Part shown: positions 1 through 64,000 of the stretch, one piece after another
How positions within the stretch are numbered: the first letter of the stretch is position 1
How the letters are laid out: each line of letters starts with the position of its first letter
NCBI GenBank assembly: GCA_963827475.1
Contig: CAWHAZ010000004.1
Coordinates: 32,001 to 96,000, forward strand
Reading direction: 5' to 3'
Source: an uncultured Chloroflexia bacterium
GTDB taxonomy: Bacteria > Chloroflexota > Limnocylindria > QHBO01
Length of the DNA: 64,000 nt
Position numbers and translations under genes: made by a program
Notes under the pieces: model-generated
The model's database searches: none
Told to the model about the DNA's origin: nothing
Seen by the model: only the letters and a program-made list of their open reading frames with translations

Positions 1-671
1 AGCTCCTCCCCGGGGACGTTCATCGCGACCGGGTACATGCAGCCGGTGGCGACGACCACCGCGTCGTGGCGCTCCCGCAGCTCGTCCATCGTGATGTCGC
101 GGCCGACCTCGACGTTGTAGTGGAACTCCGCGCCGTGCTTGGCGACCCAGTTCACGTCGAGCTCGATCACGTCGCGCGGCAGCCGGAAGGCGGGGACGCC
201 GATCAGGCACGTCCCACCGCCGGACGGGAGCGCGTCGTAGACATGGACCTCGTGGCCCCAGCCGGCGAGCTCCTTCGCCGCGCTGAGGCCGGCCGGACCG
301 GCGCCGATGACCGCCACGCTCTTGCCCGTGGCCGGCGCGACCTGGATGTCGTCGGGCATGTTGTTGGCGTAGTGCCAGTCCACGAGGAACCGCTTCATGG
401 CCCGGATGGCCAGCGGCTTGTCGATGTCCGCGCGGCGGCACGCCTTCTCGCACGGGGCGGAGCACACGTAGCCGCAGATGGCAGCCACCGGGTTCGGGTC
501 GCGGGCGAGGATGTACCCCTCCTCGAATCGGCCCTCCGCGGCGAGCATCAGGTAGCCGCGGCAGTTGGTGTTGACCGGGCAGCCTTCCTGGCACTCGATG
601 TTGCACTGGAGCCAGTCGACCCCGACCTCCGCCGTCTGGAAACGAAGGGGCACCGCTTCCCGGGCAGTCAT
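1..671 (-). CDS. FAD/NAD(P)-dependent Fe-S oxidoreductase, GltD/NfnB/DsrL-like (runs off the window edge)
   Basis: Manual minus-strand translation: MTAREAVPLRF..CQEGCPVNTNCRGY..ICGYVCSAPCEKACRR..SVAVIGAGPAGLSAA..IGVPAFRLPRDVI; N-terminal Fer4_20-type Cys motifs plus a Rossmann GxGxxG. Confidence 0.85.
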   Translation of the reverse strand, partial: MTAREAVPLRFQTAEVGVDWLQCNIECQEGCPVNTNCRGYLMLAAEGRFEEGYILARDPNPVAAICGYVCSAPCEKACRRADIDKPLAIRAMKRFLVDWHYANNMPDDIQVAPATGKSVAVIGAGPAGLSAAKELAGWGHEVHVYDALPSGGGTCLIGVPAFRLPRDVIELDVNWVAKHGAEFHYNVEVGRDITMDELRERHDAVVVATGCMYPVAMNVPGEE

Positions 672-771
672 GGGCGTTCGCAGTTCATCGAGCGTCCCCT
701 TTGGATCCCCCAGCGGTCGGCTCCGGATTTCCGGCGGTGAACCGGTGTTCGAGGCGGATTTCAGCGGTTCG

Positions 772-801
772 ATGCTACCCGTCGCCCGCTCGCGGTGTCA
801 A
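772..801 (-). promoter_or_regulatory. Sigma70-type promoter TTGACA-N18-TAGCAT for the oxidoreductase
   Basis: Perfect -35 (796-801) and TAnnnT -10 (772-777) on the minus strand. Confidence 0.65.
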
Positions 802-829
802 AGACGCGGACCACGGGTTGGGGCACGTT

Positions 830-2863
830 TCAGCGGCTGAAGTAGGTCGCCATCACCCTCCGCACGAGCGGGGCCGTGGAGGACCCGCCGGTCCCCAGCC
901 GGACGCGGGTCAGGATGCTGGCGACCACGATCTCCGGGCTGCCGGTCGGGGCGAACGCGGGGAACAGGGCGTGGGGGTCCGGGCCTCCCGTCTCCGCAGT
1001 CCCCGACTTGCCGGCAACCGGGATCCCGAAGCCGGCGAAGGCCGCGGTTGCGGTCCCGTACGAAAACGTCGTGACCGACTGGAGCGCCGTGACCACGTAC
1101 TCGAGGTCGGCGGGGTCCATATCGATCTGGCGCCGGACCTGCGGTTGGGTCTGGAGCACGATCCCTCCGTCGGGCGTCGTGGCGCTCGTCACGAGTCGGG
1201 GCATCCACAGCGTCCCGCGGTTGGCAAAGGCGGCGTAGGCGAGGGCCTGCTGGAGCTGGGTGCCGAGGAAGGAGCCCTGGCCGATGGCGAGCTGGATCTG
1301 GTCGAACGAGTTGAACGACACGTACTCGCCCGATCCGCGTCGATGGCTCTCGAACCACAGCCGGTCGGGCAGGACGCCACCCGTCTCCGGCACCCAACCG
1401 ATGCCCGTGGGCTGACCGAACCCGAAGTCGGAGATGAGCTGGGTCAGCGCGCTGCGATCTCGCTGGTAGATGAGCATCGACAGCGGCATGTAGGTCGTAT
1501 TGCAGCTGAACGCCATGGCCTCGACCAGGGAGACCAGGCCAGGAAGCTGGTGCTGCTCGAAGTTCACGAACTGGACGCCGCCGAAGTTCCAGGTCGGCGC
1601 GCAGCTCATCCTCGTCGCCGGGCTGGCCACGTCGATCTTCAGGGCCGCGGCGAGCGCGAACGGCTTGAACGAGGAGCCGGTGGGGTAGGCGCTCTCGACC
1701 GCGTTGTTGCGCATCTGCGCCGCACTCGGAGCGGCGAGCGGGGCGCCGCCGATGGTCGTTCCCAAGGTCATGGCGTTGGGGTTGAACGCCGGTGCCGAAG
1801 CGAGCGCCCACACGTCCCCGGTGCGGGGGTCGACCACCGCGGTGGCCGCCTCCGTTCGCCCGGCAAGCGCGTTCTCCGCCGATCGCTGGATGTCGGGCTG
1901 GATGGTGAGATGCACGTCCGCGGCGGGGGTCGACCGCCGGTCGAGGACCCGCAGCGGCGTGCCGCCGAACGGCTCGGCGACCAGCGCCCGCGCGGCGCGA
2001 CCCCGGAGCGGTCCCTCGGCGCTGGCTTCCACCCCGAGCCGGCCGATGAGCTGGCCGGACTGGTAGCGCCCGGCGGCCGGTTGGGTGGCGGCCTCGTCCG
2101 CCGTCAGCGGCGTCGCGTAGCCGATCGTCTGGCCGGCCAGCGTCTCCTGGGGGTAGATCCTGACCCCGTCGGCACGGGATTCGGCCAGCACCGTCCCGTC
2201 GGCGGCGAGGATGCGGCCCCGGGTCGGCAGCGGGCCCTCTTCGAGGCGGAACGTGCCCCCGGTCGAGCCCAGGGCCGCGAAGAGGAGCTCGGGCGTCCAG
2301 CGAATCGCCCAGCCGTCCGCGCCCGCGGTCAGGTCCATCCTCCGCGCGAGCTCCAGGTCGCCGAAGACGTCTGTGTGGAAGGTGAGCTCCACGTGTGCTC
2401 GGATGGCGGGGACCGGACCGGCCACGACCTCGCCCGTTTCGTCTGAGCCGGGAATCGGCGCTTCGGACGGGTCCGGCGCGGGCAGATCGACGGGGCGTGC
2501 CTCCGGCGGCCGGGCGACGGGCTCGATGCCCACGATCTCCGCGTCCATCCCGGTCAGTCCGACGGCCTCCGCGAACGAGCCATGCTGTCTCGCGAACCCG
2601 ACCCGGGTGTACCGGCCACGGTCGGCGGCGGCGAGCAGCTCGTACATCCGTTCGTAGGACCCGGTGCGCCAGCGCACGAGATAGCGCTCGACCACCGACC
2701 GCGCCTGCTCTTCGGCCGTGTTGGGCGTCGGCTGGCCCGCCCGTGCCACACCGACGGTCGGCGTCCGCGGCATCGGTGGCATCTGTGGCGGCGGCACCTG
2801 TCCGGCCAGCAGGACCGCGACCGCCAGCCCGATGACCGGGATCCGGGCTGCGTGGCGGTTCAA
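830..2863 (-). CDS. Class B penicillin-binding transpeptidase with NTF2-like (MecA_N) N-terminal domain
   Basis: SxxK (SSFK), SxN (SCN) and KSGT motifs; GRLGVE dimerisation-domain motif; N-terminal hydrophobic anchor; start uncertain (TTG 2863 or GTG 2899). Confidence 0.9.
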   Translation of the reverse strand: MNRHAARIPVIGLAVAVLLAGQVPPPQMPPMPRTPTVGVARAGQPTPNTAEEQARSVVERYLVRWRTGSYERMYELLAAADRGRYTRVGFARQHGSFAEAVGLTGMDAEIVGIEPVARPPEARPVDLPAPDPSEAPIPGSDETGEVVAGPVPAIRAHVELTFHTDVFGDLELARRMDLTAGADGWAIRWTPELLFAALGSTGGTFRLEEGPLPTRGRILAADGTVLAESRADGVRIYPQETLAGQTIGYATPLTADEAATQPAAGRYQSGQLIGRLGVEASAEGPLRGRAARALVAEPFGGTPLRVLDRRSTPAADVHLTIQPDIQRSAENALAGRTEAATAVVDPRTGDVWALASAPAFNPNAMTLGTTIGGAPLAAPSAAQMRNNAVESAYPTGSSFKPFALAAALKIDVASPATRMSCAPTWNFGGVQFVNFEQHQLPGLVSLVEAMAFSCNTTYMPLSMLIYQRDRSALTQLISDFGFGQPTGIGWVPETGGVLPDRLWFESHRRGSGEYVSFNSFDQIQLAIGQGSFLGTQLQQALAYAAFANRGTLWMPRLVTSATTPDGGIVLQTQPQVRRQIDMDPADLEYVVTALQSVTTFSYGTATAAFAGFGIPVAGKSGTAETGGPDPHALFPAFAPTGSPEIVVASILTRVRLGTGGSSTAPLVRRVMATYFSR

Positions 2864-2888
2864 CGACCCAGCCCCCCGGCGACGACGC

Positions 2889-5387
2889 TCAGGTCCCACT
2901 CCCGACCGGGACGGCGACCGGCTCGGTCCGGTCGGCCGGGGTTGGCGCCAGTGGGAGCCGGATGATCCGATGCGGTTCGCCGACGAGCTGGCTCTCGGCC
3001 CACTCGAGGACGGCCTCGTCGTGCGTGAACAGGATGAGCTGCCGCTCGGCGGCCATCGCGTGCAGCATGTCGAGGATCGCCCGCCGCCGGCCCGCGTCGG
3101 CCTGGGCGGTGACCTCGTCGAGGAGCATCGGCGCCACCTCGGCGGTAGTGACCAGGTGCTGTGCCATCGCCATCCGCAACAGCAGGTAGACCTGCTCGCG
3201 GGTCCCTCCCGACAGGAGGCGGGCCTGGCGCCAGGCGCCGGTCGCTCGCTCCTTGACCTCGATCGACAGGTCCGCCGGGTTCACTCCGGCCTCTTCGTAG
3301 ACGCCACCGCTGAGGATCGGCAGCCATTGACGGATCGCGGCCGCCAGCAGCGGGGCCAGGTCGCGGTGCACCTGGCGCTGGGCGGCCTCCAGCAGACCGA
3401 GGGTCTCGTCGATGAGGCCGGCGAGCTCGGTGACCTGCTCCAGGCGGCGTCGCGCGGTGGCGGCGGCCTCCTCGGCCGCCGGGACGTCGATGAGATCCGC
3501 CTCCCGCACCGCAAGCGCCCCGGACAGCGAGGCGGCGCGCTCGCGCTGCCGCTCCACCTCGGCCGCGGCGGACGCCTCGTCGATCCCGTCAGCGCTTCCC
3601 TCCTCGGCGCCCGCTGCCGTCGTCAAGGATCCGGCCGTCGCTTCCAGTCGAGCGGCCTCGGCGGCCAGCTCGGCGACCGTCTGACCGTCCAGCAGCCCGG
3701 TCAGCTCCTCGTACTCGCGAATCGACCGCTCGGCCTGCTCGGCCTGTGCCGCCCGGCGGGTGCGCCATGCCTCGAGGCCGGCGACCACCATCTCGATCGG
3801 GGCATCGACCGCTTCTGGGACATCCGCCGAGGTTGCCGCGGCCCGCAGGAAGCGCTCCGCCTCCGCGCCCGCGCGCGCCCGGTCGGCGGCGGCCTGCTCC
3901 GCGGCGCGGGCCGTCGTCAGCTCGTGTTCCAGGGCGACAGCGCCCGCCGCCGCGGCGGCGACCTCCGCCCGCTCGCGGCACGCCGCCTCGTATTCGGCGG
4001 CAGCGGCCCTTGGGTCGCTGCCGGGCTCCACCCCACGCGCCCGCAGCGCTGTCGCCAGCGCCGCGCGGGCTGCGACCGTCCGTTCCTCCGCGGCGGCGGG
4101 CAGAGCCGAGCCAATGGCTTGCCCCTCCGTCCTCTGGCGGGCCCTGGCCAGGACGGACCAGCCGACGATGCCCACGGCCAGCGCTCCGAGCAGCCCACCA
4201 AGCACCGGGGCGCCGAGCAGCAGGGCGACGGCGGCGACCCCAAGGAGCAGTGCCCCGGCCACCAGCGGCGCTATCGGCCAGGACCGCTGCTCGCGACCGG
4301 ACCCAACGTCCGAGGCCGCCTCGTCGAGCGCGCGTTGCGCCTCCTCGGCGAGCTCCAGCTCGCGGACGGCGGCCACGACCTCGTCCGCTGGTCGGAGGTC
4401 CCCGGACGGCCGTGGCGGCAGGGCATGCAGCTCGGCCTCGATCTCGGCGCTCAGGCGCTCGACCATGACCGGCTCAGTCGGCCGCGTCTTCCAGCCGGCG
4501 AGCGCAGCCGCGACCTCATCGGCCAGCTCGTCCCGGGCGGCCAGCTCCGCCGGCGGGATGGGATACCGGTCCGCCAGCTCCGCCGCGCGATCGGCCCGCC
4601 GACGGGTGGCTACGGCCGCGGCTTGGGCGGCCCCCAGCCGGGCGACGGTCAAGCGACGTTCGGCCTGCGCCAGGGCATCAGCCGCCGCTTCGGCCTGCGC
4701 GTGCTGGTCGAGATAGGCGGCGTGCCGGCGGCGTGCCTCCACGAGCTCCTCGTCGCGCGCGGCGACTTCGCGCATGGCCGTGCGCAGCGGCCCCTTGGCG
4801 ACGGATGTATCGGCCCCAACGGCGCGGCGGCGGTGCTCCCGGAGCCGTTCGATGGCGCCGGCCGCCGTCGCATCGGTCCCGTGCGCGGCAGCCGCGCGCT
4901 GCATGTGCTGCTGGAGCTCGTCCGCGCTGTCGGCCACGGCCAGCATCTCGCCCTGTCCGACGGCGAGCGTTGACGCGAACGCGTCGCGGTCAAGGCCGAG
5001 CCAGATCGACGCATCGGGCGTCCCGTCGGGTCTGGTGATCTCGGCCGACACGTCGACTCCGAGGTCGAGATCGGTCGCGCGGCAGGCGACCTTGCCGAGC
5101 AGATCCTGGACGAGGTCGATGCGCCGATCCGCGAGGTGTATGCGGGCCTCGACCGCCCATCGGTCTGGGTCGTCCCACGGGCGGTGCCGCTCCTCGAGCG
5201 CGGCCGCCTCCTTCGTGGCGCTGCCCCTGCCGCGGCGAACGCCGGTGAGCGCCATGCGGATCGCGGCATGCCAGGTGGTCTTGCCCGCCTCGTTCGGGCC
5301 GAAGACGACGTTCAGACCCGGCCCGAGCTCCAGGCTCTGGTCACGCAGCGCGCCGAAGGCCCGTGCGGTGACCCGCTCGATCCACAT
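2889..5387 (-). CDS. Rad50/SbcC-like AAA ATPase (YhaN/SbcE type) with internal transmembrane hairpin
   Basis: Walker A GPNEAGKT, long Ala/Glu/Arg coiled coil, signature LSGGT, Walker B MLLDE, FTH switch. Confidence 0.9.
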   Translation of the reverse strand: MWIERVTARAFGALRDQSLELGPGLNVVFGPNEAGKTTWHAAIRMALTGVRRGRGSATKEAAALEERHRPWDDPDRWAVEARIHLADRRIDLVQDLLGKVACRATDLDLGVDVSAEITRPDGTPDASIWLGLDRDAFASTLAVGQGEMLAVADSADELQQHMQRAAAAHGTDATAAGAIERLREHRRRAVGADTSVAKGPLRTAMREVAARDEELVEARRRHAAYLDQHAQAEAAADALAQAERRLTVARLGAAQAAAVATRRRADRAAELADRYPIPPAELAARDELADEVAAALAGWKTRPTEPVMVERLSAEIEAELHALPPRPSGDLRPADEVVAAVRELELAEEAQRALDEAASDVGSGREQRSWPIAPLVAGALLLGVAAVALLLGAPVLGGLLGALAVGIVGWSVLARARQRTEGQAIGSALPAAAEERTVAARAALATALRARGVEPGSDPRAAAAEYEAACRERAEVAAAAAGAVALEHELTTARAAEQAAADRARAGAEAERFLRAAATSADVPEAVDAPIEMVVAGLEAWRTRRAAQAEQAERSIREYEELTGLLDGQTVAELAAEAARLEATAGSLTTAAGAEEGSADGIDEASAAAEVERQRERAASLSGALAVREADLIDVPAAEEAAATARRRLEQVTELAGLIDETLGLLEAAQRQVHRDLAPLLAAAIRQWLPILSGGVYEEAGVNPADLSIEVKERATGAWRQARLLSGGTREQVYLLLRMAMAQHLVTTAEVAPMLLDEVTAQADAGRRRAILDMLHAMAAERQLILFTHDEAVLEWAESQLVGEPHRIIRLPLAPTPADRTEPVAVPVGSGT

Positions 5388-5390
5388 CGG

Positions 5391-6482
5391 TCAGGCCACC
5401 TCCAGCTCAGCCCGGTCCTCGAAGGCCCGCAGGCCGAGGAGGACCACGCGGTGGCGGCGTTCCGGGTCGGAGATCTCGAGCGCGGTCCGCAGAAACTGCC
5501 CGCGCACGGTCGCCTCCTCGGCGATGGCCGCCAGGTCGTACCCGACCATGACGCGGTCGCGGCGGATGACGAGCCCATCGAGGTGGCCGCCGAGGGCGGC
5601 GAGATCCGCGCCGTCGACCCGGACCACGGGCGCGACCGTCCCGGTGAGGGTCACCCGGACTGAGCCCCGCAGGCCGCCGACCACGGCGTTGACCCGGTCC
5701 CGTACGTCGTCCGCGTGCTCGCAGCCGTCGAGCGCGACCTCGACGTCGTGGACCTGGCTGACGGCGACCACGCGTCGCTCGCGTTGCACGAGGCCGTCCG
5801 GCCCGACTGTGGCGAGGACCGCTGCCCGCTCACCGGTCTCGCCAAACTCGAGCGGATCCGGGTTGCCCGGGTAGGTGTGGCGCTCCGCGTCCTTCGGCAG
5901 GTGGAAGTGTCCGAGGAACGCGTGGGCGAAGCCGGCGGCCTCGATCTCCGCCGCGTCGAAGGGGGCGTGGGGCTGCTTCCCGCTCTCCTGGGCCGTCAAC
6001 CAGCTCCGTTCCGAGGCGTGGGCAAGGGCGATGTGGACTCCGCCGCCGACGGCGCGGGCGGAACCGAAGAAGTCGTCGGTGTTGGCCGGCGCGCGGTGGG
6101 CCGCCCCCCACAGGGTTACCCCATCGGTGAGGGGGACCGGTACCAGCTGCGCATCGGTGAACACGTGGACGTTCGGGCTCCAGTGGGTCACCGCGTACGG
6201 GCTCTGGGGTCCGTACCAGTCATGGTTGCCCGGCGCGAGGAAGATCGGTCTGCTGCTCCGGGCGAAGCTGGACTGCAGGAAGGCGACGGTGTCCGGCTGG
6301 ACGCGGTCGTGCTCGAACAGGTCGCCGGCGCACAGGATCGCATCCACCTGCTCGGCTTCGGCCAGGGCCAGGATGCGGGCCAGGGTGTCGCGCCGATGCT
6401 GCCGCCGTCGGTGAGCGGCCTCCGGCTCGAGCCAGGCGAACGGGGCGTCGAGATGGAGGTCCGCGAAGTGCAGCAGCTTCAT
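5391..6482 (-). CDS. Mre11/SbcD-like DNA repair exonuclease (YhaO type)
   Basis: Metallophosphoesterase motifs ADLHLD, AGDLFE, PGNHD, LGHFH, YPGNP; directly upstream of the Rad50-like gene. Confidence 0.92.
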   Translation of the reverse strand: MKLLHFADLHLDAPFAWLEPEAAHRRRQHRRDTLARILALAEAEQVDAILCAGDLFEHDRVQPDTVAFLQSSFARSSRPIFLAPGNHDWYGPQSPYAVTHWSPNVHVFTDAQLVPVPLTDGVTLWGAAHRAPANTDDFFGSARAVGGGVHIALAHASERSWLTAQESGKQPHAPFDAAEIEAAGFAHAFLGHFHLPKDAERHTYPGNPDPLEFGETGERAAVLATVGPDGLVQRERRVVAVSQVHDVEVALDGCEHADDVRDRVNAVVGGLRGSVRVTLTGTVAPVVRVDGADLAALGGHLDGLVIRRDRVMVGYDLAAIAEEATVRGQFLRTALEISDPERRHRVVLLGLRAFEDRAELEVA

Positions 6483-6528
6483 CGGTGGCAAGGATACGGT
6501 CCGCGGCGTGACAGCTCGGGCGTCGCGG

Positions 6529-6684
6529 CTACGCCTCCTGGGCGCGGCGCAGCTCGACGGCGAGCAGGACGACGGCGACGGCGAGCAGCAGATGGACGAT
6601 CGGACCGATCTCCACCAGCAGCCCGAGCAGCCAGCCGACCACGCACAGACCGATCCCGATCCACGCCAGCGAGATCCCGTTCAT
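6529..6684 (-). CDS. Small two-TM membrane protein (51 aa, lmo0937-like)
   Basis: MNGISLAWIGIGLCVVGWLLGLLVEIGPIVHLLLAVAVVLLAVELRRAQEA; ATGA overlap with the upstream mini-ORF. Confidence 0.6.
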   Translation of the reverse strand: MNGISLAWIGIGLCVVGWLLGLLVEIGPIVHLLLAVAVVLLAVELRRAQEA

Positions 6685-6785
6685 GGAACGGGGTTGGTGA
6701 GCGACACGAGGCCCAGGACCGCGGCGATGATGGCCAGGCCGATGAGGGCGACCGCCACGGTGGCGGCCACCTCGCGGCCCCTCAC
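6681..6785 (-). CDS. Small single-TM peptide (34 aa)
   Basis: (V)RGREVAATVAVALIGLAIIAAVLGLVSLTNPVP; GTGA overlap with the bcp stop and ATGA overlap with the next gene. Confidence 0.5.
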   Translation of the reverse strand: MRGREVAATVAVALIGLAIIAAVLGLVSLTNPVP

Positions 6786-7248
6786 CCGGCGAGGACCTCG
6801 ACCAGCTGCCCCAGGTGCTCGACGGGTTTGACCCGTGCGAAGGACGTGCTCGACGCGACCGTCCGGACCAATGACGAAGGACGTCCGCTCGACCCCGTGG
6901 TACGTCCGCCCCATGTACGTCTTCTCGACCCACGTGCCGTAGGCGTCCGCGACCTTATGGCCCTCGTCGGACAGGAGGCGATGCTTCAGGCCGTACTTGT
7001 CGCGGAACTTCACGTGGCTCTTGACACTGTCCGGCGAGACGCCGAACATCTCCGCATCGAGGGCCTCCGCCACCGACCAGTTGTCGCGCAGGGAGCAGGC
7101 CTGCGCCGTGCAGCCCGGCGTGTCGTCCTTGGGGTAGAAGTACAGGACGTACCGCTGGCCCGGCGAGGCTCTCGGAGGTGACGAGCGATCCATCGTCGGC
7201 TTGCATGGCGAAATCGGGGGCCTTGGTGCCCACCTCCGGGTAGCTCAC
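6782..7248 (-). CDS. bcp: Peroxiredoxin Bcp/PrxQ (two apparent frameshifts)
   Basis: VGTKAPDF..VLYFYPKDDTPGCTAQAC..GVSPD..ERTSFVIGPDG; frame changes near 7160 and 6840. Confidence 0.88.
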
Positions 7249-7260
7249 GGCCGGGCCATC

Positions 7261-8271
7261 CTATCGCAGGCCGATCGAGAGCAGGACCGTGGGCAGCCGG
7301 CGCGGCTGGAGGCGCGCGGCGAGGTCGGCCGCGACCTCCGCGAGCAGATCCGGCGTCGCCTCGCCGAGGTCGTGTCCGGCGCCCGGGACGAGGATGCGTC
7401 GCGGGGCGGCGGTCGCGGCCAGGGCGGCGGCGAGCAGCGTGGACTCGTCCGGGTGGACCCACCCGTCCAGCTCGCCGTGCACGAGGGTGACCGATCGGCG
7501 CTGGAGGGTGGCCAGGGCCCGGGTCGGGATCCGCATCGCCTGTTCCCAGCCGGCCAGGCCGAGCGTGGCGTGGCGGCCGCCGGCCATGGTCAGGGTCATC
7601 TCCGTCTCGCCCCTCTCGGCGCGCTCGATGAGCTCCTCCAGGCCACGATCGAGGGCGACCACGAATGGGTGGGACGGCTCGGGGTTGACTCCGTTCGGAT
7701 GTCGCCCCCGTTCGGCGGCGGCCCGGCGGAGGACGTCTCGGAGGCCGCGGGCCGGGGCGCCGATCAGGGTCAGGGGACCGACCCCCGGGTCCGCCGCCGC
7801 CACGCTGAGCGCGAGCCACGCGCCCTCGCCGTGGCCGACCAGCCCGATGCGGGTCGGGTCGACGGCCTCGTGCCCGCGCAGGGCGGAGAGCGCGTCGCGC
7901 GCGTCGTCGACGAGGGTGAAGAGGCCCGCCGTCGACCACTCCCCGCCGGAGCGGCCGCAGCCGCGCTTGTCGAACCGGAGGCTGGCCACGCCGTGGTCGG
8001 CCAGCGCCGTGGCGAGGCGGCCGAGCAGACCGCCCGCGGACTCCGGCTCGGGGGCGAACCAGCCGTCGTGCCGGCCCTGGTCGAGCCGGCCGTCTCGATC
8101 GCGGGGGAGGAGGCTGGGCAGGAGGAGCACGGCCGGCCAGCGCTGGTCCGGGCTCGCGGCTGCCTCATCGGCTCGTCGATCGGTCGCCTCGTCGGTCGCA
8201 TCGGGGCGGGTCAGGGTCCCGGCGAGGACGACCTGGCCGGCGGTGATGGACAGCTCTTCGTCACGGGCCAT
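7261..8271 (-). CDS. Alpha/beta hydrolase-fold protein with GHGEG in place of the nucleophile motif GHSEG
   Basis: LAGTLTRP, LRFDKRGCGRS, RIGLVGHGEG, VHGELDGWV, GAGHD. Confidence 0.8.
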   Translation of the reverse strand: MARDEELSITAGQVVLAGTLTRPDATDEATDRRADEAAASPDQRWPAVLLLPSLLPRDRDGRLDQGRHDGWFAPEPESAGGLLGRLATALADHGVASLRFDKRGCGRSGGEWSTAGLFTLVDDARDALSALRGHEAVDPTRIGLVGHGEGAWLALSVAAADPGVGPLTLIGAPARGLRDVLRRAAAERGRHPNGVNPEPSHPFVVALDRGLEELIERAERGETEMTLTMAGGRHATLGLAGWEQAMRIPTRALATLQRRSVTLVHGELDGWVHPDESTLLAAALAATAAPRRILVPGAGHDLGEATPDLLAEVAADLAARLQPRRLPTVLLSIGLR

Positions 8272-8292
8272 GGCCCGGCCATCATCCTCCAC

Positions 8293-9079
8293 TCAACCGA
8301 AGATGAAGGCCCAGCTCCCTACCGCGACGCTGACCGCGACCGCGACCACGCCCAGGACGCCCGCGGCGAGGAGCAGCAGCCAATCGGCGCGTCGCATCCG
8401 GGGTGGCCGGGCCAGGGTGCGAGGCGTTCCGCTGTCGAAGCCACGGGCGTCCATCGCCATCGCCAGCCGGCCGGCGCGGCGGATGGTCGACACCAGCAGG
8501 ATGACCACCGCCGTGAGCGCCAGTCGAGCGGCGACGAGCGGATTGCGGCCCGCGTCCACTCCTCGGGCCCGTCGCGCCATCCCGATCGATTGCCATTCGA
8601 TCCCCAGGACCGGCACCAGGCGAAGGGTCGCCAGCGCGCCGACCGCCAGCCGGGCAGGCACGTGGAGGTGACCGATGAGCCCTGACGCCAGGTCAGCAGG
8701 ATCGGTCGTTGCCAGGGCGAGGATCCCGGCCAGGGCGATCGCCGCCACCCGGAGGCCGAGGGCCAGCCCAAGGGCGACCCGATCCACGGCCGTGTCGGTG
8801 GGAAGGACGGCGGACGTCCCGGACAGCAGCGCGTTCACGCGTCCCGAGCACGGTGGCCACGACGACCACCGGGAGCAGGAGCCGGCCCACGGCGGCCGGT
8901 CGGAGGCCGGTCCCGGCCAGGGCGATGCCCTCGCCCGCGAGCAGGATGGCCGGCGTGACCGGGTCGCGGGACGCGAAGGCGACCGCCATCACGATCACCG
9001 CCGCGCCGAGCTTGGCGACGGGATCGGCGGCGGGCAGGAAGGCCGCCGGGTTGGCGAGGGCCGGCGCGCGGAGGTGCAT
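8293..9079 (-). CDS. ECF transporter transmembrane (T) component (frameshift near 8840)
   Basis: DPVAKL N-terminus; ARRARG and AMDARGF coupling-helix motifs. Confidence 0.88.
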
Positions 9080-9082
9080 CGG

Positions 9083-10560
9083 TCAGGCCTCCGCCGGCGA
9101 CCGGAGGCTCAGGGTGCGGTCGGCCAGCGCATCGACCAGCGCTCGGTCGTGGGTCGCCATCACCACGGCCCGTCCGCTGTCCACCAGCCCGGCGAGGAGC
9201 GACAGCATCTCGTCCCACGTCCGCCGGTCCTGGCCGAACGTCGGTTCGTCGAGGATGACCGCGCGGGGCGCCGTCGCCAGCGCGGTGGCGACCGACAGTC
9301 GCCGTTTCTCGCCACCGGAGAGGGTGAAGGGGTTCGCCTCCCACACGCCGTCGAGGCGAAGCCGTTCCGCGAGCTCGGTCGCCCGCCGCCGGGCCTCGGT
9401 CTCCGGCAGGCCGGCCCGGATCGGTCCCAGGGCGAGCTCGTCCGCGACCCGGCCGGTGAGGAACTGGTGCTCGGGATCCTGGAAGACCGAGCCGATGCGG
9501 GTGACGAGCTCCCGTGCCGGCCACCGCCAGATGACCGACCCGGCGTGTCCCGGGGCCAACGCCTCGGAGGCCGTCACCTCGCCACCCTGCGGGCGCAGCA
9601 GTCCGCCGAGCAGCCGGGCGAGGGTGGACTTGCCCGATCCGTTGGGCCCGATCACGGCCAGCGCTTCCGCGCTCCGAACCGTCAGGTCGAGGCGGTTGAA
9701 GATCGGTCGGTCGGCCAGCGGCGGGCGCGCGGACAGCTGCTCGGCCACGATGACCGACTCGACCGGTTGGCGCGAGGAGCGGGCGCGCCGGCCGGCGGCC
9801 GGCGTGGTCCGGTGTCCAGATCCCATGGCGATCGAGCAGCTCGTCGTGCCCGACGAACACGTCCGCCGGCGGGCCGTCCAGCAGGATGGCCCCGCCCTCG
9901 GCCATGACCACCACCCGGGTGACGAGGGGGAGCCACTCGGCGACGCGGTGCTCGACCAGGACCAGGGTCAGCGGGTGCGTTTCGAGGATGCGGACGAGGG
10001 CTCCGCGCAGCGCGGCGGCGCCATCGGGATCGAGGTTGGCCGTCGGCTCGTCGAGGAGCAGCAGGTCGGGACGGAGAGCGAGGACTCCGGCCAGGGCGAG
10101 CCGCTGCTGCTCGCCGCCCGACAGCTGGTCCGTGGGTCGGCTCGGTCCGTAGGGCCAGGCGACGGTCTGCAACGCGGCCCGTACCGCGGGCCAGATCTCG
10201 TCGGTCGGGCGCCCGCGGTTCTCCAGGCCGAAGGCCACGTCGTCGCCGGCCCGGCTCATCACGATCTGCGACTCGGGGTCCTGCATGAGCAGCGCGGTTC
10301 GGGCGCGGCCGGCCACGGGCGGTTCGCCGAAGACACGCAGCTCCCCCTCCGACTCGCCGCCGCCCCGGTCATCGGTCAGCCCGGCGAGGTGGGTGAGGAG
10401 CGTGGACTTGCCCGATCCGGAAGCGCCGAGCAGGAGCACCCGCTCTCCCGCCGCGATCCTCAGGTCGAGGTGGCGGACTGCCCAGCCTGCCCGACCGGGG
10501 TGGCGCCAGCCCCAGCCGCTGGCCGCGACCGCCGGGCGCCCCGTGTGTTGCGTCGCTCAG
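9083..10560 (-). CDS. ECF transporter tandem ABC ATPase (YkoD-like; frameshift near 9790, start unresolved)
   Basis: Two Walker A motifs (GASGSGKS, GPNGSGKS), LSGGEQQR and LSGGEKRR signatures, LLDEPT, ILDEPTFGQD. Confidence 0.88.
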
Positions 10561-11126
10561 ACGGCCGGCTCCGCGACGTCGCGGCCGGACGGGAAGGCGG
10601 CCAGCACGCCCGTCGGGCGGAGGAGCCGGACGAGGTACCACGATCCGACCCCGGCAACGAGCGCGCCGCTGAGGAGCATGAAGGCCCCGTAGGCGAGCTG
10701 GATCGTCAGCGCGACGCCCACGAAATAGACCGTCATGTCGTGGAACCACATCCCGACGGCAGCGCCGCAGCCGGCGAGAACGGCCATCGGCAACGTCCAG
10801 CGGCGGTAGAGGGCCAGGGCGAAGACGAGCTCCGCGCCGGCTCCCTGGACGAGGCCGGAGAAGATGGTGTCGAGCCCGTACGGCGAGCCGAGCAGGAGCG
10901 AGACCACCGCGGCCATCGTTTCCGCCAGGAGCGCGGCACCGGGGAGGCGGACGATGAGCGGCGCCAGGACGGCCGGGATGAGCCACACCCCGGACAGGAG
11001 GTAGAGCGGTGGGGCAAATGTCCCGGCGGCGACGGCGTTGAAGACGAGGTTCCAGCCGGTGAACACCACCCCGAACGCGACGCCGAGCGCGGCGGTGACC
11101 ACGATGTCGACGGTCCGCCACCTCAT
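10557..11126 (-). CDS. ECF transporter S component, YkoE-like (thiamine/HMP)
   Basis: MRWRTVDIVV..GVWLIPAVLAPLIVRLPGAALLAE..GLVQGAGAELVF..YRRW; lies under a TPP riboswitch. Confidence 0.88.
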   Translation of the reverse strand: MRWRTVDIVVTAALGVAFGVVFTGWNLVFNAVAAGTFAPPLYLLSGVWLIPAVLAPLIVRLPGAALLAETMAAVVSLLLGSPYGLDTIFSGLVQGAGAELVFALALYRRWTLPMAVLAGCGAAVGMWFHDMTVYFVGVALTIQLAYGAFMLLSGALVAGVGSWYLVRLLRPTGVLAAFPSGRDVAEPAV

Positions 11127-11779
11127 GACCTGTCCTCCTCGCGGCCCGAGTCGATCTCGATGACGAGCAGCCGGCCGCCGGTGATGGTGACCGTCGCCGG
11201 CGCCTCGAGGATGACGTTGGCCAGGCCGCGGGACGATCCGGGTTCCAGGCGATCGTTCGCGAGCGGCCATCGCATGCCAGTCGTGGTCACCCCTTCGGCG
11301 GGCACGCCGACGGCCAGGAGGCTGACCCGGGAGCCGGAGGGCGCCCTGATCTCGACGCGGCCGGGCCCGGACAGCATGCGGGCGGTCGTGCGGTCGTGCA
11401 CCAGGCTCGTCGCTCCGGCCGTCGCCAGCTCGGAGCACAGCAACAGCAGGTTCGCGGCCAGGTGGTCGAGCTCACCGCCCAGGGCACCGAGGATCACCAC
11501 CTCGTCGGCACCGGCGGCTGCCGCAGTGCCCAGGCTGAGCTCCAGGTCGGAGGCATCCTTGTCGGTCGGGTGCCGCTCCACCAGGGCGCCGGCGTCGGCC
11601 ATTCGCTGGACGGTGCCGGGGCTGGCCGAGTCGAGGTCGCCCACGATGCGATGGGGAGACACGCCAACCGTGGCCAGCCAGTCCGCTCCGCCGTCGGCTG
11701 CGATCACCAGGTCCGCGCCGGCAAGCACGCGCCGATCCGCCGGCGCGTGCGATCCATCGGCGACGATCACTGCCTTCAC
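11123..11779 (-). CDS. thiN: Thiamine diphosphokinase
   Basis: IAADGGA, VGDLDS, DKDASDLE, LGALGG..DH, RGLAN motifs. Confidence 0.92.
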   Translation of the reverse strand: MKAVIVADGSHAPADRRVLAGADLVIAADGGADWLATVGVSPHRIVGDLDSASPGTVQRMADAGALVERHPTDKDASDLELSLGTAAAAGADEVVILGALGGELDHLAANLLLLCSELATAGATSLVHDRTTARMLSGPGRVEIRAPSGSRVSLLAVGVPAEGVTTTGMRWPLANDRLEPGSSRGLANVILEAPATVTITGGRLLVIEIDSGREEDRS

Positions 11780-11783
11780 GATT

Positions 11784-11872
11784 CGACTCCCTACGCTGGC
11801 ATGATCCAGGTCAGGTTCGAGGGTCTGCGGTCTGGTGCCGCACTCTCAGCGCCGAGGCGCTCCCCTGTCGTG
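11784..11872 (-). ncRNA. TPP riboswitch (aptamer 3' end contains the SD of thiN)
   Basis: Minus strand: ACGACAGGGGAGCGCC..GCTGAGAGT..GACCCTCGAACCTGACCTGGATCATGCCAGCGTAGGGAGTCG, which matches the THI-box hallmarks. Confidence 0.95.
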
Positions 11873-11915
11873 GTCCTGTCGGTCGCAGCCTAGCACTCCA
11901 CGTACCATCGATCGC

Positions 11916-12407
11916 ATGGCCGGAGCAGAGGATCGGGTCGTCGCCGCCGCGGTCGCGGCGGGCCTCGACATTGCCGTCCGGCGCTTCCCGGAGGGCACCC
12001 GGACCGCCGAGGACGCGGCCCGGGCGGTCGGCTGCGAGGTCGCGCAGATCGTGAAGTCCCTCGTCTTCGTGGCGGACGGCCGGCCGGTGGTGGCCCTGGT
12101 GTCCGGTGCCCACCGGCTCGATCCGATCCGCCTCGCCGCCGCGCTCGGTGCGACCGCGGTGGAACGGGCGGATGGCGACCTCGTCCGGGAAGCAACCGGC
12201 TACGCGATCGGCGGCGTGCCGCCGCTGGGTCACGCCCACTCGCTGCCCATCGTGATGGACCGTGCGCTGCTGGCGCACGACGTGGTGTGGGCCGCCGCTG
12301 GTCGCCCCGACGCGGTGTTCGCGGTCACGCCCGCCGAACTCGAGCGGGCGAGTGGCGCCGTGGTGGCCGACCTCGGGGAGGAGCCCGCGGCCGGCCACGC
12401 CGGCTGA
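11916..12407 (+). CDS. YbaK/EbsC aminoacyl-tRNA deacylase family protein
   Basis: TRTAEDAARAVGCEVAQIVKSLVF, ATGYAIGGVPPLGH, VWAAAG. Confidence 0.92.
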   Translation: MAGAEDRVVAAAVAAGLDIAVRRFPEGTRTAEDAARAVGCEVAQIVKSLVFVADGRPVVALVSGAHRLDPIRLAAALGATAVERADGDLVREATGYAIGGVPPLGHAHSLPIVMDRALLAHDVVWAAAGRPDAVFAVTPAELERASGAVVADLGEEPAAGHAG

Positions 12408-12410
12408 CCG

Positions 12411-13395
12411 TCACGGCTGTTGCCCTGAGTACACGTAGAGCGGCACGTAGTAGCCGCCCAGGCGGGCATGGTCGAACCAGAAGATCGGCTCGACCAGGAG
12501 GTTGAAGGTCTCGCGGTAGGTCCCGACGGCCGACGGCGCCCGAAGGCCGAATGTGAACCGACCCACCCCGTCGGGCGGGACGGTGGCCTGGTCGAGGTAG
12601 GTCGGAACCCACGCGGCGGGCCAATCGGCCGCCCGGAACACGCTGGTTCTCCATGCGGGGCTCCAGGTCCCGAGCAGGAGTCGGCTGCCAGCCGTAGTCG
12701 CGCGACCAGGTTCGGCCGCCGGTATTCCGGAACTCCACCCAGTGGGTCACGGTCGTCAGCCGCTTGACGGCCACGGTGCCGCCATTCGACTCGGCGCGAT
12801 AGGCGCCCAGATACGGAACGCGACCCGGCCAGGTCGTCCACATCCGATTGGCCATCGGATCGATCGTCCGCCAGGCGCCCGCGACCAGCTGGAGGATCTG
12901 GAAATGGAGATGCGGGCCGGTGCAGTTCCCGCTGCACCCGGACAGGCCGATGGGCTGTCCGGCCACCACCGACTGCGTTTCCGAGACCAACGCGCCGTTC
13001 TGGGCGAGGTGGTAGTAGAGCGTTTCGCGCCCGTCGGCATGGCGCAGCCGAACGAAGTTGCCCGACGAGCTGTGCTGGTTGGTGCCGAACGACTCCTCGA
13101 TGTCGACCACGACTCCGGCGCGAGCCGCGGCCACCGCCGTGAGCACCACCATCGGGTAGTCGAGCCCGGAGTGCTGGTCGTACACGCGTCCGTAGTGCGG
13201 CACGGTGTCGTGCCACAGCTGTCCGGCCCAGTCGAGCTGCCAGCCGATCCGCGTGTCGCGGTCGACGCCGTAGCTCAGCCCGATGGACGGGTCGTAGAAG
13301 GGGAGGGTGTAGTCATCGGCAGCGGCCACCGGCGCGGGCGCCGATGCCGCAACGGCCACGGCAAGAACCGCGGCGGCAAGAGCTCGGCGGGTCAT
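12411..13395 (-). CDS. Secreted M23 metallopeptidase with C-terminal NBR1-like Ig domain (frameshift near 12670)
   Basis: Signal peptide; HSGLD, YYHL and TGPHLHF M23 motifs; then FRNTGGRTW..VPPDGVGRFTFGLRAP..GTYRETFNL. Confidence 0.85.
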
Positions 13396-14399
13396 GGCCG
13401 ACACCCCCGACCGTCCCCCAGCCAGCAGGCAGTGGGACCGACGCGGGTCAGACGGCTGCCGGTCGTGTCGACGACATCCGTGGAACCCGGGTCGAAGAGC
13501 AGCAGGAGTGAGGCGTCGGGCGAGAAGCGGGCGAGCGACCCGGCGCCGATCCTGGCTGGCGAGGCGACGCTGTCGAGCGCCGCGAGCCAGGTCACCCCGG
13601 CCTCCGGCCACGCGAGCCATCGCCCGTCCGGGCTGACTTCCACGGCCGCGGCCCGCGGGAGGGCAGTGATTTCCTTCTCGGTGCCGTCGGTCCCAACCTG
13701 GATCAGCGCCACCCCGCCTCCAACCTGGTGGCGGACGAGCACGATCGATCCGTCATCGAGAGCGGTCGCTCCGTAGACCAGCTGGCCCTCGGCCGCAACC
13801 GTCCCCACCGGGGCGATGTCGCCGGTCGCCGGCTCGACGATCTCGGCCGCGGCCCAGATCGGGGCGTCGACCGAGGACAGCCGGACGGCGAGGATCCGCC
13901 CATCGGGGAGGATGGTGGGATCGGGGCCGAAGGGCCCGGGTGCCACCTGAGTGGCCGAGCCGCTGACGGCGTCGACCTGCCACAGGGCTCCGGACAGGTC
14001 CACGACCGCCAGCCAGGCGCCGCCGGGTTCGAATGCCGCTCCCCGGACTCCGGGCACGGAGACCTCGAGCTGCGACCCGTCCTCCCGGGCGAGGGTCATC
14101 GGACCCGGCTGGCCGAGCTCGACGGTGGAGACGGCCACCGTTTCGCCGTCCGGCGACGCGGCCAGCGGCCGGACGATCGACCGCTCATCGCGCGAGCGAG
14201 GCTCGACCAGATCCTCGCCGTCGACCGCGCGCACGGTGAGGGAGAGCGCGCCTCCGCTGTCGCGCAGCGCGGCGGCATTGCGCAGGGTGACCGGCGGCGG
14301 CGGACCGGCACGGACCTGCGGCGAAGAGAGAACGACGACGAGAGCCAGACCGAGCGCGATGGCGCCGGCGGCAAGGAACAGCAAGACGCGGGTAGGCAC
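13392..14399 (-). CDS. Exported beta-propeller-like hypothetical protein
   Basis: N-terminal TM/signal; repeated SPDG-like turns (ASPDGET, FEPGGAW, LPDGRI, VSPDGRW, FSPDAS). Confidence 0.7.
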   Translation of the reverse strand: MPTRVLLFLAAGAIALGLALVVVLSSPQVRAGPPPPVTLRNAAALRDSGGALSLTVRAVDGEDLVEPRSRDERSIVRPLAASPDGETVAVSTVELGQPGPMTLAREDGSQLEVSVPGVRGAAFEPGGAWLAVVDLSGALWQVDAVSGSATQVAPGPFGPDPTILPDGRILAVRLSSVDAPIWAAAEIVEPATGDIAPVGTVAAEGQLVYGATALDDGSIVLVRHQVGGGVALIQVGTDGTEKEITALPRAAAVEVSPDGRWLAWPEAGVTWLAALDSVASPARIGAGSLARFSPDASLLLLFDPGSTDVVDTTGSRLTRVGPTACWLGDGRGCRP

Positions 14400-14534
14400 C
14401 TCAAACCTCCGAACGGAAGGGGATGGAAGGCGGAATCGGCGGTCGAGGGCGGCTGCGGGATCCTCGGAGCGGTTTCGGACGCGGCCAGCCTGCCAGGCCC
14501 CGCTTACCGCGGACGTATCGCATACTCACCGGCC

Positions 14535-15292
14535 GTGGACGACGCCGCGATCCCCGTGCTGCTGGTCGCGCTCGGGATGCTCGCGATCGCGGGCCGGCGC
14601 CGCGCTCGTCCGCTGGAGCGGAGCCGACACCCGCGCCGGACGCCGGCTGGCCGGTGCCCGGCCCGCCTCCCTCCACGACCTCCATGCGGCCGCCGCTCGC
14701 GGCGAGCTGCCGGCGCACGAGGTCCGCGTCGAAGGGCGGGTGCGCTGCGCGGATCCCATTCGGACGCCGGACGGCGAGCGGCTGGCCCTCCTCCACCGCG
14801 ACATCGAGGTCCAGCAACCCGACGGGCGGTGGCGCACGATCGAGCGCCTCCGCGATGCCCGGACGATCGACCTCTGGGAGCGCTCGACATCGGTCCCGCT
14901 CGACCTGGGCCGGCTGGCAGAGCCGCTGATCACCATTCCGCACCGGTGGGAGGGCTCGCCGTCGGAGCTCGACGCGACCCACCAACCGGCTGTCGCGCGC
15001 GTCGGCTCCGAGGATCAGCCGCCGAAGCGGGCCCGGGCCATCACCCGCCAGGTGATGCTGGTCGACCAGCTCATCGTGCTTGCCGTCCCGAGCCGCGACA
15101 CCGGATGGGGCGGTACGACTCGATCCCCCACCAGGGGGCTTCCTGGTGGCCACCGTGGAGCTGGACGTGGCGCTTCGCCTGCTGGCCGGCCCCCACCGGC
15201 GGCGGATGATCGCCGGCTACGCCGTGGTCGGAGCAGGCCTCGTCCCGCTGGTCATCGGCGTCGTGGCCCTGGGGCTCGCACTCCTCGCCTGA
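14535..15292 (+). CDS. Membrane protein with N- and C-terminal TM segments flanking a GIDE-like beta domain (two frameshifts)
   Basis: Reassembled from three frames: VDDAAIPVLLVALG.. / ..EVRVEGRVRCADPIRTPDGERLALLHRDIEV..WRTI.. / ..GGFLVAT..MIAGYAVVGAGLVPLVIG. Confidence 0.55.
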
Positions 15293-15441
15293 CGGGCCCT
15301 GGACAGGCTCCACGCCCCCCATTCGGCGAGCGGGTTGGTACGAACGGGGCATGGAGCCGCCGACTTGCCGTTTCTAGCATGGGCTGCACGCCGCCTACCA
15401 GATCCTCCATTCATCACCTGGAGGCGGACCCAGGGGAACCA

Positions 15442-18273
15442 ATGGCCTCATCGTCCACAAGCGGATCACGACCGGACGCGCTCATCAGCGTGGCCCAGGC
15501 CGCTGCCCTGCTCGGGGTGCACCCCAACACGGTGCGGTCCTGGACCGAAAGCGGGCGCCTCGCCGCGTGGCGGATCAATCCACGGGGCGATCGACGCTAC
15601 CGGCGCGCGGACGTGGAACGGCTCCTGGCCGAGGGCGCGTCGACGCCGACCGAGGCCTCGGACGCGTCGCCTGCCGGGGCGACCCGACAGCCGGAGGTGG
15701 ATGCGGAGGCCGCGGTCCTGACCCGCATCTCGCAGGGCACGGTGGACGCCGGCAGCGTGGCCGCCGTCTGCCGGGTGACGGTCGAATCGCTGCGCACGGT
15801 CGAGGCCATCGCCCGCGTGGCGGTCTATCTGGTTCGCGACGACCGGCTGGTGCTCGAGACCCATGCGGGGCACAGCACGCCGCCGCCGCCCACCCTGTCG
15901 TGGAGCAGTGAGGGAGACGAATTCGGCGCGGATGGCAGCATCCGCCTGCCGCTGACCATCGGCCAGGAGCGGATCGGGGTCCTGCTTGCTGCCGACGACG
16001 TGGACGGGGCATGGGTCCGCAGCCGCCGCCGCTTCCTGATCGCCGCTGCCGCGACCGCCGGCGTCGCCCTGCGCCACGCGCGGGCCATCGCCCGGGCCCG
16101 CCGCGAGCTGACGCGCGCCCGCGCCCTGGCCAGCGTGACCCGTGAGCTCACCGGGCAGCTCGAGCTGGGCGCCGTGCTGAGCGACATCGCGGACCGGACG
16201 CGGGGCCTGTTCGACGCCGACCGGGTCGGCCTGTGGATGATCAACGACGAGCGGGAGCACCCCTTCGACCTGGCCGCCGAGCGCGGGATCAGCCCCGCCT
16301 TCCAGGCCATGATCAGCCAGCTCACCTTCACCAGCCCGTCGCTCGGGACGCAGGCCGTCCGCGAGCGCCGCACGTTCGTGGCCCGCCACGCGGACACCGA
16401 TCCGGCCGTCGGCGTCCTGCAGGACCTCTACCGCGACGAGGGCGTGAAGACCGCCTGCCTGGTCCCGCTCGTCAGCCATGACAAGGCGGTCGGGGTCATC
16501 GGCCTGTACCACGCCCGGGATCGGGAATGGCCCGACGACGAGCTGGCCCTCGCCCAGGCCTTCGCCAACCAGGCCGCGGTCGCGATCAGCAACGCTCGCC
16601 TGTACCGCGCCACGGCCGAGCAGGCGGCCCGCATGCGGTCCATTCACGACCTCTCGGCGCGCCTGAACCGGCTCACCGATGTGCAGGCCATCGCGGACGC
16701 GATCGTGGCCGAGGCGAGCACGCTGGCCGCGTTCCACGACATCCGGATCTACACCGTGGACTGGGAGCGGGGCACGTGCGAGCCAATCGCCTTCACCGAC
16801 CGGCTGCTGGGGGATGGGGACTTCCGAGACCTGCTGCGGGTCGACATCGGTCCGGGCTCGTTTACCGGCTGGGTGGCCGCCAACGCGCAGCCGATCCTGA
16901 GCAACGACGCGATGAACGACGAACGTGGCCTCACGATCGAAGGCACCGAGGAGATCGAGGAGTCGATGCTGGTCGTGCCGATGGTCTACGAGGGTCGGTC
17001 GGTGGGCGTCATCGCGCTCTCCAAGCTGGGCGTGAACCAGTTCTCGACCGATGACCAGCAGACGATGATGATCTTTGCCGGCTACGCGGCCCAGGCCCTG
17101 GTCAACGCCCGCAGCTATCGGCGACTGGAGGAACAGTCCAGCCAGCTGGCGCGGCAGCTCGACAGCCAGCGACGGCTGCTCGACGTGAGCACCCGGGTCA
17201 TGGGCACGCTCGAGCAGGAGGACATCCTCGAGGTCGTGGCCGACGGGCTGAAGGCGGTCGTCCACTACGACAACCTGTCGATCTACCGGGCGGACGCCGC
17301 CAAGCAGGTCCTGGTCCCGGTCCTCACCCGCGAGGAGCACGCGGCCGAGGTCGCCCGCTACATCATTCCGTTCGGCCGCGGCCTGATGGGATGGGTCGTC
17401 GAGCACGGCGAGGCGGTGCTGGCCAACGACGCGCTGGCGGATCCCCGCGCCCTGCAGATCCCCGGCACGCCGGAAGACCAGGAGGCGCTCATCGTCGTCC
17501 CGCTGATCAGCGACGGCCAGGTCACCGGGTCCATGAACGTCAGCCGGGTCGGCGGCGAGGACGTGTACTTCAGCGAGACCGATTTCGAGCTGGTCCAGCT
17601 GTTCGCCGCCCAGGCGGCGGTCGCCCTCCGCAACGCGGACGAGCACCACGCCATGAGCCTGCGGGCAGAGACCGATGCGCTGACCGGGCTCAGCAACCAC
17701 GGCGCCTTCCAGCGCGACCTGGCCGAGGCCATCGAGGCGATCGCCGCGGCGCCGTCGGAGGAGGGCCAGCTCGGCCTGCTGATGATGGACCTCGACCGAT
17801 TCAAGACCTACAACGACCGATTCGGCCACCCGGCCGGTGACGCGCTGCTCCACGCGGTGGGCGAAGCGCTGTACGCGGCCACCCGCAGCGACGACCGGGT
17901 CTACCGCTACGGCGGTGACGAGTTCACCGTGGTGCTGTCCGGGGTCGACCTTCCGGCTGCCCGACGGGTGGCCGAACGCGCCCGTCGGCTGGTTGCCGCC
18001 GTCTCCCTGGAGCGCGGCGCCGCCCCGGTCACGATCACCATCGGCGTCGCCCTCCTCCCCGATCACGGGGAGGGCAAGGACGCGCTGATCGGCGCGGCCG
18101 ATGCCGCCCTGTACGGCGGCAAGCAGGCGGGTGGCGACCAGGTGGTGGTTCCGGGTGAGGCCCCGCGGCCGCAGAGCCGCAAGGCGGCGAAGCCGCGCCG
18201 CGACCCGGACGCCGTCATCGAGCAGCGACGGCGGCGCAGCGACCCGGATCGGACGAGGACGACCGCGGCCTGA
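15442..18273 (+). CDS. Diguanylate cyclase with N-terminal MerR/excisionase-type HTH and about four GAF domains
   Basis: ISVAQAAALLGVHPNTVRSW..GDRRY; GAF repeats (CLVPL, LVVPM, IVVPL); TDALTGL, DLDRFKTYND..GHPAGD, RSDD I-site, GGDEF. Confidence 0.92.
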   Translation: MASSSTSGSRPDALISVAQAAALLGVHPNTVRSWTESGRLAAWRINPRGDRRYRRADVERLLAEGASTPTEASDASPAGATRQPEVDAEAAVLTRISQGTVDAGSVAAVCRVTVESLRTVEAIARVAVYLVRDDRLVLETHAGHSTPPPPTLSWSSEGDEFGADGSIRLPLTIGQERIGVLLAADDVDGAWVRSRRRFLIAAAATAGVALRHARAIARARRELTRARALASVTRELTGQLELGAVLSDIADRTRGLFDADRVGLWMINDEREHPFDLAAERGISPAFQAMISQLTFTSPSLGTQAVRERRTFVARHADTDPAVGVLQDLYRDEGVKTACLVPLVSHDKAVGVIGLYHARDREWPDDELALAQAFANQAAVAISNARLYRATAEQAARMRSIHDLSARLNRLTDVQAIADAIVAEASTLAAFHDIRIYTVDWERGTCEPIAFTDRLLGDGDFRDLLRVDIGPGSFTGWVAANAQPILSNDAMNDERGLTIEGTEEIEESMLVVPMVYEGRSVGVIALSKLGVNQFSTDDQQTMMIFAGYAAQALVNARSYRRLEEQSSQLARQLDSQRRLLDVSTRVMGTLEQEDILEVVADGLKAVVHYDNLSIYRADAAKQVLVPVLTREEHAAEVARYIIPFGRGLMGWVVEHGEAVLANDALADPRALQIPGTPEDQEALIVVPLISDGQVTGSMNVSRVGGEDVYFSETDFELVQLFAAQAAVALRNADEHHAMSLRAETDALTGLSNHGAFQRDLAEAIEAIAAAPSEEGQLGLLMMDLDRFKTYNDRFGHPAGDALLHAVGEALYAATRSDDRVYRYGGDEFTVVLSGVDLPAARRVAERARRLVAAVSLERGAAPVTITIGVALLPDHGEGKDALIGAADAALYGGKQAGGDQVVVPGEAPRPQSRKAAKPRRDPDAVIEQRRRRSDPDRTRTTAA

Positions 18274-18320
18274 CCCCGGTCCCGGCCCGGATCGGACCGG
18301 GTGCTATCCTCGCCGCCCCA

Positions 18321-19066
18321 ATGCGTGACCGACGCCGCGATCCGCTGCGCGCTGCGCCGCGGACCGTCCTCCGGCGGCGCGGCACGTGGCTGACCCTCCT
18401 CCTCATGATGGCGGTGGCGGCCTGCACCGGATCTCCGACCCCCACGCCCTCGCCCAGTGCCTCCGGGCTGCCGACACCCACGCCCTCGCCGACCCCGCTG
18501 CCCAGCCCGCGCTTCTCGAACGAGGCCGACGCCGCTCTGTCGGGATCTCATCCCCGACCAGGCGAACGGCCTGACGGTCGTCAAGCCGGCGCTCACCGAG
18601 TACGCGATCACACCCGGTGACATCGGTCAGGCGGCGTACGGCGAGCTCGGCGCCCGCTTCCAGACGCTGGTCGTCGCCTTCGTCCGCGACCCGCGCCTGA
18701 GCCTGTACGCGATGCGGGTCGATGGCGACGCGGTGACCAACGCCGACCTCGAGCCGCACCTCGCCACGGCTGGCCGGTACGTCGGCATCGCCGGACTGGT
18801 GCGGGAGCCGTGGGAGCTGACCGCGGTGGGCGGCCACGAGGTCTGGGTCCGGCCGTCGGACGGCGCCACACTGGCCGGCACCCGGGTCTACACCTGGGCC
18901 ACGGACGACCTCGTATTCCTCATGATCGGCGTCAACGACGAGCTGAACCAGGCCCTGCTCGCCCTCCTGCCCGGCGAGCCGCCGCCAACGCCCAGCCCGG
19001 CGCCGTCCATCCAGCCCCGACCCGAGCGCCACCGAGGAGCCATCGGCCACTCCCAGCGACTCCTAG
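18321..19066 (+). CDS. Hypothetical lipoprotein with Pro/Thr/Ser-rich linkers (frameshifts near 18540 and 19015)
   Basis: Lipobox-like AVAAC, PTPSP repeats, globular core in ORF 18457..19098. Confidence 0.6.
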
Positions 19067-19075
19067 ACTGCGCGA

Positions 19076-20149
19076 ATGACCGACCCCGTGACCGATGACG
19101 AGGAAGTCCCCCACGAGGACGGCTTCGACGAGGACGGCTTCGACGATCTGAGCTTCGACGAGCCTGCTGCCTCCGGCCGCAAGCGCGACCGGCTGGCTCG
19201 CCTGCTATCGGTCATCACCATCCTCTACAGCCGTGGCAGCGGAGAGCAGGGCGTCGCCGTCGATGACATCGCCAGCCTGACCGGGATGAACAAGCGAACG
19301 GTCTACCGCGACCTGAAGGCACTCGAGGACGAGCTGGCGGTCCCGATCTTCCAGGCCGGCCGCGGACGATACGGGATCGAAAAGAAGTACTTCCTGCCGC
19401 CGCTCCAGCTCACCGTGCCCGAAGGGGTCGTCCTGTTCCTCGCGTCACGCCTCATCGCCCAGTGGTCGGACGAGTCGGACCAGGCGGTCATCAGCGCCTT
19501 CACCAAGATCGCGGCCGAGCTGCCCCAGCCCATCGCCCGCCACGTGACGGCGACCATGCTGGCCGTGGGCGAGCTGGACTCGAACGAGCCGTTCACCGCG
19601 ACCTTCAACACCGTCGCTCGCGGCTGGGCCGAGGGGCGGGTGGTCGAGGTCATCTACGCACCAAGCGCCGGTGAATCCCGGAGGACCCGGATCCGGCCGT
19701 ACCTGCTCGAGCCGTCCGCTGCCGGACGGAGCATCTACGTCATCGGCTACGACGAAACCGCCGACGCGATGCGGACCTACAAGATCGAGCGCATCCAGCA
19801 GGCGATCCTGACCGTCGACCGATACGAGATCCCCGACGAATTCCAGCCCGACCAGTTCCTCGCCAACTCGTGGGGCATCTGGTCGTCCGACACGACCGCG
19901 CCGGTCGACGTCCGCCTGCGCTTCGACGCCGGAGTCGCGCGGCGCGTCCACGAAACGATCTGGCACCGGTCGCAGGTCCTGACCGACCTGCCCGACGGAC
20001 GCGTCGACCTGGCGGTGCGCGTGGCGGGGATCGTCGAGATCCGGCCCTGGATCCTGTCGTGGGGAGACCAGGTGGAGGTCCTCGAGCCGCCCGAGCTGCG
20101 GGACGTGGTCGCCACCGCTCTCCGGGGAGCGGCCGGCCGCTACGCCTGA
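19076..20149 (+). CDS. HTH-WYL-WCX transcriptional regulator (PafB/PafC/DriD-like)
   Basis: RLARLLSVI..RTVYRDLKALE HTH; RRTRIRPYLL..IYVIGYD..RTYKIERI WYL domain; WILSWGDQVEVLEPPELR WCX domain. Confidence 0.93.
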   Translation: MTDPVTDDEEVPHEDGFDEDGFDDLSFDEPAASGRKRDRLARLLSVITILYSRGSGEQGVAVDDIASLTGMNKRTVYRDLKALEDELAVPIFQAGRGRYGIEKKYFLPPLQLTVPEGVVLFLASRLIAQWSDESDQAVISAFTKIAAELPQPIARHVTATMLAVGELDSNEPFTATFNTVARGWAEGRVVEVIYAPSAGESRRTRIRPYLLEPSAAGRSIYVIGYDETADAMRTYKIERIQQAILTVDRYEIPDEFQPDQFLANSWGIWSSDTTAPVDVRLRFDAGVARRVHETIWHRSQVLTDLPDGRVDLAVRVAGIVEIRPWILSWGDQVEVLEPPELRDVVATALRGAAGRYA

Positions 20150-20844
20150 GGTTCGCCCAGCGGAAGTCGGAGCAGGAGAGCCAGGGTCGGACGTGCGCGC
20201 GGCTCGGCCGGCGTCACCGGCATCCGCAGCCACGCGTCGCCGGCCACCCCGGCCCGGTGGCGCGCCGACAGACGCCGGGCGGAGAGTCCCTCGATCCCGA
20301 GACGGGACAGGGCCTCGGCCACCAGCGTTCCATCCCCGACGTAGCCATGGCCGACCGTGATCCGATCCCCGGGAGCCAGGATCCGTCCCAGCCAGTCCCG
20401 TCGGATCCGGAAGGTGCGCTTCAGGACAGATTCCCCACCGGCCCACAGCAGGTCGGCGGCGACGTACGCCGCTCGACCGGCGCCGCGCTCGGATCCGCTC
20501 AGCCGGGCCCGCAGCAGATCCGCGTCCGGCCGGCCCTCCGGATCGAGGACGAGCAGCGTCCCGTCGAGCGCCACCCCGTCCTCCGCCAGCTGGCCCGGCA
20601 GCTCACGCAGCTCGGGGAACGCGGTGTCGGCATCCGCCAGGCCGGCGACCTGGAGCCGGACTCGACCGCGTTCGGCGAGGGCGGTGGCCCGGACCCCCGG
20701 CCACCAGGGCTCGAACAGGTAGTCCGGATCGTCGAACGGCGCGGGCGCGTCGGCCGGCTGCATGGGGGCAATCCGTTCCGGCAGCCGGTAACCGGGAGCG
20801 TCCGCCTCCGGATAGGCGGGCAGTGGAAGCTGTTCGGGCGGCAC
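20140..20844 (-). CDS. LigD-like ATP-dependent ligase adenylation domain, no OB domain, catalytic Lys absent
   Basis: IAPMQP, FEPWWPGVR (canonical EPKWDGxR), AFPEL, LDGTLLVLD..GRP, YVAADLLW, IEGLSARR, WLRMP (canonical WLKIK). Confidence 0.8.
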   Translation of the reverse strand: MPPEQLPLPAYPEADAPGYRLPERIAPMQPADAPAPFDDPDYLFEPWWPGVRATALAERGRVRLQVAGLADADTAFPELRELPGQLAEDGVALDGTLLVLDPEGRPDADLLRARLSGSERGAGRAAYVAADLLWAGGESVLKRTFRIRRDWLGRILAPGDRITVGHGYVGDGTLVAEALSRLGIEGLSARRLSARHRAGVAGDAWLRMPVTPAEPRARPTLALLLRLPLGEPQA

Positions 20845-20852
20845 GCCGCCGG

Positions 20853-21767
20853 TCAGGCGGTCTTTCGCCGCCTGGTCTGGGGAGCCTCGTCAGCCTCGGC
20901 CGATTTCTTCGCTCGGCTCCGCCGCGCGGGCGTCGGCTTGGCGGCGGCCTTCTCTCCGGCGTCCGCTCCCGCCGCCGCGTCGCGGCGGGCCTCGCGGGCA
21001 GCGGCCACGCTGGCCTCCAGGGCGGCCATCAGGTCGCCGATCTTGGTCGGCTCGGTGGCCGCGATCGGCGTCGGCTCCTCGCCGGAGACCTTGGCCTCGA
21101 TGACGCCCATCAGCGCCTGGCGGTACTCGTCCCGGAACTCCTCGGCACTGAACTCGCTGGTCATGGATGCGATGAGCTGCTCGGCCATCTTCCGCTCCGA
21201 GGCCTTGATCTCGATCCCGCTGCTGTCGACCGCCAGCTCCTCGATGGGCCGGATCTCGTCCGGCCAGTGGAGGGTGGTCATGAGCATCGACTCGGCATAC
21301 GGGTTGATGGCCGCCAGCTGCTCGCGATCCTTCATGACGACCTTGCAGATCGCGCTCTTGCCCTCGTCGGCGAGGACCTGGCGGAGGAGGAAGAAGGCCT
21401 TCTTGCCGACGGGGTCGGGCTCGAGGTAGTAGGCGCTCTTCACGAACGCTGCGCCGTGGTCTTCCTTGTCGGCGGCCACGAACATCGCGATCTCGATGGA
21501 GCGGACCGTCTTGAGCGGCACCGCCTCGAGGTCCTCATCGGTCACGACCACGTATCGGCCCTTGCTCCATTCGTAGCCGCGGACCGTCTCGGAGCGCGGG
21601 ACGACCTCGTCGTGGAACGGGCAGTAGATCTTCATCTGGATCCGGTTCAGGCAGCTGGCGTGCAGCATGTTGAAGCCGATTCCGCTCGACTCGGTCGCGA
21701 GGTAGAGCTTGACGGGGATCGTCACCAGCCCGAACTGGATCGCCCCCCGCCACATCGCGCGTGCCAT
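20853..21767 (-). CDS. ku: Non-homologous end-joining protein Ku
   Basis: MARAMWRGAIQFGLVTIPVKLY..GYE..YYLEP..LHWPDEIR..DEYR..DLMAALEASV, basic C-terminal tail. Confidence 0.96.
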   Translation of the reverse strand: MARAMWRGAIQFGLVTIPVKLYLATESSGIGFNMLHASCLNRIQMKIYCPFHDEVVPRSETVRGYEWSKGRYVVVTDEDLEAVPLKTVRSIEIAMFVAADKEDHGAAFVKSAYYLEPDPVGKKAFFLLRQVLADEGKSAICKVVMKDREQLAAINPYAESMLMTTLHWPDEIRPIEELAVDSSGIEIKASERKMAEQLIASMTSEFSAEEFRDEYRQALMGVIEAKVSGEEPTPIAATEPTKIGDLMAALEASVAAAREARRDAAAGADAGEKAAAKPTPARRSRAKKSAEADEAPQTRRRKTA

Positions 21768-21830
21768 AGGGCCGTCGAGGATACACCCGGTCCGCCACCG
21801 CGGCGATCGGTCGCCCCGGCCGATTCCGGG

Positions 21831-22432
21831 CTAGGACTCGACCTCGGGCGGGAGCCAGCTGCGGGCTTCGTCTTCGGGGATGAGGTCCTCGAGGGCCGAG
21901 CCGGGCCCGGCGTCATCGGCGACCACCAGCATCTCCGCCACCTTGCGCTGGACCGCGAGTACAGGGGCGTTGCGGTTGAAGCCCGGGAACGCCGCGGATG
22001 CCACGGCCACGTCGGTCAGGGCCAGGAACGGATCGGCCACGTTCAGGACGTCGGTCGCCTGGCTGCCGAAGGGAACGTGGACGGTGCCCGACAGCCAGAA
22101 GGGGTGCAGCGCGACGTCGATCCGGACCGGGCGCTTCTGGACGACCAGATCCGGGTTCGCGCTGTCGTCGACACCAGTGCTGATCCCGAACAGGACCGCT
22201 TCCACGGCGACCATGACCGTGCTCCCGCTGTGGGTCGCTGCCGCGGTCTCGCCGAATACTCGACGACGGTGGCCTGCTCGACGTTGAGGTGGGTCGACCC
22301 GCTCAGGTTGAGGATGTCGGCGACGCGCCGAAAGCGGGTCGCCATCTCGCCCCGCACCCGGTAGCCGGGGGTGTACAGCTCGACCTGCACCCGGCTGATC
22401 TGCGGACCGAAGGCATCAGGGTCCCATCCCAT
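21831..22432 (-). CDS. Hypothetical protein with two similar beta-rich repeats (DUF6812-like; frameshift near 22250)
   Basis: Repeat 1 VELYTPGYRVRGEM..RRVADILN..HLNVEQATV; repeat 2 IDVALHPFWLSGTVHV..ATDVLN..FLALTDVAV. Confidence 0.6.
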
Positions 22433-22441
22433 CGGCCGATC

Positions 22442-23219
22442 CTAGCGCTTGCGCGCCTTCCAGACCTCTTCGCTCGGCCACCGGCGTGCCCAGTCGATGG
22501 TGGCGATGTTCTCCCACGTCGTGGTCGAGCCCTCCGGCGGCTGGATCTCCATGAGGTCCGTGACCTCGAACCCAGTCCGGGTGAGAAGTCGAAACATGTC
22601 GCTGTGCGACAGGTGGAACTCCACCGCGTTCGGGTCGTCCGGCCATTCGAACCGATGCATGCCGAACTGGGGACGCCTCAGGCGCTCCCCGGCCGGTCCC
22701 TCGGCCTCGGTGTCGGGGACGGCGAGCATGACGAGCACGCTGTTGGCGAGAAAGATCAGCTCGCCGCCGGGTCGGAGCAGCCGCCATGCTTCGGGGATCC
22801 ACTGGTAGGGATCGGCCCAGATGGCGGCGCCGTACTCGGAGATCGCCACGTCGAAGCTCTCGTCGGGCAGCGGGACGCGCTCCGCATAGCCGAGCATCAG
22901 GGGGAACGCGAGTCCGTGCTCCTGCTGAAGCCGTCGAGCCGTTTCGAGCTGTCGGGGAGAGTTGTCCAGTCCGGTGACGCGCGCACCGCGTCGTGCCATC
23001 CAGGCCGACACGTAGGCCGTCCCGCACCCGAGCTCGATGACGTCCTTCCCGTCGAGATCCTCCGGCAGCAGATGCACCTGCGATTCGGGCACGCTCCAGA
23101 TGCCCCATCTCGGCTCAGCGGCGGCCCACGCTCGCTCACCGGGCGCGACGTGCTCCTCGGCCGCTATGTCCCAACCGATGCGGTTGCGGCGGACGTGGTC
23201 CGGCAGGTCATTCGGTCAC
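22442..23219 (-). CDS. Class I SAM-dependent methyltransferase
   Basis: VIELGCGTAY, GLDNS, AERVPLPDESFD, RLLRPGG; frame stays open to about 23215, start GTG 23219 needs one indel. Confidence 0.9.
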
Positions 23220-23243
23220 CAGAGCAGTGTGTAGGATCGGGCG

Positions 23244-25572
23244 ATGGACGCGCGGGCCGATGTCCTCGGTTCAGACGCCCCGACCTTCACCGTGGAGGAG
23301 GCGGGATCGCTCGCCCACGCCCTCTTTGGCGTCAGCGGCAGCGCGGAGCCGCTGGTCAGCGAGCGGGACCAGAACTTTCGGCTGACCGATGGCGATGGCG
23401 TCGCCTGGGTCCTGAAGATCTCGAACGCGGTCGAGGACCCGGCCGTGGTCGACATGGAGGTCCAGGCCGTGCGCCACGTGGCCCGCATGGATCCGACCCT
23501 GCCGGTCCCCGTGCCGCGGCCGGCCGAGAACGGAGACGCCGTCGTTCGCGTCCCCGGTCGGGCCGGTGGCGAGCACCTCGTCCGGCTCATCCCGTTCCTG
23601 CCCGGCCGCCACGTCGACCCGTCGAGCCTGGGGCCGGAGGCCCTCGCCGAGATCGGGCGGGTCACCGCTCGCCTGGGGCGGGCGTTGCGCGGCTTCTTCC
23701 ATCCGGCCGCGGGCCGGGTGATCCTGTGGGACCTCAAGCACCTCGATCTCCTCCGGCCGCACCTGGAGGCGGTGACCGATCCGGCCCGTCGAGCCCTGGT
23801 CGACTCGGCACTCGAGCGCTACGACCGTCGGGTGGCGCCGGCCCTCCCGACCCTGCGGTCCCAGGTCATCCACAACGACCTGACCCTCGACAACCTCCTG
23901 CTCGACGGGGACCGGGTGAGCGGCATCGTCGACTTCGGCGACATGGCGCACACCGCGATGGCGCTGGATCTGTCGGCCATGCTCCAGTCGGTCCTCCGCG
24001 GCCGCTCGGACGTGTTCGAGGCCGCGGCCGCGGCGATCCGGGGCTACGTCGAGGTCACGCCCCTCGAGCCGGAGGAGGCGGACCTCCTGGCCGACCTGCT
24101 CGCGGCGAGGATGGTCCAGACCGTGCTGATCTCGGTCTGGCGCATCGCGCAGTACCCCGACAACGCCTACATCACCGGCTGGCTCGAGCCGGCATACGAG
24201 CTGCTCGAGCAGCTCGAGGCAGCCGGCTGGGAGGCGTCGGGCCATCGCCTGGCGCGCGCGGCGCGCGACCCGGTTGGCGTGCCATCCATGCAGAGCACGG
24301 ACCTCGCCGCGCGTCGACGGTGTCCTCGGCTCGGCGCTGTCGCCGCTCACCTACGAGCGGCCACTCCACGTGGTTCGGGGGGAGGGGGTGTGGCTCACCG
24401 ACGCCGACGGCAACCGCTATCTCGACGCCTACAACAACGTCCCGGTCGTGGGCCACGGCCATCCAGTCGTGGTCGAGGCGATCGCGCGCCAGGCCGGCGC
24501 GCTCAACACCAACACCCGGTACCTCCACGAGGCGGTCGTCCTGCTCGCCGAGCGGATCACGGCCAGCATGCCGCCCGGCCTGGACACGGTGATGCTCGTG
24601 AACAGCGGCAGCGAGGCAAACGACCTCGCCTGGCGCCTGGCGACGGTCTTCACCGGCGGCACGGGCGGCATCGTCAGCCGCTGGTCGTACCACGGCCTGA
24701 CAGCGGCCGTCGCCGACCTGTCGACCTCTGAGTGGCCTCGCGGGGAGCAGCCACCGGCCGTCGAGACCATCCCCGCTCCAAATCCGTACCGCGGCCCGCA
24801 CGTCGACGACTCCGACCTCGACGCCGCGAGCGCCGCCGAGCTGGACGGGGCAGTGGCGCGGCTGGCGGAGCGCGGCGTGCGGGCTGCCGCGCTCTACCTC
24901 GACGGGCTGTTCACCGCAGACGGGATCGTTCCGCCCAGCCCACGCTACCTGGAGCTCATCGCCGAGCGGGCGCGGGCGTCCGGGGTCGTGTACGTCGCCG
25001 ACGAAGTGCAGTCGGGGCACGGTCGGACCGGGGACGGCCTGTGGAGCTTCAGCGGGAGCGAGATCACGCCCGACCTCGTGACGTTGGGCAAGCCGATGGG
25101 CAACGGCCACCCGGTCGCCGCGGTCGTGGCACGGTCCGAGATCGTCGACCGCTTCGCGGTGGACCATGAGTTCTTCAGCACCTTCGGGGGCAACCCCGTG
25201 GCCAGCGCCGCAGCGCTGGCGGTCCTCGACGTCATCGAGTCGGAGCGCCTGGTCGAGAACGCGGCCGCCGTCGGCACCCGTCTGCGGGAGGCCATTCGCG
25301 ACCTGGCCGCGACGCACCCGGCGATCGGAGATGTGCGAGGCCGGGGCCTGATGGTCGGCGTGGACCTCGTCGAGGACCCCGCGACGCGCGAACCGGCCGC
25401 CCAGCTCGCCAAGGCGGTGATGAACGGCATGCGGGAGCGCGGGGTCCTGATCAGCACCACGGGCCGCGAGGGGAATGTCCTGAAGATCCGACCGCCGCTG
25501 GTCATCAGCGCGGACGAGGCCGCGATCATCGTCGAGGCCCTCGACGCATCCCTGACCGCCGCCCGCGTCTGA
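23244..25572 (+). CDS. Amino-alcohol (hydroxylysine-type) kinase fused to class III PLP aminotransferase/phospho-lyase (frameshift near 24318)
   Basis: SERDQNF, VLKISN, IHNDL, IVDFGD kinase motifs; then YLDAYNNVPVVGHGHP, NSGSEAND, ADEVQSG, LGKPMGNG, NVLKIRPPL. Confidence 0.88.
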
Positions 25573-25582
25573 CCCCGGCGGG

Positions 25583-27307
25583 CTACTCCCCCTCCAGGCT
25601 CCCGGTGGCGGTGATCCGCGCCTCCTGCCCGCCGCGCCCGGTTGCGAGCAGGATCCGGCCGCTCGCCTGGGCCTCGAACAGGGTCTCGACCGTGGCCAGG
25701 GTGTCGATGTCGGCCACCGTCTTGTCGTCGCGGACGCGGGCGATGCGCGGAAAGCGGAGCGCGAAGCCGCTGCCGTGCCGGCCGCTGCGCATGATCCGGT
25801 CGAACGCGATCTCGACGATCACCTCGGGGACGACGGTCCGGAAGCGCCCGTGGTCGCGGATGGTCGTCCGCTGGAAGTGCTCGGTGAAGGCCGCGATCTC
25901 GGCATCGGTCAGCCCGGTGTAGGCCTTGCCGATGACCACCAGCGACTCGCCGTCCGGCCCGCGGACGGCGAAGGTGTAGTCCGACAGCACGCCCCGGCGC
26001 TTGCCGTGGCCCCACTCGACACCGACCACCACGCAATCGAGGGTCGCGAGCGCCTTCTTCAGCTTGAGCCAGCCAAGTCCTCGGCGACCTGGTTGGTAGA
26101 CCGATGCGGGGTCCTTGACCATCAGCCCCTCGTTGTGCCGCGCCCGCGCGGCGTCGAAGTGGACGTCGACCTCGCCGGCCGAGCCCGCGCGGTCGAGGCG
26201 GGCGTACAGGAACCGCCCATCGGTGCGCTCGGGCAGCTCGAGCCCCTCCAGGGCGGCCCGCCGGTCGCGGAGCGGCTGTTCGAGGAGGTCCGCCCCGTCG
26301 AGATGGAGCAGGTCGAAGGCGACGAGCACAACCGGGACGCTGTCCAGCAGCCCGGCGTCGGGCCGCACCCGCCCGAGCCGCGTCTGGAGGGCGGCGAAGT
26401 CGAGGACCGCGCCTTCACGAAAGGGGATGAGCTCGCCGTCGATCAGCAGGGCGTGGCCCAGGGCGGTGGCAGCGGTCGCGACCTCGGGAAACGAAACGGT
26501 GACGTCCTTCAGGTCGCGGCTGAACAGGCGGGCTTCGCCGTCGCGGAGATGGAGCTGGGCGCGGATGCCGTCGTACTTGTCCTCGATCCACGCCTCGTCG
26601 CCAACCCGCCGCATGACCTCGTCCGCATCGCCGACCGGGGTGGCGAGCATCGGACGGATCGGCCGGCCGACCTGCAGTGCGGCCTCGTCGAGCCTCTGTC
26701 GCCGGGCCAGGGTGGCCGCTTCGCCAGGCTCTCCGAGGAGCATGAGCGCGCGGCGCACCGATGCGAGCGGGGCGTCGAACGCGGCGGCAATCGCCTCCTC
26801 CAGCAGCCCTTCGCGCAGGCCGATCCGCAGCTCACGGGCCGCGATCCGGGCGATGTAGCGAGCCTCATCCGATGTGGCGCGACCGAACAGGTCGGCCATG
26901 ATCCGCACCCGCTCGTCCGCCGCGGAGGCGACGGCCATGGCCCGGTAGGCGGCCGCCACATCGGCCACGGTCAGCGGCGCCGGCGAGAGCGGGCGGGCGG
27001 CGAGCAGCTCCGCCGCCACGTCGCCAAAATCGGAGTGGCGCAGCCACGCAGCGGACATGGCGGCCTCGTCCGCCCCGCTCGCCGCGGCGAGCGCCGCCGC
27101 CTGGTGGACAAAACCGAGCCCCAGCCGGTCCGCGGAGCCGGGCAGCGGCGACCCTGCCAGGAACGTGGCCGCCAGCGGCAGGTCCCCGGCCGGCAGCTCG
27201 CGCAGGTACGCCCCCAGCCGGTCGCGCTTGGCGAGCTTCGACCGTGTCGCGGCGACGTCGTCGGCGGCCTGGGCGAAGGCGGCGAACGGGGAGCTGCGGG
27301 CGGCCAC
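25583..27307 (-). CDS. ligB: ATP-dependent DNA ligase (LigB/Cdc9 type), intact motifs
   Basis: N-terminal DNA-binding domain, PMLA, EDKYDGIRAQ, IDGE, FDLL, EGLMVK, WLKLK, ALRFPR. Confidence 0.93.
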   Translation of the reverse strand: MAARSSPFAAFAQAADDVAATRSKLAKRDRLGAYLRELPAGDLPLAATFLAGSPLPGSADRLGLGFVHQAAALAAASGADEAAMSAAWLRHSDFGDVAAELLAARPLSPAPLTVADVAAAYRAMAVASAADERVRIMADLFGRATSDEARYIARIAARELRIGLREGLLEEAIAAAFDAPLASVRRALMLLGEPGEAATLARRQRLDEAALQVGRPIRPMLATPVGDADEVMRRVGDEAWIEDKYDGIRAQLHLRDGEARLFSRDLKDVTVSFPEVATAATALGHALLIDGELIPFREGAVLDFAALQTRLGRVRPDAGLLDSVPVVLVAFDLLHLDGADLLEQPLRDRRAALEGLELPERTDGRFLYARLDRAGSAGEVDVHFDAARARHNEGLMVKDPASVYQPGRRGLGWLKLKKALATLDCVVVGVEWGHGKRRGVLSDYTFAVRGPDGESLVVIGKAYTGLTDAEIAAFTEHFQRTTIRDHGRFRTVVPEVIVEIAFDRIMRSGRHGSGFALRFPRIARVRDDKTVADIDTLATVETLFEAQASGRILLATGRGGQEARITATGSLEGE

Positions 27308-27314
27308 GCCCACG

Positions 27315-27358
27315 AGTCTAGGCGCCCGCTTGACGGGCGCCATCGGTCCGGCCACCCT
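27315..27358. promoter_or_regulatory. Divergent promoter with 8-bp inverted repeat GGCGCCCG-N5-CGGGCGCC
   Basis: Minus-strand TAGACT 7 nt before the ligB GTG; plus-strand TTGACG-N17-CACCCT before ATG 27368. Confidence 0.5.
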
Positions 27359-27367
27359 TCCCGCCGC

Positions 27368-27968
27368 ATGACCTCCTTCGCCCGCGACGTCCCGCCGGCG
27401 GTCGCCGACCGCCTGCCGCCGGGGCAGGTGCTCACCGAGAAATTCCCCGTGCTCCAGTTCGGCCAGGTGCCCGCGTACCCCGACCTGTCGGGCTGGGACC
27501 TGCGGGTCTGGGGCGCGGTCGAGCAGCCCATCACGCTGAAGTGGGCGGAGGTCCGCGCCCTGCCGGTCCGCGAGGTGACGCTCGACATCCATTGCGTGAC
27601 CCGCTGGTCGAAGCTCGACACGACCTGGGAGGGTGCCCCGATCGCCCACCTGGCGGAGGCTGCCGCCATCCAGCGGGAGGCGACGCACGTGATCTTCCAC
27701 TCCGAGTACGGCTACACCGCCAACGTTCCGCTGGAGCATCGCCCTCCAGCCGGACGCGCTCGTGGCCTGGAACTACGACGGCAAGCCCCTCGAGCCGGAG
27801 CACGGCTATCCGCTGCGCGCGCTGGTCCCGGGTCGCTACTTCTGGAAGAGCGCGAAGTGGCTGCGCGGGATCGAGTTCAGCGTGGACGACCGGCCCGGAT
27901 TCTGGGAGCGGAACGGGTACAACAACAACGCCGACCCGTGGCGCGAGGAGCGGTACTCCGATGACTGA
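27368..27968 (+). CDS. Sulfite-oxidase-like molybdopterin oxidoreductase (YuiH type; frameshift near 27740)
   Basis: [51 protein letters not shown]. Confidence 0.92.
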
Positions 27969-28392
27969 GCAGTACCCAACCCCGGCGCCGCCGTATCAGC
28001 CCGCGGAGTACCCCCCGCCCGCGCAGTACCCGCCACCGGACCAGCCTCCGCCACCGGCACCGGCACCCAGCGCGGCCCCGTCCCGCCGGCTCTCGCCCCT
28101 GTGGCAGACGGCGGTCGTCTGTTTCGTGGGGCTCACCGTGTCCGGCGCTCTGGTCGTCTTGTCCCTGTTCAGCCGCAACCTGTTCGTGCCACTCACCCTG
28201 GGGGCCACCTTGATCGCGGTCGCGGTCGGCATCTACGCCGCGGTCCAGGGCTGGCGCGGGTCGCAACGGGCGGCTCGTCGGGGGGCGCAGGGCAGGTCCG
28301 CGGCGATCGCGCTGGTATCGGGCGCCATGCTCATCGTGGCCGCCGTCGCGATCTCCGGCGCGATCTGGATCGTGCTCCTCTTCTTCCTCTAG
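27961..28392 (+). CDS. Hypothetical membrane protein with Pro-rich N-terminus and three TM helices
   Basis: [20 protein letters not shown].. followed by three hydrophobic segments; start overlaps the previous stop. Confidence 0.7.
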
Positions 28393-28416
28393 ATCCGCCT
28401 ACCATTGGGGCCGCGA

Positions 28417-28493
28417 GCCCCCATCGTCTAGAGGCCTAGGACGCCACCCTTTCAAGGTGGAGATCACCGGTTCGAATCCGGTTGGGGGCGCCA
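28417..28493 (+). tRNA. tRNA-Glu (TTC)
   Basis: GCCCCCA acceptor stem, CCACC-CTTTCAA-GGTGG anticodon arm, GGTTCGAATCC T arm, encoded CCA. Confidence 0.97.
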
Positions 28494-28505
28494 GCCCATC
28501 GCACC

Positions 28506-28685
28506 TCAGACGTGGTGGATCTCCATCCGCTCGCCGCACTCGGGGCAGTGGAGGAGGAGCAGTTTCGGATCGTCCGGCGTGGGCCGCCAGGTGTAGACGT
28601 CCGCTTCGGTCACGATCTCGCCGCAGGTTGGGCACTCGGCGCCCAGCTGCAGCCAATCGGCCCGAGGAAGGGACTGGCGACCCAT
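28506..28685 (-). CDS. Small CPxCG zinc-ribbon protein (59 aa; absent from the ORF track)
   Basis: MGRQSLPRADWLQLGAECPTCGEIVTEADVYTWRPTPDDPKLLLLHCPECGERMEIHHV; starts 10 nt after the upstream stop. Confidence 0.78.
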   Translation of the reverse strand: MGRQSLPRADWLQLGAECPTCGEIVTEADVYTWRPTPDDPKLLLLHCPECGERMEIHHV

Positions 28686-28694
28686 CGGTCTTCT

Positions 28695-29219
28695 CTACGT
28701 CTGCGGCTCGGCGGGAGCCGGCGAACCCTCTCCCGAGGCTGGCGGACCCTCCTCGAGCTGCGGCGAGGCGGGCTCGGCGGGAATCACCTCGATCGCCGGC
28801 GGCTCGGCGACGGTCCCGCCCGGTGGCGCCCAGCCGGGCATCCGGCTCGGCGGCTCGGCCAATGCGGCGCGTGCGGCCGCCGCTTCCTCCGGGCTGGCCA
28901 GCAGCGAGTAGCGCATCGCGTCATAGCCCGGCCAGTGGCCGACGTCCCCGTCGCGGATCATGATCGAGCGGCGGAGGTGGGACCCGGTCACGTCCTGGAC
29001 CGACCGGTCGAGCACCTCGTAGTCGTGACCGGTGACCTCGCGCAGGGCCGCGGGCAGGGTCTCGACCAGGTAGGCCGGATCGGGGTTGGCCGCCAGCGCG
29101 AGGTCCAGCGCCTCGACCACCTGGGCGTCGGGCAGGTCGCGGGGCAGAGGGCGCGACACGTAGGCCATCCGGGAATCCCGGCTGGGCCCCATCAACGTGC
29201 GCCACAGGCTCCGCACCAT
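28695..29219 (-). CDS. Hypothetical protein (globular N-terminal half, Pro/Glu-rich tail)
   Basis: Open frame with typical composition; TACAAT 9 nt upstream of ATG 29219; alternative start 29168. Confidence 0.65.
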   Translation of the reverse strand: MVRSLWRTLMGPSRDSRMAYVSRPLPRDLPDAQVVEALDLALAANPDPAYLVETLPAALREVTGHDYEVLDRSVQDVTGSHLRRSIMIRDGDVGHWPGYDAMRYSLLASPEEAAAARAALAEPPSRMPGWAPPGGTVAEPPAIEVIPAEPASPQLEEGPPASGEGSPAPAEPQT

Positions 29220-29375
29220 CGGACGGCGATTGTACCGATGCGGCCGAGGCCGCCCGGCGGCGCCGGGCGGCCGGCTGCCCCCCCATCGGTATACTTCCCG
29301 CCGCGTGAGACCGTCCGTCCACCCGCCCGGCAGGACCGACCCGCGCCGCTGACAGCCCATTCGGAGGAACGTCGC

Positions 29376-30254
29376 ATCACCTCGCGTGTGCGCAAGGCGG
29401 TCGTGCCCGCCGCCGGCTACGGGACCCGATTCCTGCCGGCCACCAAGGCGATTCCCAAGGAGATCCTGCCCCTCGTCGACCGGCCGGTGATCCTGTACGC
29501 GGTCGAGGAGGCGGTGGCCTCCGGCATCGAGCAGATCATCATCGTGGTCGGCTCCGGCACGAGCGTCATCGAGGAGCACTTCGACTCCCACCCCGCCCTC
29601 GAGCGGTGGCTGGAGGACCGCGGGGACATCGAGCTCCTCCGCGCCGTGCGCCGCCAGTCGGAGATCGCGGCCATCGCGTACGTTCGCCAGAAGGAGCCGT
29701 TAGGCCTGGGCCATGCGGTGCTGATGGCCAAGGAGCTGGTCGGGGACGAGCCGTTCGCCGTTCTCCTCCCCGACGACGTGATGGTCAACCCCGGCGGCGC
29801 ACCGGTCCTCGCCCAGCTGGTCGAGGCGCACGCCGCCCACCGCGGATCCGTCGTCGCCATCACCAAGGTCCCGCGCGAGGAGGTGGGCCGTTACGGCATC
29901 GTCCGGACCCGACGCGGCGAGGGTCGCCTGTGGGAGCTGGCTGACGTCGTGGAGAAGCCGGCGGTCGACGAGGCGCCGTCGGACCTGGGCGTCCTCGGCC
30001 GCTACGTGCTCAGTCCGCGGATCTTCGACAAGCTGGAGCACACGCCAGCCGGAGCGGGCGGCGAGATCCAGCTCACCGATGCCATCCGCGCCTTGATCGC
30101 CGACCAGCCGGTCTACGGCTACGAGTTCACGGGCCAGCGGCACGACGCCGGCACCCGCCTCGGCTGGCTGGAGACGAACGTGGCCCTCGCCCTGGAGTCG
30201 GACCTGGCGGACGACTTCCGCGCCTACCTCCGGAGCCTCGACCTGCGAGACTAG
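29376..30254 (+). CDS. galU: UTP--glucose-1-phosphate uridylyltransferase
   Basis: KAVVPAAGYGTRFLPATKAIPKE, QKEPLGLGHAV, LPDD, VEKP, GEIQLTDA; start ATC 29376 (after GGAGG) or GTG 29388. Confidence 0.95.
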   Translation: MTSRVRKAVVPAAGYGTRFLPATKAIPKEILPLVDRPVILYAVEEAVASGIEQIIIVVGSGTSVIEEHFDSHPALERWLEDRGDIELLRAVRRQSEIAAIAYVRQKEPLGLGHAVLMAKELVGDEPFAVLLPDDVMVNPGGAPVLAQLVEAHAAHRGSVVAITKVPREEVGRYGIVRTRRGEGRLWELADVVEKPAVDEAPSDLGVLGRYVLSPRIFDKLEHTPAGAGGEIQLTDAIRALIADQPVYGYEFTGQRHDAGTRLGWLETNVALALESDLADDFRAYLRSLDLRD

Positions 30255-30260
30255 CGGGCC

Positions 30261-31820
30261 ATGACCAACGAACCCGTCCGCGTCGTCGCCGGACGCTACC
30301 GGCTCATCGCCATCGAGGGCGAGGGCGGGATGGCGACCGTCTGGCGCGCGATGGACGAACAGCTGGGCCGCGAAGTGGCGGTGAAGATCCTCCGCCCGCA
30401 GTTCGGGGCGGACCCCGGATTCGCGGCCCGCTTCCGCAACGAGGCCCGCGCCGCTGGCGCGCTCTCGCACCCGAACGTCGTGCAGGTGTACGACTTCGGG
30501 ACCGATGTCGAATCGGGCGACCAGTACATCGTCATGCAGCTGGTCGAGGGCCAGGACCTGGCCACCGTCCTCCGCGAACGGGGTCCGCTCGAGGTCGACG
30601 AGGCGGTGTCCATCGGCGCCTCGGTAGCCGATGCGCTCGACGCCGCGCACCGGGCCGGGCTCATCCACCGTGACATCAAACCCGGAAACATCCTGCTGAC
30701 CCCAGGGGGCCGGACGCTGGTGGCCGACTTCGGCATCTCCCGGGCGGTGGCCGAGGCCTCCATGACCGTCACCGGGACGACGATCGGCTCGGTCCATTAC
30801 TTCAGCCCCGAGCAGGCCGCGGGGGAGGAGGTCGGGCCGCCCTCCGACATGTATGCCCTCGGCATCGTGATCTACGAAATGCTGAGCGGCCGCCGCCCGT
30901 TCGAGGGCGACAACGCGGCGGGCGTCGCCCTCAAGCGGCTGAACGAGCCGCCGCCCCCCTTGTCGACGGGGGTCCGCCCCATTCCCCCGCCGCTGGAGGC
31001 GGTGGTCATGCGGGCCCTGGCCCGCGATCCGGCCCAGCGCTACCCCGACGCGGCGGCCTTCTCCCATGCCCTCCGCAACTGGCGCAGCGAGGACGAGACG
31101 GCGGCCATGGTCGCGCCGGTGGTGGCCGCGGCCGCGGTCGTTCCCCCGGTGCTCCCCGACGAGGTGCCCGCCACCGCGCCTCCGCCACCCTACGTCCCGC
31201 CCGGACCCCCTCCCAAGAAGGACCGGCCATGGTGGCTCTGGCTCCTGGCCTTCCTGGCCGTGCTCCTCCTCGGCGCCATGGGCTTCCTCGGCGCGGAGCT
31301 GCTCGGCGGCGACCGGAGCTCGCCCAGCCCCAGCGCGGATACCTTCGCCCTGCCCGACTGGGAAGACGAGCCGATCACCCAGGTCCGCATCGAGGCCGAG
31401 GACCTGGGCCTGGAGCTTCGCGAGCGGCCGGAGAACGACGAGGACATCCCGGAGGACTCCGTCATCCGCACCCAGCCGCCGGCCGGCGCGCAGGTCAGCG
31501 AGGGCGACGAGATCGTCGTCTTCGTCAGCAGCGGCGGCGAAACGGTCGAGGTGCCGCGCCTCGTCGGCCAGACGCGGGACGAGGCCAACGCGACCCTGGT
31601 GCAGGCGCAGCTGGTCCTCGGCTCGGTCAGCCAGGAGTTCTCCGATCAACCCGAGGGCACGGTCATCCGATCCAGCCCCGCGGAGGGCACGACCGTCGAT
31701 GTCGGCGAACAGGTCGACATCGTTCTGTCCCGCGGCCCGGAGCCCACGCCGACCCCGGCGCCGACGCCGCCGCCGACGCCGCCACCAACCCCCACACCGC
31801 CACCGCCATCGCCGTCATAG
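30261..31820 (+). CDS. pknB: Hanks-type Ser/Thr kinase with TM and two PASTA domains
   Basis: GEGGMATV, VAVK, HRDIKPGN, DFG, GSVHYFSPEQ, TM segment, PASTA repeats, Pro-rich tail. Confidence 0.93.
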   Translation: MTNEPVRVVAGRYRLIAIEGEGGMATVWRAMDEQLGREVAVKILRPQFGADPGFAARFRNEARAAGALSHPNVVQVYDFGTDVESGDQYIVMQLVEGQDLATVLRERGPLEVDEAVSIGASVADALDAAHRAGLIHRDIKPGNILLTPGGRTLVADFGISRAVAEASMTVTGTTIGSVHYFSPEQAAGEEVGPPSDMYALGIVIYEMLSGRRPFEGDNAAGVALKRLNEPPPPLSTGVRPIPPPLEAVVMRALARDPAQRYPDAAAFSHALRNWRSEDETAAMVAPVVAAAAVVPPVLPDEVPATAPPPPYVPPGPPPKKDRPWWLWLLAFLAVLLLGAMGFLGAELLGGDRSSPSPSADTFALPDWEDEPITQVRIEAEDLGLELRERPENDEDIPEDSVIRTQPPAGAQVSEGDEIVVFVSSGGETVEVPRLVGQTRDEANATLVQAQLVLGSVSQEFSDQPEGTVIRSSPAEGTTVDVGEQVDIVLSRGPEPTPTPAPTPPPTPPPTPTPPPPSPS

Positions 31821-31894
31821 CCGGAGCCCGCCCGGGCCCTGCGGCGGTGCTAGGATGGCCGCCGCCTACCCGTCCCACAGAGGTCAGTGTGCCC

Positions 31895-32215
31895 ATGTCC
31901 GCCGTCGCCGTCGACGAATCCAGCTTCGAGAACGAGGTCCTCAACAGCGAGAAGCCGGTGCTGGTGGACTTCTGGGCGCCATGGTGCGGCCCCTGCCGGC
32001 TGGTGTCCCCGGTGGTCGAGTCGATCGGGGACGCGCACGCCGAAAAGATCGCCGTCGCCAAGCTGAATACCGATGAGAACCAGGACCTCGCGATGCGCTA
32101 CAGCATCTTCAGCATCCCCACCCTGATCCTGTTCAAGGACGGTCGCGAGGCCGCTCGCCTGGTCGGCTACATGCCGCAGCCGGTCATCGAGGAACGCCTG
32201 AGGAACTGGCTCTAG
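31895..32215 (+). CDS. trxA: Thioredoxin
   Basis: VLVDFWAPWCGPC, SIPTLILFKDG. Confidence 0.96.
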   Translation: MSAVAVDESSFENEVLNSEKPVLVDFWAPWCGPCRLVSPVVESIGDAHAEKIAVAKLNTDENQDLAMRYSIFSIPTLILFKDGREAARLVGYMPQPVIEERLRNWL

Positions 32216-32225
32216 GCCCACGCCG

Positions 32226-32834
32226 ATGGCAGGACGGCCCCCACCCCGTCAGATCGTCATCCGGCCGGAGCGCCGGACCGGTTCCGAGCGTCGCAAGGCC
32301 GAGGCCGAGGCCGAGGCGCCGGCCGACCGTCGGCAGGCCGACCGGCGGACGATGTGCTGGGAGGTCGAGAACTGCGACCTCGCCATCCGTTACCGCTGCC
32401 CGGCCTTCATCCTGCGCCGCCCCTGCTGGGAGCTGTGGGCGGTCGAGGGCCTGGGACCGGCGCGGGCGTGCTGCCACAACGAGATCGACTGCGAGCCGGG
32501 CCGGTGCGCGATCGCCGAGAAGCGCTTCGCCAGCACGGCCACGGCCACGGCCACGGCCGAACCGCTCGCCGTCCACGTCGGCCGCCGCGGGGCGCCGCTC
32601 GGGTTCAGTCGGCCCCGGCGCCACAGCTGCCCGAACTTCTACGTGACCCACGGCTCGGGCGGCCGGATCCCGGTCGATGCCCCACACCTCTTGCGCTCGC
32701 TGGCCAAGCAGGAGGGCACGGTCTCCCGCTGCCGCGTGCGCGGCGGCGTGCACCTCGACAGCGGCTACGTGACCGACCTGTGCCTCACCGGCCAGTACCG
32801 CGACTGCGTGTTCTACGAGGACGAGGCGGACTGA
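32226..32834 (+). CDS. Cys-rich protein of unknown function (Arg-rich ERR/DRR repeats, two-CW-like domain, second Cys cluster)
   Basis: ERRTGSERR..DRRQADRR; CWEVENC..CPAF..PCWE..CC..C..C; CPNF..C..C..C..FY. Confidence 0.75.
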   Translation: MAGRPPPRQIVIRPERRTGSERRKAEAEAEAPADRRQADRRTMCWEVENCDLAIRYRCPAFILRRPCWELWAVEGLGPARACCHNEIDCEPGRCAIAEKRFASTATATATAEPLAVHVGRRGAPLGFSRPRRHSCPNFYVTHGSGGRIPVDAPHLLRSLAKQEGTVSRCRVRGGVHLDSGYVTDLCLTGQYRDCVFYEDEAD

Positions 32835-34186
32835 CCACGGCCCTCTCCTATCCGGCCGCGGTGGCGGCCATCCGCAGCCGGGGCCGGTTCGGGGTCAGCC
32901 TGGGCCTGGCCCGCATCAATCGTCTCCTGGCCGGGCTGGACCACCCTGAGCGCGAGCTGCGTGGGGCGTTGGTGGCCGGCACGAACGGCAAGGGCAGCGT
33001 CGTCGCCCTGGCCGGGGCGGTCCTGCGCGGCGCGCGCGTCGTGGTGGGGGCGATGCCGAAGCCGCACCTGGTCACCTACCGCGAGCGGATCACGGTGAAC
33101 GACGAGATGCTCGCCCCGCGCACCTTCGCCGCGGCGGTGGAGGCCGTCATCGAGGTCGCCGACCGGGTCACAACCGACGATGGGCCGCCGACCGAGTTCG
33201 AGGTGCTCACCGCTGCGGGGTTCTGGGCCCTCGCTCGGGCCGGGGTCGACGTGGCGCTGGTCGAGGTCGGCCTCGGCGGGCGCCTCGACGCGACCAACGC
33301 CGCCGATCTCGGGGTGGCCGCCATCACCAACGTGGCCCACGACCACGAGCGTCACCTGGGCCGGACGCTGGCCCTCATCGGGGCCGAGAAGGCGGCGATC
33401 ATCAAGGCCGGCGACCTGGCGGTGACCGGGGCTTCCGGCCGCGGGCTGGAACCGATCCGGGACCGATGCGGATCCCTCCGCGTGCCGCTCCGGCGCGCCG
33501 GTCGAGGCCAGGACTGGGACGCGCGCGTGCTGGACAGCGGCTGGGACGGAGTCCTGGTCGACCTGCGAACCCCCGCCGGAACCCTCCGTGACGTGCGGAT
33601 CGGCTTGCTGGGCAGCCACCAGGCAGCCAATGCCGCTGTCGCGGCTGCCCTCCTGGACGCGTTGCGGGAGGACGGGGAGCGGCGTGGCCGGCCCGTGGAC
33701 GTGGGCGAGGCGGCCCTCCGGTCCGGGATGGCGTCGGCCCGCTGGCCGGGCCGGCTCGAGCTGGTCCGGTCGGCCGCCGGCGGCCGCGACGTCCTGCTGG
33801 ACGGCGCCCACAACCCGGCCGGCGCTCGCGCGCTGGCCCGCGCCCTCGCGGAGCTCGGCGTGCGACGCTTCCCGTTGGTGTTCGGTGCGATGCGCGGCAA
33901 GCGGGTGACCGCCGTCCTGCGCGCCCTCGCCCCCCTCGAGCCACGGCCGGTGTTCACCGCCGTGGCGGACCCCCACGCCCACCCCCCGGAGGAGCTGCTG
34001 CGGACATGGCGGGTGGTCGTTCCGGACGCCCGCGGCGGCGCAGCGGGGACAGCGGCGGCCACGGTCGAGGAGGCGCTGACCCGGGCCGCGGCGGATTCGG
34101 GCACGGGCCCGGTGGTCGTCGCGGGATCGCTCTACCTGGTCGGAGCGGTCCGGGCCGCGCTGACCGGTCAGCCCGCGGACGCCTGA
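32831..34186 (+). CDS. folC: Folylpolyglutamate synthase/dihydrofolate synthase
   Basis: VAGTNGKGS, PHLVTYRERI, TEFE, EVGLGGRLDATN, HQAANA, WPGRLE, LDGAHNP, GSLYLVG; probable CTG start. Confidence 0.95.
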   Translation: MTTALSYPAAVAAIRSRGRFGVSLGLARINRLLAGLDHPERELRGALVAGTNGKGSVVALAGAVLRGARVVVGAMPKPHLVTYRERITVNDEMLAPRTFAAAVEAVIEVADRVTTDDGPPTEFEVLTAAGFWALARAGVDVALVEVGLGGRLDATNAADLGVAAITNVAHDHERHLGRTLALIGAEKAAIIKAGDLAVTGASGRGLEPIRDRCGSLRVPLRRAGRGQDWDARVLDSGWDGVLVDLRTPAGTLRDVRIGLLGSHQAANAAVAAALLDALREDGERRGRPVDVGEAALRSGMASARWPGRLELVRSAAGGRDVLLDGAHNPAGARALARALAELGVRRFPLVFGAMRGKRVTAVLRALAPLEPRPVFTAVADPHAHPPEELLRTWRVVVPDARGGAAGTAAATVEEALTRAAADSGTGPVVVAGSLYLVGAVRAALTGQPADA

Positions 34187-35443
34187 TGCGGACGCTGCGC
34201 TGGGGGGAGCGGACCTCCGTGATGGGGATCGTCAACGTGACGCCCGACTCGTTCTCGGGGGACGGCCTGGCCCCAGCCGGCCGGTCGGAGGACGAGATCG
34301 TGGCCGCCGCCCTGGAGCAGGCTCGCGAGTTCGTGGCCGCCGGGGCGGACCTGCTGGACGTCGGTGCCGAGTCGACCCGCCCGGCATCGGTCTACGGGGA
34401 GCACCTCCCGGTCGATGCCGAGACGGAAGCCCGGCTGGCCATCCCGGTCGTTGCGGCCCTGGCCGCGGAGCTCGGGGAGCGGGCGATGGTCAGCATCGAC
34501 ACCACCAAGGGCAGCGTGGCGGAGGCGGCCCTGGCCGCCGGCGCCGGGATGGTCAATGACGTGTGGGCCGCGTCCCGGGACCCGGGAACGGCCCGCGCCG
34601 CGGCGGCGGCGGGTGCGTACTTCGTCGCGATGCACAACAAGGACGTGGCCGAGTACCCCGACGGCGTCCTGCCCGAGGTCGTGGCCTGGCTCGGCGAGCG
34701 GGCCGAGGCCGCCGCGTCGGCCGGGGTCGCGGCCGACCGGATCGTGATCGACCCCGGCATCGGCTTCGGCAAGACCCCGGAGCACAGCCTGGAGGTCCTC
34801 CACCGGCTCGGGACGCTCCGCGACGCCCTGGACCTGCCGCTGTTGGTCGGCACCAGCCGCAAGCGGTTCATCGGCGACATCCTGGATGGCGCCCCGCCGG
34901 AGGATCGGTTGGAGGGAACAATCGCCAGCGTGGTGGCAGCGGTCGGCGCGGGGGCCGACATCGTCCGCGTCCACGACGTGGCTCCGGTGGTCCGTGCGGT
35001 CCGGGTCGCGGATGCCATCGTGCGACGCCGCCCGGCCGGCGAGACCGTGGGCGCAGGGATCGCGGCGCAGGAGTCGCCGCTCCCCGGCCGGATCACGGTG
35101 GCCGGAATCGCGGCCCGCGGCCGCCACGGCGTCAGCGACGAGGAACGGTCACGGGACCAGCCGTTCGAGGTCGACGTGACGGTCGCCGTGGATGTCGGCA
35201 ACGGCGGCCAGGGGCGACGATCTGGCGGGCACCGTCAACTACGCCGCGCTTCACGAGATGGTCATGACCCAGGTCGAGGCCACCACCTTCCACCTCCTCG
35301 AGACCCTGGCCGCGAGCATTGGTCAGGCCGTCCTCGAACGATGGCGTCAGGTCACGAATGTCGAGGTCGCCGTCCGCAAGCCGGAGGCGCCGATGCCAGG
35401 GCCGTTTTCGAAGGTCGAGGTCCGGGTCCGCCTCGGCCGCTGA
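34186..35443 (+). CDS. folP: Dihydropteroate synthase fused to dihydroneopterin aldolase (frameshift near 35198)
   Basis: MGIVNVTPDSFS, DVGAESTRP, SIDT, IDPGIGFGK, GTSRKRF, RVHDV; in-frame continuation RHGVSDEER..QPFEVD; then DDLAGTVNYA..LLETLA..VRKP. Confidence 0.9.
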
Positions 35444-35446
35444 CGG

Positions 35447-36718
35447 TCAGGGCTGGGCGGGAAGAGTCCCCAGGGTGACTTCGATCTCCAGCTCCTCGCC
35501 GCCGCGGAGAATGGTCAGCGGCACGACGTCGCCTGGACGGTAGGGAAGCAGCAGCACCACGACGTCATGGCCGCTGTCGACGGCCCGTCCGCCCAGCTCG
35601 GTGATGATGTCGCCCTGCTGCAGGCCGGCCACGGCGGCCGGGCTGTCGGGGAAGACCGCCGCCGCGCCGTTCGGACCCTCGTCGACCAGGGCCCCCTCCT
35701 CGACCGGGAGGCTCAGCTCGGCGGCGATCTGGCGGGTGACCATCGTGTACCACACGCCGACCCACGGGCGGGCGATCTCCTCGCCGCCGAGGGCGAGCGC
35801 CATGATCGGCTTGGCGAAGTCGATCGGGATCGCGAAACCGATGCCCTGGGCGTTGGTCGAGACCGCGGTGTTGATGCCGATGACCTGGCCCAGGCTGTTG
35901 ACCAGCGGGCCGCCCGAGTTGCCGGGGTTGATGGCGGCATCGGTCTGGATCAGGTGGCGGAGGTCCTCCGAGCCGGACGCGTCCCCGGCGCGAATGGCGC
36001 GCCCCAGTCCGGAGATGACGCCGGTCGTGACCGTGTCGGCGTAGTCGCCCAGCGGGTTGCCGATGGCGACCGCCAGCTGACCGATCTCGAGCACGCCCGA
36101 CGCGCCGATCGGCGCGGTCGGCAGATCGGTGCCGTCGATCTTGATGATCGCCAGGTCGGTCAGGGTATCGGTGCCGATGAGGGTCGCGTCGAACTGGCGG
36201 GAGTCCGCGAGGGTGACGATCATGCTCGCCGCGTCGCCGGCGACGTGACGGTTGGTGAGGATCCAACCATCGGGGTCGAAGATGAACCCCGAGCCGGATC
36301 CGGTGCCACCGGTGGACACCGTCACGTCGATCGTGACCACAGCCGGGGCGACGCTGCTCACCGCCTCGATGACCGCCGACGTCTCGTCGAGGGTGACCTC
36401 GTTGACGGTGGTGCCGGGCGGGATGCCCGGGCTGGCCTGCGGCTGGCTCAGACCGACCAGGTTGACGACCGCCAGTCCGGACAGGGAGCCGGCGACGATG
36501 CCGGCCGCGAGGGAGATGGCGATGAAGCCGAGCAGGCGTGGACGACGGGCGGGTGCCGGCTCGGGTGGCTCGGGCGGAAGAGAGCGACGGGTCGACCACG
36601 CCGGGGCGGAGGACCAGCTGTCGGAGCGGGCGGGGATCGGCGCGGTCGGATCGCTGGCGCCGTAGCGGTCGGTCTCGACCGCGGGTGGCTGCTCGACCTC
36701 GAAGTCGGAGTGGGTCAC
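35447..36718 (-). CDS. htrA: HtrA/DegP-family serine protease (TM-trypsin-PDZ)
   Basis: GSGFI..TNRHV, DLAIIK, QTDAAINPGNSGGPL, PDZ domain. Confidence 0.95.
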   Translation of the reverse strand: MTHSDFEVEQPPAVETDRYGASDPTAPIPARSDSWSSAPAWSTRRSLPPEPPEPAPARRPRLLGFIAISLAAGIVAGSLSGLAVVNLVGLSQPQASPGIPPGTTVNEVTLDETSAVIEAVSSVAPAVVTIDVTVSTGGTGSGSGFIFDPDGWILTNRHVAGDAASMIVTLADSRQFDATLIGTDTLTDLAIIKIDGTDLPTAPIGASGVLEIGQLAVAIGNPLGDYADTVTTGVISGLGRAIRAGDASGSEDLRHLIQTDAAINPGNSGGPLVNSLGQVIGINTAVSTNAQGIGFAIPIDFAKPIMALALGGEEIARPWVGVWYTMVTRQIAAELSLPVEEGALVDEGPNGAAAVFPDSPAAVAGLQQGDIITELGGRAVDSGHDVVVLLLPYRPGDVVPLTILRGGEELEIEVTLGTLPAQP

Positions 36719-36779
36719 TGGAGAAGTGTGCGGGATCGCGCGTTAGCCGTCGGTCGGGACGGCGGTGAAGATTCGTTGA

Positions 36780-38329
36780 TCAATCACTGGCGGTTGGCAG
36801 TGCCTCGCCCGCGTGATCGGCAGCCGCTTCGGGCAGGGGGGCGTCTGCTCGTTCCCCAGCCGCGGCCGCGCCCTGGCGGGGCAGGACGACCCGGAAGGCG
36901 GCCCCCTCACCGAGGACGCTGGCCACCTCGATGAAGCCGCCATGCATCTCCACGATCGAACGGGCGATGGCGAGACCGAGCCCGCTGCCCGACGCCCGGG
37001 CCTCGCCGACGTTCGTCCCGCGGTAGAAGCGCTCGAAGATGCGGGGCAGCTCTCCGGGTGGGATGCCCGGACCGGTGTCGCTGACCTCGATCACGGCCGC
37101 ATCGGCCTGGTCGAGGATCTGGACCGCGACCGTCCCGCCGGAGGGCGTGAACTTCACCGCGTTGCCGACCAGGTTGTTCACCAGCTGGACGATCCGTTCC
37201 CGGTCGAAGCGGATGGCGACCGTCGTGGAGGGAGCGACGTAGGTGACCCCGATCTGCCGACTCGCCGCCGTCTCGGCCGAGGCCTCGACCGCGGCCCGGA
37301 CCGGCTCCCGCAGGTCGCCGATCCGCACGTCCATGGGGAAGATGCCCGCGTCGATGCGCGACAGGTCGAGGAGGTTGGCGCTCATCCACTCGAGGCGGCT
37401 GAGCTGCTCGCTGGACCGATCGAGGAACTCGAGCCGTGTCTCCTCGTCAACGGCGCCATCCCGCTCCAGCTCGTTGTAGGTGCGGAGCGCGGCGAGTGGC
37501 GTCCGCAGCTCGTGGCTCACGTCGGCGACGAATTCGCGGAGCCGGTCCCGGTCCGACTCGAGCAGCCGGAGCGACTCGGTCAGGCGGTCGGCCATGAGGT
37601 TGAACTGGTCGCCGAGCTGGTCGATCTCCTCCACCCCGGCTGGTGGTACGCGGGCGTCGAGGTGGCCACGGGCCAGCCGGCCGGCCAGCGTCCCGAGCTG
37701 GCTGAGCGGAACGGTCAGGCGGCGTGCGGCCCACACCCCGACGAGGACGGACACGAGCAGGGCGAGGGCCCCCGCGCCGACCAGCGCGCCACGGACCTGG
37801 GTCAGGGTGGCGTCACGGGTGGTGTACGGGACCGAGACGACCACCTCGAGCTGCAACGTCCCGTTGGGTGCGAGCGGCTGCTCGGAGAGCGGCAGCTCGA
37901 TCGAGAAGCCCACTCGGCTGGACGGGGCGAACGGATCGGGCGCCAGTCCCTGGCTCTCGGCGGTCTCCACGTCCTCCGGCTCGGCGAACGCCGCCTCGGA
38001 GCCGTCGACCACGTTGAACACCTCGACCGTGACCAGGAGTCCGTCGGCCGCCTCCTGCGCCGCGGGCTGGATGATCCGGGTCTCCCGCTGCTGCTGGTCG
38101 GTGAGGAACTCGCGCAGGGCGGACTGGTTGGCGGTGTCGATGATCAGAAGGGCGGTCGTCTGCGCCGCCGACTCGGTGGTCGCGCGGCCCTGCTCCTCGA
38201 AGTAGCCGGGCAGGATCTGGTTCAGGGCCACGCCACTGACGACGAGGGCCAGCAGGGCCGTGCTGGCGAGCGCCACCACCAGGCGGACGTCCAGGCGGCG
38301 GATGAACCGGCGGAGGAACGTGGGCTCAG
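36780..38329 (-). CDS. HAMP-domain sensor histidine kinase (start unresolved)
   Basis: Two TM segments, HAMP, SHELRTPL, NLVGNAVKF, DTGPGI, FERFYR, GSGLGL. Confidence 0.93.
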
Positions 38330-39024
38330 TCCTCGGCGAACGCGTAGCCCACGCCACGCACCGTCTTGATGTACCGCGGCTCGGCGGGATCCGGCTCGAT
38401 CTTGTCGCGGATGTGGCTGATGTGGACGTTGATCGTCCGCTCGTCCTGCTCGACGGCCGCGTCGTAGTCGCGGACCAGCTCGAGCAGCTGGCTCCGCGTG
38501 AAGACCCGCCCCGGTCGCGCGGCAAGGTGGCGCAGCAGGTCGAACTCGGTGGCGGTCAGCGAGATCCGCTCCCCGGCCCGCGTCACCCGGCGTCGATCGA
38601 GGTCGATGAGCAGGTCACCGCGACGCAGGGTGTCCGCGGCCTGGGTGTCGGCCAGCTCCCCGTAGGCGCGGCGCAGCAGAGCCTTCACCCGGCTCGTCAG
38701 CTCCCGCAGGCTGAACGGCTTGACGAGATAGTCATCGGCGCCGATCTCGAGCCCGACGACCTTGTCCACCTCGTCGGTCCGTGCGGTGAGGAACAGGATC
38801 GGGACCCGGGTCTGGCGGCGCAGCTGGCGGCAGACCTCGAACCCGTCGATGCCCGGCAGGCGGACGTCGAGCAGGACCAGGTCGGGCGCCAGGTCGCTGA
38901 AGCGGCTGACCGCCTCCTCCCCGGTGGGGATGACGCTGACCCCGTAGCCTTCTCGCTCCAGGGCCACCTGGACGCCGCGGGCAACGGCCGGCTCATCCTC
39001 GACGATCATGATGCTGGCGGCCAC
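38326..39024 (-). CDS. OmpR-family response regulator
   Basis: IVEDE, LLDVRLP, GADDYLVKPF, LTATEF, TVRGVGY. Confidence 0.95.
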   Translation of the reverse strand: MAASIMIVEDEPAVARGVQVALEREGYGVSVIPTGEEAVSRFSDLAPDLVLLDVRLPGIDGFEVCRQLRRQTRVPILFLTARTDEVDKVVGLEIGADDYLVKPFSLRELTSRVKALLRRAYGELADTQAADTLRRGDLLIDLDRRRVTRAGERISLTATEFDLLRHLAARPGRVFTRSQLLELVRDYDAAVEQDERTINVHISHIRDKIEPDPAEPRYIKTVRGVGYAFAED

Positions 39025-39127
39025 GACCCGCGATTCTAGACCGATGGCCGCGCGCGCCCGTTTGCCCGCCCATCGGTCCACCTGTACCATCCGGCTTCGC
39101 ATTCCCGTCCTGGAGTCCCCCTGACCG

Positions 39128-39820
39128 ATGACCCTCGAGCTGGCCGTTGACGCCCGGAGCGTGCTCGGCAAGCAGACCAAGCGCCTGCGACGTGCCGGTG
39201 CCGTGCCCGGCGTCGTGTTCGGCAAGAACACGGCCTCCATCCCGGTCCAGGTCGACGCCAAGCGGTTCGAGACGCTGTACCACGCCGCCGGTCGGACGAC
39301 GATCTTCCAGCTGAACGTCCCGGGCGAGGGAGCGCGGAGCGCGATCATCAAGTCGGTCCAGCGCCACCCGTTGAGCGGTCGCGCGATTCACGTCGACTTC
39401 TTCCTGCCCGACCTCACGATCGAGCTGCAGGTCGACGTCCCTCTCGTCTTCACCGGTGAGGCGCCGGCCATCGAGGCCACCGGCGGGTCACTGTTCACCT
39501 CGCTCGACCACATCAAGGTCAGCGCCCTGCCGGCAAACCTGCCGCATGAGATCCCGGTCGACGTTTCGGTCCTCGTCGACCTCGACGTCGCCATCTATGT
39601 CCGCGACCTGGGCGTGGAGTCGGACACCGTCCACGTCCTGACCGACTCCGACGAGATCGTGGCCCGGGTCATGCCGCCACGCGTCATCGAGGAGCCGGAA
39701 GTGGTCGTCGAAGAGGGCGAGGAGGGGCTCGAGGGCGAGGCTCCGGAGGGCGAGGCCGGCGAAGGGGCCGAAGCCGGTGCCGAGCGAGGCGAGCCCCGAC
39801 CGAGCGAGGACGAGGGCTAG
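39128..39820 (+). CDS. rplY: 50S ribosomal protein L25/Ctc
   Basis: GKQTKRLRRAGAVPGVVFG, VQRHP..HVDF, Ctc C-terminal domain, acidic tail. Confidence 0.95.
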   Translation: MTLELAVDARSVLGKQTKRLRRAGAVPGVVFGKNTASIPVQVDAKRFETLYHAAGRTTIFQLNVPGEGARSAIIKSVQRHPLSGRAIHVDFFLPDLTIELQVDVPLVFTGEAPAIEATGGSLFTSLDHIKVSALPANLPHEIPVDVSVLVDLDVAIYVRDLGVESDTVHVLTDSDEIVARVMPPRVIEEPEVVVEEGEEGLEGEAPEGEAGEGAEAGAERGEPRPSEDEG

Positions 39821-39834
39821 GCCGCTCCCTACTC

Positions 39835-40782
39835 TCACCGCCGCCGCGAGGCGCGCGGGTCGAACGCTTCGCGCATGCCGTCGCCCAGCAGGGTGAACCC
39901 GATCAGTGTCACTCCCAGCGCGATCATGGGCGGGATGACCAGCCACGGCGCGGTCCGGATCTCGTCGATGCCGATGTCGATCAGGCTGCCCCAGGAGGCC
40001 CGGGGCATCTGGACCCCGAGCCCGAGGAACGAGAGGGTCGACTCGGCCAGGATGGCCATCGGGATCCCGATGCTGACCGCCACGGCGATCGGTCCCATGG
40101 CCTGCGGGAGGATGTGCCGCCGGGCGATCGTGTTCTCGGGGACACCGATGGCTCGGGCCGCTTCAATGTCTTCTTTCTGCTTCAGGGACAGGGTCTGGCC
40201 ACGGACGAGCCGAGCGGTGCCGACCCAGGAGATGAGCCCGATCGCGACAAACGTGGTCAGCAGCCCGTTCTGGAGCCGGAACAGCGGGGTGTCGACCACG
40301 GCGGCCGAGACCATGATGATGAACAGCAGGTCCGGGAAGGTGCCGATGATGTCCGTGAACCGCATGAGCGCGGTTTCGACCTTGCCGCCGCGCCAGCCGG
40401 CCAACAGGCCGACCGGTACGCCGATGGCGACGACCACCAGCTGGGCGATGAGCGCGACCGTCAGCGATACCTGTGCTCCGTCCACCACCCGCGCCAGCTG
40501 GTCGCGGCCGAGCCGGTCGGTCCCCAGCGGATGTGCCGGGTCAACGCCGGGAGGGATCGCGCCGCGGTTGGCGACGACCGCTTCGAGGTCCTGCTCGTAG
40601 TACGTCCACGTGATGAAGAGCGGACCGATGAGCGCGATGGCGGTGATCGCCAGCACGATGACGAGGCCAGCGACACCCGACGGCGAGCGGAGAACCCGGC
40701 GGAGGGCGTCGTTCCAATAACCCCGGCTCCGCTTGAGCGGTACCGGCAGCTCCTCGACTCCGATGACGCGGGCGTCAGCCAC
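39835..40782 (-). CDS. Oligopeptide/dipeptide ABC permease (OppC/DppC type)
   Basis: HPLGTDRLGRD, ARLVRGQ, EAARAIG..RHILP, ESTLSFLGLG, GDGMREAFDPR. Confidence 0.92.
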   Translation of the reverse strand: MADARVIGVEELPVPLKRSRGYWNDALRRVLRSPSGVAGLVIVLAITAIALIGPLFITWTYYEQDLEAVVANRGAIPPGVDPAHPLGTDRLGRDQLARVVDGAQVSLTVALIAQLVVVAIGVPVGLLAGWRGGKVETALMRFTDIIGTFPDLLFIIMVSAAVVDTPLFRLQNGLLTTFVAIGLISWVGTARLVRGQTLSLKQKEDIEAARAIGVPENTIARRHILPQAMGPIAVAVSIGIPMAILAESTLSFLGLGVQMPRASWGSLIDIGIDEIRTAPWLVIPPMIALGVTLIGFTLLGDGMREAFDPRASRRR

Positions 40783-41773
40783 TGGGGACCGCCTCCGCGG
40801 TCACGATCCCGTCGCGGATCCGCGGGTCGACCGCGCCGTAGGCGACATCAACCAGCGCGTTGGCGACGGCCACGACCAGCGCATAGATGACCGTGACGGC
40901 CATCAGGGTGTTGTAGTCCCGATTCCGGATCGATTGGTAGTAGAGGTTGCCCAGCCCGTCCACGCCGAAGACCCGCTCGACGACGATGGAGCCGGTCACC
41001 AACAGGGCGAGGATCGTTCCACCGATGGTCAGGATCGGGATGGCGGCGTTCCGCAGGAGGTGGACGCGGACGATCCGATCCTCGTGGAGGCCCTTCGAGT
41101 GGGCGGTCCGGACGTAGTCGGAGTGGAGGATCTCGAGGACGCTGGCCTTCGTGTGCCGTGCGATCTGCGCCAGGGGAAGGGCCGCCATGGCGATGACAGG
41201 AAGGACCCAGCTCTGTGCGATATCGGAGAACCACGCGTCGCTGAACGGCTCCGGCACGAGGGTCGGCGGACAGCCGAACGGGCACCATGTGAACGGGTTG
41301 ATCGGGACGAGGAGTTGGAGAAACGCCGCAACAGCGAATGCTGGAGCCGCCATCCCGACCAGGCTGAGCGCGGTTGCCGCGCGGCCAACCATCGTCCGGT
41401 GTCGCATGGCGGCGATGAGCCCCAGCGGGACGCCGACGAGGACCGCCACCCCGAACGCCAGCCCACAGATGATCAGGGTCGGCCCCAGGGCGTGGACGAT
41501 CATCGCCCCGACCTCGCCGCCGGACGACATGCTCATTCCGAGGTCGCCCTGGATCAGCTTGGCGAGCCACATCAGGTACTGGACCGGAAGCGGCTGGTCG
41601 AGCCCGAACTCGGCGTTCAGCTCCGCGATGACCGCGGGGTCGAGCTGGCGACTGCCCGGCTCGCGATTCCATGGGCTGCCGGGAGCGACGTGCATGATCG
41701 CGAACGCCACGATCGAGGCCCCCAGGACGACGGGGACCACCCACAGCAGACGACGGATCGCGTATCCGAGCAG
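40775..41773 (-). CDS. Oligopeptide/dipeptide ABC permease (OppB/DppB type)
   Basis: GLDQPLPVQY..GDLG, DYVRTAHSKGL..HLLRNA, VERVF, VDPRIR; CTG start 7 nt after AGGAGG. Confidence 0.92.
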   Translation of the reverse strand: MLGYAIRRLLWVVPVVLGASIVAFAIMHVAPGSPWNREPGSRQLDPAVIAELNAEFGLDQPLPVQYLMWLAKLIQGDLGMSMSSGGEVGAMIVHALGPTLIICGLAFGVAVLVGVPLGLIAAMRHRTMVGRAATALSLVGMAAPAFAVAAFLQLLVPINPFTWCPFGCPPTLVPEPFSDAWFSDIAQSWVLPVIAMAALPLAQIARHTKASVLEILHSDYVRTAHSKGLHEDRIVRVHLLRNAAIPILTIGGTILALLVTGSIVVERVFGVDGLGNLYYQSIRNRDYNTLMAVTVIYALVVAVANALVDVAYGAVDPRIRDGIVTAEAVPSG

Positions 41774-41829
41774 CTCAGGACCTCCTGCGTACTACCCCGG
41801 CCGATGGCTCCGGGTTCAGTCGAACGGGG

Positions 41830-42859
41830 TCAGGCCTGCTGGGACACCGTCCGCAGCTCGGCCGTGGGCCCCGTCACGACGATCGACTCCCCCGGCGCGA
41901 AGGCCCGGTCATCGGCCGGGTGCGCCTCGTGCCGTTCCTCGCCGAGGAAGACGGCAAGTGTAAAGACACCGCGGTCCCGAAGCTCACCGACCGTTTTCCC
42001 GGCAAGCCAGCCCCCCTCGGCGACCGGCAGCTCCTCGATCGAGAACGTCAGCTCGCCGTGGGACAGGGCGGCGTCGATGAAGTCGATGACGCGCGGGCGG
42101 ACGGCCAGCTCCGCGATCCGTCGGCCGGCGGTGCCGTAGGGCGACACGACCCGGTTGGCGCCCGCGCGCAGCAGCTTCGCCTCCGACTCCGCGGTGTTGG
42201 CCCGGGCCACGATGAACAGCTCGCCGTTGAGCTGCCGCGCCGACAGCACGATGAACACGTTCTCCGAGTCGGAGTCCACGCAGGCCACCAGGCCCCGGGC
42301 GCGGCGAACGCCCGCCGTCTCGAGCGTCGCGTCGTCGGTGGCGTCCCCTGGGACGGCGAGGTGGCCCTCCGCCGCGGCCTGCTCCCGAGACCCGTCGTCG
42401 GTGTCGACCACCACCACCGTCTGGCCGGCGTGGGAGAGCTCGCGGGCGACGGCGGCCCCGACCCGGCCGTACCCGCACAGGATGAAGTGATCCCGCGTCG
42501 CCTCCACGGCCCGCATCATGGACCGCGCCTCGCGCCGTCCGCTCGCGACCTCGTCGACGAGGTACTCGCTGACGATCCCGATCGACCCGAAGATGATCGC
42601 CACGCCGGCGATGGCCACGACCATGGCCCAGACCCGCCCGGCGCGTGTCCAGCTCGTGGACCTCGCGGAATCCGACGGTCGTGAGCGTGGTGACCGTCTG
42701 GTACAGGGCGTCCTCGACCGACCAGCCCTCGAGCACGACGAAGCCCGCCGTCCCGACGGCCACCGCGCCGATCGCCGCGACCAGCAGGATCCGCACGTGG
42801 CGCGTCGTGACCCGGGCCGTCCGACCTCCCAGGGAGCGGTATCGCTCGCGCGTCGCCAT
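41830..42859 (-). CDS. Two-TM potassium channel with RCK (TrkA-N/TrkA-C) domains (frameshift near 42645)
   Basis: Pore signature TTLTTVGF; HFILCGYGRVG, GDATD, ARAN, AGANRVVSP. Confidence 0.9.
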
Positions 42860-42888
42860 GGCAATCCGATCGTACGCGACCGGGTGCC

Positions 42889-42927
42889 CGAAACAGGCCG
42901 GTTTCGCCATTCGGCCCGCGATATAGT
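42889..42927 (+). promoter_or_regulatory. Candidate operator CGAAAC-N6-GTTTCG overlapping the -35 region of a TATAGT promoter
   Basis: Perfect 6-bp inverted repeat at 42889-42906; TATAGT at 42922-42927. Confidence 0.45.
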
Positions 42928-43092
42928 CGGCCGCGGCAACGCCGCGTTTCGCGCTCGGCCAGCGCGCTCTCAGCTGGACGTCCGCCTCGCGACGGGAAAG
43001 GAGCGCCACCCGCCCGTCAGCCGTTCGCACGCTCGCGCTGATCCAATCTCTTCGTCGCGATTCGTCGCCCCGTGTGCAGCAGAGAGGTACCG

Positions 43093-44709
43093 ATGACGCA
43101 GCAGTCCAGCAAGGAAGATGTCATCGCCCAGGACCGACAGGACCTGCATGGCCTGGGCTATGCCCAGGAACTCCTCCGGTCGATGGGCGGGTTCAGCAAC
43201 TTCGCGATCAGCTTCTCGATCATCTCGATCCTGACCGGCGCGGTCATCCTCTACAACTACGGCCTGAACCTGGCCGGACCCGCTGCCGTCGGCATCGGTT
43301 GGCCGCTGGTGACCCTGTTCACCCTCATGATCGCCGCCACCATGGCGGAGATCGCCTCCGCGTACCCGACGGCTGGCGGGCTGTACTACTGGGCCAGCAA
43401 GCTCCGGAACAAGGGTTGGGGCTGGTGGACCGCGTGGCTCAACCTGGGCGGCCAGATCTCGATCGTGGCCGGCATCAACTATGCGGCCGCGTTCTACCTC
43501 ACCGCCACGATCATCAACCCCCTCCTCGGCGGCACGTTCGATCCGACCGCCGACACGTTCGGCGTCCAGAACGCGATCTGGGTGACGGGCATCCTCATCA
43601 CCATCGAGGTTCTGTTCAACGTCGCCGGCACCCGGATCGTGGCCTTCATGAACGACCTCTCGGTCTGGTGGCACATCTTCTTCGTGGCCGCCATCGCGAT
43701 CGCCCTGATGGCGCTGGGCACGCAACCGACCAATGACATCGGATTCCTGTTCACGGTCGAGCCGGCAGGCACGGCAGCTGATGGGACACCGTGGGCCGAG
43801 ATCATTCCGTTCGGGATCGCCGGCGCATTCGCCCTGAGCCTGCTCCAGTCGCAGTGGACGTACACCGGCTACGACGCGTCGGCACACGTCGCCGAGGAGA
43901 CCGTCTTCGCCCGGCGGGCCTCCGCCTGGGGCGTGTTCCTGTCCGTGGCCGTCTCGGCTGTCGCCGGCTACGTCGTCCTCATGGCCCTCAACCTGAAGAT
44001 GCCCCCGCCTTCGGACGTCATGGCCAACAGCGGTGGCTACGGAGTGGCGTACATCCTCGAAGCGAACCTGGGGGCCGGGCTTGGACAGCTCGGCGGCCTG
44101 TTGGCGGCAGGCGTCGCGATCGCCATGACGTTCTGCGGGTTCTCCTCCATCGCGTCGGCCGGACGCATGCTCTTCGCATTCAGTCGCGATGACGGCGTCC
44201 CTGGGAGCCGCTGGCTGAAGAAGGTCAGCCACCGGTTCCGGTCGCCGTACATGTCGGTGATTGCGATCAGCCTGTTCTCGTGGCTCCTGATCCTGCTCGT
44301 GTACGTCCTGTTCAAGGCGTTCGGCGGCGACCCGGTGTTTCTGATCGCGGGCATCACCGGGGTGAGCACGGTCCTCCTCTACTGGGCGTACGGCCTGTGC
44401 ATCTTCCTCGGCCTGCGGGGCGACCAGGATTGGCGGAGCCGGCAGACCTGGTCCCTCGGTCGTTGGAGCAGGCCCCTGGCATGGATCAGCGTGATCTGGA
44501 TCATCTTGATCACGCCGCTGTTCCTCTACCCGTTCGAGCTGAATGCGGCGGCGCTGGCCACCGTGGTCGGTTTCCTGGTCCTGCTCCTCGTCTACTACTT
44601 CGCGTGGGCGCGGCGCCGGTTCGCCGGTCCGGTCCCGCAAGGGTCGGAGTCGGAGCTGGAGGCCATCGAGCGCGAGTTCGAGGACGCTGCCGAGGCACTG
44701 ACCGCCTAG
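43093..44709 (+). CDS. APC-family amino acid/amine permease
   Basis: LGYAQELLRSMGGFSNFAISFS, AEIASAYPTAGGLYYW, TGYDASAHVAEET, FAFSRD; about 12 TM. Confidence 0.93.
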   Translation: MTQQSSKEDVIAQDRQDLHGLGYAQELLRSMGGFSNFAISFSIISILTGAVILYNYGLNLAGPAAVGIGWPLVTLFTLMIAATMAEIASAYPTAGGLYYWASKLRNKGWGWWTAWLNLGGQISIVAGINYAAAFYLTATIINPLLGGTFDPTADTFGVQNAIWVTGILITIEVLFNVAGTRIVAFMNDLSVWWHIFFVAAIAIALMALGTQPTNDIGFLFTVEPAGTAADGTPWAEIIPFGIAGAFALSLLQSQWTYTGYDASAHVAEETVFARRASAWGVFLSVAVSAVAGYVVLMALNLKMPPPSDVMANSGGYGVAYILEANLGAGLGQLGGLLAAGVAIAMTFCGFSSIASAGRMLFAFSRDDGVPGSRWLKKVSHRFRSPYMSVIAISLFSWLLILLVYVLFKAFGGDPVFLIAGITGVSTVLLYWAYGLCIFLGLRGDQDWRSRQTWSLGRWSRPLAWISVIWIILITPLFLYPFELNAAALATVVGFLVLLLVYYFAWARRRFAGPVPQGSESELEAIEREFEDAAEALTA

Positions 44710-44732
44710 CGGCGCCTGAACCACGCCGCGCC

Positions 44733-44763
44733 GCGGGCCGGCCGGGCGAACCGGCCGGTCCGC
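44733..44763 (+). terminator. Strong GC hairpin between the permease and the GS-like gene
   Basis: GCGGGCCGGCCGG-GCGAA-CCGGCCGGTCCGC; no U tract. Confidence 0.4.
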
Positions 44764-44812
44764 ATCGGTCTGACAGTCCGCGTGGCATCCTGCCCACCTC
44801 ACAGGAGGAACC

Positions 44813-46192
44813 ATGGCCAAGCCCGACAGCCACCCGAAGCGTGACGAGCTGACGGCCGCCATCCGGGAGGGCCGGATCGACACGCTGGTCGTGGCCCTGA
44901 CCGACATGCAGGGCCGGCTGATGGGCAAGCGGGTCCAGGGCCAGGCGTTCCTGAACGGGGCCATCGACCACGGCGCCCACTTCTGCACGTACCTGCTCGG
45001 CACGGACATGGAGATGAACACGCCGGACGGGTTCGAGCTCATGAACTGGGAGACGGGCTACGGCGACTGGATCGCGGACCCGGTGTGGGACACCTATCGC
45101 GAGGTCCCGTGGCTGGAGCGGACGGCGATCGTCCTGTCCGACACCGTCGACCACCACGGCAACGAGATCCCGGTCTCGCCCCGCACCCTGCTCAAGAAGG
45201 TCTCGGCCCGCGCGGCGGGGGCCGGCTTCCGGGTGATGGCCGGGTCGGAGTACGAGTACTACCTGCTGACCGATACCTACGAGCAGGCCCATGCCAAGGG
45301 CTACCAGAACCTCGAGCGGTTCGGCTACTACAACGAGGACTACCACCTCCTGCAGGCGACCAAGGCCGAGCCGATCCACGGTCGGCTGCGGAACCTCATG
45401 ACCGAGGCCGGCATCCCGGTCGAGTTCTCCAAGGGCGAGGCTGCGCCCGGCCAGCACGAGGTGAACATCCACTACACCGACGTCCTCGACATGGCCGACC
45501 AGTCGGTCCTGTTCAAGCACGGGGCCAAGGAGATCGCCTGGCTGAACGGCTACGGGCTGACCTTCATGGCCAAGCCGGACCACACCTGGACCGGCTCGAG
45601 CGGGCACCTCCACATGTCGCTGTGGGACAAGAGCGGCAAGCAGCCGCTGTTCCACGACGCCAGGGCCAAGCCGTACGGGATGTCGACGACGATGCGCCAC
45701 TTCCTGGGCGGGATGATGAAGTTCTCCCGCGAGCTGGCCATCTTCTGGGCCTGGAACGTGAACTCGTACAAGCGCTACGCGGTGGCGTCATGGGCCCCGG
45801 TCAACGTCGTCTGGGGTCGGGACAACCGGACGACCGGCTTCCGGATCGTGGGCGACGAGGCCGGCCTGCATATCGAGAATCGCTTCCCCGGCGGCGACAT
45901 GAACCCGTACCTCACCTACGCCGCGGTGGTCGGCGCCGGGCTGCTGGGCATCGAGCGCGAGATCGAACCGCCGGACGAGTACCGCGGCAACGGCTACGTG
46001 GCCACCGGCTGCGACCGGATGCCGCGGGCACTCCACGAGGCGATTCGCGAGCTGGAGGGCAGCCAGGCCGCGGTCGACATCTTCGGGGCAGACGTCGTGG
46101 CCCACTACCTCAACGCGGCCCGCGTCGAGCAGGAGCAGTACGACGCGATCGTCCACCCCTGGGACCGCGAGCGCTACCTCGAGCGCGGCTGA
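44813..46192 (+). CDS. Glutamine-synthetase-like gamma-glutamyl-amine ligase (GlnA4/PuuA type)
   Basis: DMQGRLMGKR, EYEYYL, GEAAPGQHE, TFMAKP, GSSGHLH, NSYKR, WGRDNRT, ENRFPGGDMNPY. Confidence 0.9.
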   Translation: MAKPDSHPKRDELTAAIREGRIDTLVVALTDMQGRLMGKRVQGQAFLNGAIDHGAHFCTYLLGTDMEMNTPDGFELMNWETGYGDWIADPVWDTYREVPWLERTAIVLSDTVDHHGNEIPVSPRTLLKKVSARAAGAGFRVMAGSEYEYYLLTDTYEQAHAKGYQNLERFGYYNEDYHLLQATKAEPIHGRLRNLMTEAGIPVEFSKGEAAPGQHEVNIHYTDVLDMADQSVLFKHGAKEIAWLNGYGLTFMAKPDHTWTGSSGHLHMSLWDKSGKQPLFHDARAKPYGMSTTMRHFLGGMMKFSRELAIFWAWNVNSYKRYAVASWAPVNVVWGRDNRTTGFRIVGDEAGLHIENRFPGGDMNPYLTYAAVVGAGLLGIEREIEPPDEYRGNGYVATGCDRMPRALHEAIRELEGSQAAVDIFGADVVAHYLNAARVEQEQYDAIVHPWDRERYLERG

Positions 46193-46202
46193 GGTCTGAC
46201 CG

Positions 46203-46973
46203 ATGCGGCTCGCGGACAAGGTCGCGCTCATCACCGGCGCCGGCAGCGGCATGGGCCGGGTGGCGGCCGAGATGTTCGCCGCCGAGGGGGCGAAGGTCGT
46301 GGCCGCCGAGTTCGACGAGGGGCATGGCCGCGAGACGGTGGAGGCCATCGAGGCGGCGGGCGGCGACGCGGTCTTCGTCCAGGCCGACGTGTCGGTCGAG
46401 GCCGATGCGGCGGCCATGGTGGCCGCCGCCATGGATCGGTATGGCCGGGTCGACGTCCTCTACAACAACGCCGGGATCATGCCCGAGGCCGACCACTCGG
46501 TGACCGACACCGATGTCGCGGTCTGGGACCAGGTCATGGCGGTCAACGTCCGGGGCGTGTTCCTCGGCTGCAAGTACGCCATCCCGCGGATGGTGGAGCA
46601 GGGGTCCGGATCGGTCATCAACATCAGCTCGTTCGTGGCGTTGGTCGGCTGCTCGGTCCCGCAGGACGCGTACACCGCCTCCAAGGGCGCGGTCCTGTCG
46701 CTGACCCGCTCGCTGGCGGTGCAGTTCGGGCCCCAGGGCGTCCGCGTCGAACGCCATCTGCCCCGGGCCGATCGAGACGCCGATGCTCATGGACTGGCTG
46801 GTCCGCGACGAGGCGGCGACGCAAGCTGCGCCTGAGCCGCAATCCGACCGGGCGGTTCGGCAAGCCGGAGGAAATCGTCAACGTCGCCATCTACCTCGCC
46901 TCGGACGAGTCGCGGTGGACGAACGGCGCCCACTTCGTGATCGACGGCGGGCATCAGCGTCAACTACTTCTGA
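46203..46973 (+). CDS. Short-chain dehydrogenase/reductase (several frameshifts at the 3' end)
   Basis: TGAGSGMG, NNAG, YTASK; C-terminal GRFGKPEEI..YLASDE..VIDGG in other frames. Confidence 0.9.
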
Positions 46974-46976
46974 CCG

Positions 46977-47387
46977 GTGCCTGATCGCTCGCCGCTGACG
47001 ATCGTTGCCGGTCTGCTGCTGCTCGCGTGGGCGGGGCTACTCGCCTATGTCAGCCTGCCGACGCTGCTGAGCGACGATCCGTTCTGGGACGGAGGGATCT
47101 CGGTCCTCGGCGCGTTCCTCGCGGGCGCTCACCTGGCGGCCGGGCTGGGCGTGCTGGCGCGGGCACCGGGCGCCCGGCGGCTGGGCCTGATCGTGGGAGG
47201 CATCGGGCTGTTCGGGACGGTGGCCGTCGTCGTGACCCTGGCGGCGAACATGCTGTCGACCGACCTGACGGAGGAAACACTTCTTGTGCTGGCAATCCCG
47301 GCCGGCATGGCGATCGCCTACGGATTCATCGTCCTCGCTCTGTGGCGGGCGAGGGACGAGTTCACGCCGGAAGCGGTCGCCGACTAG
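46977..47387 (+). CDS. Hypothetical four-TM membrane protein
   Basis: 136 aa, four hydrophobic segments, tight operon-like spacing. Confidence 0.65.
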   Translation: MPDRSPLTIVAGLLLLAWAGLLAYVSLPTLLSDDPFWDGGISVLGAFLAGAHLAAGLGVLARAPGARRLGLIVGGIGLFGTVAVVVTLAANMLSTDLTEETLLVLAIPAGMAIAYGFIVLALWRARDEFTPEAVAD

Positions 47388-47397
47388 CATTCCGCCG

Positions 47398-48786
47398 ATG
47401 AGCGGCGGCAGGTGGGCAGTCCTGTGGCTCATCGGCCTCGCCTGGCTGGCGCTGGCGGGCTACATCCTCGGGCGGTTCGCGAGCAACGCCTTTCCGACCT
47501 ACTACCTGTTCCGACCGCTGCTCTGGGCCGTGCCGTTCGCCATCGGCATCGGGCTGGTCGCGTACGCGCAGGGCCCGCGGCGCGGGCCGGTCGTTGTCGC
47601 CGTGCTGGCCGGGATCCTGGCGGGGTGGGCGACCTTCACGCGCTACTGGATCCCGGTCCTGGTCGTCTTGGTCGCGTGGATCGTCGTCCGCCAGGTGGCG
47701 CGGACCCGCGGTCGGGAGGTCCCGCTGGTGCCCGACGTGGTCTCCACCCTGGCGACGGTCGGGATCATCGCCTTCTTCGCGGTCGGCCTCGTCCGGGCGG
47801 TGTCCACCTTCGAGGGTCCGATCGCCCCGGTCGAAGCCACCGAGACGGCCACCGGCCCGAACCTGTACCTCATCCTGCTCGACGGCTACCCCCGCAGCGA
47901 CACCCTGCGCGAGGACCTCGGTTACGAGAACGCGCCGTTCGAGGACGCCCTCGAGGAGCGGGGCTTCGACGTCTACCGCGACGCGATGTCGGACCGGCGG
48001 AACACCGACTACACGCTGCTCGGGATGCTGAACGGCAGTCTCGACGGCGTACCGCCCGACACCGACCTGAGCCAGGAGGGCCAATGGGATCGGCGCCGGC
48101 AGCTGTCCGAGGCGGTTCTCCCGATCGAGGCCCAGGAAGCGGGCTACGAGTACTGGGTCATCGACTCGCCGGCGGGTTTCGTCACCTTCACCGCCGGGAA
48201 CCACATCCAGCACGGCGCGATGAACACGCTCGAGGAGTACATGCTGGCCACCTCGGCCCTCGCGCCGCCAGTCGCCCTGGCCTGGCCGACGCTCCCCACC
48301 GACTCGCAACGGGACCACTTCGAGGTCAGCCTCGAGAGCGTCCTGGAGCTGGCCGAGCCGGACACCCATCGGCTCGTGCTGGCCCACCTCTTCCAGCCCC
48401 ACATCCCGTTCCTGTGGGACGCGGAGGGTGGCCCGCAGCCGGTTCAGTCGTTCTGGCCGGAGATCAGCATGTTCGTCTGGCAGCTCGAGGACGTCGACCT
48501 GACGCTCGACGAGTACGCCGAGCTGATGGGCACCAACCTCGACGCGCTGAACCCGCGCCTGCTCGAGATGGTCGACGAGATCGTGGCCCGCGATCCGACC
48601 GGGGTGGTCGTCCTGTTCAGCGACCACGGCGCCCGCTACGCCTTCGAGTTCGAGGATACGGAGTGGTACCGCAACTTCCTGGCGGCCAGGACGCCGAACC
48701 ATCCGGATCTGTTCGCCTCGGACCCGTCGCCGACGAACCTCCTCCGGACCATCCTCGACACCTACGTCACCGGCGGTTCCGACTAA
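47398..48786 (+). CDS. Membrane-anchored alkaline-phosphatase/sulfatase-superfamily protein
   Basis: About five N-terminal TMs; NLYLILLDGY, candidate Thr nucleophile (RNTDYT), PHIPF, VLFSDHG. Confidence 0.75.
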   Translation: MSGGRWAVLWLIGLAWLALAGYILGRFASNAFPTYYLFRPLLWAVPFAIGIGLVAYAQGPRRGPVVVAVLAGILAGWATFTRYWIPVLVVLVAWIVVRQVARTRGREVPLVPDVVSTLATVGIIAFFAVGLVRAVSTFEGPIAPVEATETATGPNLYLILLDGYPRSDTLREDLGYENAPFEDALEERGFDVYRDAMSDRRNTDYTLLGMLNGSLDGVPPDTDLSQEGQWDRRRQLSEAVLPIEAQEAGYEYWVIDSPAGFVTFTAGNHIQHGAMNTLEEYMLATSALAPPVALAWPTLPTDSQRDHFEVSLESVLELAEPDTHRLVLAHLFQPHIPFLWDAEGGPQPVQSFWPEISMFVWQLEDVDLTLDEYAELMGTNLDALNPRLLEMVDEIVARDPTGVVVLFSDHGARYAFEFEDTEWYRNFLAARTPNHPDLFASDPSPTNLLRTILDTYVTGGSD

Positions 48787-48790
48787 GGGC

Positions 48791-49453
48791 ATGTCGGTCG
48801 AGCGTCTCATCGGGGTCGGGTTGCTCGCCGTGACTGCGGTGTTCCTGGTTCGTCTCCTCCTGCAGGCCATCCGCGTTCTGCAGACCTACCTTGGAACGAG
48901 CCAGCGCCGCCAGGAGGACGCGACCGCCAGCGCGCCGGAGCCGGAACCCGATACCGCCGAGCGCGTGGCCGGCCTTGGAGCGCTCGGCTACCACCCGATC
49001 GGGGCCACGCGGACCGTCCTGCCATTCGGCGTCCAGTACGGGCGGATCATGGCCGCCGATGATGAGTCCTCGTATGCGATCGTCGTCGATGCACCACAGG
49101 GGCTTCCGGTGCTTACCGCCTTCTACTCGTCCTGGCCCGACGGGAACTGGATCGGGACCATGTATCCGTCCGGCGACCCGCACCAGCGGCCGGGGCTTCA
49201 GCTGTCGGTTAGCTCGGGCAGTCTGGGGGACGCCGTCGCGGCCCATCGCGCGGCGATCGAGCGCCTGGGCCCGGACCATGGACACCCGAAGCAGATCACC
49301 CGGATGGCCGACGTGCTGACCCTGGACGCGGACTATCGGCAGCGCTTCGGCGGTCGGGAGCTGCGGCCACTCGTCGTTCGCGCGCTGGCACCGACGGTCG
49401 CCCTGCTCGTCCTCTGGGTCATGACGCTGTACGTCTTCCTGACGATGCCCTGA
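48791..49453 (+). CDS. Hypothetical protein with N- and C-terminal TM helices
   Basis: 220-aa ORF filling the gap between neighbours. Confidence 0.65.
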   Translation: MSVERLIGVGLLAVTAVFLVRLLLQAIRVLQTYLGTSQRRQEDATASAPEPEPDTAERVAGLGALGYHPIGATRTVLPFGVQYGRIMAADDESSYAIVVDAPQGLPVLTAFYSSWPDGNWIGTMYPSGDPHQRPGLQLSVSSGSLGDAVAAHRAAIERLGPDHGHPKQITRMADVLTLDADYRQRFGGRELRPLVVRALAPTVALLVLWVMTLYVFLTMP

Positions 49454-49546
49454 GCGACGGTGCGAGCCCGAAGGCCGAGTTGGGGCCACACCGCTGGCCG
49501 GGGATATACTCGGGCCGCTTCCTGAGCTGCGCTTGAAGGACTCCGC

Positions 49547-51037
<1,491 letters not shown>

Positions 51038-51038
51038 G

Positions 51039-52472
51039 GTGACGCCGCCGCCGTTCCGGCTGCCGGCCTCCAAGCCGGCGCCGCCCCTTACCGTTCGGCG
51101 CTTCGTGGCGCTCGTCGCCGGCAAGGCGGCCGCCGTGGGGTCTCGCCTGTCCGGGCGTGGTGGCGGGACCTCGTTGCCGGGCATGGTCGCCCGCCGCGTG
51201 GATCCCGGCATCCTCCGCGCGCTGGTAGCCGAGCAGGGGGTCACGGTGGTGGCGATCACCGGCAGCAATGGGAAGACCACCACCGCTCGGTTCATGGCCG
51301 CGTTGCTCCGCGGGGCGGGCGTGCCGGTCGCGCACAACCAGGCCGGCGCGAACCTGGTCCAGGGCGTGACCTCGCTGGCGGTCGCCGCCGCGGACCTGCG
51401 CGGCCGAGTCGAGCCGGTGGTCATGGTCAGCGAGATCGACGAGGGTGCACTGCCGCTGGTCGCGCCGGAGATCCGGCCCCGGGCGGTGGCAGTCACCAAC
51501 CTGTTCCGCGACCAGCTTGACCGCTACGGGGAGATCTACGCCGTCGCCGACGCGTTCGAAGTCGTCGCCGCGGCCCTGCCACCGGACAGCGTGCTGGTGG
51601 TGAACGCCGACGACCCGATCGTCGCCGGCCTCGCTCCGGCTCGCGACGGGCGGCGGGTCACCTTCGGCCTGGAGCTGCCGACGTCGACCGACACCATCAC
51701 CCGCGCCGCGGACACCATCCGCTGCCCGTCCTGCCGGGCGAACCTGGAGTACAGCCACGTCTACCTGTCGCACATGGGGGCCTGGCGCTGTCCGGCATGC
51801 GGGCTGGAGCGGCCGCCGGTGGACGTGGCGGTCACCGCGGTCGAAGTCCGCGGCCTGGACGAGACCCGGTTCACGATCCGGACCCCGGACGCGGAGATGG
51901 ACTTCACGATTCCCCAGTCGGGCCTCCACGTCGCCTATGACGCCGCCGCGGCGGTGGCGCTGGCGTACGGCCTGGGCGTCCCGCTCGACGGCGCGCCGGC
52001 CGCGCTGGCCGAGGTCGGCCCCGCCTTCGGCCGACTGGAGCGAATTGCGGCCGGCGACCGCCAGATCGTGCTCGGCTTCGCCAAGAACCCGACCTCGTAC
52101 AACGCCACCCTGCGGGCGCTGGCCAGCGAGGAGCTGCCCCGCCACCTGCTGATCGCGGTCAGCAACACCCTGGTCGACGGCGAGGACTTCGGTTGGCTGT
52201 GGGACGTCGACTTCGAGGCCATGGTCCCCCGCCTGCAGGCGGTGACCGTCTCAGGCCTGCGCGCCGACGAACTGGCCAATCGGCTCAAGTACGCCGGGCT
52301 GGACCCGGTGAAGATGACGGTCGTGGAGGACCGGGTACCCGCCCTGGACGCCGCCCTGGCAGCGACCCCGGCAGAGGAGCCGCTGACCATCGTGGCCGGC
52401 TACACCCCGATCATCGAGCTCCGCGAGGAGATGCGCCGCCGGGGCTGGGTTGGGCGATACTGGGAGGCCTGA
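51039..52472 (+). CDS. murT: Lipid II isoglutaminyl synthase subunit MurT
   Basis: GSNGKTT, EIDE, NLFRDQLDRYGE, CPSC..CPAC zinc finger, KNP, DGEDFGWLWDVDFE. Confidence 0.93.
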   Translation: MTPPPFRLPASKPAPPLTVRRFVALVAGKAAAVGSRLSGRGGGTSLPGMVARRVDPGILRALVAEQGVTVVAITGSNGKTTTARFMAALLRGAGVPVAHNQAGANLVQGVTSLAVAAADLRGRVEPVVMVSEIDEGALPLVAPEIRPRAVAVTNLFRDQLDRYGEIYAVADAFEVVAAALPPDSVLVVNADDPIVAGLAPARDGRRVTFGLELPTSTDTITRAADTIRCPSCRANLEYSHVYLSHMGAWRCPACGLERPPVDVAVTAVEVRGLDETRFTIRTPDAEMDFTIPQSGLHVAYDAAAAVALAYGLGVPLDGAPAALAEVGPAFGRLERIAAGDRQIVLGFAKNPTSYNATLRALASEELPRHLLIAVSNTLVDGEDFGWLWDVDFEAMVPRLQAVTVSGLRADELANRLKYAGLDPVKMTVVEDRVPALDAALAATPAEEPLTIVAGYTPIIELREEMRRRGWVGRYWEA

Positions 52473-53264
52473 TGGAGTACCCGACGCTCCGCATCGCGCA
52501 CCTGTACCCGTCGCTCCTGAACGTGGCCGGCGACGGCGGCAACGTCATGGCCCTCGTCCAGCGCTGCGCGTGGCGCGGGATCCCAACCGAGGTGGTCGAG
52601 GTCGAGCAGGGCGACACGCCGGACTTCACGACGTTCGACCTCATCCTGTTCCACGGCGGCCAGGACGTGGAGATGGACGTGGTCGCTCGCGACCTCGGGC
52701 TCAAGGTCCCGTCCCTCCAGCAGGCGGCCGACCAGGGCGTCCTCATCTTCGCGGTGTGCGCCGGCTTGCAGCTGCTCGGGCATCGGTACATCCCGTCGGT
52801 GGGCGAGCCGATGGAGGGCGCCGCCATCCTCGACCTGGAGACGCGTGGCGGGCCGCAGCGGTTCATGCAGCACGCGGCGATCGAGGTGACCTTGAACGGC
52901 GAGACCGGAACAGTGGTCGGCTTCGAGAACCATTCCGGCCAGACCACTCTCGGGCCGGGCGCGAAGCCGTTCGGCACCATGGTCGCCGGCGCCGGGAACA
53001 ACGGCCGCGACGGGACCGAGGGCGCCGTCCGGGACAACGTCTACGCGACGTACCTCCACGGCCCGGTCCTGCCCAAGAACCCGTGGCTCACCGACCAGCT
53101 GATCAAGATCGCGCTTGGAGCGGCGAACGGGGCAGCCGGTGGAGCTCGCGCCGCTGGACGACACCGCGGAGGAGCGGGCCCACCTGGTGGCCCTCGCCAA
53201 GGCGATGCGCAACAAGGGCCAGTACACCGCCCTGACCCCCGCCGAGCTGGTTCGCAACCGCTAG
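52472..53264 (+). CDS. gatD: Lipid II isoglutaminyl synthase glutaminase subunit GatD (frameshift near 53125)
   Basis: HLYP..GDGGN, GGQD, VCAGLQLLG, GFENH, TYLHGPVLPKNP; TGATG coupling to murT. Confidence 0.92.
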
Positions 53265-53273
53265 AAAAAGTCG

Positions 53274-53303
53274 TTGACGGCGCCGAAACGGGGCGCCCAT
53301 ACT
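53274..53303 (+). promoter_or_regulatory. Promoter TTGACG-N18-CATACT with GGCGCC..GGCGCC dyad in the spacer
   Basis: Seen directly upstream of the second APC permease. Confidence 0.55.
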
Positions 53304-53404
53304 CCCCGCCAGCCCCCACGCCCGCGCCCTGACTACGCGGGCCTCCGATCCCTGCGTCCCTTGCGTCTGTGGAATCGCCCAGAAACGGATGAAGGAGACT
53401 CGCC

Positions 53405-55034
53405 TTGACTGTGGATCAGACCCACGACGAGCAGGTTGCCCGCGACGACGCCCACCTGCGATCGCTCGGCATCAAGCCCCAGCTGAATCGAACGCTGGGG
53501 CTGTTCTCGAGCTTCGCGGTCGCGTTCAGCTACATCAGCGTCGCGACCGGCTCATTCACCCAGCAGGCGGTCGCCATCGGCGTCGGTGGACCACCGTTCA
53601 TCTGGGCCTGGGTGCTGGTCATCATCGGCCAGACGTTCGTGGCCCTGAACTTCGCCGAGCTGTCGAGCCACTTCCCGGTCGCCGGCTCGATCTACCAGTG
53701 GTCGAAGCGGCTGTCGAACAAGACCCTCGGCTGGTTCACCGGCTGGTTCTACTTCTGGGCAGGCGTCCTGACGGTCACCGCGGTGGCGGCCACCGTGCCG
53801 CTGGTCCTGTCTCCCCTGTTCGGCATCGACCTCGCGGCGGCGAGCCCCATTCCGTTCCTGAACACGTGGTCGTTCCTCGCCGTCATGGCGATGCTCGTGT
53901 CGACGATCATCAACGCCTTCGGCGTCCGGCTCCTGACCTTCCTGAACAACCTCGGCGTGGCGGCCGAGATCCTGGGCATGGTCGTCCTGGCCCTCGTCCT
54001 CCTGATCTTCGCCAACAACCAGCCCATCTCGGTCATCTTCGACACGTCGTACACCGCGGACCTGGCGGGCGGGAACTACGCCGCGGTCTTCCTGGTGGGC
54101 ATGTTCCTCGCCCTGTTCGTGGTCTACGGCTTCGACACGGCGGGCACATTCGGCGAGGAGACGGTGGATGCCGGCACGCCACGCACCGCGAGGGGTGCTG
54201 GCCGCCATCTGGCTGTCGGGCATCGCCGGGCTGATCTTCCTGCTGGCCATCATCCTGTCCTTCCGCGACATCGATGCCGCGGTGGCGGAGGGCCAGGCAT
54301 TCGGGTTCCCGTTCGCCACGACCATCCAGGAGAACCTGGACCAGGTCCTGTTCGGCGACGTGACCCTGGGCGACCTGTACCTCGTCGTCATCCTGATCGC
54401 GGTGTCGGTCTGCACCCTCGCCATCCAGGGAGCCACCACGCGCCTGATGTTCTCCATGGGGCGCGACGGTCGCCTGCCGCTCGGCGGAACGTGGGGCCAC
54501 GTCAACCAGACGTTCAAGACCCCGACCAACGCGGCCGTCGGCGTAGGCATCCTCTCGACCCTTCCGCTCCTCATCACCGGGGCGGCGGCGTCGTTCTACC
54601 TCGCCATCGCCGCCACCGGCACGATCTACATCAGCTACCTCCTCTGCAACTGGGGCGTGCTGCGGGCTCGCCGTCGTGGCTGGCCGCACCAGGGTGCCTG
54701 GTTCAAGCTCGGCAGCTGGGGGACGATCATCAACGTGCTGGCCCTGGTGTGGGGCACGGCGATGGTCATCAACATCGGCCTGTGGGAATGGGAGGGGTTC
54801 GGCGACTTCGGCAACGAGCTCCGAAGCATCTGGTCCAACCCGCCGATCAACACCTTCCTCCAATGGAACGGTGAGGTGCTGACCGACCTGCCGGCCATCC
54901 CGGTGTTCGAGTTCTTCGTCGGCTCGGTCATCGTCGTGGGCATGCTGTACTACCTGCTGAGCGGCCAGCGCGGCAAGGAGGACGTCGAGCAGCTGACGGC
55001 CGACGAGGCCACCGGCGAGACCATGATCGCGTAA
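53405..55034 (+). CDS. APC-family amino acid/amine permease (frameshift near 54178)
   Basis: LNRTLGLFSSFAVAFSYIS, AELSSHFPVAGSIYQW, YGFDTAGTFGEET, FSMGRD; SD AAGGAG before TTG. Confidence 0.92.
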
Positions 55035-55055
55035 GGTCGATTCGCGCCCGCCCAG

Positions 55056-55097
55056 GCGAGCGGCTCGGCGCTTCGGCGTCCGGGCCGCTCGCGTTTC
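55056..55097 (+). terminator. Long hairpin with cUUCGg tetraloop and short U run (terminator or mRNA stabiliser)
   Basis: GCGAGCGGCTCGGCGC-TTCG-GCGTCCGGGCCGCTCGC-GTTT. Confidence 0.6.
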
Positions 55098-55115
55098 CCG
55101 GCACCATGAGGGCCC

Positions 55116-56095
55116 ATGTCGTTGACCGATCCCGCCACGCCCCAGGCGCCACCGGATGACGAGCCGCTCCACGGCGAGCTGTACGACCAGCTGACCGATG
55201 CCCTCCAGCGCGTGCCGGAGACGGCGGAGCGCGAGCTCACCCTGACCGCGCTGTCGGGCGGGATCACGAACCGCAACTTCCTGATCACGATCGCCGGCGA
55301 AGCCGATCGGTATGTCATCCGGCTGGCGGGCAACGACACCCACCTGCTCGGCATCAGCCGCGAGGTGGAGCACGCCGCGACCGTCGCCGCTGCCGGGGTG
55401 GGCGTTGGGCCGGAGGTGCTGGGCTTCATCCGGCCGGAGGGCTACCTCGTCACCCGGTTCATCATCGGTACCCCGGTGTCGCTCGAGGACGTGCACCGGC
55501 CGGAGACGCTGGAACGGGTGGCCGACTCCATCCGTCGCATCCACGGCGGACCGGCCATCCCCGGCCTGTTCGTCCCGCTCCGGGTGGCGGAGGCCTACCT
55601 CGCCCTCGCCGGGTCACGGGGCGTGCCGCGCCCCGCCGGCTGGGAGGCGGCCCACGCCTCGGCCACCGGATCGAGCGGGCCCTGCTCGACGCGCCGATCC
55701 CTCTCCACCCGTGCCACAACGACCTGCTGAACGCGAACTTCATCGACGACGGCGACCGGATCCGGATCGTGGACTGGGAGTACGCCGGCATGGGCGACCC
55801 GTTCTTCGACCTGGGCAACTTCAGCATCAACCACGAGCTCACGCCGGACGAGGACGCCGCCCTCCTTACCGCCTACGACCAGACCGATGCGCCCGATCCC
55901 GCCCGCCTGGCCCGGCTCACCCTCATGCGGGTGGTTTCCGACTTCCGCGAGGCGATGTGGGGAGTCCTCCAGCAGGGGATCAGCACCCTGGACGTCGACT
56001 TCGTGGCCTACGCCGACGAGCACTTCGACCGGCTGGCCCGCCACGCGGCCGAGCCCCGCTTCGAGGAGGCTCTCGCCGAGGTCGCCGGTGGCTGA
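55116..56095 (+). CDS. Choline/ethanolamine kinase-family phosphotransferase (frameshift near 55665)
   Basis: LSGGITNRNF, ISREVE, PCHNDLLNANF, VDWEYAGMGDPFFDLGN. Confidence 0.9.
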
Positions 56096-58527
56096 CGGCA
56101 CGGTCGATGCCGCCCGGGTGGTCATCATCGGCGGGGGTGTCGGCGGGACGGCCGTCGCCTACCACCTCGCTCGCCTGGGCTGGACCGATGTCGTCCTCCT
56201 CGAGCGGTCGGAGCTGACGAGCGGGTCCACCTTCCACTCGGCGGGCCTGGTCGGCCAGCTGCGGGGCAGCCCGACCCTGACCCGGATGATGGTCGACAGC
56301 GTGGCGCTCTACCGCCGGCTGGCCGCGGAGACCGGCGTCGACCCGGGTTGGCGGGAGGTCGGCTCGCTCCGCCTCGCCTCCTCGCCGGAGCGGATGGAGG
56401 AGCTCCACCGCCAGGCCGGCTGGGCGAAGGCCTACGGGCTCGAGATGGAGCTCGTGTCGGCGGTGGAGGCCCGAGACCGGTTCCCGCTGATGTCGACCGA
56501 GGGCGTCCTCGGCGCCGCCTGGCTGCCGACCGACGGCTACCTCGATCCGTCGGGGCTCACGCAGGCCCTGGCCGCGGGCGCCGCGCCAGCGTGGCGCGAG
56601 CATCCGCGAGCGAACGCGGGTAAGCGCCATCGGCGTCAGGGACGGCCGGGTGACCGGGGTCGAGACCGATGCCGGACCGATCCGGGCCGAGGTCGTGGTG
56701 AACGCCGGCGGGATGTTCGCGCCGGAGATCGGGGCCCTGGCCGGGGTGACCGTGCCGGTCATCCCGTTCGCCCACCAGTACCTCGTCACCGAGCCGATCG
56801 AGGGCGTCACGCCTGACCTGCCCCAGCTGCGCGACCCGGACAACCTCGTCTACTTCCGACCGGAGGTCGCCGGGCTGGTGATGGGCGGCTACGAGCGCAC
56901 CCCGGCGGCATGGGGCCTCGACGGCATTCCGCCCGACTTCAACGGCAAGCTCCTGCCGGCCGACTGGCCGCGGTTCGAGGAGATCAGCCGCGGCGCCCAG
57001 CATCGGGTCCCGGCGATGACCGATGCCGGCGTTCGGCAGGTGATCAACGGCCCGGAGGGCTTCACGCCGGACAACGAGTTCATCCTCGGCGAGTCGGAGG
57101 TTCGCGGCTTCTTCATCGCCGCCGGGTTCTCGGCACACGGCATCGCCGGTGCCGGGGGCATGGGAGAGCAGCTCGCGCAGTGGATCGTCGACGGGGAGCC
57201 AGGGTACGACCTGTGGAAGATGGACATCCGTCGCTTCGGCTCGCCGTACCGCTCCCGTGACTACACCCTGGCCCGGGCCACGGAGAACTACGCGACCTAC
57301 TACGACATCCACTACCCGTACGAGGAGCGACAGTCCGGAAGGCCGCTGCGCGTCTCCCCCACCTACGACCGGCTCGCTGCCCTCGGGTGCGCGTTCGGCG
57401 AGAAGTCCGGATGGGAGCGGCCGAACTGGTTCGAGTCCAACGCGGCCGCCGGCGACGAGTCGCTGCGCCCGCGAGGCTGGGCCGGGAAGCACTGGTCGCC
57501 CGCGATCGGGGCCGAGGCGCTCGCCACCCGGCAGAGGGCCGCGCTGTTCGACGAGACGAGCTTCGCGAAGATCGAGATCAGCGGCCCCGGCGCGCTCGCC
57601 CTCCTGCAGCGGCTGTGCGCGAACGACATCGACCGCCCGGTGGGCCGGATCACCTACACCCAGATGCTCAACCGGCGAGGCGGGATCGAGTGCGACTTCA
57701 CCGTGACCCGCCTCGGGGAGGATCTGTTCTTCATCGTGACCGGGACCGCCTTCGGCGGGCACGACATCGGCTGGATCCGCTCGCACGCACCCGACGATGG
57801 ATCGGTCCAGGTGGCCGAGGTCACCGCCGAGCGGGCGTGCCTCGGGCTGTGGGGGCCGAGCGCCCGCGACATCCTCGGATCGGTGACCGATGCCGACCTG
57901 TCGAACGACGCGTTCCCCTACCTGACCGCCCAGGCGATCACGGTCGGCGGCGTGGCGGCACTGGCGTTGCGGGTCACGTACGTCGGGGAGCTGGGGTGGG
58001 AGCTGTACTGCGCCATGGACGACGCCCTCGCCCTGTGGGACGCCCTGTGGGCGGCGGGACAGCCGCACGGGATGGTGGCCGGGGGATATCGGGCCATCGA
58101 CAGCCTCCGCCTGGAGAAGGGCTACCGGGTCTGGTCCTCCGACATCACTCCCGATGACACCCCGTACCAGGCCGGAGTCGGCTTCGCCGTGCGGCTGGAC
58201 AAGGAGCCGGCGTTCATCGGTCAGGAGGCGCTGAAGGCCGTCCAACGGGGGGAGGTCGACCGGCGGCTGAGCTGCCTCGTCCTCGACGACCCGCTGGCGG
58301 TCGCGGTCGGCAACGAACCGATCCGCGCCGGCGACGAGGTGGTGGGCCGGGTGACGAGCGGGGGCTACGGATTCTCGGTCGAGGCCAGCATCGCCTACGG
58401 CTACCTGCCCGTGGCGGCGGCCGAGGTCGGAGCGCGCGTCGAGGTCGAGCTCTTCGGGGACTGGCAGGGCGCGACAGTCAGCGCGGAGCCGCTGTACGAC
58501 CCGTCCGGGTCGCGGATCAAGGCGTAG
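56088..58527 (+). CDS. FAD-dependent dehydrogenase with GcvT folate-binding domains (dimethylglycine/sarcosine dehydrogenase-like; frameshift near 56585)
   Basis: IIGGGVGG, TSGSTFHSAG, LRDPD, NGPEGFTPD, GWERPNWF, YVGELGWELY, SLRLEKGY. Confidence 0.92.
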
Positions 58528-58533
58528 CCCGGA

Positions 58534-59274
58534 TCAGGTCGTCGCCGCGAACTCGCGGGCGGCATCGAGGAACGAGGCCCACAGCCGCTCGAACTCCGGG
58601 GACGTGAACTCGGTCCGCTCCGGGTGGCTCTGGACGGCCACCAGCCAGCGGGCCGGATCGGTGTCCTCGAACGCCTCGACCAGGTCGCCGTCGGGGTGCT
58701 CGCTGTATCCGCTGATCCGCAGCCCAGTCCCGACCTGCTCGGGCCGGATGGCCTGATGGTGGTAGGTGTTCACGGTGGCCGCTCCCTCGCCGAGGACCGT
58801 GGCCAGGCGGGTGCCGGCTTCGATCTCCAGGTCGTGCGAACTGGCCTCCGGCGCTGGGTAGGCAGGGCTGGTGTGGCCTTCGATGTCCTGGACCAGGGAG
58901 CCGCCCCGGAAGACGTTCACCGCCTGCATGCCGCGGCAGACCCCGAACACCGGGACGCGGCGCTCCTCGGCGACCTGGAAGGCGGCCTGCTCCAGCGCAT
59001 CACGGCCGGGTTCGACCACGGTCGTGGGCAGCGCCTCCTCCCCGTAGAGCGCCGGATCGAGGTCGGCGCCACCCGAGAGCAGGAGGCCGTCCATGGCGCC
59101 GAATGCGGCCGCGCGTTCCTCGGGCACGGAGTCCTCGTCGAGGACGATCACGTCGCCGCCATGGCGGTGAACCGCCTCGAAATAGCGGTCGTTCTTCCGC
59201 CACGCCACCTCCTCGTTGGCGGCGTGCTCCGGTGACTGCACCGTGACCACGATCCGAGGACGGCGAACCTGCAC
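58534..59274 (-). CDS. Gamma-glutamyl-gamma-aminobutyrate hydrolase family (PuuD, peptidase C26)
   Basis: GLLLSGGADLDP, GVCRGMQ, VNTYHHQ, VQSHPE. Confidence 0.92.
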   Translation of the reverse strand: MQVRRPRIVVTVQSPEHAANEEVAWRKNDRYFEAVHRHGGDVIVLDEDSVPEERAAAFGAMDGLLLSGGADLDPALYGEEALPTTVVEPGRDALEQAAFQVAEERRVPVFGVCRGMQAVNVFRGGSLVQDIEGHTSPAYPAPEASSHDLEIEAGTRLATVLGEGAATVNTYHHQAIRPEQVGTGLRISGYSEHPDGDLVEAFEDTDPARWLVAVQSHPERTEFTSPEFERLWASFLDAAREFAATT

Positions 59275-59306
59275 ATCGAGATGTTACCGGGTACGCTGCG
59301 GGCTTC

Positions 59307-60240
59307 ATGGGTCGCCGAAGCCGCTCCCTGACGCTCGCCACGCTCGTGGTCGTGATGGTCGTGGGCGCGGCCTGCGGAGCGATCTCCGGCCCGGTTTGCC
59401 TTCTGTCGGATTACACCGCCGACATCCAGGAGGAGCTCGACGCGCTGACCGCGCTCGATCCGGCCCTCGTCGCCCAGTCTGGAACTGCCGAGAACGCGGC
59501 AGCCCTCGCGGCCGTCGAGTCGCTCGAGGCGACCGTGGCGGCCGCGCAGGAGGCGCTGGACGCGGCATCGGACGATGAGGTCGGCGGGGTCGTGCGCGCC
59601 GCATTCCAGGCGGTGCTCGATACCACCTCGACGGCGGCGGCGGACATGCGCACCGCGATCGAGTCCGGGGACGCGAACGAAGTCGCGGACGCGCAGGAAG
59701 GGGTCCAGCTGGCATCCGATGCCATCGGCGCCTTCCAGGGCACGGTCGACGGTCTGGGCATCGAGTGCCCGGGCGCCTCGCCACGCCCTCCGAGGGCCGC
59801 CGCCTGCGCCATCGGAGAGCCTGGCGCCATCGGTCGCGCCGACACCGGTCGTAACCCCGACTCCGGCTCCCACGCCGGTACCGCCCACCGCGACGCCCGA
59901 GCCAGTGGAGACGCCGGAGCCCGTGGAGACGCCTGAGCCCGAGGACACGCCGTCACCGACCGCGGCCCCCGCAACGCCCGTTCCGACGCCCACCGCGACG
60001 CCCACGCCGTCCCCCACCCCGAGCCCGTCGCCGAGCGCATCGGCGACCGCTTCGGAATCCGCCTCCGCCGAGCCCAGCCCGTCGGCGAGCGGCGAAGGGG
60101 ATGAGGGCTCGGGGCTGCTGCCGTGGATCCTCGTCCTCGGCCTGCTTGGCACCGGCGCCGCAGCGATCGTGCTGTGGTACACGAGCCGGAACGAGCCGCC
60201 GGCCGACACTCCGCCGACGGACGTCCCGCCCGCCGTCTAG
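59307..60240 (+). CDS. Hypothetical lipoprotein: helical domain, long Pro/Thr linker, C-terminal TM (frameshift near 59790)
   Basis: Lipobox-like VGAAC; (PT/PS)n tract; GLLPWILVLGLLGTGAAAIVLWY. Confidence 0.65.
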
Positions 60241-60897
60241 CGCTCGGCCGCCGCTCCCGGGTCTCGCCCGCCCGGCGGCTCCGGTCGCCACCGCCCGATC
60301 CCGGGCAGGAAGCGGCCAGTCCGTTCCGCGTACCGCCGGTAGGCCTCGCCGTGCACGCGGAGCAGGTACGGCTCCTCGACCAGGCGCACCTGGATCTGGT
60401 GAGCGGTGATGACGGCCGCCACCATGACCAGCGAGAAGGCGTTCGGCACCAGCAGCGCAATGCCCACGGCGGTCAGCTCGGTCCCGAGCAGGATCGGATT
60501 GCGCACGACCCGAAACGGGCCGCCGGTCACCAGCTCCGACCCGGCGCCTGGGTCGACATCCGCCGCGCCAGGACGTGCCCATGGCGGCCTGCGACACCAG
60601 GGTCAGACCGATGCCAACGACGTACAGCGCAAGGCCGGCGCCGACGGCAACCGGCTGGTCCAGGAATCCGATCGGCGGAAGGCCGGCCAGCGCGGCGATC
60701 GGGGCAGCCGCCCCACACAGGACACCGACCGTCGAGATCCAGCGGGCCCACCACTGGGCTGATCCGCGCGGATCCCGGTACCGGGAAACCACCGCGCCGC
60801 AGCGCCGGGCCCGCGAAATGGTGGGCACCAGCGAGACGAGCAGGATCCACACCACGAAAAGGACAAGGGCGAGGACAGCCACGGCGGACTCGCTCAT
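60237..60897 (-). CDS. Isoprenylcysteine carboxyl methyltransferase/PEMT-family membrane protein (frameshift near 60560)
   Basis: SQAAMGTSWR..ELVTGGPFRVVRNPI..EEPYL..YRRYAERTGRFLP. Confidence 0.88.
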
Positions 60898-62546
60898 CCG
60901 CGCTCGGCGGCGACGCGATTGGCGGCAGTCTGGCTGTACGGGTTCCCGGTGACAGCGGACAGGAACGGCGCGCACTCGAGCCGGTACGCGCGGCAGTCCT
61001 CGGCCGCACTCACGGTCGCGTTGCGCGGCTGGCCACTGATGAGGGCCACCTCGCCGAACGACTGTCCGGCGCCCAGGTCGGCGAGGTGGGCACCGTCTCG
61101 GGTGACCTCGACGGTACCGTCGACGAGGACGTAGAAGGCATCACCCGGATCGCCCTGGCGGATGATCTCGCTGCCCCTGGGATACGCGACTTCCTGCAGT
61201 CCGCTCGCCAGACGCTCCATGACCGCGAGCGAGAGCGGCTCGAACATGGGCACGCCCTGGAGCAGGCGCAGCTGCTCACGGGGAACGATGAGCTGGTCGT
61301 CGAGCCGCCGCAGCCAGGGCCACAGGCCGATGGTGACGACGGGCAGGATGGCTCCGGCAATGATGAACGTCGTCTCGACACCGACTCGCTCGAGCAGAAA
61401 TGGGGCTGAGATCTCGCCTGCCGCGACGGTGAGCCCGATGGCGGCCTCGAGTACGCCCAGCACCCCGGCGCGGACGCGATCCGGGACCGTGCCCTGGAGC
61501 AGGGTGAACGCCGACGTGTCGACGAAGGAGTTGCTGAGCCCGCAGATGAGAAGGAGCACGATCGCCGCGAAGGGGTCCATGAAGATCCCGATCAGCAGGA
61601 TCGGCAATCCTCGCCCGATGAGGCCCAGCGCAAGGCTCGGGGCAAGCCGGGGACTCCCAACCAGCCCCAGGGCGAAGATGCCACCGATCAGGCTGCCAAT
61701 ACCGATCGCCGCGTTCAGGGTGCCGACGCCGGGCGAGCCCAGGCCCAGCGTCGCGATCGCGGCCTCCACCAGCAGGACGATCAGCATCCCGCGCACGAAG
61801 GTCCGCACCGAGAGCACCGCGATGAGCAGGCGCGGAGCGGGCAGGTGTCCGAGAGCCCGCAGTCCGTCCGCGGCAGCTCCGAGGACGGCGGCCGGATTCT
61901 TCCAGCTCCTCTCGGCGAGTGGCGCGACGGTCTGTGCGACGTCGATGCGCATGACGAACAGCGCAGCACCCGCCCTGGTGACGGCCACCACCACGGCGAC
62001 GGCCTCGGGCCCGGCGACCGCCAGGACCACTGCCGCCACCGCCGGCCCGAGAATCGCGCCGATGCCGTCGGAGGCGCCGCACACGACATTCGCGGCGATC
62101 AGCTCCCCGGGACGCCGGGCCAGGGCAGGGAGCAGGGCCATCTGCACCGGCCGCGCCGCCGCACCGACCGTGGCGGATACCCCAGCGAGGATGAAGACCG
62201 CCACCGCGTTGCCCTCGTCCTGCAGCGCGAACGCCAGCGCCGCAGCGGCGATGGCGCCGCCGGCGTAGATGGCCGCGAGGACTCGCTGTCGACGGAACCG
62301 GTCGCCCATGCCGGTGATGACCGGCACGGCGAAGACCGACGGCAGCATCTGGATGACGCCGATCAGCGCTACCGAGCCGGCCCCACCCACCTGGTACGCG
62401 AATACGTACAGGCTGACGTTCAGGGCCCATCGGCTGGAGAAGAAGGCGGTCCCGGTGAGGATGACGTTGCGGATGTGCGGGTTCGCGACCGCCTCACCGA
62501 ATGCAGCCCGCGACCGCGCGGCGTCAGCGCGGAGTCCCGCCGTCAT
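60894..62546 (-). CDS. MFS transporter fused to C-terminal cyclic-nucleotide-binding domain
   Basis: About 12 TM with GDRFRR motif; IIRQGDPGDAFY..FGEVALISGQPRNATV. Confidence 0.92.
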   Translation of the reverse strand: MTAGLRADAARSRAAFGEAVANPHIRNVILTGTAFFSSRWALNVSLYVFAYQVGGAGSVALIGVIQMLPSVFAVPVITGMGDRFRRQRVLAAIYAGGAIAAAALAFALQDEGNAVAVFILAGVSATVGAAARPVQMALLPALARRPGELIAANVVCGASDGIGAILGPAVAAVVLAVAGPEAVAVVVAVTRAGAALFVMRIDVAQTVAPLAERSWKNPAAVLGAAADGLRALGHLPAPRLLIAVLSVRTFVRGMLIVLLVEAAIATLGLGSPGVGTLNAAIGIGSLIGGIFALGLVGSPRLAPSLALGLIGRGLPILLIGIFMDPFAAIVLLLICGLSNSFVDTSAFTLLQGTVPDRVRAGVLGVLEAAIGLTVAAGEISAPFLLERVGVETTFIIAGAILPVVTIGLWPWLRRLDDQLIVPREQLRLLQGVPMFEPLSLAVMERLASGLQEVAYPRGSEIIRQGDPGDAFYVLVDGTVEVTRDGAHLADLGAGQSFGEVALISGQPRNATVSAAEDCRAYRLECAPFLSAVTGNPYSQTAANRVAAERG

Positions 62547-62673
62547 CGGCCGGTATGAGGTGCGCCCGTGCCCGCCACCTGGCCCATGCCTCCCCGATCG
62601 TCCCTCAGCAGTGGTCGGAGCCTAGGGACTCACCGGCCAGTACGTCAACGATCGGATGGGAGCCAGAGGAGTG

Positions 62674-62748
62674 TGGAGCCGAAGGTGGGATTCGAACCCA
62701 CGACCGACGGTTTACGAAACCGTTGCTCTACCCCTGAGCTACTTCGGC
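62674..62748 (-). tRNA. tRNA-Thr (CGT)
   Basis: GCCGAAGTAGCTCAGGGGTAGAGCAACGGTTTCGTAAACCGTCGGTCGTGGGTTCGAATCCCACCTTCGGCTCCA. Confidence 0.97.
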
Positions 62749-63563
62749 CCGGCGGGCGATTCTAGCGTCCCCGGCGGCGCCCAGCCGTGGAGCAGCTCGT
62801 CGTGGTACCGCGGCCCGCGGTCCAGGGAGCGGGGCACGGGCGCCATCCGGGCCTTTCCCTTCTGAACCAGGGCGAAGTACGGGCACAGGTCGGTCAGCGG
62901 GCAGAGGCCGCAGATCGGCCGCGGCGCGCGGCACACCTCACGACCGTGCCCGATGAACAGGACATGGGCGGCGTACATCGACTCGGGTGGCACGACCTCT
63001 TCGAGCAGATCGTGGGCGCGGGTCAGGTTGGTCTTCGGCGGCAGCAGCCCGAGGCGCGCGGCGACCCGGTAGACGTGGGTGTCGACCGGCAGCGCCGGTC
63101 GACCGAAGGCGAACAGCAGCACGATCGACGCGGTCTTGCGCCCGATGCCCGGCAGCGCCACCAGCCAGGCGAGGGCGTCCTCGAGCGGCCACTCCCCGAG
63201 AAACCCCAGGTCCCACGTCCCGTGCGTCGCGTCGTGGACCTCGGCCAGGACCTGCTGGATCCGCCGTGACTTGGTCGGCGCCAGGCCACCGGGGCGGATG
63301 ACATCGGCCAGCTCGTCGGTCGGTGCGGCCAGCACCGCGTCCCAGGTCGGGTAGGCGGCCCGCAGCGCAACGAACGCCCGGTGCGAGTTGATGTCGGCCG
63401 TGTTCTGGGCGAGGACGGTCAGCACCAGCTCGGCGACCGGGTCCAACCGAGGCCCGGACCAGGCGGGCAGGCCGTATCGGTCCGTCAGTCTCTCGAGGAT
63501 CGGACCGATGCGCGCGCGCCGCACGCGGCGCAGCGCGGCGAGCCGCCGACGGTTGACCTTCAC
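62739..63563 (-). CDS. nth: Endonuclease III (HhH-GPD, 4Fe-4S); 3' end uncertain
   Basis: VLAQNT, LPGIGRKTA, PVDTHVYRV, CRAPRPICGLCPLTDLC. Confidence 0.92.
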   Translation of the reverse strand: MKVNRRRLAALRRVRRARIGPILERLTDRYGLPAWSGPRLDPVAELVLTVLAQNTADINSHRAFVALRAAYPTWDAVLAAPTDELADVIRPGGLAPTKSRRIQQVLAEVHDATHGTWDLGFLGEWPLEDALAWLVALPGIGRKTASIVLLFAFGRPALPVDTHVYRVAARLGLLPPKTNLTRAHDLLEEVVPPESMYAAHVLFIGHGREVCRAPRPICGLCPLTDLCPYFALVQKGKARMAPVPRSLDRGPRYHDELLHGWAPPGTLESPAGPK

Positions 63564-64000
63564 GTCGCGCTGACGCGCGCGACCTCGCGCGCGTAGCCGG
63601 ACCAGGCTCCCGCTCCCAGGCGCGAGGCGGCGCCGAGGTCGATGATCCGCCCGCGACCCTCCTGCCGCTCCGACCACGTCTCCGCGTGCTCTGACGAGCA
63701 CAGCAGGACGGTCGGCGCACAGAAGTCCTCGCGCATCCGCGGTCCACCGGTGGCCAGCCACAGCCGCTCCGGTCGATCGGCCGTGGCCCCACCCGGCAGC
63801 GGGAGGGCGATGGCCCGGCCGCAGACCCCGCAGCGGGTCGAGATGGAAGCCGGCTCTCCGAGAGCGGCAGCGATCCCGATCGCGTCGTACGCGCACCACG
63901 TCCGGTAGTCCCGCCCGCGCAGGAGCATGCCGTGCGGCGCCGGCCCGAGCGTCAGCCCGCCTGCCCCGACCACGAAGCCGGACGGATCCCGATCGACCAG
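63560..64000 (-). CDS. merB: Alkylmercury lyase MerB-like protein (5' part outside the window)
   Basis: GLTL..H..TWCAYDAIGI (CxxD), C..CG..I, DFC..LCSSEHAETW. Confidence 0.78.
   Translation of the reverse strand: MVDRDPSGFVVGAGGLTLGPAPHGMLLRGRDYRTWCAYDAIGIAAALGEPASISTRCGVCGRAIALPLPGGATADRPERLWLATGGPRMREDFCAPTVLLCSSEHAETWSERQEGRGRIIDLGAASRLGAGAWSGYAREVARVSAT

Follow-up and report, generated by a model that had tools for sequence, protein, structure and literature searches.

What is the role of a ligase domain that lacks its catalytic lysine and is encoded directly after ku in the same operon? The question is raised by a 64-kb stretch of DNA, analysed at its full length and referred to here as the window, in which a truncated ligase look-alike (pLig) lies beside ku. 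The look-alike is kept next to ku across a class of soil and freshwater bacteria. According to the excerpt of PMC12784962, NHEJ in bacteria comprises two proteins, Ku and LigD. The locus comprises the following features:

19076..20149, plus strand: HTH-WYL-WCX regulator gene, convergent with pLig
20140..20844, minus strand: pLig (ligase-like gene), 234 aa, GTG start; LigD-type NTase domain without the catalytic lysine
20853..21767, minus strand: ku, 304 aa; bacterial Ku
21778..21797, minus strand: ku promoter-like element (TGGCGG, 8 nt, TATCCT)
21831..22432, minus strand: two-copy DUF6812 gene, upstream of ku
25583 to about 27346, minus strand (same as ku): LigB-type ATP-dependent DNA ligase, start codon approximate

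Eight bases (20845-20852) lie between the ku stop codon and the pLig GTG, so that pLig starts at the ninth base after the stop; this is the 9-nt distance given in the initial annotation. The 10-nt overlap that it had reported between the WYL gene and the pLig 3' end was also found, tail to tail, at 20140-20149.

Profile searches revealed that pLig corresponds only to the NTase half of a LigD-type ligase domain, with no OB fold, polymerase or phosphoesterase, in agreement with the earlier claim that the adenylation domain stands alone. Pfam PF01068 aligned to residues 40-207 (20.7 bits, under the 26.2 cut-off), whereas PF04679 (OB) gave no Pfam match, pLig ending 25 residues past motif V. The NCBIfam profiles TIGR02779 and NF007210 aligned over their positions 3-182 of 302 and 473-657 of 781, respectively. 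pLig remained under every curated cut-off of the LigD and ligase families, including those of TIGR02779 (67.9 vs. 227.75) and TIGR02776 (46.7 vs. 373.2). The minimal ATP-dependent ligase consists of NTase plus OB, according to the excerpt of PMC7470946. When compared with the 64-kb window, the canonical LigD P0271 matched pLig and LigB only, through its residues 244-465; hence, no phosphoesterase or polymerase part lies within the 64 kb. The searches for LigD polymerase and phosphoesterase domains were also negative in 80 loci of relatives.

We have modelled the pLig structure using 117 sequences, which replaced a model from 25 close homologues (pLDDT 41.4). The mean pLDDT was 90.3, with residues 1-20 and 211-234 at 59-70 and the predicted N-terminus at 64-68. 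Foldseek matched the model to ligase NTase domains from archaeal ligases and M. tuberculosis LigD (TMq 0.66-0.72, E 3.7e-14 to 1e-10). The M. tuberculosis LigD ligase domain (PDB 1VS0, 6NHX, 6NHZ) has the same NTase fold, with TMq 0.66-0.68 and 27-29% identity, and is also the best PDB sequence match (E 3.6e-15 to 6.9e-15).

We have then read the catalytic motifs of pLig from its alignment to M. tuberculosis LigD 1vs0 (E 6.9e-15) and from a table of representatives. In motif I, whose KxDG lysine is the residue forming the ligase-AMP, EGKWDGYR has become EPWWPGVR, with Trp for Lys and Pro for Asp. Motif III changes from LDGEAVV to LDGTLLV (Glu to Thr, T96), motif IIIa from FWAFDLL to YVAADLL, motif IV from EGVIAKR to EGLSARR (R190 for Lys) and motif V from WLKxK to WLRMP (R207 and P209 for both Lys); the names motif III, IV and V refer to the Glu, Lys and Lys-x-Lys sites, respectively. 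The altered motif I and the replacement of the later lysines had been pointed out previously and were confirmed here. The loss of the motif III Glu was absent from that earlier list.

These substitutions are conserved. Among 121 close homologues, W47 was present in 119, P49, R190 and R207 in all 121 and P209 in 116, with no close relative having EPKWDG. T96 was invariant (25/25 sequences), as were P46, W47, P49 and S188 in the full-length EPWWPG representatives (13/13), whereas 72 canonical ligases have the motif I Lys in 72/72 and the Asp in 70/72. The pLig homologues keep an acidic motif IV residue (D or E at 185) and the aromatic motif IIIa residue Y127. The EPWWPG clade (SH-aLRT 97.4) reaches down to ~46% identity, and its distant members often lose the motif I Arg (EPWWPGAP, EPWWPGTP, EPWWPGAA). 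The best 150 representatives include 33 EPWWPG proteins, with lengths of 88-323 aa and no longer forms. pLig is under purifying selection and not evolving neutrally, with dN/dS values against the window copy of 0.106-0.404 (30 loci) and a pairwise median of 0.239 (437 pairs), vs. 0.320 for ku, values that are similar for the two genes.

The neighbouring gene is a bacterial ku. It scored 268.3 bits with TIGR02772 (cut-off 150) and 142.6 bits with PF02735, the Ku beta-barrel core being present, and its best structure match was PDB 8v53 (E 1.8e-46). The product contains the conserved region EPTxIGDLMAALEASV and ends at the C-terminus with RRRKTA. We have examined the gene order in relatives, all from one class, Candidatus Limnocylindria (Chloroflexota), with 80 loci retained by a pattern that included the W motif. 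An adjacent ku on the same strand was found in 73 of the 75 loci with enough flank, the remaining two having overlapping alignments of an adjacent ku. In 66/74 loci the ku stop is followed, after 4-14 nt, by the GTG or ATG of pLig, the spacing being 8 nt in 33 loci. The conservation of synteny with ku and the WYL gene, raised as a check by the initial annotation, was thus observed for both, as a convergent HTH-WYL-WCX gene occurred within 3.1 kb in 64/64 Limnocylindria loci. As the loci represent a single class, the conserved gene order outside the ku-pLig pair may reflect common descent and not function. When pairwise distances were compared between Ku and pLig in 48 loci, there was no co-variation beyond shared phylogeny (partial r given LigB of 0.12, vs. 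0.10 for Ku-WYL). An apparent Ku-pLig fusion in locus L007 (652-aa ORF) was rejected, since a 22-nt insertion shifts the frame of the Ku tail.

Linkage to ku is shared with LigD. M. tuberculosis LigD contacts Ku through D522, K579 and L580 (excerpt of PMC13717202). Mapped by hand in one pairwise alignment, these align with pLig E88, D150 and W151, of which E88 and W151 are invariant in the close-homologue alignment; the mapping comprises three residues, and at one of them the type of residue changes (K579 to D150). pLig differs from LigD in lacking the catalytic Lys, the motif III Glu and the OB, polymerase and phosphoesterase domains, with Arg or Pro for the motif IV and V lysines, and appears to keep residues aligned with the Ku-contact surface.

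We favor the reading that pLig is a non-catalytic, Ku-coupled accessory pseudo-ligase, retained as the second gene of the ku operon in Candidatus Limnocylindria, and give it a probability of about 55%. It would derive from a LigD-type NHEJ ligase, of which the NTase subdomain remains, with the adenylation chemistry and the OB fold having been lost. Made jointly with Ku, pLig would dock on the flexible Ku C-terminal arm via the NTase surface used by M. tuberculosis LigD and then serve as an accessory factor without enzymatic activity at DNA ends, where its two conserved, probably flexible tails may recruit or position other proteins. The break would be sealed by a catalytic ligase, either the neighbouring LigB or a canonical LigD encoded at another site of the genome, and the ku operon would be read from a dedicated -35-less promoter of the type used by WYL activators.

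Both tails carry conserved sequences, an N-terminal EQLxLP peptide and a C-terminal RPTLALxLRLPL. In the sequences including the N-terminus, Q5, L6 and L8 are each present in 82/82 and P9 in 81/82. The peptide resembles the sliding-clamp-binding motif, for which the excerpt of bioRxiv 10.64898/2026.05.27.728225 gives the hexapeptide consensus Q-phi-x-L-x-L and the Hda sequence QLSLPL. However, the sixth position in pLig is V, A, T or E and not the L of the consensus, and QLxLP-like motifs arise easily in proline-rich proteins. A more elaborate proposal is tentative, and we would sooner doubt it than adopt it: NHEJ in this class would have three or more parts, with pLig on the Ku C-terminal arm and its peptide and tail tethering Ku-held ends to the sliding clamp and/or the replicative-type ligase LigB, as a counterpart of XRCC4, XLF or PAXX, as a member of a larger superclade of LigD/LigC-like proteins without the lysine that has yet to be described, and under a promoter of the WYL-activator type. 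XRCC4, XLF and PAXX are non-enzymatic factors of eukaryotic NHEJ that work with Ku and a ligase, and their likeness to pLig is a functional analogy only, with no homology. If true, a third NHEJ part, non-catalytic and ligase-derived, would mean that accessory NHEJ scaffolds arose in bacteria too. pLig would also offer a simple system for the non-catalytic roles of the ligase NTase domain.

Other explanations have been weighed against the accessory pseudo-ligase. The two frameshifts of the window relative to its closest relatives (near 18550 and 22251) might suggest that pLig is a decaying pseudogene or a sequencing artefact. However, its ORF is intact, its clade is well supported, dN/dS is well below 1, and the substitutions, which the initial annotation had deemed unlikely to come from one sequencing error, recur in 119-121 of the 121 homologues. 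The loss of catalytic residues is neither decay nor sequencing error, and we regard the chance of this explanation as negligible. It is very improbable that pLig is still an enzyme, ligating or transferring nucleotides by means of a non-canonical nucleophile or of an OB domain provided in trans. The NTase fold is intact in the predicted model, and the motif IV acidic residue and Y127 are kept, but motif I has lost its Lys and Asp, motif III its Glu, motif IV its Lys and motif V its two Lys, all by replacement, and no OB-fold gene was found in the operon, the 64-kb window or the 80 loci, LigB's own excepted. Because the residues for joining DNA are lost, pLig is probably a non-enzymatic helper in break repair.

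The facts behind the helper reading (dead NTase, residues aligned to the LigD Ku-contact surface, probable co-expression with Ku) would equally fit a brake, in which pLig blocks either the 5'-phosphate end or the place where the ligase docks on the Ku C-terminus. Ligation by LigD or LigB would then be held back or restricted, for instance until the ends are processed. As canonical LigD occurs in the class, there would be a competitor to regulate, and the motif IV and V Lys to Arg changes (121/121 each) keep positive charge near the expected DNA/phosphate site. Still, an inhibitor produced at a fixed ratio from its target's own operon would be an unusual design and the conserved pLig tails suggest further partners; we consider a brake unlikely. 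In a Ku-independent alternative, the altered pocket would be a sensor, either of a small molecule or of the end of a DNA or RNA, with the linkage to ku reflecting a shared regulon only. The invariance of W47, P49 and S188 in 13/13 divergent members speaks for a pocket loop put to a new, conserved use, and not for mere loss. Yet many distant members lose the motif I Arg, which contacts ribose in ligases, and the 4-14-nt ku-pLig junction points to stoichiometric co-production, making such a binder quite unlikely.

The closest lysine-bearing proteins to pLig, with 42-43% identity, are the Chloroflexota three-domain LigD proteins (P0156/P0271 family, ~950 aa). Unlike pLig, they have EPKWDGYR and OB, phosphoesterase and PrimPol domains, and they group in trees with canonical ligases, apart from pLig. 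Those members that are named belong to Chloroflexota, with Candidatus Limnocylindrales among them. With a full three-domain LigD in the class, pLig would be an added factor and not necessarily the sole ligase relative. Other lysine-less LigD/LigC-like metagenome proteins (e.g., P0155, P0157, P0175, P0196) fell on the pLig side of a 31-sequence split (SH-aLRT 89.5), with none having the Lys; P0196 shares the C-terminal tail, as LALIQRLPL. Many of these proteins have an OB domain, with lengths of 330-400 aa and motif I versions such as SVNWDG, EVLWDG and EPRWGG, and none of the curated families holds them. Given that 32 further lysine-less relatives were present among the best 150 representatives, pseudo-ligases may be commoner than recognised. 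Automated annotation names the pLig proteins "bifunctional non-homologous end joining protein LigD," so that genome surveys counting LIG domains would score a Ku-linked ligase that is unable to ligate. A lysine-less Ku-linked ligase domain was not described in the literature searched, including the excerpts of PMC8656161, PMC7470946, bioRxiv 10.1101/869602 and PMC13212565, although the per-genome LIG-domain tables of 10.1101/869602 might include such genes.

Regarding expression, the putative ku -10 hexamer TATCCT (21783-21778) is separated from the ku ATG by 10 nt, with no -35 at sigma-70 spacing (16-18 nt), and no sigma-70-type promoter was found in 18800-22600. In relatives the element is conserved as TTGnnn-N8-TAnnnT, the TTG keeping its offset in 57-63 of 67 sites. 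The motif G[GT]TGTANNNT was found once in the 64-kb window, before ku. Of its 73 occurrences in 1.09 Mb of loci, 69 lie before ku; it is almost unique to this position. It was not found before LigB, the WYL gene or DUF6812 in the window and the 1.09 Mb of loci, and therefore no shared regulon is visible. The ku element matches the activator-dependent -35-less type (the "-26 element" type of PafBC), in which a -10 TAnnnT is combined with a second conserved element a short, constant distance away. In the promoters of PafBC and DriD, too, there is no -35, and the spacing between activator site and -10 is fixed (excerpts of PMC8635444 and PMC13004042). The ku element does not match the PafBC consensus tGTCgg-N10-tAnnnT (excerpt of PMC8635444), as its TTGnnn, 8 nt before the -10, is another sequence shifted by 2 nt.

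The WYL protein, encoded next to pLig, is a candidate regulator of ku-pLig. It shares WYL and WCX domains with the transcription factors of the PafBC, DriD and CapW type, and is a single protein vs. the PafB/PafC pair. WCX and WYL scored above cut-off (70.7 vs. 23.9 and 43.5 vs. 21.8, respectively), and a putative N-terminal winged HTH below it (HTH_11, 21.2 vs. 25; HTH_PafC, 22 vs. 32). The nearest solved structures were 8tp8/9pfq (E 1.5e-11), which we take to be DriD, and the PafB/PafC chains of 7p5x. A CYTH gene accompanies the WYL gene in most relatives, where the latter lies 0.6-3 kb off and not beside pLig. A plus-strand ORF just past pLig in loci L017 and L020 was discarded as the shadow of the CYTH gene on the opposite strand. 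PADLOC matched only the WYL protein (with WYL models spanning residues 39-341) and a generic methyltransferase, and PHROGs only Ku and the WYL protein; a defence-system reading was dropped on these grounds.

The tandem-repeat hypothetical gene of the initial annotation does precede ku and turned out to be a two-copy DUF6812 gene, which is one ORF of ~200 aa in relatives and is split in the window by a 2-nt insertion near 22251. With a second frameshift near 18550, the window is frameshifted twice within 4 kb relative to its closest relatives, and its sequence quality or gene integrity is therefore imperfect. Rfam and tRNA scans of 18-28 kb matched only a tRNA-Glu at 28417. The genes filling the gap in relatives (OsmC, response regulator, O-antigen-ligase-like, CYTH) included no repair gene and no polymerase or phosphoesterase domain. 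The intact LigB placed about 3.8 kb away by the initial annotation was recovered as such, with 3816 nt between its stop and the ku start, intact motifs (KYDGIR, DGELIPF, EGLMVKD, WLKLKK) and all three Pfam ligase domains (DNA-binding, NTase, OB), and LigB lies upstream of ku in 54/55 Limnocylindria loci.

The gene for pLig, the ligase-like protein adjoining ku, lies with its neighbours in a window of 68-75% G+C, arranged as follows.

20853-21767, minus strand: ku, 304 aa, fully within the bacterial Ku family (268 bits for TIGR02772, whose cut-off is 150)
20140-20844, minus strand: pLig, a 234-aa ORF with a GTG start, 8 nt after ku
19076-20149, convergent with pLig: gene for a protein with HTH, WYL and WCX domains, sharing its end with the last 10 nt of pLig

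Compared with ligase families, pLig matched the nucleotidyltransferase (NTase) half alone and stayed under every curated cut-off, with 20.7 bits against PF01068 (cut-off 26.2) and 67.9 bits against TIGR02779 (cut-off 227.75; profile positions 3-182 of 302); in NF007210 the match covered profile positions 473-657 of 781. The closest solved structures were those of the M. tuberculosis LigD ligase domain (6nhx, 6nhz and 1vs0, E 3.6e-15 to 6.9e-15). In the alignment with this enzyme, EGKWDGYR is replaced by EPWWPGVR, LDGEAVV by LDGTLLV, FWAFDLL by YVAADLL, EGVIAKR by EGLSARR and WVK by WLR, and the R-M-P of pLig stands where canonical relatives run on with K-x-K. This residue-by-residue comparison showed that the initial annotation had correctly described a ligase domain with an altered motif I and replaced later lysines. 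Beyond the losses listed there, the Glu of motif III (in the usual ligase nomenclature) is also gone. JGI pipelines label lysine-less proteins of this type "bifunctional non-homologous end joining protein LigD" and NCBI labels them hypothetical; the enzyme name LigD is misleading for them.

We have then investigated whether these replacements are shared by homologs. Of 8000 candidates scored in a word-indexed protein search, 836 matched at E <= 1e-3; the top 120 were 67-96% identical to pLig and 201-239 aa long. In these 120 and the query, W48, P49, G50, R52, R190 and R207 were found in 121/121 sequences, W47 in 119/121 and P209 in 116/121. With HMMER, 1.84 billion cluster representatives were searched exhaustively, which yielded 4644 matches at E <= 1e-3. 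Among the best 150 of these, EPWWP was present in 33 (88-323 aa, down to ~46% identity), the canonical Lys in 73 and another residue at the motif I Lys position in 32, the region being absent in 12. P46, W47, P49 and S188 were invariant in the 13 full-length EPWWPG representatives. At the aligned motif I positions, 72 canonical ligases had K in 72/72 and D in 70/72.

For pLig, the Nei-Gojobori dN/dS ranged from 0.106 to 0.404 over 30 loci, the lowest value being that for the closest locus (dS 0.63). The ratio is clearly < 1 even though dS is only rough owing to strong GC3 bias. The median was 0.239 for pLig and 0.320 for ku over the same 437 of 465 pairs, retained where pLig dS was > 0.05 and dS was defined and < 1.2 for both genes. 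The initial annotation judged that several separate in-frame substitutions were unlikely to stem from a single sequencing error; the loss of the lysine is indeed conserved and under purifying selection. Neutral decay is contradicted by the dN/dS values, and these together with the near-invariance of W47 rule out an artefact or a decaying gene. The pLig pseudo-ligase is real, class-wide and selected.

A scan of species-representative genomes gave 256 stretches encoding a pLig relative, of which the best 80 were kept; since FEPWWPG was among the scan patterns, the W state of these 80 loci is partly by construction. All but 6 of the best 80 of 256 were labelled Candidatus Limnocylindria or Chloroflexota. 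The six exceptions (L002, L018, L040, L043, L047 and L077, with the labels Pleomorphomonadaceae, Methylomirabilota, Zixiibacteriota, Steroidobacteraceae, Dormiibacterota or Binatia) have the same Limnocylindria-type neighbourhood and therefore are probably mis-binned contigs. For a distant member of the family, the named matches were all Limnocylindria, Limnocylindrales or Chloroflexota.

The association of pLig with ku and a convergent WYL gene, put forward as a candidate module, was kept in these relatives. Of the 75 loci whose flank was long enough, 73 had ku next to pLig in the same orientation, and the remaining two gave overlapping alignments of an adjacent ku. In 66/74 loci the ku stop was followed after 4-14 nt (8 nt in 33 loci) by the pLig start, which was GTG in 65 and ATG in one; in the eight exceptions, the alignment fell short of the start (six) or the ku frame was shifted or truncated (two). 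A 652-aa ORF that reads from ku into pLig in one related locus (L007:7065-9023) was rejected as a natural fusion, since 22 nt inserted in the Ku tail shift the reading frame. The WYL gene was convergent and at most 3.1 kb away in 64/64 loci whose flank was 5 kb or longer, and abutted pLig in the window's own subclade only. LigB was found upstream on the same strand in 54/55 loci and the DUF6812 gene upstream in 40/55. Genes for OsmC, a response regulator, an O-antigen-ligase-like protein and a CYTH protein accompanying the WYL gene were inserted among these neighbours, and no LigD phosphoesterase or polymerase part was found in the window or any of the kept loci. The ku-pLig pair is the only truly fixed part of the neighbourhood; the wider gene order may be simply inherited within one class.

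In most relatives, the WYL gene is followed immediately by the CYTH gene, which has the same orientation and separates it from pLig (L012:6862-7575(-), L017:8650-9470(-) and about 50 other loci); the window and its closest relatives lack the CYTH gene. The link of the WYL protein to CYTH may be as strong as its link to ku. The two-copy DUF6812 gene at 21831-22432 (-) is one ORF of ~200 aa in L001, L005, L009 and L002. The window sequence carries a 2-nt insertion near 22251 that divides the gene into two overlapping ORFs, which could be a true frameshift or an error in the assembly. A putative lipoprotein gene at 18321-19098 (+), with a signal peptide, a lipobox-like AVAAC and then a conserved domain, has a single frame in L001 and two frames in the window, with the break near 18550. 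With two frameshifts inside 4 kb, the window sequence may contain indel errors.

The pLig model, built with 117 diverse sequences, had a pLDDT of 90.3 and was confident over residues ~20-210, with values of 59-70 at the ends (residues 1-20 and 211-234). Foldseek matched it to ligase NTase domains of archaeal ligases and LigD (E 3.7e-14 to 1e-10, TMq 0.66-0.72). The N-terminal low-confidence segment holds a peptide E-Q-L-x-L-P (20764-20844 (-)), with Q, L and L in 82/82 sequences and P in 81/82. It resembles the clamp-binding hexapeptide Q-phi-x-L-x-L and the QLSLPL of Hda (bioRxiv 10.64898/2026.05.27.728225). At the C-terminus, a nearly invariant RPTLALxLRLPL tail (20143-20181 (-)) occupies the place of the OB fold. 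Judging from the model, both segments are probably flexible.

Among proteins that have the lysine, those closest to pLig (42-43% identical) were LigD proteins of Chloroflexota, which combine phosphoesterase, ligase and PrimPol domains. One of them is named Candidatus Limnocylindrales; hence, the class has canonical LigD. A fast IQ-TREE analysis of 122 NTase cores placed the 18 EPWWPG sequences in one clade (SH-aLRT 97.4), in agreement with FastTree. This clade falls in a split of 31 sequences, none with the Lys (SH-aLRT 89.5), which is independent of rooting, the tree itself being shallow evidence. Some lysine-less relatives retain the OB domain and one has the C-terminal tail of pLig, suggesting that the Lys loss may be older than the loss of the OB fold and that pLig may belong, as one branch among others, to a larger group of pseudo-ligases. 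None of the lysine-less relatives reached any NCBIfam cut-off. The 32 lysine-less LigD/LigC-like proteins among the best 150 of 4644 representatives (P0142, P0155, P0157, P0163-P0168, P0175, P0196 and others), many with an OB domain, are captured by no Pfam/NCBIfam family.

In M. tuberculosis, residues D522, K579 and L580 in the ligase domain of LigD form contacts with the Ku C-terminus (PMC13717202), and the catalytic Lys of this enzyme is K481 (PMC8656161). With K481 as anchor, these contact residues align with E88, D150 and W151 of pLig; E88, R148, R149, W151 and L152 were invariant in 25/25 sequences. A mirror-tree comparison of Ku and pLig gave no specific signal, and no description of such a lysine-less Ku-linked protein was found in the text of the papers searched. 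The proposal of the initial annotation that pLig serves as a Ku adaptor is the best available reading but is only partly supported.

The nearest solved relatives of the WYL protein were 8tp8/9pfq (E 1.5e-11), which we take to be DriD structures, and PafB/PafC chains. The motif G[GT]TGTANNNT occurred once in the 64 kb, at 21778-21787(-), 10 nt ahead of the ku ATG. Among its 73 occurrences in 1.09 Mb of loci, 69 immediately preceded ku. In 57-63 of 67 sites, a TTG (counted as TTGnnn) preceded the -10 hexamer by 8 nt, and no -35 element at sigma-70 spacing was found ahead of ku. The ku gene has a dedicated promoter-like element. In the missing -35 element and the upstream site at a fixed distance, it is like the promoters of PafBC (tGTCgg-N10-tAnnnT, "-26 element") and DriD, which lack a -35 element and carry the activator site at a fixed distance (PMC8635444 and PMC13004042). 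The motif was not found before LigB, the WYL gene or the DUF6812 gene, so that control of ku-pLig by the WYL protein is something that we infer.

Elsewhere in the window, SbcC-like and SbcD-like (Metallophos) genes at 2889-6680 (-), ~14 kb from the ku locus, form a second DNA-end-processing gene set. A very long ORF at 13951-18273 (+), whose true start is probably well inside it, encodes MerR/HTH_17, three GAF and GGDEF diguanylate cyclase domains. A TPP riboswitch at 11771-11876 (-) (66.7 bits) overlaps the stop-to-stop ORF 11123-11845, which has a thiamin pyrophosphokinase domain, and thus lies upstream of the thiamin pyrophosphokinase gene.
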